DNA of 62,845 nucleotides, the filler included, from Collodictyon triciliatum (taxonomy: Eukaryota): the NCBI GenBank assembly GCA_043381765.1. It is 14 parts of 14 records of this genome, joined end to end, with 100 filler letters (N's around TTAATTAATTAA, not from the genome) between each part and the next. Parts side by side here need not be neighbours in the genome. Positions count along the whole stretch, not along the records: positions 27,002 to 31,398 come from JBHJMP010006147.1; 13 more parts are not named here. The stretch is one strand, 5' to 3'. This document shows, in pieces, positions 1-62,845 of the stretch. Position numbers and translations under genes: made by a program. Below the pieces are notes generated by a model, which saw only the letters and a list, made by a program, of their open reading frames with translations, was not told the DNA's origin and did not search any database. Each line of letters starts with the position of its first letter. The stretch's first letter is position 1.

Positions 1-131
1 CAAACAAACAAACAAACAAACAAACAAACAAACAAACAAACAAACAAACAAACAAACAAACAAACAAACAAACAAACAAACACACATGCAAACAAACAAG
101 CAAACAAACAAACAAACAAACAAACAAACAA
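1..131. repeat. (CAAA)n microsatellite at contig start
   Basis: Near-perfect tandem CAAA seen directly. Confidence 0.95.
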
Positions 132-154
132 AGCCTGCAAATTACATATTCATT

Positions 155-550
155 TGCGATTCCAAAGCACCCTGGGTAATCCCAAGGGTTGTGTTCTGCA
201 GTTCTTATAGAATGGGCTTGCTTTCTGTCGCTCCGGCAACCCAACCGAAGGGGAATACTGTCTATTCAGGCTGGAAAGCCTTGTGCGCGATGCAGCTTCT
301 TGAATTTCTGGCTGAAACGCATCCACGTTCGTTCCTGCTCAGCAAGATGCAAGGAGAGATGTACAAAGGACTATTTGATTACATCTCCTATCACATGTCC
401 AACGACATGCTGTCCACACAGCCGATAAACCAGTCAGGTCACCCGCTTGACCACCTCACCATCACTGGCTTCTTTTCGCTGGGGCTTCTACCGTTTATCC
501 CTTTTACTTGCGTCTGCTCTCGACCATGCACACTTTATTCACCCCTTGAG
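155..550 (+). mobile_element. Diverged 3' fragment of the L1/Tx1-like non-LTR retroelement family
   Basis: Aligns by eye with 15790-16185 and 56995-57170; compare STQPINQSGHPLDHLTITGFF with PTQPINQLGRPPDQLAITDFF. Confidence 0.7.
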
Positions 551-744
551 AGGCCCCAGCAATTTCAGGAGTTTATATATGTGAGAAATAAAAGTGACAA
601 AGAACAATGGGGCTATTGAGAAGATTGAATTTATTAGCAAATATTCCTGATAAATTAGTGTGGTAAACGTAGAATAAACAAAGCTGTGATTAAAATGAGT
701 TGGACGTCATCAGAGCTCGTGTGTGTCATAATACAGACTCTCCC

Positions 745-3700
745 TCATCAGGATTTAGTGTTTGTGAAGCCAGAAGGAGTTGTTGGGCGACCAGTGTTGC
801 GTGCGTGTAAAACCTAATGCTGTCTATTAGAAAAGAAAAACTATAGAGGGCACAGTACGGCGCCTATGGCTATTGATGCGACAAGAGTCAAAACTAAAAA
901 GAAGTTATCTATGATATGGATTGATTAAAATGCTTTTGTCTGGAAACATGCTTGCTCAAGAGGGAAAATTGCGGTGAAAACATCAGCTACACTTCGTTCG
1001 CCATTACCAGAAATATTAAAGTGTGTGTTGTGTTACAAAGGCATTTCAAAAAGTAACAGACCTTTGGTTTTGGCTGGCCTGGACTCGGTTCTCTGTATTG
1101 CACCGATTTGTATTGGGTCTTCTGAAACTCGACCAAAGTGGGCGAAGGAACACAAGCGCGCGGAGCATCATCCAATGAGCTGCGGGTTGACAAATGATTC
1201 CCCGCGTTCTCTTTGGACGAGTAAAACGGAGAGCGGAAACTGAATAAATAATGCGATATGATAAGCCAAAGCATTCCACTCGCTCTCATTTATGTATATT
1301 GTTATCTCTCTATGTGTGGCATCATCAAGCTCTTGGCTTCTGTCATACTTTGTAGTGGACGGATTATATCCAATATTTTCGGGTTTCTCAACTTGCATGT
1401 AAACAGCCTCGGGGTTAAAGCGTGGGTCGGAGGAAGGTATGGGAATCGACACTAATTTTCAAATAAATTGATAAGACGAATAATGTGCACAGGAGGCATG
1501 AACGATACGTGCTATTTACTTGAATACAAAAACGTGTATTCGGTTGCTTCATACACAATTGGTATCATTCATATTTTGGGGTTACCTTCACCCCCACTCG
1601 GCTTCATCAAAGACATCGCCTCCAGATTCAAAGCGCAAACACCTTTCAAAAATGCACCCTTCAAGTGGTCCTGCAGCCTCTGATTTTCTTGCTCGCTTTC
1701 TTGGATTTTAACTCGAGCATCTTGCAACTCATCCATTAGCTTACATATGTTGGATACTTGTATTTAGAATATAGTATAAAAAAAACATACATGGATTGTA
1801 ATACTGCCACGAAAACAAATTGTCTGTATTCAAATATTTAAGATCGAAAAGCGAAAAAAAAATCACTTACATTTTTTAATCTAGACTCATAGTCAGCGAT
1901 AAGACGACTGGTAACATCGTCCACTTTTTCCTAAGTCAAAATTAATCACCAACAAGCTTATTTCTATGAATGTGATGTACGGTAATGTCCATAATGAAAC
2001 TCTGATGTGCCCAAAATTCACCTCCCATTTTTTCTCACGTTCAAGCTTTCGGCCCATATAAGCTACACCTCTCCAGGACATTAGAATCTAGTTCAAATTT
2101 ATTTAGTCCATCAGATGTATGAGACAAAATTCTTTTTTTTTTTAAAAAAAAAAAAGGACAAATATGATTGGTATTCTAGCTGGTTAAAGACTTTTCCACA
2201 GAAAGAAAACTAATAATTGGCAAGAATGTGTTTCTTACTATACCTTTCGTACTAATGTTTTGCGGTAGTGCAACTTAGCAGATCTATATTTTGCTTCTTT
2301 CAATCTGGTGTGTTGCCGCACTGCGCGCCAGTGGTAGAAAGCTCTCATCAACTGCATGGTATCCTTCTAACAATTGATATGAAAAGTTGATGATTGGACG
2401 GTGGAAAATAATAATGATGATACGAAGAATTCATTTTATATAACATCGCTATAGATGATACATATGTGACACAAGCCCTAACAAATATGTTGGTGTTAAT
2501 TAATGATAGATGACAACTAACATGTCTTCTTCCTAGATAAAAAATATGCCCAGCCATTCTATTTTCAGTCTTCTCCTTGTGTTCTATCCCCATAAGCATC
2601 TCCGCAATTTTCTCCTTGTTTTCTTCAATTTTTTCCTTGTATCGTTTTTTTTTTCATGCCACAATTTGATATAAAATTAGTAAAATCAAATATTCATGCA
2701 CCTTACATAGGTATACAATTGTTAGTGACAGAATTCTATCTTTTCAAACAAGATTTTTTCTGGAACGATAGACAAAAATAAATTTCGCATGGACAAGTTC
2801 ATTGCTTGATCATTTAGAAACTTACTTGTTTTTGTGCTACTTGTAGGTGCCCAAGTTTTCGCTCTCTTTCAATTAGCTCTTTGTACCGCTTCATCATTTG
2901 GGTTTTCGTTTGCAAGACTGTGCTCTGAATAATTGAATGGAAGTAGTATTATATCACTAGAATTATGTATACAATACCCAATTATTTTACTGAACCATAA
3001 ATGCTGATTGCTTGAATAAACCATATGCTTGCAGTCTTACCATTAGACTCTTTCTAAATGTCGAGTATTCCTTATCGAACTGGGCACCGATAGCCTCGAT
3101 CTCATATTCAGAGGCGAAGAGTGCGGTGATGTCATGATTTTCTGCCAACTGATCCGATTCCAACGGCGGCATCACCGAACTGTGATTCATCAAAGGAAAG
3201 TGGCTTGTGTTGTGACGACTTGGAACACTGCTTTGGAGTGGGGGCTTCTAAAATAATATTTAAGAATGAGAATTGATATTGATAATTTAGTTGTTCCAGT
3301 GGCACAGAATTTTCATTAAAGGAGTTCGAGAAAAAAAATCTGCGCCTCAAATTTGATGCTAATTTAATGTGATACCCACCGAAACTCTTTATGTCAAGTA
3401 TGAGAAAGAACGTCTATGAATTTATTGATTGAATCGTACTGGTACTGTTGATGCTGTAGTCATGTTCATTCCCTCTCGACTTTGGGTATCGACCGACATT
3501 GTTTTTGTTTCTGTACGTAGCGCTGCGTGTAGGTATTTATATGGGGAATTTAATACGCAACAAAAAAAACTATTGATATGTTAATGCTGACGTATGATTG
3601 ATGAATCCGGATGTGTAGTAGGTTTGAGAATTGAAATAAGTGTAAATAAAATGTATAAAAAATGATAGGAAGATGAGAATGAGAAAAAAATATCAATAGT

Positions 3701-4030
3701 TCTGCTAAATGAATTGAATTCGAATTGATTGTCTATAAACTCGCACAATTTATCACTGGTTTTGTGTCTTCAAGCCCGTAGTCAGATGGCTCTGGTATTA
3801 CTCGTCCCGACATGAACGATGAGTACAGCGGATGCTTGCTTTCTTCTTCAGACTCAGCTACTGAATTCCTCTTATTTGTACTTCCAGCATATTCAGACTC
3901 TCCCTGAATCCCGAAATACTGGTCGTATACCTCTGGATGATTCATCAAGGTGTATTGAATTTCAGAGACATCCTTCTCTGCGTTAGAATAGAAACTGCTC
4001 GAGGATGGACGATTCCTGAGATTCCCAAAA
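745..4030 (-). CDS. POC5: Centriolar protein POC5 (multi-exon, 5' partial, 3' end approximate)
   Basis: Spliced exons give LMRAFYHWRAVRQHTRLKEAKYRSAKLHYRKTL ... LMDELQDARVKIQESEQENQRLQDHLKGAFLKGVCALNLEAMSLM (about 1600-1740). AFxxGVCALNLEAM is the POC5 hallmark. Introns are GT-AG. Confidence 0.85.
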
Positions 4031-4174
4031 TATTGATATGATTTGAAACTTATCACAAACATGCACCCTTATCAGTATAAAAAATGATAGATTACCAGGA
4101 ATAACAATGATAACACAATTCTAAAAGATTCAAACATAGCACCGTTTTGAGTGGCAAATGAATAAATGAATCAA

Positions 4175-4356
4175 TAGATGAATAGATACATAGATGAATA
4201 GATACATAGATGAATAGATACATAGATGAATAGATACATAGATGAATAGATACATAGATGAATAGATGAATAGATGAATAGATGAATAGATGAATAGATG
4301 AATAGATGAATAGATGAATAGATGAATAGATGAATAGATGAATAGATGAATAGATG
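4175..4356. repeat. (TAGATGAA/TAGATACA)n 8-mer tandem repeat
   Basis: Seen directly. Confidence 0.9.
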
Positions 4357-4402
4357 TAGACAGATAAATGATTAAAGAGATAACCATATAAACATTTAAA
4401 CA

Positions 4403-4502
4403 NNNNNNNNNNNNNNNNNNNNNNNNNNNNNNNNNNNNNNNNNNNNTTAATTAATTAANNNNNNNNNNNNNNNNNNNNNNNNNNNNNNNNNNNNNNNNNN
4501 NN
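4403..4502. other. Artificial contig-joining linker (N44-TTAATTAATTAA-N44); one of 13 in the window
   Basis: Identical 100-nt spacer with stops in all six frames at 4403, 8906, 13407, 17906, 22404, 26902, 31399, 35893, 40387, 44884, 49376, 53868 and 58358. The pieces between them are all about 4388-4403 nt, roughly sorted by length. The plain N runs at 9578-10317 and 14356-14645 are ordinary scaffold gaps. Confidence 0.97.
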
Positions 4503-4722
4503 TTTCCATTACATTTTCCATTACATTTTCCATTACATTTTCCATTACATTTTCCATTACCTATTCCATTACCTATTCCATTACCTATTCCATTACCTAT
4601 TCCATTACCTATTCCATTACCTATTCCATTACCTATTCCATTACCTATTCCATTACCTATTCCATTACCTTTTCCATTACCTTTTCCATTACCTTTTCCA
4701 TTATCTTTTTCATTACCTTTTC
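4503..4722. repeat. 12-mer minisatellite (TTCCATTACMTW)n
   Basis: About 18 tandem units with three sequential variants. Confidence 0.9.
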
Positions 4723-4774
4723 CTTTTCGTATTTATTATGAAGTTTTCTTTTACTCTCACTGCCCCGACAACAG

Positions 4775-5426
4775 ATATCTTCGTGGCGAATCCGCGGCAA
4801 AGTCCCATTTCCGATCGAATCCACCGCAACATTTATCGATTTGTTCCAGAAAGACAATGGAAGCAAGAATCCTTTTGATACCCAAACAAAGCGGCTCTAT
4901 TATAGCATGGCCTTGACTAGGTACCAAAAAAAAAAAAAAAAGCATAAAAAATGACATCAACAGAAAATAAAAGCATTTTAAAAAAGAAACATTAAACACA
5001 ACCACAATAAAAAAAAAAGGGTAGATCTACGATATTCTGTGGACGGAAATACAGAAGATTTATAATAGTTAGCATGCCAATAAATACACAGGGTTACTCT
5101 GTAGCCTTTTTGCTGAATTACTACGGTATATTGTGTAATTACATTACAGGTTTGTCAACTTTGTTGTCGATGTGCTCCAACAAGGACGATTTGCTCTTTC
5201 TATAAGTGTATTGGCAGACAAACTCGGACTCCCACAAGTTTTTGTCGACCTGCGTCATGATGCTACGCACGGAGAGCTTCCATCCTTACAATTACTTCGT
5301 TACGCCTCAGAAAAAGTATGTTTCGAGACTGTTTAGCTTTCATTTTAGTGTCGAAGATATCATCTCCCGCTTCATCTTTCTTTGTTCATTTATATATGTT
5401 TTGCTTCGTTCTTTCTGTTGTTCTTT

Positions 5427-5522
<96 letters not shown>

Positions 5523-7746
5523 AAGAGCTGAAACTATTTGTTTAACACTATAAACCACCTTAATTTGCATTTTCTTTGTCCTCAAAGGCAATACTTTGGT
5601 TACAAGAAAATTACTGGGACAAACAAGGACAAATATTAGAAAATCTTTCCAATAAAATTCGCCACCAGCTGACTTTGTACATCGAAAACTTGAAGGGAAT
5701 CGAATCATTTAATCGTAATTAATACTTCACAAAGGAAAGAGAAAAAAATGGGTCAACCTTTGCATCAATTAAGCAACTTTGATGGCAGTATTTCCCAAAA
5801 TGACAATATTCTAAATCTGCATCTAGAGCAACTATTGGAGGCTTGTCTGAACGAAATCCATTCCAACATATCATCCAACGGCGTTCGCGATTTGCTTATA
5901 CCAATTATTTTACAAGAATACATCTTCATAGGGTTCGTGACACCGCATTTCTATCGATTATACTACCAGTTTAATTATTATCTCCTTTCTTTCCTAATGC
6001 ATAAATTTAGATAAGGATATTTATGCTTCGAATGAAAATGATTTTAAACTATATATATGATTATGTATCCACACGACTCATGAATACCATTCTGTTCTTC
6101 TCCTGTCTTAGTGATTATAACTCATCACGTGCTATTGGATGGAAGATATCAAAATGGACACCTTTGATCCGGAAGTTTTGCGTATTCTGGCCTTACTTCT
6201 CAAACTACTTTATTTCATCAATTATCGATTCGATGAAATATACAGGTTCTTTCGATGAGCTCAGCAACAACCAAAAATTAGTAAGCAAAAGAAATGCATA
6301 CATGAAAGCTAAAGTTGAATACTTTTTTTTCTATTCATTCGAGAAAAGTATATATATACCAGATTTTAATTTCCAAGTCAATATCGCTTATTTTATTTCT
6401 CCAGAATGTCGAGCTCTCTTACAAACTGGTGGAGTTGGTCTTATCTGGACAAAGTGGAAACTCTAAGGGGAAAATAGTCAATCAAACAACGTTACACTTT
6501 TCTGACCTAGTGGAAGTTATTCTGAAATACCCGACTCCTTGGTTTAACTTATGTCTATATTGAATTTTTGACGAGTGTACATAGGATACTGTTATATATA
6601 CTCTACCTCTCGATGTATCCATATTTAGGTGCTGTAAAACAACCTACAGGTCTTCTGATTTGATTAGCCTGATTAATTCGAGGCACTATCCAATGCCAGA
6701 AAAACTCTTTAAGTTTATGAAGGCTTTGTTGAACTTTCCAGAGTCTTTTTCACTTCCTATCAGCCAGGCACCAAGTTTGTTAATATTTTTCTGGCTTTGC
6801 ATGTAGTATTTATACTTTTCATAATTATGGTCCTAATTCCGTACATGGTAAACTCGTCTCCCAGAAATAGCCATTAATCCGCAGGAAATGCTTTCTGATA
6901 TTGAAAAGGTCAAATCCAGAATTCTCGCGCAGGTATGCGGTCTGTATATCTATTGGTCCCTGCTAAAGTTGTTGCATTAAATGCTATTTTTTTTGACAAG
7001 TGATATAGACTAATTCGTTTCATGTAGCGCTTATTTTTCTTTGTAAAACTTGCCATGAGTAAGCACCAACCTTAAATCCAAAACAATATCGTTCAGAGAG
7101 AAGATTCAACAAAGAGCGACTCACATGAAAAACCTCGGTGGACTGCGCAAAAAAACTGGCCCCATTTTGCTCTTGGTTTGCTACCTGACGGGTCGCTGCC
7201 TTCTCTCGAGCTTCCAGATTTTTACAGAGATATTACGGAAGGTGAGCGAGTTAGCTTCTTATCTCCTCTGTGCTTACACTAATCATAACACACAAACATG
7301 AATCCGATGAGTTTATTTATTTTGGTTGAATTCTCCCTCTTAAGAAAAGAATTCAAGCCCTTTTTTTTGTCAAAGAACAACCATGATTGAACGATTCTAT
7401 ATTTTTGTCCTTGGTGTACGCATATTTTATTCTGTTGTTCTTCAAGGACATCCTTTGGGCTACTCTATTTACGAAAACTCTGATGATGAGAAATGCGCCA
7501 CTGAAAAAGCAGAGCCCGAGATAGATATCAGAACTAACCAAGAAACTAGGTGAGCACACAAAATAATATGACCAAGAATTATGTAATGACATTTGTGTGA
7601 TACACTCTGTGATACAAAATTGATATAGCGCAAAGCCAGATGTTGCTAGTTGTCAGCCTGATGAGCTAGAACCCGTCCCTAGGAAAAGACAACGAAAGCT
7701 AGTGGAAATCGACCACAGCAAACTTGGAGTTTTCCATTTTCAATGA
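4775..7746 (+). CDS. LAS1: Las1 HEPN endoribonuclease (pre-rRNA ITS2 processing), 5' partial, multi-exon
   Basis: Exons give [17 protein letters not shown]...[61 protein letters not shown]...[13 protein letters not shown], including the HEPN RxxxxH motif RHDATH. C-terminal [12 protein letters not shown]. Stop TGA at 7744-7746. A (CT)n tract lies in an intron at 5431-5520. Confidence 0.9.
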
Positions 7747-7913
7747 TAAAATGACACCTTTTCATCAAAAAAAGAAGTCTGACATATTCTGTCTGTTCAA
7801 AGTCGAATATCGACTGCATTTCTATTGCCATGAAATGAAGGATACATAAACAATTATTTTTAGTTACCTTCTTATCGAGTCACCCATCATTAATTTAATC
7901 AAATCATATCACG

Positions 7914-8905
7914 TTGTCAAGTGAGGACATTAGTTGTTTTCTGTGTCGGAAAGTATTTTTGAATGGGGTCGAGCAAATCGTTTACAGCAAGAACAAGGCC
8001 CGCAGGCCCACAGATGCACTCGCCTCCTTCTTGAAAGCGAACAAACTTTGGGAAGAGTCCATCCAATTGCACTTACCGGACAGAAAAGGCCTTTGCCTGA
8101 TTGCCTTCCGCACTGCAGAAAACGCCCGAAAGCTTCTGGAGCTGAAGCAGGTAAGTTTGATAGATGTTATGATCAGCTTCTGCAGAAGTAAACCAACAGA
8201 GACCTCGGTGATGCTCTACCAACTACCGCTGGACGTGTGGCCGCAACTCCTTCGCGAGGAGCTGAAGCCGTTCAGACCAACCCACGTGGAGATAAAAAAG
8301 GACAAAGGCTTCTTCACAGACACGGCCGTGGTGAAGCTTCTTTTTCACAATAACCAGCTCCCTGCAAAGTTTACGGTCATGGGCAAAAAGTGTCTAAAGC
8401 GCATCCTCAAAGAGCGTCCGCCAGCCGCGAACAACAAACGACAAGTAAAAGCCCCGCAAAAGAATACACCTGCCAGGCAGACAAGCAGCAACGAGGTCAA
8501 GGAAGCCAAGGCCAGGCAACAACAGAATCCGCAAGACTCGCAGCAGATACGCGCATACAGCGACAGCGACGATGACATGGAAGGAAATCTCGGTTCCTCT
8601 TCAGAATCCCCGCACTCGAGCCCTCCACCGCCAACACCGGACAAGCCCGCACATCGCAAGACCCAAGAGCAGCGCATCTCCCAACCCCGAAAGAAATCCC
8701 CCCTTAAACTACCCATTCAGACTGACGTGAATATGGTCAACATAGGAGGCCTCAAGGTAATCTTCGTTACTTATCCGAAAGGATACTCCAAAGCGAAGGC
8801 AACACAAGAACCAGCGCCCACCAAAGATAGTCCGTTTATGCTGCCCCAGCCCGTCGCACCGAGAACCAAGGAGCAAGAGCAAACAGCACAAGTCGAATCC
8901 AAGCT
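7914..8905 (+). mobile_element. Probable ORF1 (RRM-type) of a Tx1/L1-like non-LTR retrotransposon, cut by the contig end
   Basis: Intronless GC-richer ORF with no ATG at its start. TSVMLYQLPLDVWPQLLREELKPF...KGFFTDTAVVKL...LPAKFTVMG resembles the tandem-RRM ORF1 pattern, followed by a disordered Pro/Ser/Lys-rich tail. No CCHC knuckle seen. Confidence 0.55.
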
Positions 8906-9005
8906 NNNNNNNNNNNNNNNNNNNNNNNNNNNNNNNNNNNNNNNNNNNNTTAATTAATTAANNNNNNNNNNNNNNNNNNNNNNNNNNNNNNNNNNNNNNN
9001 NNNNN

Positions 9006-9155
9006 TGTGATTGTGATTGTGATTGTGATTGTGATTGTGATTGTGATTGTGATTGTGATTGTGATTGTGATTGTGATTGTGATTGTGATTGTGATTGTGA
9101 TTGTGATTGTGATTGTGATTGTGATTGTGATTGTGATTGTGATTGTGATTGTGAT
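9006..9155. repeat. (TGTGAT)n microsatellite
   Basis: Seen directly. Confidence 0.95.
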
Positions 9156-9239
9156 TTTGATTGTAATCTTAATTTAGATTCTATGGTGTTGTATTTCTAA
9201 GCGGCGCTGCTTTTCTATCTTTCTATTTTTGAAATGAAG

Positions 9240-9490
9240 TTGTGCAGGGAATGCGAGCTCCACTTTCCGCTGAGGAGTTTGCCGGGACTGCATCCCCGTT
9301 GAAATCAAGACCGTCAAATGAACTTTTATCCAACAAGGATATCACCACAAAATCGGCTGGAAATGATGGCGCAGAGACACAGGTCGCCGCAACAAACGAG
9401 TTCCACCAGACAAACAAGAGCGATGCAAACAGAGATGAAACATACGACGGACACGAAGGGGATAATCGGGCTCCACAGACAGACGCATGA
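9240..9490 (+). CDS. Probable last exon of an unidentified gene (low-complexity acidic/Ser-rich tail)
   Basis: Pyrimidine tract plus AG just before 9240, open frame to TGA at 9490, coding-like GC. Confidence 0.4.
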
Positions 9491-10372
9491 AGCTGTCACG
9501 CTTTGGAGTGCTGCCCGCATTTTAATACAAAGCTCTGCCTTGATTTCTTTGTGTAATCTGTCTCAACCTTTTTTTTTNNNNNNNNNNNNNNNNNNNNNNN
9601 NNNNNNNNNNNNNNNNNNNNNNNNNNNNNNNNNNNNNNNNNNNNNNNNNNNNNNNNNNNNNNNNNNNNNNNNNNNNNNNNNNNNNNNNNNNNNNNNNNNN
9701 NNNNNNNNNNNNNNNNNNNNNNNNNNNNNNNNNNNNNNNNNNNNNNNNNNNNNNNNNNNNNNNNNNNNNNNNNNNNNNNNNNNNNNNNNNNNNNNNNNNN
9801 NNNNNNNNNNNNNNNNNNNNNNNNNNNNNNNNNNNNNNNNNNNNNNNNNNNNNNNNNNNNNNNNNNNNNNNNNNNNNNNNNNNNNNNNNNNNNNNNNNNN
9901 NNNNNNNNNNNNNNNNNNNNNNNNNNNNNNNNNNNNNNNNNNNNNNNNNNNNNNNNNNNNNNNNNNNNNNNNNNNNNNNNNNNNNNNNNNNNNNNNNNNN
10001 NNNNNNNNNNNNNNNNNNNNNNNNNNNNNNNNNNNNNNNNNNNNNNNNNNNNNNNNNNNNNNNNNNNNNNNNNNNNNNNNNNNNNNNNNNNNNNNNNNNN
10101 NNNNNNNNNNNNNNNNNNNNNNNNNNNNNNNNNNNNNNNNNNNNNNNNNNNNNNNNNNNNNNNNNNNNNNNNNNNNNNNNNNNNNNNNNNNNNNNNNNNN
10201 NNNNNNNNNNNNNNNNNNNNNNNNNNNNNNNNNNNNNNNNNNNNNNNNNNNNNNNNNNNNNNNNNNNNNNNNNNNNNNNNNNNNNNNNNNNNNNNNNNNN
10301 NNNNNNNNNNNNNNNNNTTTGCTTTTGTTTTTCCCCTGTGCTGTTCAATTTTTCTGTTGAGATTAATCTTAC

Positions 10373-13290
10373 CACTCGAAATGGTCATCACATGCCAAGG
10401 CGTTTGCAATAGCCTTGAGTCCCGAGCGTGTCCTTATTTCCGATAAAAAAATATAAGTGCTACGTATCAGAAAAGAGTGAAATAAAACAAATAGGAATGC
10501 CCCTTGAAAGCTCGGTTTCCTTTCTATACATAAAAAATAAATAAATAATTAACTGTGTGGAATAGAGCAAGGTAGAGTTGGCGATTTGCTATGATGAGAT
10601 GTACCATGACGCGGTGGTCATTGAATATCTTCTATCAAAGAGCCTATTGATACAGTCGGCACACGCAATTAAGTCACGCACACTGGTAACTTCGCACGTA
10701 CTTTTGCAACATTTAATCTAAAGCAGAAGCATGAGAGATTTCTATAAGAAATATGGGACACATGCAGCCTAATCCAATGACTTTCTTTAGATCCAAAAAA
10801 GGGAAGAAAAAGAAGAAAAAACTAGGACGTAGAGCGAGAGCTTTTGGGATACCTGCCGTTGTAATTTGTATGAGTAAAGCATATTATGTGACGGGTTCGA
10901 TTTTAAATGCTGCTGCAAATGGCCATCAACGTCACAAAATATACCACCACAGTCCAAGCAGTTGGCAAGGTTTGATTTTCGCCCGCATGTTTGGCATTTA
11001 TGAGATGACGCGTGGGATTGTATTTCTTTGCATCTGATTTCAATTCGCATTTTTCATTTAATATTTACATTATATTGCTTTTTTTAAAATGTTTTTTTAA
11101 ACATGTTTTGCGAATAAGCTTCAACCAAAAAAAGTTCCTATACTAGCAACTTCCTGATGAGCAATCATTCAATCATTCCAGCTTACTTTTTGTGTAAATT
11201 TCGAAGCTTGTACGAGTAAATCAACGGAGTTTTCTGGAACATGTAAGCCTCCTCCTCGTTGGAACGCGGAGTGAATAGGACCTGCGGATTGGAAGGTAGA
11301 GGCGCTGGAACGTTGATAGAGGCTACGCAGTCGTCTCCAAGATGACCAACTTTATTACACTTCCAACTATTGCCATTTTTTCCATGTTAACCAATTCAAT
11401 CGCACTAGTAAAAATAAAAATAATAATAATTACAGAACCATAAGTTTAAAAACACGAAACAGTTTTTTTTTTGGATATACCCAATTAAAACGAAGTCGGT
11501 CGTTTGGCATCGTTACTCTTTTTTTTTTTTAAAAGGAACTAAATGATGACAAACCATCGAAAAGTTCCGAGACTTGAACCACGGTTGAAAAACTTATTTG
11601 TCTTGTTATCCCATCGGTCGACTGCTTCTTCAGGAAGTGGAATGACAGCAACAGCTTTTGGTTTCGTTACTCTCGCTTGCAATCCATTAACTGTTGAAGG
11701 GACAGATTTGTGGAGGACCGCACTTGAAGATGAGCTCATACTCAAAGGTACTGCAAAAATTGTAAAAAATTACAATCCATTTTTACATTTCTTCTGGGAT
11801 TATTGAAAAACAAAAACAAAAACGAAAAAAGTGATCAAAAGATTTCAAAGAATAATCTGAAGAGCAATACAGCAAAGAATTTCGGTGAATCACAGGAAAA
11901 TAGTTCAACAGTTTATTCTATTCTTAAAAAAAAAGCAAAAAGTGGTAGAGATGTTATACTTTCTGTTGACTTTTGGACAAGCCCATCTATTTCTTTAAAA
12001 AAGTCGGGCTTATGGGAATATGGATTTGATAAAAGTCTTTCATCTAGTGAAATTCAATCTTGATTGTTATCATTATGCGTTTTCTAACAGTTTGATAATC
12101 TAATGACTTCAAAAATAAAGGTGAAAAGGACCTTCTGAGCTCTCGTAGTACTCTATTCCAGGAATAATGCTGTGTTTGGTCAAAGGTTTCTTCGTTTCAA
12201 TTCTGCTGGTACATTCCTTTTCATTATGATACTCTCCAATCGCTTCATCAGATTCACTAAACTGGTTTATAAAAAGATATGTCATTTATTAAAGCGCGAG
12301 CTCGTCAACATCCCTGCCAATGCGAGAAACATTATTCAGCTAAGCGAAGTAAAAGTTTCGTGCCTCGCTTGTATCAGATTCTTGAACACCAAGGAGATCA
12401 CGAACGACATTCCTGCGTTTTGATTCGGGGTCTGGATGATAATCACATTTAAATATAAATGAATAATTTTCATCAAAATTCCAGATTCAACTTTACAGAA
12501 TATGGTCATAAAATGAGTTAAGTGATGGGCTCATTCAAATATGCCTCTGGAGAAAAGCAAGAAGTCATCTTTATATCAAAAAAAATAAACAAATAAAGTG
12601 GTAGGGTAGAAATACTCCCTATTGCCAAATGAAAAGTAGACTTACTTTCCCGCTTCTCTGGTGTATCATTACTTTTTCGCTGCAGTCGTTTCTCCTTTCT
12701 CTTCTGAATAGTTTCCTGGGCTCTATCAAAGCTTTCGAGCGTCTTAGATTTAATCCACAGTTAGAATGTTTGTTCGTTTTTTTTTTTTTAAAAAAAAAAA
12801 AGAGAAAAGGAAATCTTTGGAGGACTTTGCAGGGTTTAAGCAACTGTATCTTATATCATATTATGACAAGCCTCCATCATATTTCTCTGGATGGATCGTT
12901 TGAAAAACGTGACTTACTCGCCCCTGGGAAGAAACTTGGTAGGTAAAGAGTCCCTCAAAAGGATCCCCTCGCTTTAAAGAGTTCGGCAAGCTATCAGAGG
13001 GCAAAGACGCCCGACAATTGATTGGTTTGTCACAAGGATGGGATTATGCGTTCAAAGGATATCTTGCATCAGTCAATATTGTCGCATGATGGCGCAACAT
13101 ATGTGTCTGTTGGCGTCAAAGTACAAATGTAAAGACAGCATCCATGGACAAAAGAGACCTGATGAACTGCTTCTCCATGATGCCTCTGCGGTAGACTCTG
13201 CTGGCTTTTGATCGTCTTCGAATCTTGTTTCATCACAATCGCAATATCATTTAGTTTCCAGATATGCACGATTTCTTGATAAAATTCGTT
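10373..13290 (-). CDS. Multi-exon protein with a C-terminal ZnF-UBP-like zinc finger and extra Cys/His-rich segment (partial at both ends)
   Basis: CQTCGRKSNLANCLDCGGIFCDVDGHLQQHLKSNPSH (10850-11000) fits the UBP/BUZ finger spacing. It splices on to IKCCKSTCEV...CADC...TASWTRSGLKAIANALACDDHFEW and runs into the N gap. The upstream exons are low-complexity and their exact structure is uncertain. Confidence 0.6.
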
Positions 13291-13765
13291 ACTTTTCCGT
13301 TATTATTCAAAACAAAAAACAAAAAACAAAAAACAAAAAACAAAAAACAAAAAACAAAAAACAAAAAACAAAAAACAAAAAACAAAAAACAAAAAACAAA
13401 AAACAANNNNNNNNNNNNNNNNNNNNNNNNNNNNNNNNNNNNNNNNNNNNTTAATTAATTAANNNNNNNNNNNNNNNNNNNNNNNNNNNNNNNNNNNNNN
13501 NNNNNNAAAAAAAAAAAAAAACAAAAAAACAAAAAACAAAAAAACAAAAAAACAAAAAAAAACAAAAAACAAAAAACAAAAAAACAAAACAAAAAGAACA
13601 AAAAAAACAAAACAAAAAAAACAAAAAAACAAAAAACAAAAAACGAAGGAACTCTGCACCTACGCACATACCCGCTTCAACAGAGCGCAAGGAACTTGTC
13701 TAGAGTGCCACACACTACCGCACAAAGTCTAACCTAAGAAAACCCACAGCGCCCTCACAAAGACC

Positions 13766-15278
13766 ATGGACATTCCTATCATCGATCTGGCACCGTTCCT
13801 CGAGAACCCGACCAGCGCAGAGGGCCTCGCGCAGTGCAGCCTTGTCAAGGACGCGTTGCATCAGTACGGAATCCTGATTGTGCGCGACCCGCGGGCCAAA
13901 GACGAGGAGAACAATCAGTTTCTGGACATCCTAGAAAAGTACTTTGAGCAGGCGGCTGAGCTCAAGAAGCAGGACGAGCGTCCCGAGCTGCACTTCCAGG
14001 TGGGCGTGACTCCCGAGCAGACCGAAGTCCCACGCGACCACACGCTGCGTATCCAGACCTATCCCGAAGACCAGCGCCCGCACAAGCCGCTCGGTGCAGA
14101 CGCCAAGTGGCGCTTCTTCTGGAGAATGGGGACTCAGCCGGAAAACACAAAGTTTCCCCAACTCAATGCCGAGCCTGTTGTCCCGCAGGCCTTTGCGCAC
14201 TCATGGACAGAAACCATGGATTCGTGGGGGAAGCGACTTATTGGCGCAGGTTTGGTTTCTCTCCCACCTCAGATATTCTGCAACATGCTGCCATATACAG
14301 TCGCTTTACATATGCGCTCATTTATTTTTGCTTTGTGTATGTTTATACATGTATANNNNNNNNNNNNNNNNNNNNNNNNNNNNNNNNNNNNNNNNNNNNN
14401 NNNNNNNNNNNNNNNNNNNNNNNNNNNNNNNNNNNNNNNNNNNNNNNNNNNNNNNNNNNNNNNNNNNNNNNNNNNNNNNNNNNNNNNNNNNNNNNNNNNN
14501 NNNNNNNNNNNNNNNNNNNNNNNNNNNNNNNNNNNNNNNNNNNNNNNNNNNNNNNNNNNNNNNNNNNNNNNNNNNNNNNNNNNNNNNNNNNNNNNNNNNN
14601 NNNNNNNNNNNNNNNNNNNNNNNNNNNNNNNNNNNNNNNNNNNNNATTAATAAAGAGGAAAAAAAAAAGAAGAGGTTGTATCTTCAATAAGCAAAACCCC
14701 TCGATTATCTTTCCATTTACACAGCCGAGACAGTCAGCGAAATGGCAGCTGTTGGCTTTGGCCTCCCAAAGGACATATTCACCAGCCTGATGGCCAATGG
14801 GCCACATCTTTTGGCGCCGACCGGGTCCGACCTGGGCAAGTACAACAGGCTCGGGGACATCTTTGCTGGCTTCCACTACGACCTCAACTTCCTCACAGCC
14901 CATGGTCGCTCCCGATATCCGGGCCTCTACATCTGGACCCGCGACGGACGCAAAATGGCGGTGCGGATGCCGCCCGGCTGCCTTCTTCTGCAGGCTGGCA
15001 AGCAATTCGAGTGGCTGACTGGAGGCCACGTCCTGGCCGGCTTCCATGAGGTTGTAGTGAGCGAGGCCACGCTAGAGGCGCTGGACAATGCCCGCCAGGC
15101 CGGACGCAGTCTGTGGCGCATCTCGTCGACTCTCTTTTCCCATATAGCCAGCGACAATGTACTCAAGCCTCTCGCCACCTTCAGCAGCCCCGAGGCCGAT
15201 GCAGAGTATCCCGCCACTCTTGCAGGCGATCAGGTCCAGGCTGAGCTCGAGGCCATCAACCTTGCCCAGACTGCATAA
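13766..15278 (+). CDS. 2-oxoglutarate/Fe(II)-dependent dioxygenase (isopenicillin N synthase-like fold)
   Basis: Starts MDIPIIDL. Exon 1 is 13766-14249, intron 14250-14724 (spans the N gap), exon 2 is 14725-15278. HxD triad FHYDLN...GFHEV, then WRISSTLFSH. Confidence 0.9.
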
Positions 15279-15419
15279 AGGTAGTCCTGCATGATGTCTT
15301 CACATCCAGCCGCAGCGTTTGGTTGCGTCTCATTAAATCGGCGGGTGCAATATCTGCCCTTGATAGCATATATCAATCTGCTCCTTTCTTACCTTCTGAT
15401 TCATTCCTGGCCTTCCCAA

Positions 15420-15421
15420 AT

Positions 15422-15500
<79 letters not shown>

Positions 15501-15501
15501 C
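15420..15501. repeat. (TTTCAC)n microsatellite
   Basis: Seen directly. Confidence 0.95.
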
Positions 15502-15589
15502 AATCGCAAGTAATATTATTGTTTTCCTTTTGATTATGAAAGTAGCGGTGGGGGAACGGAGTGCATGTTACTTGAATGGTTCGTCTTCT

Positions 15590-16222
15590 CTCTCTTCTGC
15601 CCGGTCCCCTCTCTTTTCCTATTAGCTTGCAGCTCTATGTCATCGTATTATCTTTTTATCATGTTGTTGAGTGCTCTCTTGCTCAAAAAGTGACAGAGTC
15701 TACCCACAAGATACTCTCTGAGATTGATTATGCTCCCAACCGACTCAGCGCGTCTGACATCCTGTTTGGCCCACAATACCAAATGACCCACGACTCCAGA
15801 ATACTCTGGACAGTCACAAGGGGACATATGCTGTGGTCCTTATGGAGTGTGCGTGCATTCTCTCGCTCCAATGATTCACCCGAACGAGAAATCAATGTAT
15901 CCAGGCTTGAGAGCCTCGTGCAATACAGCTTCCTGAAAAGCCTACTGAAACACACCCGCATTCTTCGCTACTCTGACCGCAAGCGAAGAGAGATGTGGGA
16001 ATGTGTCGTGCGATATCTCCCACAGCATATCCAACCCTGGTGCCCACGCAACCAATCAACCAGTTGGGACGCCCACCTGACCAACTCGCTATCACTGACT
16101 TCTTTGCAGTACTAGCCTATCCACAGAAGCGTCTTCCCCTACTTGCGTTTGCTCTCTCCCATGCGCACCTATCTCGCCCCTTTGTACGGCATGACCTCGC
16201 TGCACTTTGAATAGATACAGGA
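15590..16222 (+). mobile_element. 5'-truncated, frameshifted 3' end of an L1/Tx1-like ORF2 (C-terminal zinc knuckle region)
   Basis: YHVVECSLAQKV...DILFG...HMLWSLWSVR resembles the H-x-x-x-C...lW-x-lW-x-x-R end of L1-clade ORF2. After a frameshift near 16035 it ends ...HDLAAL-TGA-ATAGATACAGG. Homologous to 155-550 and 56995-57204. Confidence 0.7.
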
Positions 16223-16509
16223 ATTTTTTTGTCATGTTCTTTTAGAGTGGTGGGGATTGAGAGCGGAAGGTTCTAGAAGGCCAGTTGACATATTTGCTGC
16301 GCAGGTTCCAGAAGCTTCCTGGGTGCCTGAAGAAACCAAAGCCCTCGATAATTGCTGCTGAATCTATAAGAACCAGGAAACCACCCCAGGTGGTAGCCCA
16401 CGTGGACAATAGTGCAACAACAGATACACAAAGTACGCTATAGGGCACCCCGCACAAGCCAGTAAAACAGAAGACTCCCCGAGAAAAGGCCGGATAAGAA
16501 TAGTCACCT

Positions 16510-17580
16510 GTGGTGTGTCGACTTTCTCAAGGCGCTTTCCGCTTAACAAATACATTCTTTTGGTATTTCGCCATTTCCATGTACTCAAACAACAGCACTT
16601 TTGTACCTTATCCATTCTATGCAGACGAATGCTACCACAGCATTTTGGGAGCGCCCCAGCCTTTCTCGTTGATAAATGTAAGATTCCAACAGATGCTACA
16701 TCCACTCGCCCAGCAAACAAGATATAATGACATATGTTGTGCTGTTCATCCAAAGACTGCAAGACGCTCAATGAAAAGGGCTTCCCAAGCTTCAGGAATT
16801 ATTATCCCAGAACCAGCGGAGAAAAGACTCAAATATGACGCCTTACATACTCGACAGACACCGATGGTAAACAACGCAGCGCTAGACACCCAGATAGCAC
16901 CCCCTCACAATCAAACTATTCAAGATCGCATGGAAGCTCAAGCAACATCCAGCCTATGTGCTTTGCCAAACCAACGAGAAACACAGGATACATCTTTGAA
17001 AAGTGCATTCCAGTTTCAATTCACACAAAGCCAACCACACAGCTATACTTGCAGTCAGGATGTTTGTGACGAGTACAAAAAACGCAGAGGTTCTACCGAT
17101 TCAGTCGAGGATAGATGTGAGCAGCAGATGAGATATACCGAAGGTAAGGGATCTGCGATGTGGGGTCAGATGGGCTTAGTTCGATGTGCAAATCCAGCAC
17201 AATTTCCTGGTGATTATATTCTTCGATGCGTGAAGGGGATATCAAAAAGCGAGCTCGTCATTAGCTTCACACCACCTCTACAAAATGCACAGTCACAGGA
17301 TATAAACTTTGTAATTGCGCTTGACCCAACCATCTCGAACAGCAGCCTGTTCAAATATATGACACAGCATGATTCCTGCCAGCAGGATGGCTCGGACACT
17401 CGCAAAAGCAGGGATTGGAAGTTGGGCGAGCTCATAGATTTTCTGCGGTCAAGGAAGATTGTGATACCATCTATCCAAACTGATGTAGTAGCGGCGCTAA
17501 ACCCCCCAAAGCCTCGGAGACTCTTTGAGGAAATCAATGCAGATAGCACAGCTCCTGATGTGATGCTTGAGGACAAATAA
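16510..17580 (+). CDS. Intronless orphan ORF (about 330-356 aa), function unknown
   Basis: Long open frame with a disordered Gln/Ser-rich N-half containing NLS-like AEKRLK and KKRR, and a globular-looking C-half. No family recognised. Confidence 0.55.
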   Translation: MVCRLSQGAFRLTNTFFWYFAISMYSNNSTFVPYPFYADECYHSILGAPQPFSLINVRFQQMLHPLAQQTRYNDICCAVHPKTARRSMKRASQASGIIIPEPAEKRLKYDALHTRQTPMVNNAALDTQIAPPHNQTIQDRMEAQATSSLCALPNQRETQDTSLKSAFQFQFTQSQPHSYTCSQDVCDEYKKRRGSTDSVEDRCEQQMRYTEGKGSAMWGQMGLVRCANPAQFPGDYILRCVKGISKSELVISFTPPLQNAQSQDINFVIALDPTISNSSLFKYMTQHDSCQQDGSDTRKSRDWKLGELIDFLRSRKIVIPSIQTDVVAALNPPKPRRLFEEINADSTAPDVMLEDK

Positions 17581-17661
17581 AGAAAACAATATATATGTAT
17601 ATTTTAAAAAAAGGGGTTACTTGCGACAGACTAACCTTGGTTGTAAAAGCCGGCCTGTAGG

Positions 17662-17667
17662 AAAAAA
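17662..17667 (-). terminator. RNA polymerase III terminator (T6) after tRNA-Ser
   Basis: TTTTTT starts 7 nt downstream of the tRNA 3' end on the minus strand. Confidence 0.8.
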
Positions 17668-17673
17668 TAACAT

Positions 17674-17755
17674 CGACACTGACAGGATTTGAACCTGTGC
17701 GGGCAGAACCCAACAGATTTCTAGTCTGTCGCCTTAACCGCTCGGCCACAGTGTC
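17674..17755 (-). tRNA. trnS(AGA): tRNA-Ser (anticodon AGA), intronless
   Basis: GACACTGTGGCCGAGCGGTTAAGGCGACAGACTAGAAATCTGTTGGGTTCTGCCCGCACAGGTTCAAATCCTGTCAGTGTCG folds as a cloverleaf with a long variable arm and A/B boxes. Confidence 0.97.
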
Positions 17756-18005
17756 TTCTTGCAGTGGTGAGTGAAAGTAACTATTAAATAATAATATAAT
17801 TAAATATTTTCTCTTCCATTTTCGCCCTGATCAAAGGTATTTTACACTTAAAGAAAAAAACAAAAAACAAAAAACAAAAAACAAAAAACAAAAAACAAAA
17901 AAACANNNNNNNNNNNNNNNNNNNNNNNNNNNNNNNNNNNNNNNNNNNNTTAATTAATTAANNNNNNNNNNNNNNNNNNNNNNNNNNNNNNNNNNNNNNN
18001 NNNNN

Positions 18006-21000
18006 GTTGATTCCGATTCCATTCGAATGGAAGGACAAGAATTCGCATGTGTTCAATATTCTGGGATGAATCCATCCAAGTTTATCGGCAAATCGGTCTC
18101 TCATTTCAGCCCAAAATGCCACTGCTTCGTTATGTAGCTTGTTATCCTTGCAGTATCGGTGTGCAGTCTCACAAGCCACCCAGCAGTCCCAGTTTTCATA
18201 GGATGACTTTTCGCTGTGTCTGACAGCAGCTGTTTTGTAAAGCTGAATGACGGCTTCATGCTCTTTCTTATCTTCCAAAAGTTTCGCAATTCCTATGCAT
18301 TGTGAGCCATCTTTCATTGACATGATTGTCTTTGTCTCCTTTCTGATAGCAACTGCCTTCTGTAAGTATTCAACAACTTGGTCCAATCTTAAATAATAAA
18401 AATTGATTAAAATTAGGTTACTTTTATTTACACGTGGTTATCTTTAAGTACTCAATCCCAATAGAAAAGGCAATTTACCTTTGAAGCTCGAAGTTTGTTC
18501 TGCCAACATTCTCAAGAGAAGTCGCATAATCAGCATGCTTTTCGCCTAGTGTTCTCATGCGAATATCCAATGTCTTTGAATAGGACTCCAAAGAATATTT
18601 GAAGCTATAATAGTATAAACATACGAATTATTTTTTAATCTATACAACTAAAATAATTAAAAACCATATTTATAAAAAGAGATACTCCTTCAAATCATGG
18701 CTGATGTTTCCAATCTTTTCATAGCAGGCCACAACATTCGGATGGTTTTCACTCAGGGCAGACATGAAAATATCCAGCGATTGTTTTAATAAGGAAAAGG
18801 CTTCCGTTTTCCTATGAGAAAAAATACCTGAATATTTTATAATAGCAAATATATTATGAGAAATTACAGCGCCTAGGTAGGATCCGTTCAATTGAAATAT
18901 AAGAATCCTAATACAGATGCCATAAATTAAAAAAATTGTATAAAAGTATCCATAAGTTTAAAATTTTCAACTTTCCACTTGCAAGATGAACACTCGCAAT
19001 AAACTGGATTGTCGAGGCAACAGATGCATGCTTAGCTCCCAGCGATTTTTCAAGGATTGATTTCGCCTTTTCGTAGTTGTCAAAAGATTCTTCATACCTT
19101 ATTGATTCAATCATATTTGTCTTACGCAGAGTTATATTATAATCATATAAATCACATTTAATTAGATGACTGTGATACTTATTCTCAGCCAGAGAGACAT
19201 GGCCATAGTTCTGATGCGATATTGCGACAAGAGGGTGCTCGTTTCCGACTTTCTTTTGGCGAATTTCCATGGCCTTTTTGTATTCAGACATAGCTAGCTC
19301 ATTCCTATCATAAAAAATTGATCAGTGAATATTTGTAAAATAAAATAAGAAATAGGCATTCAAATTATAAAATATTACTTTGACTGCTTCACATAGATGT
19401 CTCCGAAGCGGTCATGCGATTGGGCCACTTGCAAGTCATTCTCGCCCAGTTGTTTGATTCTAAGCTCCAGCGATTTCTTGTATTCATCAAGAGCTTCATC
19501 AATTCTATTTTATAAGAAAATCAGAACACCTCCTTTTTTGAAACATTATTAATAATTTATTTTACAATTGAAAGAGAGCCTTACTTATCCTGTTGCTGAT
19601 AGATAATTCCCATTTCTTCATGAATGGTGGCAATACGCAAAGTATTATCTGCATTTTTCTCAACTAAATCGAGACATTTCTTGTAGTAGACCATGGACTC
19701 GGCCCAGCTGTTCAATTTATTTTTATTTAAGAAAAAATTGCATTACATTTAAGCAGTCATGCCCTGTAAAAGAATAATTTTTCCACTTTTGGAGGTTCTT
19801 GTAGACACGGCCAAGATTCAGGTAATCAGCCACCTTTGCATCTATGAATTAATACATTATTGAATGTCTCTATATATTTGTGTGTCTTCATAGCAAAAAA
19901 AATTAAAAAAAATAACGAATCGCGTGCCTTCGGTCTGATGCTTCGCAAGACGCACATTCAGAACAGACAACAAGAATGAGCTCTCAAAAGACTCCAAGAA
20001 AAATTCAACCAGCAGGTCTCCCACGTCATCCAAAGACTAAAAAATAAAATAATTAAAAGTTCAATCCTGATTCGCAATTACGTTTTGTGGGCAGTACCTT
20101 CAAAAGTACTAAATAATACTAAATAGTAAAATTACCTTAGCCAAGCTTCCGTAAATGTCTTTGTAGTTTGCCGCTCCACTTGCGTTGATTGCTCTCCAGC
20201 ATGTAAAGAACTCGTAGCGATAGCGACCACCAAGCATGACGCTGATAACCTATAAATTATATAAGAATTAATTAGTGAAAGTCTTTCATCAGACTGAAAA
20301 TAACCGAATAAAAATACAAATATACAAATTACATGTTTTTGCTTTATGTATTCGACAAGCAAATCAAACGAACTGCCCTTCAGAAGCTGGTAGCATAATT
20401 CAGCAGCAAGCTCTTCGTCCGCGTCAGCAGCCTCAGAATACTGGCCAAACAGCCATTTTCCATATTTTTCATGCGTTTTTTCCATCTCCTGGTTTTCGGA
20501 GAAGTAAACTTTTTCGGTGGTCTCCAACAGCAGCTGGTGGAAGTACATGTATCTATAATAAGCAATCATTAATATTATCGAAATGTAATTACACTGAAGG
20601 TGCGCCGATTAACAAATAAAAGGATTGAGAAATGAAACTAACCTTCCGTTGCGGACGAAAAGCGACTCGATGAGGGTAAAGAAGAAGGATTTCCTATTTG
20701 AATGGATAAAGGATAAGTTAAATAAATAAAGAGAATGATAAACCTTTTAATTCTATTAGAATTCAAGGGTAAGCAAACCACTCAGCAAGCTCGAATCCTG
20801 TGCCAATCGCATCTTTCATATACTTGTCCAAATCACCTTCGCTCAGGCCAATGCGGGAGACAAAGAGAACCTTCATCGAGAGGGACACATACTCGACCTT
20901 CATTGTCTCTTTTCCATCAGATGAGGGAACTATAATAAAAAAAAAAAGATTCGTTAAATAAAATTTGTAATTATAATTTGCATTGTTTTTTGTGAAATAT

Positions 21001-22393
21001 GAAATCAATACTCACCTTTCCTGTCAAACTTCAGTTGCCAGCGTTTGATAATGAGAGTGTAAAGCTCGATGACACCGTTGGTAGAAAGCAGCACAAACAG
21101 TTCGTCATCGAGCTTCTCATAGACACCAAAGACCCTGACTTCATCCAGAATGATGCGGAGATAGAGCGGATGGCCTATAAGAAATATCAGATAAGATAAA
21201 CTGAATTATTCCTTGAAAAAAAATTTTAATCAAATTATATATTCTTTTAAAAAATTAATATCTCACCAGTATCTTCCAGGTCATCCAGAATAATTCCAAG
21301 TTGCTTTTCGTTCAGGGTCTTGTCATAGCGAATGAGGAATGATTCAACACCATCCTTAACTTCGCCCTCGGTCAACTTGGCGACAGGAATCGGCTCCAGT
21401 CCACTTTGCTTGGCAGACTTATAAAAGAGAAATATAATAAACTTCTACTCAAATCATTTTTATGCAGAATATAAACATATCTCAAAATATATATAAAAAT
21501 ATTCAATACCGTGCAAGATTCATGGGTATGAATGGTCGAAACAACCATGGCAACATTAGGTGGTGTTTCTTTGGGCAACCAGGTCAGTATATGCGGAGCT
21601 GGCGTTCCTTGCGACGGGTGGATTTGGTTGATGGCATCGATGAGGAAGACAAACTTCTCGTCTCTACAATACATAATTTAATATTAATTTTTTGTTCCAT
21701 TCTAGTATTTGATTTCGATTTAAATATAAAATAATGCATAAAAATTGAAATATTACTTGTTTTTCTCCTGGATCATTTTCAGCAAGCCCTGGAGTCCCTC
21801 TTTTTCGTATTCTAGTAGCAAAATAAAGTAAACACATGAAGAATTGTTATACGAAATTTGAATTAAAAAGATAAAAAAATAAAATACAATACCAGCTTCT
21901 TGCTTCTTTTCCCTGACAAAGTTGGCAGAGTTTGTGACCAAAGTCCAGAAGCGAATCGAAACACTAAAATATACATAAATTATTTAAAAAACTAAATTGA
22001 ATTACATACTATTTTTAAAAAGGAATAGAAATATAAAATAACCTTTCCACGTAGTTGCTGAGATTGGTGCATCCGACAAAATGAAAAAAGACATGCAGCC
22101 CAGGATGCTTCAGCCCTTCGAGGTCTCTCGCTGTAGCAGCCATGAGCGACGACTTTCCAATCCCAGACTCAGCAGCAAGAACGATGATTTTGGATTTCTC
22201 GGTGCTCAGCTGATTCATGGCCTGATAAAAAAAATTTAAAAGAAAAAATCAAAGGAAATTGCTGTCATTTTAATTGATTGATTTTCATCTTACTTGCTCC
22301 GTAATTGTCTTGAGAAGCTCCTTTCTTCCGCCAAACCCAGCCAGTCGATGCATCTTGAACTGGTGCTGCGCTTGGTCTTCAGGGTCTCTCCCC
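18006..22393 (-). CDS. NACHT/STAND-like P-loop NTPase with C-terminal TPR repeats (NPHP3/TTC41/TEP1-like), partial, about 18 exons
   Basis: GFGGRKELL, Walker A AESGIGKSSLMA, VFFHFVG, Walker B FVFLIDAINQ, GHPLYLRIILDEVRVFG, then kinesin-light-chain-type TPRs (LGEKHADYATSL, VGNEHPLVAISH). Exon phases were checked manually. Confidence 0.85.
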
Positions 22394-22531
22394 TAGGGTA
22401 TAGNNNNNNNNNNNNNNNNNNNNNNNNNNNNNNNNNNNNNNNNNNNNTTAATTAATTAANNNNNNNNNNNNNNNNNNNNNNNNNNNNNNNNNNNNNNNNN
22501 NNNTTCATTACTGAAAATTTATTGTTATCAC

Positions 22532-22636
<105 letters not shown>

Positions 22637-22679
22637 GAATTCTGGAGGGATGAGATGGATAAAATGCATTCAACATCGA

Positions 22680-23560
22680 TGGCTGTGCGGCTGAATGCGT
22701 CTTTATGCTTGGGATATTTCTCGCCCCTCGGGAAAGAGGCGTTTGGTGGATGATGTGTTGGAAATAGCGGGAAGAACATCGAGAGGCTCATTATGAATTA
22801 GTAGATGAATGTGAGGGGAAAGGAGCAATAAGTAAGAAAATACATAATGCGTTAGGTCATTATGATAGATGCGAAGGAAAAGAATTAGATGAGGAGGTGT
22901 CGTTAGGGGCTGTTTGGATTCGTGTCGATCTTTCTGGAGCAAAATAAGCCCGAGAGTCCATGTTTTGGAATGAAATAGATAGTGGCCAAGAAAAAAAGTG
23001 AAGAGCAGGCCAGGTATCGATAGGGGATGATTACCGGAGGTTGTTGCTTGGTGCATCATAACAGAGGATATGGCGATATCTGATTAAACGGCAAATACAG
23101 AGATATTACGGAGCGGATGGAAACATAAGGGTGAGACCTTGCCTGGCCGACACATGGAAGAAGGAAAAAATAGAGAAATGAAGCAAAATAAGGCCCTAAT
23201 TGGGTGTGTAAGTGGATTGATACGTATCAAGCAATCGCGCGGTAATCCGTCCCGCCGCAGGCAGGGTAGCCTTAATGCCAGTCGAAGGAGTGCGTGTAAA
23301 CGGACTGTTTGTATGGTATTCGCCCATATCTCACAAAACCCCTCCTTGTATAATATCCTAGATTCCACAGAGAAGCAGGGTGAAGTGAGAGCTGGAATAA
23401 AGTCGGACTTATACATCGAAGGAAATCTTGTTCTTTCAACAGGTTGGTACCAAACTAACATCAAATAGGCTAACCTTAATCGCCTTGCACATTTCTCGCT
23501 CCGAAAGCATGATAACCAATCAAATATAATCAGACATTCGAGCGGCTGGGAGTAGAGATG
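22680..23560 (-). pseudogene. Possible decayed non-LTR retroelement ORF2 fragment (post-RT region)
   Basis: Broken intronless Leu/His/Pro-rich frames. SRILYKEGFCEIWANTIQTVRLHALLRLA loosely resembles the post-RT 'LY...GG.G......AL....R' segment. Weak. Confidence 0.3.
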
Positions 23561-23665
23561 AAGAAAGGGAGACAAGAGGAGAAGAGAAAATAAATCGGAA
23601 GCGGCGCAAGCATATATGTGCCTAAAAGACTAACCCCGGAGTGCCACAACACGACATCAGAGGAA

Positions 23666-24421
23666 TCAATTAAGCAGGTAGTCGATGGAATGTTTGCGCT
23701 TCTGCCTGGTTGCGGACTCGTCGGCTTTCTGCGCAGGAGGCGGGTGCTCGGAACTCTTGCCAGGTTGAGCGGCGGAATCCACGAACGGCGGGGAAAAAGC
23801 CCGGGCCGTCAGCTTTGGCAGCCTTGGCGGACGAGGTAGCGGGTCATCGGCAGGGACAAAGCGGGGTGAGATGTGATGCTTGTTGACCTGGGCCATGCGG
23901 AAGAGCCAGCGTGTGCGGCATTGGATGTCAGTCCGGTCGCCCAGAAGGCGGGCAACTTTGACCCACGCGCAGTCGCCAAACGAGCGAACTCCGTCTTCAA
24001 GGATGCGGTCCTCTTCAGCGCTCCAGACACCTTTCTTGATGTTTGGATTCAAAACTCGTGCAAAGCGTTGGGCACACTGCTTGGCCGACTTTCTAGCTTG
24101 CGGGCCGTCTCGGACCTCTGTGTCGGGCATGATTTGGCGGCTGTGATTCGTCTGCGGTTGTGGAGGCGTCTCTGATTGTGATGATATCTGTGATTGTGAT
24201 TGCGACGGAATGGGTGATTGGGCGCCAACAGCATTGACTCGCTGTGCAACTTCGCTCCAACGCCGGCCTACCAAGCCGCCCTCGATGATTTCTTGGTCCT
24301 GCTCTTTGCTCCAGTTGGACTGCGCCTTGCGGAACTCGATTGTCTGCTGCGATGTTACGTGCGCGTCTGAGGGCGTCAAAAGGACAATCTGCATACTCCT
24401 TTTCTTGTTGTCGCTGCTCAT
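23666..24421 (-). CDS. Myb-domain transcription factor (two repeats), intronless
   Basis: WSKEQD...RWSEVA...RKSAKQCAQRFARVLNPNIKKGVWSAEEDRIL...WVKVARLLGDRTDIQCRTRW; complete from ATG to stop. Confidence 0.92.
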   Translation of the reverse strand: MSSDNKKRSMQIVLLTPSDAHVTSQQTIEFRKAQSNWSKEQDQEIIEGGLVGRRWSEVAQRVNAVGAQSPIPSQSQSQISSQSETPPQPQTNHSRQIMPDTEVRDGPQARKSAKQCAQRFARVLNPNIKKGVWSAEEDRILEDGVRSFGDCAWVKVARLLGDRTDIQCRTRWLFRMAQVNKHHISPRFVPADDPLPRPPRLPKLTARAFSPPFVDSAAQPGKSSEHPPPAQKADESATRQKRKHSIDYLLN

Positions 24422-27017
24422 CGCTGCTGTCTGTCTCTATCTCTCGTGCCTTCAGTGCTTTCTGCCGTGTGTGCCCTTGTGTCTATGCGTCTGTGTGTAT
24501 GCGTTGTGGTTTTTGTGAAAGAAGGCAAAGTGGTGAGGTTTGCGACTATGTGTGGATCGAGAACATTGATATGTTCGGATTATACAGAGTAGAGTGAACG
24601 ATATCACATTTTTTCTTTTTCCTTTTTTTTTCTGGGTTGATTCAAATTGCTTTGTTTTCTGTGTTTTTAGTATATGGACGGGATTATCGTGTTTAAGTGT
24701 GGCACTCGGGCTCGTGTCATCAACAACGGTGGCTTCATCCACACGTCTGTGAGTGACATCGGCCGCAATCATTTCGATGCCTCGGGTTGTGATTTGGGTG
24801 GATTTTTTACCTATACATATGTTCTTATTTTCTTTCCTTTAGGATTAGCGAATAAATGGGTATTCCGTTTTCTCTCTTCTTCGGTGCAGGTGACCATCGT
24901 ATGATTCTGAAAAACTCTCGATCCTTTCGCTAGTCGAAGGGACAAGTCATGTGGTTGTGTGTGAAGTATTAATTGCACGGGAATATCGCGAGTAGGATGG
25001 GAGGTTGTGCAAGAGTTCATGCTTTCAATGGCTTAGGTAATTGCACTGGTCGGGTGTTGGTTGGCTGAGTCTTTGTGGGATATAGACCATAGGTAGGGTG
25101 GTTGAAGAAACCATACATGAAGCCCAGGACAGGCCGAACAATGACGCATCCTTTCACTCAGCTTCAAAATGAGTGTATCAATTAAAGATTATTAGGTTTG
25201 TAGAACTCCTTCACGAACGTACAAAAGATGATTACATAATTCCCCGACATTCTTTCTGGCATCGGAATGAGGCTATTGAGAGGCAAAGGCCAAGACAAAG
25301 GGGATTCCAAACAAAAGATAACCAGCCTTGTTTCTTGAGGAACGTGGGCGCTGGCGAACAAACAGAAGAATGACCAGATAGTGGCCTTCGTTGCCATGTG
25401 TTTCACCCGAGAGGACGGCGCTTTATGTTTGTCCAAGGCTATTTATTCCAGAATCACAAGCTCTGCAATATCTTATAATCACGCAGCGGGGAGGGAAGAA
25501 ATAAAACTAAGCTTCAATGATTGCGCGCAACTGCAGAAAACACAGAAATACATCCGAAACATGATTTGAATGGATTTGAACAGATGTGCCTGATAAAGAC
25601 GATGCAGACTATTTCGTGATTTCATTTGCCTCCCTCTTTTTCAATAGGTATTGTCCAATGCCAATTATCGCCGCCTGTGTTTCGAAACAATTAACACATT
25701 GCCACTCAGTTTATTCGTGGTTGAAACAAATAAATAAAAACCAAATAAAAAAATTCGGCCAAATAAGCAAGGTCGTCAATATGCACACTTTCTGGTGTGT
25801 TTCCAAATATTTTTCAAAGGGATTTTTTTCTATAAAACGAAGTTGTAAACACGCTTTGATTCCTTGGTTTGGGCGTGTGTCCTTCGACATATCAACCCAT
25901 CCCTCTTTGAAAACAAACATATATATCATTTTGCTCAATAAACAACGGATTCCGTGCGCCTTTTTTTTCTGCCTGATTTGATGAAATTATGCACCATTGT
26001 TTTGAAATTCTAAAAAGTGTTCAGACGATTGAAATATAGGAAGAGAGAGAAAAAACAAATAAAAGGGGTTCAGAAATAAAAACATCGAGAAATTGTTTGG
26101 CTGAAAAGCACAAAGGAACAAAGCTTTGATTGAAATTGCCGTGTTTTGGCAACGGGGTGCAGAAAGGAAAGTAAGGAAATAAGCACGAATGCAGCCGTTG
26201 AACTCGGAAAATCGGCAGAAGTGTGATGTCACGACGCACATCCTTGTCGTCACAGTGTCGTCACTATCGCACATTGTTGCCTGGCGATTCTGATAAGAGT
26301 AGCTTGCCCACCACACGGCTCCTTATATCAATTCCACATGTGTACCGGACGGCCAAATTCTTCCAGAAGTGGATTCATCTCAGCCTCTTTTGATATGTGG
26401 CAACTTTGGGGTTTCGATATTTGGAAACGAACTTATTTGGGCTTCTTGTGTATTTCCTGGCGTTGGCTTGTCGTCACTCAGACGTGCACGTGCGTAATGC
26501 TGTTTAGTCAAATACATCATATATTAATACAATACTTTATGAGTAATCAATATATTTGTACGTTTTTTCTTGATGTGTTGCTAATAAATTATATTTTATT
26601 ATATATTCCAGATTTATTATAAACTCTAAACACATATCAGATTCTCCTCGATCACAAGCCACGGGCACGATATCTGTATTGCGCTGCAAACCTACGAAAG
26701 ACACAACACGAAACAATAATAAAATGACAGCATAGTCGAATATACTATGATTTCTATTAAAAGGAAACCAAAAGAACTAATATCACTAGTATTACCAGCA
26801 GAACAAAATCAAAGTAAAAAAGTAAAAAAGTAAAAAAATAAAAAAGTAAAAAAGTAAAAAAGTAAAAAAGTAAAAAAGTAAAAAAGTAAAAAAGTAAAAA
26901 ANNNNNNNNNNNNNNNNNNNNNNNNNNNNNNNNNNNNNNNNNNNNTTAATTAATTAANNNNNNNNNNNNNNNNNNNNNNNNNNNNNNNNNNNNNNNNNNN
27001 NCATTATCATAATGTAG

Positions 27018-27441
27018 GCGCTGAATTTCACGACGCCCACCACGCATTCAAAACCTCCAATTACGCCTCCTCATTCACCTACTTGGACACGCTCTTCGGC
27101 ACAGATGCCTCCTACCGCCGACGCAAGGAGAAGAGTGAATCAGAAAACAGCCAGGTTAGCTCATCAGGGTCTTCCATATCTCTTAGTTACTAATATTCGC
27201 GCCCTTTATAATACCTACGGTGGGAATCCTATGCGCTGAAATATTATTTCTATGACAGACACAGTCCCAGGAATCTCCCTCTGTTGAGTCACCTGCCAAA
27301 TCCCCTGCCAAATCCCCTGCCAAATCCCCTGCCAAATCCCCTGCCAAATCCCCTGCAAAGTCACCTGCCAAATCTCCCTCAACTCCTGCAAGCGATGCCA
27401 AGAAGGCATCCAATCCCAGACGTAATAAAGTGATTCAATAG
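27018..27441 (+). CDS. 3' end of a sterol C4-methyl oxidase (SMO/ERG25 family) with a (SPAK)n tail
   Basis: Exon 27018-27153 gives (G)AEFHDAHHAFKTSNYASSFTYLDTLFGTD, the last His box plus the NY(S/A)S.F...D..FGT motif of SMO/ERG25. A phase-0 intron leads to exon 27259-27441, which ends in TAG. Confidence 0.8.
27289..27375 (+). repeat. Coding 12-bp tandem repeat (TCCCCTGCCAAA)n encoding (SPAK)7
   Basis: Seen directly, in frame with the SMO exon. Confidence 0.9.
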
Positions 27442-27497
27442 TAAAACAGACACATACTCTCATGTAGCTCTTCTTGACGAATAGTATTCTTGACATA

Positions 27498-27524
27498 ATA
27501 TCCCCCATTTATTCGATTCAAGGC
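27498..27524 (-). mobile_element. 27-nt retroelement 3'-end micro-insertion with 12-bp target-site duplication
   Basis: ATTCTTGACATA at 27486-27497 and 27525-27536 flanks the insert, which reads GCCTTGAATCGAATAAATGGGGGATAT on the minus strand and matches the element end at 57172-57192. Confidence 0.75.
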
Positions 27525-27656
27525 ATTCTTGACATATGATAAGGGTTTTTAGAGAGGAATCAAAACATACCAAGTACATACATAAGTTGGAACTGAATAC
27601 ACATATGTACACCGTAACGGTATTAGGAGAAATATTCCTGATATCCACTACCCTTC

Positions 27657-29640
27657 ATGAGTATGACCATCGCCTAATAAACCAAACAAAAGATTGGAAG
27701 ACAAGTGGCTTTCTAACCACACTGCTTTAATACAACGCAACTTAGAAACTGGACCCACTAAAAGCCCGAAGCCTACTCCCCCTCAAGAGAGTAAAGCTTC
27801 AATTGAGGCCAAGTCTGCGTGGGATGACTGGCTTCCAGAGGACCCGAGCAAGCGCCGGGCAGAGATCTTCTTCCTCTGGTACAGTATTGTCTGGATGTCC
27901 ATGGTGGCTGTTATCATCTTCACAAAGATTTATGATGTAAGGAAATAATGAATCATCGCAGTGGCGAATACCTGAATAGACAAATGAAAAATAAAAAAAG
28001 ACAAAGAAGAAACCAACACAGCTTTTTCTCAAACCTCGTACAAGTGTTGTTGCCTTGTCTAACTTTTTTTCTTCTAAATGGCTCTTCGACGCCAGAAAGT
28101 TGCCGACACAGGATACATGATGATTGGCATCGTTGTAGGGTTCCCTTGCGTTCTGATTCCAGTCTTTTTCCCTGGAGAGGTGCATTCTCTATTTACATTC
28201 ACCAGCAGCGCTTCTTTGCTGGCGCTGTTTACCGTCGATTTTTTTTTATTTATCTATAAAGAACAACAAAGGAAGAACTGAAAGCATAGCTGTAATCAGG
28301 AGGATAATCGATGTTTCCTTACCATTTTAAACAGGATGCCTCTATTCCATTCTGGGAACGGTACACAACCAAAGTATGCTGCCTGTCTCCAATACCTCCT
28401 TCAAATAAAAGTTCGCATAGAAACCTTACAGAACCAAGAAACACTGAATTTTAAATCTGTTTGTTTCTCTGTGTGTAGGCCAACATCTGGATATGGATTA
28501 TGAGTTTCATAGGGAATTATTTCTGGACCCATTACTTTTATGTCCTTCTGGGGGCCAAATATACCTTCCCAGCCTGGAGATTGAATAATGTAGGGTTATA
28601 TAGCTACCAATTAACTGTGATACAAATATCCATCCAATGATGCTACAACTTTAGTTTGAACTGACTATCTCACAACTAATCCGAAACTCTTCAATCGAAA
28701 ATAGGTGCCCTTTAATCTGTTCTTAATTACTCAGGTGGGTTCCATTACCGATTGAAAGATGTCCTTTTTTCTTCCGTGTTTCCTTTTCTTGGAGATTCTC
28801 TCCCAATATTATATCTATGAAGCGACCCACAATGCCATCAATTACACTTTTAAATCATTATTATACTCGCTATGCATAGTCGTACTTTTGCACGTATCAC
28901 ACCCTGTCCAACATGATTCTTCGCCGTTTCACGAAACTGTTTGCAACTCGTGGATTGCTGTGGAAAATCTCGTGCGGTATCTTGATTCTGGTACTATCCT
29001 ACATCATCGCATTTATGGAGACATTCACCATCCAAGGGGTAAGAACAATACTATATTTGAGCTATCCACCATTTTCATGAGCACTGTAAGCACACATATT
29101 CATATATAGAAGAAGATTGTCTTTTTACTGACAACGGGCAACATTTTAGTTCCCTTACTACGAGTTTGTCGACAGAGACGCCATGTACATCCTGGGTTCC
29201 GGATTTTATGCGATTTACTTTATCGTCAGCTTCCCGATGTACTGGAGGTGGGTGATTCTTCTCTCCAACTTTATGATGCAAATATCCAGTGTTATTCCAC
29301 TTAATTCCGATATAAAAAAGAAGAGAGAAATAAAGCATAAGACCGTGCGTTCATCTCAGTAGCGCAAAGCTTCTTCTAAAGATAGCATCCCTACGTACTA
29401 AATGCCACCTCATTTTTAATATACATTTCGGTGTCTGGTTGCTAATATCACAATTGAAAAAAAAAAAAAAGGATGGATGAAGACCCGACACAGCCAAAGT
29501 GGTCGCTCTGGCAATGCACACAGAATTCTTTCGCTGCCTGCATGATTGTCACTCTGCTTTTAGATGCCTGGAAGCTAGTGGCTGGGCCGATCTTTGCCAG
29601 CGGAAACAGGGATTTTTCTAATACAGTCCCGTTTATCTAA
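27657..29640 (+). CDS. CPI1: Cycloeucalenol cycloisomerase (cyclopropyl isomerase); start uncertain
   Basis: Exons give WLPEDPSKRRAEIFFLWYSIVW...PFWERYTTK|ANIWIWIMSFIGNYFWTHYFYVLLGAKYTFPAWRLNN|VP...IAFMETFTI...FPYYEFVDRDAMYILGSGFYAIYFIVSFPMYWR|MDED...ACMIVTLLLDAWKL. Stop TAA at 29638-29640. The first large exon starts at acceptor 27745|27746 with no in-frame ATG. Confidence 0.93.
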
Positions 29641-29949
29641 ACCATCACCTCGAATACTAGCGGGTCTTCCGAAAACAAAAACAAACGAACATCTGAACAA
29701 AAGCGAATTCAACAACGTTTGGAGTGAAAAGGAGTGTGTTTCCAAAGAACACGGACATATCCTTCTCTGTTACTCCTTAGCACAAAATACAATAAAAATT
29801 TCAATAAAGGAAAACAAGAACAAAAAAAAAAAGAAGTAAAATGAACAAGATAAACCCAACAAGTAACCAAAGCCATCTATTCTCTTATGAGCCCAATAAT
29901 TCATGGTTTCATTCTGTTGGTTGTACTCTTGATATTTATTCCACACAAA

Positions 29950-31250
29950 CTATTGAGACCTAGACGATACCCTACCCGGCCACTGGTGGTTGGATTCTAA
30001 TAGACACACATGGATCAATTGTAACAATTTTTATTTCCTCCCCACAGCTACAAGGTCTTTCAGGAAAGCGTCCGAATCTAGTTTGGTAGATTCTATTTAA
30101 TCATCTACCGTTATTCAAATCGAAGGTGGTGATGACGTTTCAGAGACGAAACCGCTGCCGAATGAGAGGGATATAGCTCTAATGAAGAGGGTATCCAAAC
30201 CTGGTCTTCCAGTGCTGATATGATGCTCTGGGTTTCGTGGATAAGTGCCTGTGAATGTGGATACAAAAGATACATGGTGAATAGCACATACACATATGTA
30301 TACATGAATTCGCTGAGACAAGTGGTATGTATTCGTCTGTTGATTAGCGTTTCTGTAGGTCTCTTGAATGGAATAATGATGATTGTTGAGCAAGAGAAAA
30401 TCAGAATGATGTACTTTGTTTTCAGTTTTTCGGTCAATCTCAAACTTTTCATAATGGCGTTCTTTTGACTCTTTGACTGCTTGGCTGGGATGGATGCTTT
30501 TGTGTTCCTTATGGGCCTGAATTCGGTCCCGTCGTAGTTTATCAAAATCTCGCTGGAAAAGCTCCATGTTCACTTCTTTTATAAACATATCCTTTTTGTA
30601 CCTATCGGAGGGTACATTTCTCTTAATATATATTTTTCGTTTCAATTTTCATTTCCTATTAATGAAAAGTTTTCAATGTCCGAGTAAAGCACACCATCAA
30701 AACTAGCATAAGGTCTTTCCTTATTTTTCTTTCCCCTCTTTATTCGATTCAAAGTGAAAATGTAAGAGAAACGTAAGGGTTTTCATTATCCGTTTCCAAT
30801 TGCTTTAACTGTACTTTTAAAGCCTTTATGACAATTCAAATATTGTATAAATAAACCTACAATCTTGCTCTGTACTGATTCCGTTCATTCTCTGCGATTT
30901 TGAATTCCCAGCGATACGGAAGGGTCAAACCACGGCAAAAGTCTGATTTACACCGTTCGATGTTTCAGTTGGTTTTCATTTTTGAAAAAAAAAAAAAAAA
31001 GGAAAAGAAGGAGGTAGGACAAAGTGTGATGGAATCTTCAAGGTATATTTTCTGAGTAAAGCATATGAAATTTGTCTTAACCTTACATATACAATTTGAG
31101 TGGATTTATTTTTACCATTTGCAAGACGCACTTTTTCTATGCAATTGGCTTCATATAGATTCTTTTCAATCAAGTTTGTCTCATCAAAATATTTTCTGCC
31201 GTTGATGTCATGAAGTGGTTTTGTAGGGCTTTGATTTAAGTGAATGTTTG
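29950..31250 (-). CDS. Unidentified multi-exon protein (partial; exon structure uncertain)
   Basis: Open Lys/Glu-rich frames (about 30420-30655 and 31087-31250) bounded by GT/AG. No family recognised. Confidence 0.4.
30725..30771 (-). mobile_element. Older retroelement 3'-end micro-insertion with a decayed TSD
   Basis: Minus strand reads CACTTTGAATCGAATAAAGAGGGGAAAGAAAA. Flanks 30707-30724 and 30772-30789 match at 14/18 positions. Confidence 0.55.
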
Positions 31251-31280
31251 TTATTGCATTATAGCTGCACGAGATTACTA

Positions 31281-31398
31281 ATGTATGTATGTATGTATGT
31301 ATGTATGTATGTATGTATGTATGTATGTATGTATGTATGTATGTATGTATGTATGTATGTATGTATGTATGTATGTATGTATGTATGTATGTATGTAT
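31281..31398. repeat. (ATGT)n microsatellite (same motif at 41535-41647, 46883-46978, 49476-49578)
   Basis: Seen directly. Confidence 0.95.
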
Positions 31399-31498
31399 NN
31401 NNNNNNNNNNNNNNNNNNNNNNNNNNNNNNNNNNNNNNNNNNTTAATTAATTAANNNNNNNNNNNNNNNNNNNNNNNNNNNNNNNNNNNNNNNNNNNN

Positions 31499-31588
<90 letters not shown>

Positions 31589-31720
31589 AAAAACGAAAAA
31601 AAAAGGAAAAAACTTGAATGTCTCAATATTCTGCTCACTACCATTTGATGGCTTTTGTGTCCCTATGGAAGCATCCCACAAAATATTCAAGAAGCTTCTT
31701 CTATAGATATTGCTGCAATC

Positions 31721-35215
<3,495 letters not shown>

Positions 35216-35355
35216 GGCGTGGGACGAGGCTTCATTTGATCACCAAGGAGCGCGGGGATTCGGCTTTTTGTGATGTAACAAAAGACCGGGGTGGAGGGCG
35301 CGCAATAAACCACACATCTTAAGCAGTTCGGGGGTTCTATCATCCGTTACACATG

Positions 35356-35635
35356 AAGAAAAGAAAGAAAAGAAAGAAAAGAAAGAAAAGAAAGAAAAGA
35401 AAGAAAAGAAAGAAAAGAAAGAAAAGAAAGAAAAGAAAGAAAAGAAAGAAAAGAAAAAAAAAAAAGAAAAGAAAGAAAGGAAAGAAAAGAAAGAAAGGAA
35501 AGAAAAGAAAGAAAAGAAAGAAAGAAAGGAAAGAAAAGAAAGAAAAAAAAGAAAAGAAAAGAAAAGAAAAAAAAGAAAAAAAAGAAAAAAAAGAAAAAAA
35601 AGAAAAAAAAGAAAAAAAAGAAAAAAAAAGAAAAG
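35356..35635. repeat. (AAAAGAAAG)n purine-rich repeat
   Basis: Seen directly. Confidence 0.9.
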
Positions 35636-35860
35636 GGAACACAAAGGAGGAAGGCAGATGTGCATATTTATTGGCTACGAGCGAATTAGTTTCAAATACA
35701 AAGGACAGAAGATGAGAGCCAGACAAGACCGACGCAGCGACCAGCCAGCCAGGTCATCAGAAGGGCACTTTTCCGGTGAGCGAGGAGACAACAAGAGATG
35801 TGTGCGCGGCTGTGTCAGCCAAGATTGAAGGGTGTACTTTAGATTATTTGTCAAGAAAAT

Positions 35861-35892
<32 letters not shown>

Positions 35893-35992
35893 NNNNNNNN
35901 NNNNNNNNNNNNNNNNNNNNNNNNNNNNNNNNNNNNTTAATTAATTAANNNNNNNNNNNNNNNNNNNNNNNNNNNNNNNNNNNNNNNNNNNN

Positions 35993-36053
<61 letters not shown>

Positions 36054-36185
36054 TTTTTTGTTTTTGTTTGTTTTTTTGTTTTATTGTTTTTTTGTTTTTT
36101 TGTTTTTTTGTTTTTTTGTTTTTTTTTGTTTGCATGTCAACCAAGAGATAAATAGGATAAATAATTCAAAAGCTCAACCTGTTTC

Positions 36186-36698
36186 CAACTTTCAGTATGA
36201 ACGATCTCTTTTGGATGTTGGAAAAGTACTCTGTGTATATTTTCTTTTCAGAATTCTTTTCTTCAACCTAAAGCCAACTTCGATGATGAGATAGCAGCAG
36301 CATTGAATCTATAATTTCCGTTTGACATTCTTTGCATTCTGCAATGAGCTATCTAAAATTCATACAAGTTTCTGTTGGCGGCCAAGTGCTATGGTCAGCT
36401 CTTCCTTTTCTCGCTGTAAGTTATCTCTATAGACCTTTCTTCCATCCATTTCCTTCAATATGATAAAGTAATCGGAACAATTAACTCAGTTTCGTATAAG
36501 CATAAGATTAAGGCTATCGTTATCAGATTTGTCAGTACTTTCAGCTCCGCATTATTCACAAAAATTTTGAAAACCTTCTCCACTTCATTGAGGATATCAT
36601 GCTCGACGCTGGACCTTTGTTCTTGTGGAACGGTGTTCAGCTTTTTTTGTATGAAGTCTATTTCTGTAAATAATGTGGTATCTGACGGCTGTTCACAT

Positions 36699-36738
<40 letters not shown>

Positions 36739-39700
36739 AGAGGAAAGAAACAAAATATTAGAAGTTTTCGCACTCGCACTCATATTGAAACAATTTGCAT
36801 AACAAAGACAAAAAAGAAATAAAAAAAATAATTGATGTAGCAACCTTTTTAATTGTCTCTAAAATGTCACAGAGGCTTGCGTCAGGGTTGGGATGGGAAG
36901 GGATAGGTCGGCTGGTCTTTAGAATCGTGAATATTTTATCCTTAAGAATCTTCACCATGTTTCCTGACTGATTCGCAATCCAGTCACCTGTTCAAATGAC
37001 AGTTTGACAAAAGAAGGTTGAAATGTTCCATGAATTTATGAAGGCCGGATGAAGTTTGAAGTTTATAAAAGTATCGTGAATTTAAATTTGAAAATGGTCG
37101 AGGCGGCTTGGCGTGATTAAAATTCGACTTGATGATTCTAGATTCTAAGTAGGAAAGAAATTTACTTCGGTCAAGATTGAGGACATCAAGAATCATGTAT
37201 TTGTTCTTGCTCTTCGGGAGGGGTTCACGCGGCGGTCCTGTTCCAGAATGAAAGAAAAATAGATAAAATAAAAAAAATTCATTACTTTGATTCAAAGTAT
37301 ACGATAAAATTAAAAAAAAAAGTACGAATACAAACAAATTGATAAACTAAATTCTTGTCAATACCCATTTCGAACAGCAACTTTGTAAGTGGATCCCCAG
37401 TATCTTTGATCTAAATTTTGTATACTTTAGGTCGTTTCACGTTTTTTATGCATAGTAAAGTTGGTTATCATTAATATGGAAAAGTTTCCTAAGATAAAAA
37501 TGTGTCAATACAATCTCTGCGTGATTCTGGAGAAGAATGCGATGGATTATGAAAAGCTCGTTTGGTGTGATGGTGATAGGATGTGCAAGCATCCCTACTG
37601 CGGCACTAGAGCCCGATAACTAGATAAAATAAAATAAAATGAAACAGGACAAAAGAAATCAAAGTTTGCAATATTCATACAATTTTAACTCAAATGACTG
37701 GGATTCAAAAAAAATTGGCCGCTATAAAGTGATTTTTTTTTCAGTTACCAAATGATAGTATTCTTCAGGCTCTACGACATCCACAACAAATTTGAGATAA
37801 TCAAACAGGAACCCTTTGCTTTGATTGATAAACGGATTCATGGCAACCATAAAGTTTTCCTGAATTATTCAATGATACAACATTACATTTAGTGTAAAGC
37901 TGTTCCGCCTGTAGTTAAACCATGTGTATTACAAGGATTAGTTATGCAAATGGCTAACTTTCTCTCCAAACTCAACGTCATTGGCCAAATTCTGAAGCAC
38001 TTTACTGCACTATTAGGTAATAAAAATGTATTTTGCTATGCACCATACCGCTTGATTTATTAGATACTTATGATACACATGTATGAAAAGGGAACAACAA
38101 ATAATAAAAAAAACAGAATTCAAACAGCTAATGCATATTACTTGTTTCATTTTTAAAATGGAAAGTAAGCTTACGAGAATAAGATTTCGCCGCTGACGGG
38201 GTGTGATGACTTTAGTACCATTAATTCCATAGACCTTTTGAATTAATTTTTCCTTTAGGATTAAAACTGATGCCAAAAGAAACAACATGAATGTCCAAAC
38301 ATTCATAACTGAAATAATGACGGAAAAAATGGACATGAAGTTCTTACCTCTGGTGTCATAATAGCCGGGACGATGAACCTCAGGAATACAAAGCTACCAA
38401 CAAGAATGACATCGTCCTTCTCGGACATTTCCGGGAATTTTGTGTGAGCAACCCTAAAAGTAAAGGATAGGTATGTCTTCAAAATGGACAATTTGGAATC
38501 GATTGGAGTAAGAAGCCAATTCGTTGTGATGGTGTTTGCTCATTTCTGAAAACAAATCCTCGGAGCTAGCCAATATGCTCACCTAAGCAGTTCCTTAGAC
38601 AGCCAACGAATTCCAAAAGGCATGCTTTCTCGCTTAGAAATGATGGATTTTAGAAAAGCAGCACAGAACTGTTGAAGCTTTGATGAGTCTAGGGAAGGAA
38701 TGAAGATATAAAATTAGAAGGCATCTAGTTTATTAGTTATTGTTTGTTGTGCACTATATTGTCAAAAGAAAAATGTGTATGTTTGGTTCTCCATCCACGT
38801 ACTCTGGGCTACAATTTCCCTTGTCTGTTGATGATCCTCAGGTGTTGCCTGGAACTCTGAAATACCTTTGCTTTCAGCTAATTCAGACAGAATCTACCGG
38901 AAAAATTGGTCAATAAAATGATATTTACGTTGACAAACTCAACCTCTTAAATACTCAACTAAAAAGAAAATGACAGGTATATGTGAGAGGAATAAGTTGG
39001 AATAAATAGGACTACCTTTCCGGGGTCTAATTCCAGGTTGTGGACATCTCCTTCAAACAGTAGCTCCATTTCTCGTTTCAGAATCTCATTCAAATGAAGT
39101 TTGCCACTCTGTCGCCTATGTTTTAATTATTGCATACATTATACTATAAGATGAAAAAATGTATTCTTGCTGCTCCTTTTTTTAAAAAAAAAAATAAATT
39201 AAACATAGATTATGATTAAAATTAGAACCAACATTTCATTCTGTGCATGTAATATATTATTTGGTAAACGAAAAAGGAGGAAAATGGAAACAGGTTGATT
39301 AAGAAGATACTTTGTGTATCCTGCCATCAATTTGGTCAACAGAGAATTTCGACGGAGAAAATTGTTAACATCTGTGCAGTCCTCAAACGCCTTTGCCATT
39401 ATTTGCTGGAATGTTCGTGCATGGACATTGTAAAGCATGATTAAGAAAGAAAAGAAAAGAGAAAAGAGAAAATATAACAGAAAATTGCTGCAGACAGTGT
39501 ATTTCGGTAGCAATTTGTTGTAAAACCTTTATCAATTTAAGCAGCATGGCTTCCTCTCGGTAAAAAAACATGTCCGAGAACAGGGCTCCGGCGATAGTCT
39601 GAATGAAAGAATGGATATTCGTAAGGTTATACAAAGGCAACAATTATGGTCATCAGGAAACATTTCAGAGCATGTTCTGAGTTATGCCCACCTGCGAAAT

Positions 39701-40177
39701 AGAGTCAACTGCTTCATGTGGGATGAAAGGCATCATCTCCGTTATATAATCAGGAGTTTGTCGCAAAAGATACAGAATATTCTCATAGCGCTAATTTTAG
39801 GAAAGGTATGGAACAATATGAATCCTTCATGCAAGAGTCAGCGATGGAACATAAATACGAAAATTGGAATCGGGACATGAAAGTCGTTGTAATAAGGGCT
39901 GTGTCTTCGTACCTCTTTCAAATTACCCAAAGGGTGGTCTGTCTGGGTGCTCTCATCAAAGAATTGGAAAATTTCGTCCTCTTCCTCCATCTTTTGGGCT
40001 TTCACTATTGTGGATGCAAATATATGAGATGATGACACGTTGGTATCTTCTTCGAGTGAGATAGATTACCTGCCAATTGAATCTTTCGCTCGACATTGTG
40101 AACGGCAAGTGATAGCTTGTGACGGTGTGCATCCAAGGTGACAATCTCTTTTTGGATAGTAGATACTTGCTTTTCCA
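36186..40177 (-). CDS. RasGAP with RasGAP_C (IQGAP-related, Sar1/GapA type), partial, many exons
   Basis: FLRRNSLLTKLMAGYTK, MPFGIRWLSKEL, VGSFVFLRFIVPAIMTPE, RRNLIL|CSKVLQNLANDVEFGEKENFMVAMNPFI, ITPNELFIIHRILL, and KKIYTEYFSNIQKRSF (start of the RGCT region). Confidence 0.88.
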
Positions 40178-40577
40178 CTGAGGTATATTAAGAATTAATG
40201 AGTATGCGTGTATCTATTTATAAGTTTGTAAAAAAAAAAAAAAATCTTGCCTTTTCTTTGAATTGCTTTTCTTTCTGTTGTTTTTGTGTTTTTTGTGTTT
40301 TTTGTGTTTTTTGTGTTTTTTGTGTTTTTTGTGTTTTTTGTGTTTTTTGTGTTTTTTGTGTTTTTTGTGTTTTTTGTGTTTTTTGTNNNNNNNNNNNNNN
40401 NNNNNNNNNNNNNNNNNNNNNNNNNNNNNNTTAATTAATTAANNNNNNNNNNNNNNNNNNNNNNNNNNNNNNNNNNNNNNNNNNNNTATTCTCTTTTTTT
40501 ATTCTCTTTTTTTATTCTCTTTTTTTATTCTCTTTTTTTATTCTCTTTTTTTATTCTCTTTTTATTATTAATCAAAG

Positions 40578-41318
40578 ATTGCTGATGGAAAACCTGTCCG
40601 CTTAAACGAAAATATCAGCGGTGAGGAGCGTCTCCGCAGACTGAACCGCTTCTACTTTCCCTATCATGATTGTGTTGATAGAGTTCTTGCGCAATTACCT
40701 GACGTTCGCTTCCTGGTCAGTGTGCATTCATACACAAATCTCTATGAAGGCAAGCCACGCGCAGTGCAAGTCGGTGTTTTATTTGATAGGCACGAGGAGG
40801 CAGCACAACAGGTTTGGCAAAAATTAAGAAAATTTAAAATAAGATAAAAGACAAGCAAATTCTAATTTTATCTCTTGCCTTAATTCATGTAATCTTATAT
40901 TTCCAACAGTCCTTTAGCTTTACTACTCTTTGTTATTCGCTTTTGTATTCTCTTTTGTATTAATGCATATTCTTATTTTGGTTTTTTTTATCTGCTTGTC
41001 AACTTCATCATTCCCTGCAAACAAACAATCGCCTGATTAAATGATTGTTTCATTACTATTTTTGCGCTGGCCATCACCCAGATTAATAGGTGGTTTGTAG
41101 AGAAAGGTTACGATTCTAGACTCAACGAACCCTGGAGCGGCAAAGACGGGTTCACCTTCGCCTCGGACAATCACGCCCAGAGACAAGGCAGAGCCGAGGC
41201 AGTGATGGTGGAGGCGAGACAAGATCTGCTGTGTGATGAGGCATGGCAAGCGCGCTTTTGCGATGATTTGTTATCTGCTGTTTCTGAGCAAGTATCAAGA
41301 ATCCGGACCTCAGCATAG
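40578..41318 (+). CDS. N-formylglutamate amidohydrolase (FGase/HutG-like), 3' part, two exons
   Basis: LNENISGEERLRRLNRFYFPYHDCVDRVL...LVSVHSYTNLYEGKPRAVQVGVLFD|...RLNEPWSGKDG...VMVEARQDLL. Intron 40812-41081. Stop TAG at 41316-41318. Missed by the ORF track. Confidence 0.85.
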
Positions 41319-41779
41319 AGCCAAGAATGTTCCGCCCATGCTTCCCACCAAGGAAAACGGCGGGAGATAATGCGACAATCCTGTCCCTGAAGCCAGCGGC
41401 ACCTTGGATCTCAAGAAAGGGAGCTGCAAAGTCACGAATGAGGGGGATTGAAAGAGAAGTTGAAGAATAAATGATATCCCACCAAGCATCACCCTCCCTA
41501 CGTGAGAATTGATGCATTCAGCGGCAGGGCGCACATACATACATGCATACATACATACATACATACATACATACATACATACATACATACATACATACAT
41601 ACATACATACATACATACATACATACATACATACATACATACATACATTACAAACAAGAAGAGCACTTCCACACACACACATACATACTCACACTTCTAT
41701 TTGGCTGTGTGGTTGTTTATTTAGTAACTGTCGCCCTCCATGCATCATTTATGTCGTAGGAATAAAATTGAGATGGAAG

Positions 41780-44708
41780 TTAATCCACTTTAATGTTGCG
41801 GTAGATTCTTGAAGTGAAATTGAACGTGCCGATGTAGCCAATAGTCCCTGTGTTGGGATAAACAAATGAAAGAGATTAAGATATGTATTTGTAAGAAGGG
41901 GGTTTCCGTTTGCCACTCAACATGTCCAGAAATTACCGCACTATTTTCATAAGAAAAAAATGACGAGTAAAAATAAAACCAGCCATTGGCTTTGCATCAC
42001 GCTTACCACAAAGCAAAGCCAGGCCGAAGCAGAATGTGCTGATGTACCCAAAGTAAAAGACTGTCTGAAACAGGCCTGTCATCTTTGTCTTTGTGAAAAA
42101 GTAATAGACCGCATACAGAAAGACATAGAGGGACGTGGACGCTGCCGAGAGGTAGCTCACCCACGGCCACCGGTAATCCTCAGAATTCAAGAGGAAGTAT
42201 GTGCTGACAATCGTGACACAGACCGTCACAATAATCAGGATGATGTAGACAAGCAGCATGAACCCGTACACATAGTAAAACTTGTAGTTCCAGAAGGATG
42301 TGAATATAAAGTACATCTCGATAAAGATTGACCCGAACGGCAGAATCCCACCAGCAAGAATGATGGCCAGTGGATTCAAGTACCTGAAAAAAGTGACAGA
42401 ACGGCATAGAACAAAAAAAAAAAAAAGCCTTAACATACCCTCCACTTCCACGTATATATTAAAATAGCAGAATAAAAGTGATTCGAGAGCTTGCTCGTTT
42501 ACCAAGGCTTGTCGGCTATAGGGCGAGGCATTTGATTGACGCGGCAGGGAAAGTTTGATTGTCCAGAAAGGTTGCGTCCCAAGATGGTTCCACCCACAGT
42601 GAGAGGGAATGCAACTATCGCCCATATCATGAAAATGGCAACCTGATGAGTAGTAGGTGCCCGTTTTGAGTAATTTGCTTGTTTCTTTTATTTTATTTTA
42701 TTTTATTATTTGTTGAAATCAATTGCTTAGGAATAAACTCAAGGTTATTCTTATTATCAACTAGGCATATATTTTCATTGTATGACAGTATTGGTGAGGC
42801 TTTATATTTGGTAATTTTTTTATCTTTTATTTCATTCTCATATCGGTTATCAGTATTATATAATGTTTTCCATGTCCTTTTTTTAAAAAGAAATAATGAT
42901 AACCAAAGTTCCAAAGGGAATTGTGGCGAGCGATTTGTAGGAGAAGGCGACCGAGTTTAGTATGATTCCGATGGCGAGGCAAAAGCCTGGGAAGATGGAG
43001 GCTGTCAACACCAGATTTTTCACCCACTGTTTACCTGCAAGAGAGAGGCCAATCAAGAAATAATTATAATCTTTACTTGGTTAACTTATATTTTACATTA
43101 TTGCGTTGTGCACATCATAAGATTAGAATACATAGGACTCGTATTTTTACAATCCTTATGATAATGTAGCATCAACAACCTTGGTGTTGCATGTAATGTG
43201 AGCCACTTTTATAACCTCCGATGAAGGATGTCAGAGCATAACACACAATAAATGTTGTTGTGATGGAGCCTCGCCTAGAATAAAAAGAAAAATAAGGAAA
43301 GATAAAAGATATCGAGTATAAATAAAAAAATAATTAGAGCGAAGCAAAATAGAAAAAATATTCCTAGTAAAATTTATCAACTCAGACATAAATAGAAAAT
43401 TTTAATGCAGTGTGATATTTACCCTTTGTACAATGTTCCAAATATCGATATCGTGATCACAAGGAACACCAAAAAAACGAGCTGCAGGAAAAGGTATCAA
43501 AAGGAATCAGAATGTAATGCTTTAACAATTAAAAACATATCCATGTTGAAACTAATGAAACATTCCAACCTGGTAGCCCACACCTATGAGGGAGGAGAAC
43601 AAGACAAGGTTTGGCGGAGAGCGGAACACATCTCCATGGATTTGTTTCCATCCACTTTCCTCTACATCCTGATCCTATGGAATAAATGAATTGTTCAATA
43701 TATATGATGAATGATGCGGAAATTTTGCTTTGAAATTCAACCATGGAAATCATCGTGAATGGTACAAACAAGTTCAATTCCATCAGATTCTTGTTTGGAG
43801 TAACGAGCATAGTCCTTCTTTAAAGTTCTCATGAGAATCATCGATACAAGTCCAGCCAAGAATACAACCATCATGAATGAATTGAAAATTGAGAACCAAT
43901 GTATCTAATACGCGATGTAGGATTGAACATTTATTCAAGTTCAGGTATCACGGATACAGGCTTTAGTTGATTACGACTGGATAATGGACAATAAGACCCT
44001 TCAAATTATTGACCTTTTCTTTCTCCCTTCTATATATTCCGGATGTTTATATTTATTTTCTTTTTAATTGTATTTCGGTGGTTTTAGTGTTTTCGGTGTT
44101 TTAGTTGTTTTAGTTATGTTTTGTATATATATGTTCATATTTTTTATGTTCATATTTTTTATGTTCATATTTTTTATGTTCATATTTTTTATGTTCATAT
44201 TTTTTATGTTCATATTTTTTATGTTCATATTTTTTATTATCTCTTTATGTCATAATAGAAGTTTCACTTGGTGTTCAAAGAAATCGTAATCCAGATACTT
44301 TTCGAATCTGTCTTGGAAAGAGGTAGTGACAGGAACCCAATCGACAGAGTAACTTAGGGACATCTCCACACCTTTAGATATCAAAATTGGGTTCTCCGAT
44401 GTCAGGTTCACCTCGATAATCTTAAGGAATATGAATTATTTAGTTATTTAAGGACGAAGTTAAACGATGCATAATATTTTTTTCCTTTATTCGATTCAAA
44501 GTAACGATGCATAATATATGATTATGAAAATGAGAATTAGCTTTCTTATTCAGAGAAGATACGAATGACATTATTTATTGAGAACTTACGCGATCATTAT
44601 TGTAACCAATTGTGAACTTTTTATGTGCGTAAACATAAATACTACTCTCAGGCGAACCATTGTGTAGTGTTGAAACTTCCCCAACCATCCCCCAGATCGG
44701 AAGTTCAT
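41780..44708 (-). CDS. TM9SF3: Transmembrane 9 superfamily member 3 (EMP70/nonaspanin), 5' partial
   Basis: [95 protein letters not shown], ends IYRNIKVD*. Confidence 0.93.
44131..44236. repeat. 15-mer minisatellite (ATGTTCATATTTTTT)n in a TM9SF3 intron
   Basis: About 7 tandem copies. Confidence 0.9.
44478..44502 (-). mobile_element. 25-nt retroelement 3'-end micro-insertion with perfect 15-bp target-site duplication (in a TM9SF3 intron)
   Basis: AACGATGCATAATAT at 44463-44477 and 44503-44517 flanks the insert, which reads ACTTTGAATCGAATAAAGGAAAAAA on the minus strand. Confidence 0.8.
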
Positions 44709-44983
44709 CTGAGGAAAAGTTCAAAACCAACACAATTACCCTGCTGTTGTCTTTTCTTTGTTTTTGTTTTTGTTTTTGTTTTTGTTTTTGTTTTATTTTT
44801 GTTTTATTTTTGTTTTATTTTTGTTTTATTTTTGTTTTATTTTTGTTTTATTTTTGTTTTATTTTTGTTTTATTTTTGTTTTANNNNNNNNNNNNNNNNN
44901 NNNNNNNNNNNNNNNNNNNNNNNNNNNTTAATTAATTAANNNNNNNNNNNNNNNNNNNNNNNNNNNNNNNNNNNNNNNNNNNN

Positions 44984-45133
44984 AGATAAAGATAAAGATA
45001 AAGATAAAGATAAAGATAAAGATAAAGATAAAGATAAAGATAAAGATAAAGATAAAGATAAAGATAAAGATAAAGATAAAGATAAAGATAAAGATAAAGA
45101 TAAAGATAAAGATAAAGATAAAGATAAAGATAA
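44984..45133. repeat. (AGATAA)n microsatellite
   Basis: Seen directly. Confidence 0.95.
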
Positions 45134-45157
45134 AATAAATAATAGAACCCTAGAACC

Positions 45158-46949
45158 TTTCATTTGCCTGGCTTCAGGTGAGGTAAGGACTCCAGGAATA
45201 TTCTAAATATTGACATTTCGTTATGTAAGTAACCAAAAAGACAAGGAATATAGAAATCGAATAAACTCAAACAGCAATATTAATAATTAACCCAAAGAGT
45301 ACTAAATGTAGAAAAAGGTATCTCACTTAATTGAAAAAAATACCGATATTTCTTCATAGCCGTCTGCGTTTGTTGAGAGCGATGATGTATATGAATAAAG
45401 CTGTGTGAAATATTCTTTTGATCTACATAAATTTCAAAGAACATTGTTAAAAAAAAAAAGAAAGGGGAAAAGCTTTGAAAAGAAAAAAAGAAGGAAAACG
45501 CTAGGAACATCAAATATAAAAGCAGAATAGTTAGCCTAATTTAAGAAAGCAAACTTCAAAGAATAAGCTATCATCGACCCGGGCTCATCTTCAAAGACCT
45601 CAATTATCGTATTTCCAATACCAGGTGTCAACCAGAGATGACCCAGGGCGTGTTCATCCAGACTATTAAAAAAAAAAAGTATAAAAGTCATGCAAGCAGA
45701 TTAAAAAAAAATAATTATGCTCAAAAAGGAATAAAAAGGGGAAATATTATCAAAATAATAACAAGGTTCAAGTATGAATTATTTCCCTCACAACTCTAGG
45801 TCGAATATTTTGTTCATAGACAAGGTTGTGAAAAGCCCAGTAAGTGTATCTGATATGGCAGGTGTTTGTGTCCTGGAGTTTGGTTTGTTTGAATGGCCAC
45901 TCAAAATGAAGTCAGATCGAGCAGGTTTGCTTCTATTCGCTGAAGACGCAGATATTTTCGGTATATTGGCATCTTCGTATGTTTTGCTTGGCGAACGCGA
46001 TAGAGATGGATATCCTTGTTTCTTTTCTGGAGGTGTCCCAACAAGAACGTTTTCCATTCGAAGATATTTTTTTCGATTTGGAGACGTTGATAGAATAGCT
46101 GAGATTCCGGAGGATGGGTCGGGTGTAATAACGCCCACAGAATGGAAGCGATATTGTGCATATGCCTGTAGACACGAAAAGTTTAAACATTCGAATAAAA
46201 GAGAAAGAAAAAATATTCTAGAGATTATAGCATTCAGAATTACGTGGAGATGTGATGGAATTGGTGGCGAGTCACCAATTAGAGGTGCCATAAATATGTT
46301 CTCGTGGGATGCATCGATTAGTTGATTTGGATTATCAGTGGCCATTTTTTTGTTAAGAGACAAATATAGCTGAAAATATGACATGCTCCATTTTGATACA
46401 CTGTCCAGCAAATCCCTTGTTATGTTTAGAGTAGTAAGGCATAGGAGCGAAAGGAATATGCTCAAATTCAAATATGCAAGAATATGTATATGTATATAGT
46501 AGATGAAATGTAAAATAACCATGAAATGACTATATAATTGACGTAAGTATTATTAGAAAAGAAAGAAGAAAATTCTTGAATTACTTTTTGACGCTATTAA
46601 GAGGGAAAAATTCGGAAGAATTCTTGCTCTCAGTGACCCTCTTTTGAAATTCAGATATATCAGAGCGAAATGGTTTCTTGAATTCCTAATGTGTGATTTG
46701 TTTTTAAATTAAATAGCTAAAATAAAATTGGAACCAATCAAAACTGTTTTTTTACGGCTTTTACAGAACCTCAATCTGCAACTGTTCTTCAGGTAAGTGG
46801 TGTGATGATTCAAGTTGAGATAATTTCAATGATACTTCTTGATAAACCTGGTAAAAAAAATTGAGTGTGTATTTGTAAAGAAACATACATACATACATAC
46901 ATACATACATACATACATACATACATACATACATACATACATACATACA

Positions 46950-46981
<32 letters not shown>

Positions 46982-49080
46982 AAAAAATAGAAAGCATTGT
47001 AAATTTCACCAAATTCGGGTTACAAAACATTCCACACTAAAAAGTGAATAGTAGCAATTTTAACTCTCCTAAAATTACTTCCATTATTTTAATGAATATA
47101 ATAACATATGGTACCTTTTCAATTATTTGAGTGACAGATTTTTCTATTAGGTCACGAAATGATTTTTGTTTTTCATGTTTGTACTTTAATGTCAAACCAG
47201 GAGGACATATCTTTGATAGAATAATATTCTCTGTCTGAAAAACAGCAATCTAAGATAAAATTTAACTTCAGATGGGAAAAATAACAATTATATATTTGTA
47301 GACTGATATCCAGATGGGCAACAAATTGACATTTGAATATTTTTTTTATCAGCAGTAACTCTTGTAGTTTGAACCCTACCATATTGTTGAATCTAAAGTA
47401 GATTGAGTAGTTTTGCATGAAAGAATGGTTGCAGCTTCGGTTAATGGCCAGAACCTCTTTATTGTAAAACAGAGTCTCCAGAAATTTCCCAAAGGAAAAC
47501 ATGTAGCTCTCTAATTTTAATGGATTTACATTATTTATTTATTTAAAAAAACGTATAAATCAACAACATGGAGCTTGAACATGTAAATTTTCGAAAGAAA
47601 ATGAACGATTGTATGCATGACCAAAATATAAACATACCATCCGATAGCGGGCTCCAGTGGTTATATGAGCTGCATATCTTACAAATAGAACTTACGTAAA
47701 GAATGTCGTCATGGACAATCGTTTCAAAAAGACTAACACCAATATTAACACGCGTTGTATTGTGAATAAAACTTCGGGTGTGGAGAAATATACTTTTTCC
47801 ACATGCAGCTTTCTTACAATACATTTCAGATATGAAGCAATTATCTCGTAAATAATCTCCAAGACACATATCCTATTAAAATGAAAAAAAGTATAAAAAT
47901 GCAGAAACACCGATATTTAATGGAACGTTGAAGAAAGCATTTTCTTAATAGGATGGAATTGATAAGAAAAGCATAATCACAAGGTCTTACTGAGTTTGTA
48001 TAGTAAGCAATTGAAAGAATACGAGGCTCTTCACAAATCATGGGTGGGTCGTTGCAACAACTCGATACTATCAAAGAAATGCCTTGGTGGTCCAAAACTG
48101 TAGCTCCGTGTGAAGTGTCGTTCTTACAAACAAAATAGCGGAGGTATTCGTCTGCATCCAAAGAAATATCTCTATCACAAATCAGTGTCCCATCGTGTCG
48201 ATTCCAGGCATCGTACAGTATTTGCTCGATTGTTGCCTCATTTGAAGACATTTTCCAAATCCCGATGTCCTCTGGTTGCAAGGGAAACTGTATTCCTACT
48301 GAAAGAGGCGTCACAGACCCTTGAATACGTTTTGTTGAGGGAGAAACGGGCACTCTTGGGCTAACAGTAGCGCTAATATCACTGATAAAAGCAGTTTCCA
48401 GGACAGCATTTCTGATGGCGTAAATGGCAAACTAAAATGTTTCATCCAGTTTTCTTTTTAGAATATAACTATGTAAAGGATGTGATAACTCAAAATTATT
48501 TTTCCAAGGAATCCAGTGATGCAATAATATGTATGTGACATGAACGGGTGATCAAAAAACTCTCCATAGACCTACCAAAAGGTATGCTTTGAGGATTCTT
48601 AGATTCTCAAGTGATTCTCCTCGTAGGATTATGGAGCAATCAAGGTTTGTAATGCACCCATCCAGAAACATTAGTGGTTTCTTTTCCCCATTTTCGCATT
48701 TGAAAGTCTGGATATAGAAGGAAGAGCATCCAACGCGAGCGCTCTCTTTGATATCATCTAGTTCATTCACAAAATATCATAGTTATAAGAGACATAATGA
48801 AAGCATGAACCAGCGATGAGAATAGCTTCCAAGACAAGAACTTTTGATAGAGCATATTAATGTGATAGCAGCATAAATGATTACCAATAGAACCAAGCAG
48901 TTCAATATTAAGCGACCTTGACAGCCTCTCCATTAGTTTTTGCTTGATATTTAACGACAAGGTAATCCCTTCGTTTAGAATGAAATCCTGCGCCACCCGA
49001 GAGACAGACTTTTCCACAAGCACAAGGTCGGGTCTTCGATTTGAGATTTTCATGACCTGCATTTTAAGGTACTCGCGCTC
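45158..49080 (-). CDS. FAB1: 1-phosphatidylinositol 3-phosphate 5-kinase FAB1/PIKfyve, internal part (CCT-like and CCR regions)
   Basis: EREYLKMQVMKISNRRPDLVLVEKSVSRVAQDFIL, KKPLMFLDGC...CSIILRG, DHQGISL, IAYYTNS|DMCLGDYL, SYMFSFGKFLETLF, VFEDEPGSMIAYSL. Confidence 0.9.
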
Positions 49081-50653
49081 CTATACAAATGAGGGTTTCG
49101 TCATTCATGGGCAGTATAAGCATCATACTATCTATTTTAAGTAAGTTTTACATTACGTTTACACATAAGATGATATCTGATGAGATATTGATGTATATTC
49201 ATGCATTAATTCACATAAAGGGTTTACTTATTTATTTTATATACTATTAACGTAATCAATTTAATTTATTCTTGTCTTTCTTTTCTTTTTCTTTTCTTTT
49301 TCTTTTCTTTTTCTTTTCTTTTTCTTTTCTTTTTCTTTTCTTTTTCTTTTCTTTTTCTTTTCTTTTTCTTTTCTTNNNNNNNNNNNNNNNNNNNNNNNNN
49401 NNNNNNNNNNNNNNNNNNNTTAATTAATTAANNNNNNNNNNNNNNNNNNNNNNNNNNNNNNNNNNNNNNNNNNNNATGTATGTATGTATGTATGTATGTA
49501 TGTATGTATGTATGTATGTATGTATGTATGTATGTATGTATGTATGTATGTATGTATGTATGTATGTATGTATGTATGATTTAGGGTTATCAATTGTCTC
49601 ATCTTTTCATGCCATTAAAGCAAGCTGGTTCATGGGATTTTCTATTTCAAGGAGTGACATCCCTGACACTAATGCCCCAGAGAACCTATTTTATTCAAAT
49701 CGCAGGAGAGAGCTTCATATCATAGATGAGAGTTTACCTTACAATACTCTAAATAAGTAATAAAAAAAATTGATAGGGAAGTGTTCATTCAGCACGAAAA
49801 ATTATATTACAAATATGATTGACAGTAAAATTGATTATATACACAGAATTACCGACGAAAAAAACGCTCACACTTATATCCGGATGCTTTTTTGAAGTAA
49901 AATTAAAGGGTCTCACCAAAATATCATACGCTCCCTTCTTTTTTCTTTTTTTAAAAAAAATTGAGATTGTTAATTATCACATGTGCCTTAGTTTCCAATA
50001 AAATAACATAACATAAAATAAAATAGTTTTCAATAAAATAAAATAAAATAATTTATAAAGCAGCGGGAAAAATTGCGAATTTTTTTTTTTTCTGTCGTGG
50101 CTACAGGTATAATCAACCAAAGAAGCGATCTGTTATGAGCATCAAGCGTAATTTAAAGGGAAAATGAGTCTCAATATGAAAGTCAAAATTAAAGAAAATA
50201 CACACACGATTCCAATTGAAACAAAACCATGCTAGATTATGAATCAATAATTATTTTAAATGATTCGAAATGCATTTGACAAGCATATATAAAACCTATA
50301 CATAGAGAAAGGACAATGAAAAAAAAACAGAGTTCTCACGCACCCACGTAATATAATTTAAAATTATCTCTGTTCACAGGTTACAAACATGTCTAAACTT
50401 TTAATTGATTTTTATGTCTCAATAGTGAATAAATAAATAATTTATGAATGACATAATCGCAACTATTATCATCTAGAGAAGCACAGGAGAGTAAAAGTTT
50501 ATGGGTATATTTTGATGACTTTGGGTCCAAAGACATTTAGTTTATCTACACGTGCGCAAGGAAAATGAAATCAATCAAAGGTCAAGCATGCAATCGATGA
50601 ACGGAAATGCACAATTAATGCTATGATATAGAAATAAGTTACTTAGTTCCATC

Positions 50654-53600
50654 CTATTTAGTATCTAAAATGGATATGCCGTCGTAATTGGGACTTGTCA
50701 CAATCTCCAAGATTCTATAGGCTGTGGTATCATCGTTGTGGCAAACGTAATCTCGAAGTTGGTCGATAGCAAGCAGCTTCATATCTTGTGATTTCAGATG
50801 AATATTTTGGATATTATCAAGAGCAGCCCTCCTTTTATCAATAGATGCACGGCTCGCATCAGACTTGTAGTAATCTATAGACCCCATAACTTCGTAGATT
50901 TTAATTGAGCCCATTCTGTAATCAATATTGAATCGTATTTAGGTAACGCACTTCAAACTCGTTCTCAGGAATTATTGGGAAACTAATTATTTTGAAATGA
51001 TATATCATACCTCCCCTTTACAACGACAGATTCTAATGGTCTGCATATGAAAAGTTCTTTAACTCGCTCATAAGTTACTTCACTGATGAGAATCTCTGTG
51101 TCATATCGTTTATTTAGACCCTCCAGCCTATAAAATTATAATATTTAATTTACGGAGATACAAAAATAATGTAAAAAATCGGTCTCGAAAATTAGTTCAT
51201 CTGGAAAACCCATACAGAAGATAATATGCTTTTGCCGTATAACAGGTAAAAAAAATAATACACATTCTCTGCAAACCTAGATGCAAGATTTACAGCATCG
51301 CCCACAGCTCCGTACTTCATCCGATTTGAAGACCCGATGTTTCCGACAAGAACCTCACCTGTGTGGATTCCTATCCGCATTTCAAGACCCTCTCGAATAT
51401 ATCCGTTTGAAATCCATTTGCTATTTAAAATCCTTAGAGCTTCCTGTTATTGGAATTAATTATGTTTTTCTTCGTGAAATCCACGCTATCATTCACATGT
51501 TGAAATGAATTTGATATACATATAAGTGGTAAATGAAACAAAATGATTATGAAAAACCGATTGCAAGAGCGCTGTTTTGATTGCAGCTGCCTCATGATGG
51601 GCTACTGGTATCGGAGAGTTCCAAAATGACTAAAATAAAATCAATTTTAATTTTATGCACTCCAGAGACTCCCTTAATTAAAGGTTCTATTTGTCAAATC
51701 ACTCAAAAATACAAGAGTTTTCTTGAGTTTTGATTGCTTCGTAAATGTAAAAGTGAATATACCATTATCCCATCCCCAATAAAATCACAGATAACCCCAT
51801 CTGACTGTGACACCAAGGAGGCCATCATTTCGAGATACTCTGATAGAAGGTTCAAAAGAGTATCCATAGGCAATGATTCTGCAAGAGATGTGAACCCTTT
51901 CAAATCTACCCACGATAGGTGAATAAAAATTCAGTGAACATGTATTTGAATACTGTTAATGATTTGTAAGTTTCATTTTCTCTTATCTATGAGCTTAAAT
52001 AATGTAAGATATTGGAGCAAAAAGTAATGTTTTTATCAAAAATATTGCCCACAAATAGGTTTGTTTGTGTTTCCTTCAGGGTAAGTTAAGTATATTGCAA
52101 ATACCAGAGAACATCAACGTCAGCGTCTTGCGCTCCACGTATAAGCCATGAGCGATTGTAGAGCTATTCATTATTCTTCTCACAACCGCCATGGGAACAA
52201 ACTTTCCGAATGATTGCAGAGCGGCATTCATCACCTTTTATATAAAAATAAACACGCCATTAGTCATAATTTCATCATCCAATATGTAAATTCAAGGAGC
52301 ACACAAAAGATGATATAAAACCTGGAATGAAGACTGAATCATTCGAATTTCTCGCATAGTAGAGCTCGAGTCTCCCTATGAATTTATTAGGTTTATTCTT
52401 TTATGGATTAAAGTGTATATAATTCATGATAAGTTGAAGCATTTTCAATAAAAGTATTTATGAATTGTGTACTTTCTTCACTTACTGATGACTTTTCTAC
52501 GAAATCTAACTTGGATATATTTTGCATGGCATCTGCGACAACATTTAGAGGCCTAATATTTCCATAAGAAAAATTACATAATCCATTTCCTTTTCTCCTC
52601 CTTCCTCACTCTTACCTGCTGATGTATGTCGACACAACCATCGTGATGATAAGCGTGACAACAAAGAGTGCTGCCGTAAGCGAAGATGAGAGCACAATCA
52701 TGCTGTCTACCTTCGAGAAGATGTCGCTGCGTGGAATCAGGATGACGACGGTCTAGGCCATAACCACTTGTAGTTACTTATCAAACACAGCAAAGAAAAT
52801 GGTACTGTCGATCTAATATAATGCAGAATCATCCACTTTTAGTTGCATGGCATTATAATATGCACCCATTCTATTCCGCCTCTTGGGTCAACCAATGTGG
52901 ATGCGAATGTCAGATACTCCTTGTCGCCTTTGTATGTAGAAAAAGATCGGATGCCGTTGATTGGCTCAAGCTCTGCTTTAGAGTCTTTGGCAAGTTTCTG
53001 AATGATAGGACATGCAGTTCAGTCTTATTTAGAAAGATAACAAGAGGCGGAACTCATTCGATATTCTGTTGAATAGAGCAATGTGTCGCATAAATGGATA
53101 CTGCACTCACATCTGCTGACTTTATCATGAGTTTGTTGTTGGAGTCCTTGTAGGAAACCATATTGCCGTCCTTGTCTGCGATGGGGACCCCTAGCGTACT
53201 TGCGATGATTTTGCCGTCCTACAGTGCCGGATGGCGAGTGCCAATCCGTTATATTGAGCTGTTTACGGGTGCATGTATTGAGCAAGTATAACTTCCAGCA
53301 TGCGAGATACCGAACCTTTTGCAGAATATAGGCGTATCCGTTGTCGCTTGTCTTGATGCTTTTCAGCTTGGCTTGTACCAGATTGAGGTTCATCTCAGCG
53401 CCAGCGACACCGATGATTTTATCTGCATCGATGCGAGGGAAATCTTAATACAGCACGTATAGTAGCGCATGATATATCGACTTCAATCCATTTTTGAGTG
53501 ACGATATGTCGAAGCTGCTGCGCTTGTTTGTTTATACACATATATGCGATATTGTCTGTAGAATTTTATTTTTACTCTTTTTGATATCGCTGTAGATCGG

Positions 53601-53697
53601 ACGCACAGCAGCTACAGCCAGCACTATGCCTCCAGCTGTAAATGAGGAGTAGACGGGACTCCATGTTGGGTTGTTCTTTGCGACAGCAGCTCTGTAC
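50654..53697 (-). CDS. Receptor-type class III nucleotidyl cyclase: dCache-like sensor, TM, HAMP, catalytic domain (5' partial)
   Basis: YRAAVAKNNPTWSPVY...IIGVAGAEMNL...NGYAYIL (Cache), TM helix, RPLNVVADAMQNI (HAMP), [75 protein letters not shown]. Confidence 0.92.
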
Positions 53698-53774
53698 CTT
53701 TTCAATGATGCAACTTGTTAAGCTTCTATGAACCGACTTCTATGGATGACTTATGGGTGCCTACCATAAAAAAA

Positions 53775-53866
<92 letters not shown>

Positions 53867-53967
53867 ANNNNNNNNNNNNNNNNNNNNNNNNNNNNNNNNN
53901 NNNNNNNNNNNTTAATTAATTAANNNNNNNNNNNNNNNNNNNNNNNNNNNNNNNNNNNNNNNNNNNN

Positions 53968-54366
53968 GTCTTCTCTTTAGTTGGGTTTGCTGTCTGGTTC
54001 GGACTTGGACAAACGACAATTGAGGACAATTTCGAGCTTTCCTACTATGGGGTAAGCAATACATCATGAATTATATTATAGAATACTAACACGACTTATT
54101 CTCACTAAAGAAAGACGCTTCGCTCATTAACGCACTTACTTAGTGTAAAAACGCCCTGAGTGTCTTTTTTCTTTTATTTTTTTTTATTAAATTACCTTGT
54201 TTATATTCCTAAAACCATGTCACCTGAAAACAAACTCTCCGCAGTACGACCTTACCGAGGTGCTGCCTGGATACTCTGCCATTCTCCTGGTGGTTATCTT
54301 CACCTCTCTCTCATTTCCACTGGTGTGATGTTTCTCTTCCGCAAGGGTGGCGAGGTTGCTCTATAA
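53968..54366 (+). CDS. 3' end of a small multipass membrane protein (claudin/tetraspan-like, uncertain)
   Basis: LLSLVGFAVWFGLG...YYG|YDLTEVLPGYSAILLVVIFTSLISTGVMFLFRKGGEVAL*; GT-AG intron at about 54052-54244. Confidence 0.55.
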
Positions 54367-56994
54367 AAGGGCCCTAAAATCCGCATCTCTGGTGTTGCGC
54401 TCCTCTTTCGCAACAAGAACCACATTAAAATGCATCTCCTCTTCCTTTCTCATCTTTATTTTTGCTGGTTGCATGCCACCCATCATCGCTGCCCCCAACT
54501 TCGCGCGCAGATTGCGATGTTCTCTGAGTTATTGTCATTTGCTGTGCACCAGAATAAACACATCTGAAAAAGACGTCAACACAGCGTATACTACGTTCTA
54601 TTGCCAAACTTTAGTTTCTAGAGCGCCTTTTTCTATTGCCCAATCTCCAGTCATTCCCTGGTAGAAGACTCGTGTACTTTTCTTATTATTGGAATAACTA
54701 GTCTGGCATTATTCAGTGAATATTTTTCTCAAACAGCTCATTTGAAAAAAAAAATCAAAAAAAGCAACTAGAAAACTGACTTGGTGAGCAAAATATGTAA
54801 TATTGCTTCTATCTGTTTATTTTTTACAAAAAAATCGTCTCATTTTAAAAAAAGAATCATTAAGTTTGTTGGAAATTACAATATAAATATTCTGAATGAT
54901 GTTTCTTTCCATCACATTTTCCGTCGAGCAAACCCTACCAATCGACCAAGTTGTATATATCCTTCTAAACACTACAAAAGTCATTCGCTAATCTAACGAT
55001 GCCAGTTATAGATTGTTGATAAACATGGGCCATACAAAAACATAAATCATTGTTTTTTTTTTTTTGAAATTGCCACCAGTGTATACAAAACTTGTCTGAG
55101 ATTGTGCAGTTGAAAAGACTCGTAGGAATCGATTTTCGAATTAATTGCCATGTGCGCACTTTCATCAGTCTGACAACTTTATTCACTCCTCTGTCAATCC
55201 CGAATACAACCAGAAATCGCGGTTGAATTTAACACCTCGGGTGGAATTGTCTGTGTGTGAGAACACTTTTTCTCCTTTCTCTCTTGTTTTTTCCTCTTTT
55301 TTTTTCCAAAACAACAAAAAAATCTGACCACATAATCCGAGGTTTCTACTGTCTCGTTCACAGTTCATTGTTGTCCTAGAGGCGAAGGCGGCTTCTTCGA
55401 CTATGTTTTCTCAATAAACTGTCGAAATGAATCCAAAAAAGAAAAAACCGCCACGACATGACATACTGCCTTATTTTTGGTGTGTCGCTTTTTTTATCTT
55501 TTTTATTTAAGTTTCAATCAATTCTTACACATTAGTGCCTTGGGTGAACACATCACAAAGCATATGCAGATATAAGAGTAGAGGGACAATGAAACCAGAT
55601 GAAGAAGTCAGGGTAGAGTATTGTTCTGGAGAGTAAACCACCCATTTGATTAAGCAGATGGATGGTCGAGGTTTTTTGTGAAAGCAGAATGTATCAAATG
55701 AGACATCTCTCCTTTTGTTTGGCTGATGACAGAGAAGCCACGAATTGGGCAGTTTCAGCATATTATTGAAGAATTTATTTTAAACCATACATTCCAGCAT
55801 GGACCGATTGATTTCTCGTTCGATCGAGATATTGGTGGAAGAGAAGACATATTAAAAATCTAGAAAATTAAAAATATTTCTTTGTTACTCTCTGCAGTGT
55901 TGTGTAGTCGTGTATCGTGTAGATATTATGGGTCAACTATCACATCAGATGTGCAAATGGGCGGTGAGGAGCACGATGAACATCACAGGTTGTAATCTGT
56001 GAATATAGTGTGCTACTTTATGAGTAATATAGAACTAACTAATTGTTTGTTGGATGCCTCTTTTATTTTTATTTTTGGTTTATACAAGGAGAGTTAAAAA
56101 AATTATATATATTTTTTTGAGAAGTCGAGGATATGTGTATTTTCAAATTTTAACTTTGGTCTACATATGCATAATATAAATCAGTGCATTCACAGGATGC
56201 TGCAGGATGCATCCAAGAAATTAATTTAATAGAGTAAGGATTTATAATGCCAGATCATGCACAAAGACGCCCAGCACTTAATCAAAATTTAAACTTTCCT
56301 GGTCGAGAAAATCTCAAAATGCACACAACTTAAAAAAAGAAAGTTAACATTTGGCAATAAACAGAGGGCAACAAAAAATTAAGGAGAAGAAATTTGAATT
56401 TCTGATGAGATTAGAGGGAAAATAACTAGCTATGATTACTTGGCTATTTTAAAGTATTTTTGTCAGTGTTTTACTCAGAAAGTTAGTGTCACCTTTGTAT
56501 GGGCAGATAGATTAAGTATAAGCGATAAAAATTCATGAAAGACATCATTATCATGATAATTTCATCTCATTGGATATTTAAGCTCTATTTATTCTGCAGA
56601 GATGCCAATATGCACATAATTGCTTTTATGACAAAGTTGTAATTTATAAAATTTAAGGAAGATAAAATGCTTGCAAAGCATTTATTAGCTGGTGTCTGAC
56701 ATATCAATGTCAAGCAATTAGATGTGATGTTAAAATGAATACGATAGTTTGTCAGATTATTAATTGAATTTTACTGCATAATTTGATAATCTAAGTTGAT
56801 ATGTGATTATAATTGTATGTGGTTGATAGGCGATATATGTAGTTTCTTGTCTTTAAATTCACTAGATTTTTTTTTGGAAATTAAATTTTTTTTATTTTAT
56901 TACGAGTACAGAACCACAAAAACAAATTTATAATTGCTTTTTAAATATCATTTAAAGTACATTCTTAAATTTTATCATCATGCAGAAAGTAAAA

Positions 56995-57204
56995 TATCCA
57001 ACTCCTGCTGCTCACACAACCAATCAACCAGTTGGGACACCGGCCTGACCAAATCGCTATCACTGATTTCTTTCCAACGCTAGCCTCTCCACAATAGTCT
57101 TCTCCTACTAGCGCTTGCTCTCTGCCATGCGCACCTATATCGCCCCTTTGTATGGTATAACCTCGCTACAATTTGAATCGAATAAAGGGGGACAAAAAAA
57201 GGTA
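56995..57204 (+). mobile_element. About 210-nt 3' fragment of the same non-LTR retroelement, with decayed TSD
   Basis: Closely similar to 16028-16215. Ends TTTGAATCGAATAAAGGGGGACAAAAAAA. Flanks CATGCAGAAAGTAAAA (56979-56994) and CATGTAAAAAGGAAAA (57205-57220) match at 13/16. Confidence 0.75.
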
Positions 57205-58457
57205 CATGTAAAAAGGAAAAATGGATGATACCAATTCACCTCATGATACAATATGGCTGCGTAGGTATTCGACATTTGAGGCGCCAGCGTCAACATGGGA
57301 TTAAAGATGGAATCGAACGGGTCGCCCGGTGTGCCGATGTGTCGCACATAACACGAGACCTGATTGGAGAGTGCGCTGAAATCACCTTTGAGAGGCGGGA
57401 AAAGGTTGTCAAATACGGAGACCAAACGCTTGAGCTCTACTTTGCAAATGAAAGCAGCGACGCAACAGTCGGGATGCCCCGTGAGTGGTAAATGACATGA
57501 GTCGCTTGATGGGGCAACGGGAGGAGACAGGGCAGTACCGAGCCAAGATTGGAATAAAAGGAACAAACAAGACCACTTGAGACTATCGTGATATTCGTTT
57601 AGTGTGAATGAATGTAATTACCATTTAATTTCTTGCTGAAGAAAGCCGAGATTCGAGGAGATGTTTACAGGAACAAGCTTAAATTATTCGGAAGAGTGAA
57701 ACCCCCAAATGCAGAATAAGTTGTGCACCAGTTACCAGTAGTTGAGCTGGAAATATGGCTGGCATGAATTATAAGGTGCCACACTTCTCTTGTCTTCTCT
57801 TGCCTCTTCAACAGATTGTCGTAATAATGGGAAAAAAGGTTCAATAATTTCGAGAAATATTTTTCTCATCCAACACACAAAGCACACCTTCTTATATCTA
57901 TAAGTATTAGGATATGATGTAACTGAAATAAGTACACAAAAATAGATGAATCAGTAAAGCGCGATATCAGATACAATCCTGACTTTGGAAAATGTTTTTT
58001 TATGGATTGCTATGAAGCTGTCTTTATCTATTGGTTTTACACAAAAACACACTGGTGGCAATCTGTGCCTTAAGGATGAGTATGGTATATGAGCGCTGCC
58101 GGGCGCGACCAATGGAGCATGTTGCCTGGGACTTGCCTACCTTCGCAGGGAGACGACCGAGCGCTTTGTGCCACAACAAAGGCAAAGCCACACCATAGCT
58201 CGCATCGATTTCAGAGTCAGCGCACACACCAACCCAGGCAAAACCCCCGCCAACCCCAAAGACTCCACAAGAGGCTCCCCTTCCGCTGCGGACAAAGACC
58301 CAAACGTGCCCTCCAACTCGGCAGGCACGCTCACAGGCAAAGCCGCACCCAACGCCGNNNNNNNNNNNNNNNNNNNNNNNNNNNNNNNNNNNNNNNNNNN
58401 NTTAATTAATTAANNNNNNNNNNNNNNNNNNNNNNNNNNNNNNNNNNNNNNNNNNNN

Positions 58458-58542
58458 GTGAGTGAGTGAGTGAGTGAGTGAGTGAGTGAGTGAGTGAGTG
58501 AGTGAGTGAGTGAGTGAGTGAGTGAGTGAGAGAGTGAGTGAG
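58458..58542. repeat. (GTGA)n microsatellite
   Basis: Seen directly. Confidence 0.95.
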
Positions 58543-58560
58543 AAATTTTAAGTAATATTT

Positions 58561-61500
58561 TTAAAGAGTTGTTCTAGCATCATTGAAATCCTTCATTTCC
58601 TGTTCTTCTCTTGTAACTATCCATCTGTTTTTCATGTAATTGATGGCAGACGATTTCATCACGAATTTGTAACTTGGCTCTAAAAATATTTTTATTTTTA
58701 ACAAAAAGGACACAAGCAAAGCAGGCCCAGCTTTCATTAAAGAGACTGCTGCAATCATTCCGTTCAGCAAAACAACCAGTGCCACAAGAAAATATTCTGC
58801 AGTTATACTAAGTTTTGTATATCTGAACAGAAGGCTTGTCATCAAGGTAAAGTAAAGGACTGATATTGAGTAAAGTTGTGACTTCCTGAGCACGTTGGAC
58901 ATAAATGGCTTGAAATGCAGAGATGATGCCATCGTCATTAAAAGTAACCACAATCCAAAGTAAATTTGCAAGGCTGATGAAAAGAAAATGCTTATCAAAA
59001 CGACTAGCAACTTTTGCATCATTGTCACGATTTCCCAGTAAAAACATTCTTCGGTGTATCCATCAACCAAAAATCGGAGTAAGTTGTATGTGCTTGATGC
59101 TGGGTCAATCAGTGATGACCTTTTGTAGAGCATGTATGCTGCTAGAATAAACGGGCCACCAAAGCAGTAAAGAATCACATAAACAAGAGCGATGTTTTTC
59201 CAAGCCATATATATTGCATCATCGCAAATTATTGACATGTCAGCTTTCAAGTAACTTTTATCACCAAACCTCTCGCAACGAAAGATATTTGATATTGACG
59301 ACATAATTGTGGGATGAACAAAAAATAGCATAACTAGCCCAGAAAATATAAACTCTTGGTTGATTTTGAAGAAAGTAACATCTCTGCCATTAATTTGATT
59401 GGTTCTTAGTTTCCATACAATTTTGGATGTGACTATGAAAAGAACTAGTCCTATTAACATCAGAGGGGTCATCATCGAAAACAGAACTTTATCATAAATT
59501 GTCATTTCAAATCTACATTCCATCGGATACGTGTCTATTGAAAGAGAAAAGGAAAAAAAAGCTGGTATTTTCATTATTGAGATAATAGTGGAGCTCCAGT
59601 CGACATCAAAGTTCGCCAAGTATGATAGAATTTGAAAATGGGATGCAAGTGTTTTTAGAATCTGTATTTTTGCCGTCTTTGGTTGTCTTGATTGCTCTAT
59701 CATAAACAGAACAAACAGCAGAGGTACTGCAATACTGAGGAATACTAAAAACCCACTCGTTCCTTGGTTGGGGCATTTAGTGCAATAAACACCGGTTTTA
59801 CCAAACCCCTTTTCACAAACACTGCATAAAGCTCCGGTATATCCTTCAGCACATGTGTTATTTCCTCCATTGCAAGCATCTTCATTATGGCATGGGTAAG
59901 CTATGTATTCTCCATTTGATGTTGGCGCTTGCCAATATCCAGGTGCGACACTCGGCCGACTGGTTCCATCACAAATAAAGCCTGTTGGACAATCTTTGCA
60001 TTGCTTGGTTTTCGAATCAAGATATGTAAATTGAAGACATTTGCAATCTAATATAGATACTGAGCCCGTCATATTTGTAAATGAATTTATTGGGCATTCT
60101 TTGCAAAAGTTTTGTCCATAATTTTCATTGTAAGTGCTTGGTGGACATTCGTAACAGTTCTTCTGCCTTTCATACCATCCAGGTTTGCATTCGCAAGTAG
60201 AATTCCTGAGTTCAAATCCTGTACTACAAATACAATCCGTCGAGTTCATCGAGCCATTATTTTTTGTGGTAAATTTATCACCACAGGATAGGCAGAAATT
60301 CGTGTCATTTGTTGATTTGTATGAGCCTAGTCTGCATGAGACGCATTTATTACCATCTTCGAATTGTCCCGGAAGGCATGTGCAAGCACCATTGAATGAT
60401 ATATAGGAATATAAGCACGTGCAATTATTGATTGAATCAGATCCTTCTTTAGTTGTTGTTGAGCGAGTAGGACATGAATTGCAAGAAGAGCTTCTCTCCG
60501 GGCTGTAACTTCCATTTGGACATGAAATACATGATGATACATTGAATGAGCCAGATTTATTATTGAATGTACCCGCTGGACATGATGTGCATGATGCTTG
60601 GCCACCCTTATCATTCCAAGTGCCTTGTGGACATTCAATACATGATTTTTTTCCATATGAGCCGGAGTATGAGTTGAATGTGCCTTTTGGACAAGCATAG
60701 CATGATTTTGAGTCTTTACGGATGTCCTCTTTTTGATAGAATCCAGGTGAGCATAAGCTGCATGATGCACCACCAGCTGAGCTGTAGCTTCCATTTTGAC
60801 ATGATATACATGATGATTGATTATATGAGCCAGTTTTATCGTTGAATGTACCCGCTGGGCATGATGTGCATGATGCTTGACCATATCTGTCATTCCAAGT
60901 GCCTTGTGGACATTTAATACACGATGTGTTTCCATATGAGCCGGAGTTTGAATTGAATGTGCCTTTTGGACATGCATAGCATGATTTTGAGTCTTTTGTG
61001 ATTCCTTCTTTTTGATAGAATCCTGATAAGCATAATGTGCATGCTGAGCTTCTCTCCGGGCTGTAGCTTCCATTTTGACATGATATACATGATGATTGGT
61101 TGAATGAGCCAGTTTTATCGTTGAATGAACCAGCTGGACATGATGTGCATGATGCTTGACCATCCTTATCATTCCAAGTGCCTTGGGCACATTCAATACA
61201 TGATTTTTTTCCATATGAGCCGGAGTTTGAGTTGAATGAGCCTTTTGGACAAGCATGGCATGATTCTGAGTCTTTCGTGATTCCTTCTTTTTGATAGAAT
61301 CCTGATGAGCATAAGCTGCATGATGTGCTTCTTTCTGAGCTGTAGCTTCCATCTGGACATGACACACATGATGATTGATCAAATGAAGCAGTTTTGTTGT
61401 TGAATGTACCAGCTGGACATGATGTGCATGATGCTTGACCATCTCTATCATTCCAAGTACCTTGTGGACATTCAATACATGATTTGTTTCCATATGAGCT

Positions 61501-62845
61501 GGAGTTTGAGTTGAATGTGCCTTTTGGACAAGCATAACATGATTCCGAGTCTTTTGTGATTTCTTCTTTTTGATAGAATCCTGATGAGCATGAGCTGCAT
61601 GATGTGCTTCTCTCTGAGCTGTAGCTTCCATCTGGACATGAAAGACATGACGACTGGTTGAATGAGCCGGTTATGTTGTTGAATGTACCAGCTGGGCATG
61701 ATGTGCATGATGCTTGACCACCTCTATCATTCCAAGCGCCCTGAGGACATTCAGTACATGATTTTTTTCCATATGAGCCGGAGTTTGAGTTGAATGTGCC
61801 TTTTGGACAAGAATAGCATGATTTTGAATCTTTTGTGATATCTTCTTTTTGATAGAATCCTGATAAGCATGAGCTACACAATGAACTTCTTTCTGAGCTG
61901 TAGCTTCCATCTGGACATGAAATGCATGATGATTGATCGAATGAGCCAGTTTTATTGTTGAATGTACCAGCTGGGCATGATGTGCATGATGCTTGACCAT
62001 CTCTATCATTCCAAGTGCCTTGTGGACATTCAATACATGATGATTCTCCATATGAGCCAGAGTTTGAGTTGAATGTGCCTTTTAGACAAGCATAGCATGA
62101 TTTTGAATCTTTTGTGATATCCTCTTTTTGATAGAATCCTGATGAGCACAAGCTACATGATGCGCTTCTCTCTGAGCTGTAGCTTCCATCTGGACATGAA
62201 ATGCATGATGATTGATTAAATGAGCCGGTTATGTTGTTGAATGTACCAGCTGGACATGATAAACATTCATCTCTTTGTTCATTACCATACGTTCCTTTCG
62301 GACACTCAGCACATGACGAGTTGCTTGTTGAGCCAAATCTCGGATTGTAAGTTCCATCAGTACAATTAGTGCACCCAGTCTGACCGATGTATGGGTTGTA
62401 CGAACCAGATTGACAAATTTCGCATGTTGATTCACCTGAATTATATGAAAATCTTCCTTGAGGACACAACTGACAACTGCTTATGCTGGTTGATGCAACA
62501 TTTGGATTAAAAGTCCCGGCTGGACATTTTCCGCAAGATTTCCCTTTTGTCGAATTCGAATACGTTCCTGGGTCGCATGGTGTGCAAAATGTTTTTCCTG
62601 ATTTTTCATTATAGAAACCTAATGGGTAGTCAAAACACGATTTCTGTCCTTTTGAAGGACTATATGTTCCTGGTTCACAATTATGGCATGATATCTGACC
62701 AGTTTTGTTGTTGTATTTTCCTTCTTGGCAAAAAATACAGGCACTAACACTTGTAGAACCAGTTGATGGGTTGTATGTGCCAGCTGCACATGAAAGACAA
62801 GTTACCTGACCAATAGATGGGTTGTATGTTCCAGCTGCACATGAA
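58561..62845 (-). CDS. Large Cys-rich surface protein (CxxCPxGT(F/Y), GCC2/GCC3-ephrin-receptor-like repeats) with a multipass C-terminal membrane domain; intronless, 5' partial
   Basis: The frame stays open from 62845 (SCAAGTYNPSIGQ...) through the 1302-aa ORF. CAEGYTGALCSVC is followed by roughly 9 hydrophobic segments. Confidence 0.9.
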   Translation of the reverse strand, partial: SCAAGTYNPSIGQVTCLSCAAGTYNPSTGSTSVSACIFCQEGKYNNKTGQISCHNCEPGTYSPSKGQKSCFDYPLGFYNEKSGKTFCTPCDPGTYSNSTKGKSCGKCPAGTFNPNVASTSISSCQLCPQGRFSYNSGESTCEICQSGSYNPYIGQTGCTNCTDGTYNPRFGSTSNSSCAECPKGTYGNEQRDECLSCPAGTFNNITGSFNQSSCISCPDGSYSSERSASCSLCSSGFYQKEDITKDSKSCYACLKGTFNSNSGSYGESSCIECPQGTWNDRDGQASCTSCPAGTFNNKTGSFDQSSCISCPDGSYSSERSSLCSSCLSGFYQKEDITKDSKSCYSCPKGTFNSNSGSYGKKSCTECPQGAWNDRGGQASCTSCPAGTFNNITGSFNQSSCLSCPDGSYSSERSTSCSSCSSGFYQKEEITKDSESCYACPKGTFNSNSSSYGNKSCIECPQGTWNDRDGQASCTSCPAGTFNNKTASFDQSSCVSCPDGSYSSERSTSCSLCSSGFYQKEGITKDSESCHACPKGSFNSNSGSYGKKSCIECAQGTWNDKDGQASCTSCPAGSFNDKTGSFNQSSCISCQNGSYSPERSSACTLCLSGFYQKEGITKDSKSCYACPKGTFNSNSGSYGNTSCIKCPQGTWNDRYGQASCTSCPAGTFNDKTGSYNQSSCISCQNGSYSSAGGASCSLCSPGFYQKEDIRKDSKSCYACPKGTFNSYSGSYGKKSCIECPQGTWNDKGGQASCTSCPAGTFNNKSGSFNVSSCISCPNGSYSPERSSSCNSCPTRSTTTKEGSDSINNCTCLYSYISFNGACTCLPGQFEDGNKCVSCRLGSYKSTNDTNFCLSCGDKFTTKNNGSMNSTDCICSTGFELRNSTCECKPGWYERQKNCYECPPSTYNENYGQNFCKECPINSFTNMTGSVSILDCKCLQFTYLDSKTKQCKDCPTGFICDGTSRPSVAPGYWQAPTSNGEYIAYPCHNEDACNGGNNTCAEGYTGALCSVCEKGFGKTGVYCTKCPNQGTSGFLVFLSIAVPLLFVLFMIEQSRQPKTAKIQILKTLASHFQILSYLANFDVDWSSTIISIMKIPAFFSFSLSIDTYPMECRFEMTIYDKVLFSMMTPLMLIGLVLFIVTSKIVWKLRTNQINGRDVTFFKINQEFIFSGLVMLFFVHPTIMSSISNIFRCERFGDKSYLKADMSIICDDAIYMAWKNIALVYVILYCFGGPFILAAYMLYKRSSLIDPASSTYNLLRFLVDGYTEECFYWEIVTMMQKLLVVLISIFFSSALQIYFGLWLLLMTMASSLHFKPFMSNVLRKSQLYSISVLYFTLMTSLLFRYTKLSITAEYFLVALVVLLNGMIAAVSLMKAGPALLVSFLLKIKIFLEPSYKFVMKSSAINYMKNRWIVTREEQEMKDFNDARTTL
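60480..62260 (-). repeat. Intragenic 279-bp (93-aa) tandem repeat, about 6.4 copies
   Basis: Equivalent motifs recur at about 60622, 60901, 61180, 61459, 61738 and 62017 (period 279). Confidence 0.9.

Follow-up and report, generated by a model that had tools for sequence, protein, structure and literature searches.

Evidence for a spliced fusion of sterol C4-methyl oxidase and cycloeucalenol cycloisomerase in Collodictyon triciliatum, encoded head to head with CYP51

A single 16-exon gene of Collodictyon triciliatum, divergent from CYP51, probably encodes a bifunctional ER membrane enzyme in which a sterol C4-methyl oxidase (SMO) is connected through a linker to cycloeucalenol cycloisomerase (CPI1), an arrangement that would co-locate C4 demethylation and CPI1. 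The preliminary description of this DNA had proposed either a sterol gene pair or a spliced SMO-CPI1 fusion; the evidence favours the spliced fusion over the separate-gene reading, as the junction occurs in two of four RNA runs, the second haplotype lacks the stand-alone ATG, and the stand-alone donor is the weakest.

Sequence data and methods

The window (62,845 nucleotides, the whole stretch of DNA analysed) consists of contigs of C. triciliatum of about 4.4 kb, not related to one another and joined end to end. An artificial N-linker without strand (26902..27001) separates unrelated contigs, and the locus contig (G000:C6147, hereafter C6147; 27002-31398) begins at 27002; thus, the sequence left of 27002 is no genomic neighbour. 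The assembly is fragmented (14,576 contigs), and the gene is divided between contigs C771 and C6147, the overlap of which differs by 4-7%. Because the assembly holds a single copy of each of SMO exons 1-6 and of the CPI1 exons, C771 and C6147 were taken to be overlapping alleles of a single locus, and the full 16-exon model is a composite of these two haplotype contigs. Every element placed by the preliminary description was found again at its position. All features of the gene given below lie on the plus strand.

RNA evidence was taken from the assembled contigs, which show presence only, of four metatranscriptome runs (X1-X4) out of 13 listed. CPI1 relatives were collected at E<=0.001 (1,533 sequences, with 150 representatives listed). 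The CPI1 tree was reconstructed from 101 sequences with at least 225 aligned residues, shorter matches being left out.

Results

Joined across both contigs, the 16 exons form an open frame of 687 aa (695 aa with the longer repeat allele of the window) with no internal stop, which runs from SMO with three His boxes through a length-variable, presumably flexible Ser/Pro/Ala/Lys linker (about 84 aa) to CPI1. C771 contributes SMO exons 1-6, with the ATG at C771:7849. Exon 7 (27018..27154; aa 303-348), assigned from Pfam, the gene model and RNA contigs, carries the last SMO His box (HDAHH) and the end of the oxidase domain; RNA contigs in all four runs extend from it upstream into C771 exon 6, and exon 7 alone matched Pfam FA_hydroxylase with an E of 2.4e-4, under the curated cut-off. 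Intron 7 (27155..27258; 104 nt, phase 0) appears as a GT..AG joint in RNA contigs of X1, X2 and X4, and in X3 via intervening letters. Exon 8 (27259..27421), assigned from RNA contigs, the second haplotype and the gene model, encodes the Ser/Pro/Ala/Lys linker, with (SPAK)7 at 27289-27372 in the window allele and (SPAK)5 in C771; the linker deletions found in RNA contigs (24 nt in X1, 48 nt in X4) are both in-frame.

The fusion intron (27422..27745; 324 nt, phase 1, GT..AG) leads from SMO to CPI1; it was assigned from RNA loose ends in X1 and X3, and its sites are kept in both haplotypes. It is the longest intron of the gene, the 14 others being 91-224 nt. Its donor (C|GT at 27421|27422) scored 4.29 / 3.12, inside the leave-one-out range of 0.67-7.98, and a TTCTAAC (27711-27717) and the phase-1 acceptor (AG|27746) lie at its other end.

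Exon 9 (27746..27936; aa 395-458; homology and RNA contigs of X1 and X3) contains the linker end and CPI1 helix 1, and the intron behind it (27937-28095) is backed by loose ends in X2 and X3. It is followed by exon 10 (28096..28179; homology, joint 28180-28334 in X2), exon 11 (28335..28373; joint 28374-28478 in X1, X2 and X3), exon 12, which holds the most conserved block (28479..28589; homology, joint 28590-28704 in X1 and X2), the 30-nt exon 13 (28705..28734; joint 28735-28879 in X2), exon 14 (28880..29038; homology, joint 29039-29149 in all four runs) and exon 15 (29150..29247; homology, joint 29248-29471 in X1 and X3), where X2 shows a donor 4 nt downstream of that in X1 and X3. The last exon (29472..29640) was assigned from homology, and RNA contigs extend beyond it to 29704-29752. 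The CPI1 part thus has eight exons and ends at the stop at 29640.

The junction 27421|27746, which the preliminary description had named for checking in RNA, was found in contigs of X1 and X3 (two samples of one study), with 14 and 9 letters on the far side, where the read tool requires 31 to count a bridge; it was not seen in the other two runs. Record 1 of X1 (681 nt) is spliced across exons 6, 7 and 8, and the X1 loose end behind 27418 holds three letters to 27421, 14 letters from 27746 onward, and then adapter. The X3 loose end has the same junction with nine letters of 27746 onward. The X1 and X3 fragment ends differ, so that they represent separate molecules; each far-side word is unique within the window, and the junction coincides exactly with GT..AG and preserves the frame. 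Template switching on a 4-nt word common to the donor and acceptor exons was considered as the origin of the junction and was rejected, because both copies of the word are retained. The junction contigs all carry A at 27419, as does C771, not the G of the window, and the X1 contig bears C771 alleles. In C771 the fusion donor and acceptor are retained, with TTG at the site of the stand-alone ATG 27657.

Among the RNA contigs listed for the four runs, no record spans from SMO through the CPI1 stop. RNA contig cover was zero for 27522-27729 and almost zero for 27418-27521 in all four runs; because contigs show presence only, this gap (27418-27729) was not counted against an SMO-only or a stand-alone CPI1 transcript. 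Note that contig depth was higher over SMO than over CPI1 in three runs; the halves were not ranked from depth.

The N-terminal half is predicted to be an FA_hydroxylase of the sterol C4-methyl oxidase type (ERG25/SMO/MSMO1), with the three His boxes at HFILH 210, HSVHH 227 and HDAHH 307 of the 687-aa model. Single SMO exons matched Pfam PF04116 with E values of 6e-7 and 3.2e-5, each slightly short of the whole-protein cut-off. Two further SMO-like genes, paralogues on C851 and C926, are present in the genome, and the three SMO-like proteins are 28-36% identical to one another. The fused SMO aligns over about 215 aa with the two paralogues and with P0053 (see below), HPxE, HxGY and NYAS-type blocks being common. 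Its motifs LGIPT and LRQxxAIETH are, we presume, nearer to plant SMO1 than to SMO2. A search for named SMO homologues gave none among 710 candidates at E<=1e-20, the profile being short (64 positions) and the threshold too strict, and the Atlas matches were generic only, all below 0.9.

The CPI1 half, the sole CPI1 found in the assembly, shares 44-53% identity over 255-290 aa with homologues, some of them named cycloeucalenol cycloisomerases. In a search with exon 12, 50 of 52 candidates reached E<=0.001, with 58-85% identity, and several were named cycloeucalenol cycloisomerase. All 18 columns that are invariant or nearly so in a 67-sequence alignment are retained, and the family model (that of homologue P0032, pLDDT 91.5, mapped by alignment) has seven long helices. 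By full-length homology, conserved residues and the modelled seven-helix fold, it is a predicted CPI1. A fold search with the model gave no clear match, the best being an Insig homologue (Z 6.0, rmsd 3.7, 134 aligned). In the CPI1 tree, the Collodictyon sequence groups with those of a chytrid and of Bonamia and with sequences from further contigs. The CPI1 N-terminus is predicted to face the side of the membrane richer in K/R, with counts of 10 vs 6 in the fused protein, and of 12 vs 5 and 11 vs 3 in two homologues. As this is presumably also the side of the SMO His boxes, the topology would fit one chain.

A P450 gene on C771, identified as CYP51, lies head to head with SMO and is separated from its start by 1,351 bp. 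It gave a Pfam p450 E of 1.5e-19 and obtusifoliol 14α-demethylase as the top PDB match (E 2.6e-23), and the best 21 PDB matches of one exon were all sterol 14α-demethylases; the exons carry AGQHTSS, ExxR and heme-Cys motifs, which we take to be of the CYP51 type. The metabolic clustering suggested beforehand also holds, in another form than the SMO/CPI1 pair first envisaged, with CYP51 as the divergent neighbour. An oxidosqualene cyclase on C380, missed at E<=0.001 and recovered at looser thresholds, has H449/I453, described as the cycloartenol signature in an excerpt of PMC2817430, and is predicted to be of the cycloartenol type.

The preliminary description had called for a search of protist proteomes for proteins with FA_hydroxylase and CPI1 domains. 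P0053 (EukProt EP00747 Dinoflagellata sp. TGD P085894; 1,032 aa), an unannotated transcript product forming a single-member cluster from one transcriptome, joins both; the same two-domain protein was not found in a close relative. P0053 resembles the fused protein in having an N-terminal SMO and a C-terminal CPI1 in a single polypeptide; it differs in that a 3β-HSD domain (386-665), instead of a low-complexity linker, stands between the halves, and SMO, 3β-HSD and CPI1 are thus joined in pathway order. Among the stored proteins its CPI1 was the best BLAST match to that of Collodictyon (53%), and identity between the SMO halves is 28-33%. In the 101-sequence tree, the CPI1 domains of the two proteins form a sister pair with a support of 0.0; the tree is therefore compatible with either a shared or an independent origin of the fusions. 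FA_hydroxylase was found in only one of ten long CPI1 proteins (P0053, with its different architecture) and in none of the 32 representatives scanned (the longest or latest-starting of the 150 listed). Of 323 matches in a metagenome scan, one locus remained, that of a distant CPI1, and inspection by eye of the 612 nt upstream revealed no SMO-like frame; in a bacterial genome scan for CPI1 relatives none of 76 pattern matches was confirmed.

Discussion

Two adjacent genes, with SMO ending at 27441, CPI1 having its own promoter, and the junction arising from rare read-through splicing, would be an improbable arrangement here. The window allele does yield a complete CPI1 of 294 aa, a normal length for the family, from ATG 27657, and the junction evidence is short and from a single study; however, the putative mini-exon ATGA (27657..27660), which with the ATGA|GT at 27657-27661 implies an 85-nt intron, reads TTG in C771, and its donor scored 0.12, lower than all 14 leave-one-out scores of the other donors of the gene. 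It is probably not a real CPI1 start. The first in-frame Met inside exon 9 (27895) is within the first membrane helix. Both phase-1 donors into 27746 given in the preliminary description are present, and a third option had been missed, namely ATG 27536 or 27605 with a donor at 27705. These ATGs and this donor are retained in both haplotypes, which favours separate genes, but they require a 41-nt intron (vs 91-224 nt in the 14 other introns) with a branch-like motif 6 nt from the donor, and the assembled SMO contigs of X1 and X3 themselves follow the junction. An assembly artefact or a mosaic of paralogues might be suspected in such a fragmented assembly, with the gene on two contigs 4-7% apart in the overlap; this is scarcely credible, as both C6147 and C771 show SMO adjoining CPI1, the assembly contains the flanking exons in one copy, and the same splice sites are used by cDNA contigs from other samples.

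Two further readings accept the fusion. AATAAA (27424-27429, overlapping the donor) and the in-frame TAG (27439-27441), which together occupy 27424..27441, are kept in both haplotypes and possibly terminate an SMO-only isoform (400 aa in C771); alternatively, they are mere intron sequence. Competition of the donor at 27422 with the overlapping poly(A) signal, giving both the fusion and the 400-aa protein, is compatible with the fusion and is a lesser, somewhat doubtful prospect. A 1,397-nt SMO contig of X4 stops three letters past 27418, approximately at the donor, like a branch of the graph; however, those three letters are not displayed, and the end may be due to chance. AATAAA is also common in the introns of the gene (the 14 others, 1,978 nt in total, hold three), and read-through of the 15 introns meets the first stop after 1-97 codons, within six codons of the donor in four of them (fusion intron included); the SMO stop six codons past the donor is thus ordinary for an intron here. 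It is rather unlikely that the fusion is real while the oxidase is not SMO1-like, or while cleavage within the linker separates the halves, with the tether then contributing little to cycloeucalenol supply. The identity of only 28-36% among the three SMO-like proteins, and that of the P0053 SMO to the fused SMO (33%) vs the C851 paralogue (36%), would agree with such a reading; the presumed likeness of LGIPT and LRQxxAIETH to plant SMO1 speaks against it. So does the position of the neighbours, CPI1 and CYP51, which come after SMO1 in the plant pathway as given in an excerpt of PMC12167035.

The gene is best compared, on the fused reading, with the plant cycloartenol route (SMO1, CPI1 At5g50375 and CYP51), which has the same enzyme families in the same implied order (SMO1, CPI1, CYP51; excerpt of PMC12167035) and to which the cycloartenol-type cyclase predicted here would also belong. 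According to part of PMC6385002, plant SMO1 acts on 4,4-dimethyl-cyclopropyl sterols as a member of a complex that also includes decarboxylase, ketoreductase and ERG28. Plants encode SMO1, CPI1 and CYP51 as individual proteins at different loci, whereas in Collodictyon SMO and CPI1 share one frame and CYP51 is the divergent neighbour. Homologues of ERG25, ERG26, CYP51 and CPI1 are described from myxobacteria in excerpts of PMC2817430 and PMC8237579; in contrast to the bacterial CPI1 homologues, the Collodictyon locus is intron-rich and fused.

By analogy with the plant pathway, the SMO half would act on a 4,4-dimethyl-9β,19-cyclopropyl sterol and, with O2 and cytochrome b5, oxidise one of its C4 methyls to the acid. 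The demethylation would then be completed by 3β-HSD/decarboxylase and ketoreductase, encoded by genes of their own, to give a cycloeucalenol-type sterol. CPI1, on its tether, would open the cyclopropane ring, and CYP51, the product of the adjoining gene, would take off the C14 methyl. A fused protein would set the two enzymes at a 1:1 ratio and retain CPI1 beside the complex of the first C4 demethylation, and CYP51, the next step, could be co-regulated through the head-to-head layout. Since the fused activities are not directly consecutive, the tether would co-locate them, with no direct product hand-over. More tentatively, the first C4-demethylation complex and CPI1 might form a physical module of the cycloartenol route that was fixed genetically more than once in unrelated eukaryotes (here and in the dinoflagellate). 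In Collodictyon, one divergent promoter would serve CYP51 too, and the tether would perhaps be switchable via the poly(A) signal.

Both enzymes are already known, and no new chemistry is proposed. In agreement with the preliminary description, which knew of no SMO-CPI1 fusion, no report of a natural one, or of a eukaryotic SMO/CPI1/CYP51 locus, was found in the open-licence literature. Automatic annotation is likely to split the gene in two. The locus would be a small cluster of sterol genes that are core rather than specialised, and the fusion would indicate which SMO-like gene of the three carries out the first demethylation in a lineage outside the plants, fix the membrane side of the CPI1 N-terminus, and offer a ready construct for tests of co-location or channelling in sterol synthesis. 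As a Rosetta-stone argument, it suggests that CPI1 works at the C4-demethylation complex.

Gene model and alleles of the SMO-CPI1 locus

The window is composed of 14 contigs, each of about 4.4 kb, with N-linkers at the joins (window 4503-8905, for example, is one entire contig), and the assembly totals 75.4 Mb over 14,576 contigs. The contig of the locus (C6147; window 27002-31398) starts within an intron of the sterol C4-methyl oxidase (SMO) gene. All motifs and coordinates given for SMO and cyclopropyl-sterol isomerase (CPI1) in the preliminary description were found in the sequence. A DNA search detected another copy on contig C771, with 93% identity over query bases 3-755, which ended 11 nt into the CPI1 exon. 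Since SMO exons 1-6 were found within the assembly on C771 only and CPI1 on C6147 only, C771 and C6147 most plausibly represent two alleles of a single locus. C771 retains the fusion donor (27421|27422), the SMO stop codon TAG (27439-27441) and the acceptor (27746), and has five Ser-Pro-Ala-Lys (SPAK) units versus seven in the window. The stop six codons beyond the fusion donor is ordinary for this gene.

Exons 1-8 of C771 joined to exons 9-16 of the window encode 687 aa without internal stops, comprising the SMO part (about aa 1-340; His boxes at 210, 227 and 307), an 84-aa S/P/K/A-rich linker, and CPI1. The CPI1 exons match homologues along their full length (several named cycloeucalenol cycloisomerase), and all 18 conserved CPI1 columns are retained.

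Downstream of CPI1, a convergent spliced gene (window ~29900-30650, minus strand) had RNA cover in X2 and X4, two of the metatranscriptome runs; three of its frames were tested against Pfam and gave no match. A Myb-domain gene (window 23666-24436, minus strand; Pfam E 2.2e-18) is on another contig, and is thus not a true neighbour.

RNA evidence and the alternative starts

The RNA evidence came from 4 of 13 metatranscriptome runs (X1-X4), all as assembled contigs. Taken together, these backed eight introns: 27155-27258 in SMO and the seven internal ones of CPI1, six of the latter as joints and one (27937-28095) via loose ends. Upstream, the SMO contig of each of the four runs extended into letters matching exon 6 on C771, so the SMO contigs are spliced cDNAs; the X1 contig has the C771 alleles, and the X4 contig implies an SMO 5' leader of at least 238 nt. 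The locus is real and expressed.

The SMO contigs of X1 and X3 do not enter 27422: three letters to 27421 are followed by CPI1 exon letters identical to the sequence from 27746 onward (14 letters in X1 and 9 in X3, fewer than the 31 required by the read-mapping tool), and then by Illumina adapter. The predicted in-frame GT..AG fusion splice 27421-27746 is thus present in X1 and X3, which are samples from a single study. The SMO contig stops inside the repeat in X2 and at about the donor in X4, and no assembled contig of the four runs covered both domains. The CPI1 contig of X2 was spliced from a donor 4 nt downstream (window 29248-29252; 220-nt intron), so that the last exon would be read in a shifted frame. 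Additional CPI1 contigs in X1 and X3 (window 28488-29245) share the intron positions and are ~15% divergent in sequence; they come from a related species in those samples.

The preliminary description had left open a separate CPI1 gene starting from the mini-exon ATGA (27657-27660). In the window allele this reading gives a complete 294-aa CPI1 in nine exons, but C771 reads TTG in place of the ATG, and the mini-exon donor scored 0.12 with a matrix built from the 14 other introns (leave-one-out range, 0.67-7.98); the fusion donor scored 4.29 in the window and 3.12 in C771. A further stand-alone option, available in both alleles, uses a donor at 27705 and requires a 41-nt intron. The fused gene, the other option of the preliminary description, is favoured by the in-frame junction in X1 and X3 and the open 687-aa frame.

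Predicted topology of the probable fused protein

The AlphaFold2 model of the homologue P0032 (67-sequence input; pLDDT 91.5) has seven long helices, which, when mapped onto the fused protein, place the CPI1 N-terminus on the side with more K/R residues (10 vs 6). The SMO His boxes are expected to face the cytosol, and a cytosolic linker would fit this predicted side of the CPI1 N-terminus; it would also fit the soluble 3β-HSD domain located directly before CPI1 in the dinoflagellate protein P0053. A fold search with the seven-helix model gave no clear solved relative, and the two best matches, Insig proteins (Z 6.0 and 5.3), scored too low to mean much.

CYP51 neighbour and the sterol pathway

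The proposed metabolic clustering was borne out on C771, where a CYP51 gene (L013; C771:6497-~3270, minus strand) is arranged head to head with SMO (P450 ATG 6497, SMO ATG 7849; 1,351 bp between). A single P450 exon matched Pfam p450 (E 1.5e-19), and its best solved relatives were all CYP51, the top one being obtusifoliol 14α-demethylase. Nothing else in the assembly matches this gene closely: a second P450 shares 42% identity with it. Obtusifoliol is the product of CPI1. The fused oxidase is a candidate SMO1-like enzyme, on account of its neighbouring genes and of its motifs, which we take to resemble those of SMO1.

Plant SMO1 is described in the relevant passages of two papers (PMC6385002; PMC8172173) as acting on 4,4-dimethyl-9β,19-cyclopropyl sterols, in a complex with a decarboxylase, a ketoreductase and ERG28; the substrates of CPI1 include cycloeucalenol (abstract of PMC7794993), and CYP51 comes after CPI1 (figure legend of PMC12167035). 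By this plant order the locus holds reactions 1, 4 and 5 of the segment, and the two intervening reactions would be supplied in trans. The tether may keep the two enzymes together at a fixed ratio rather than pass a product directly between them.

Other sterol-type matches sit on other contigs, in an assembly too fragmented to exclude wider linkage: ERG4/ERG24 family genes (C890, C668), 3β-HSD family genes (C9220, C9665, C1080, C5147), two SMO-like genes (C851:16150-17690, 36% identical to the fused SMO and ending right after the oxidase domain; C926:~26100-27690, 28% identical), and an intron-rich oxidosqualene cyclase (C380:4800-9200) whose HGWPISDCTAE motif includes H449 and I453, the cycloartenol signature of cyclases according to a passage of PMC2817430.

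Search for SMO-CPI1 fusions in other organisms

The search for proteins with FA_hydroxylase and CPI1 domains, suggested in the preliminary description, yielded one protein, P0053 (EukProt EP00747; an unannotated protein from the transcriptome of the dinoflagellate Dinoflagellata sp. TGD), with a layout of three domains instead of two: FA_hydroxylase 204-335, 3Beta_HSD 386-665 and CPI1 765-1019, in pathway order. P0053 thereby differs from the fused gene in adding the second reaction (3β-HSD) into the chain. It came from a CPI1 profile search of 567-2,000-aa proteins, in which 10 of 3,648 candidates were scored; the others were three heme oxygenase-CPI1 proteins and six with other domains or none. 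Considering this one case among ten, together with the 50 matches of a single-exon CPI1 search (all ≤ 323 aa) and the lack of an SMO domain in the 32 CPI1 representatives scanned, the SMO-CPI1 fusion appears rare within searchable sequences.

The CPI1 parts of the fused protein and P0053 were sisters in the tree with support of 0.0, and the SMO part of P0053 was 33% identical to the fused SMO versus 36% to the C851 paralogue; independent fusions seem more likely. The heme oxygenase-CPI1 proteins P0056, P0057 and P0058 (~800 aa, from metagenomes) formed a single clade. A full-length CPI1 homologue was also present in the chytrid Powellomyces hirtus (P0070; KAI8917850.1), which is unexpected if fungi use the lanosterol route.

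No SMO-CPI1 fusion was found in searches of the open-licence literature; in the portions of pathway papers covered, the words 'fusion' and 'fused' were absent or concerned other things. The locus most probably represents one fused SMO-CPI1 gene within a three-enzyme sterol module with CYP51. The enzymes themselves are already known.
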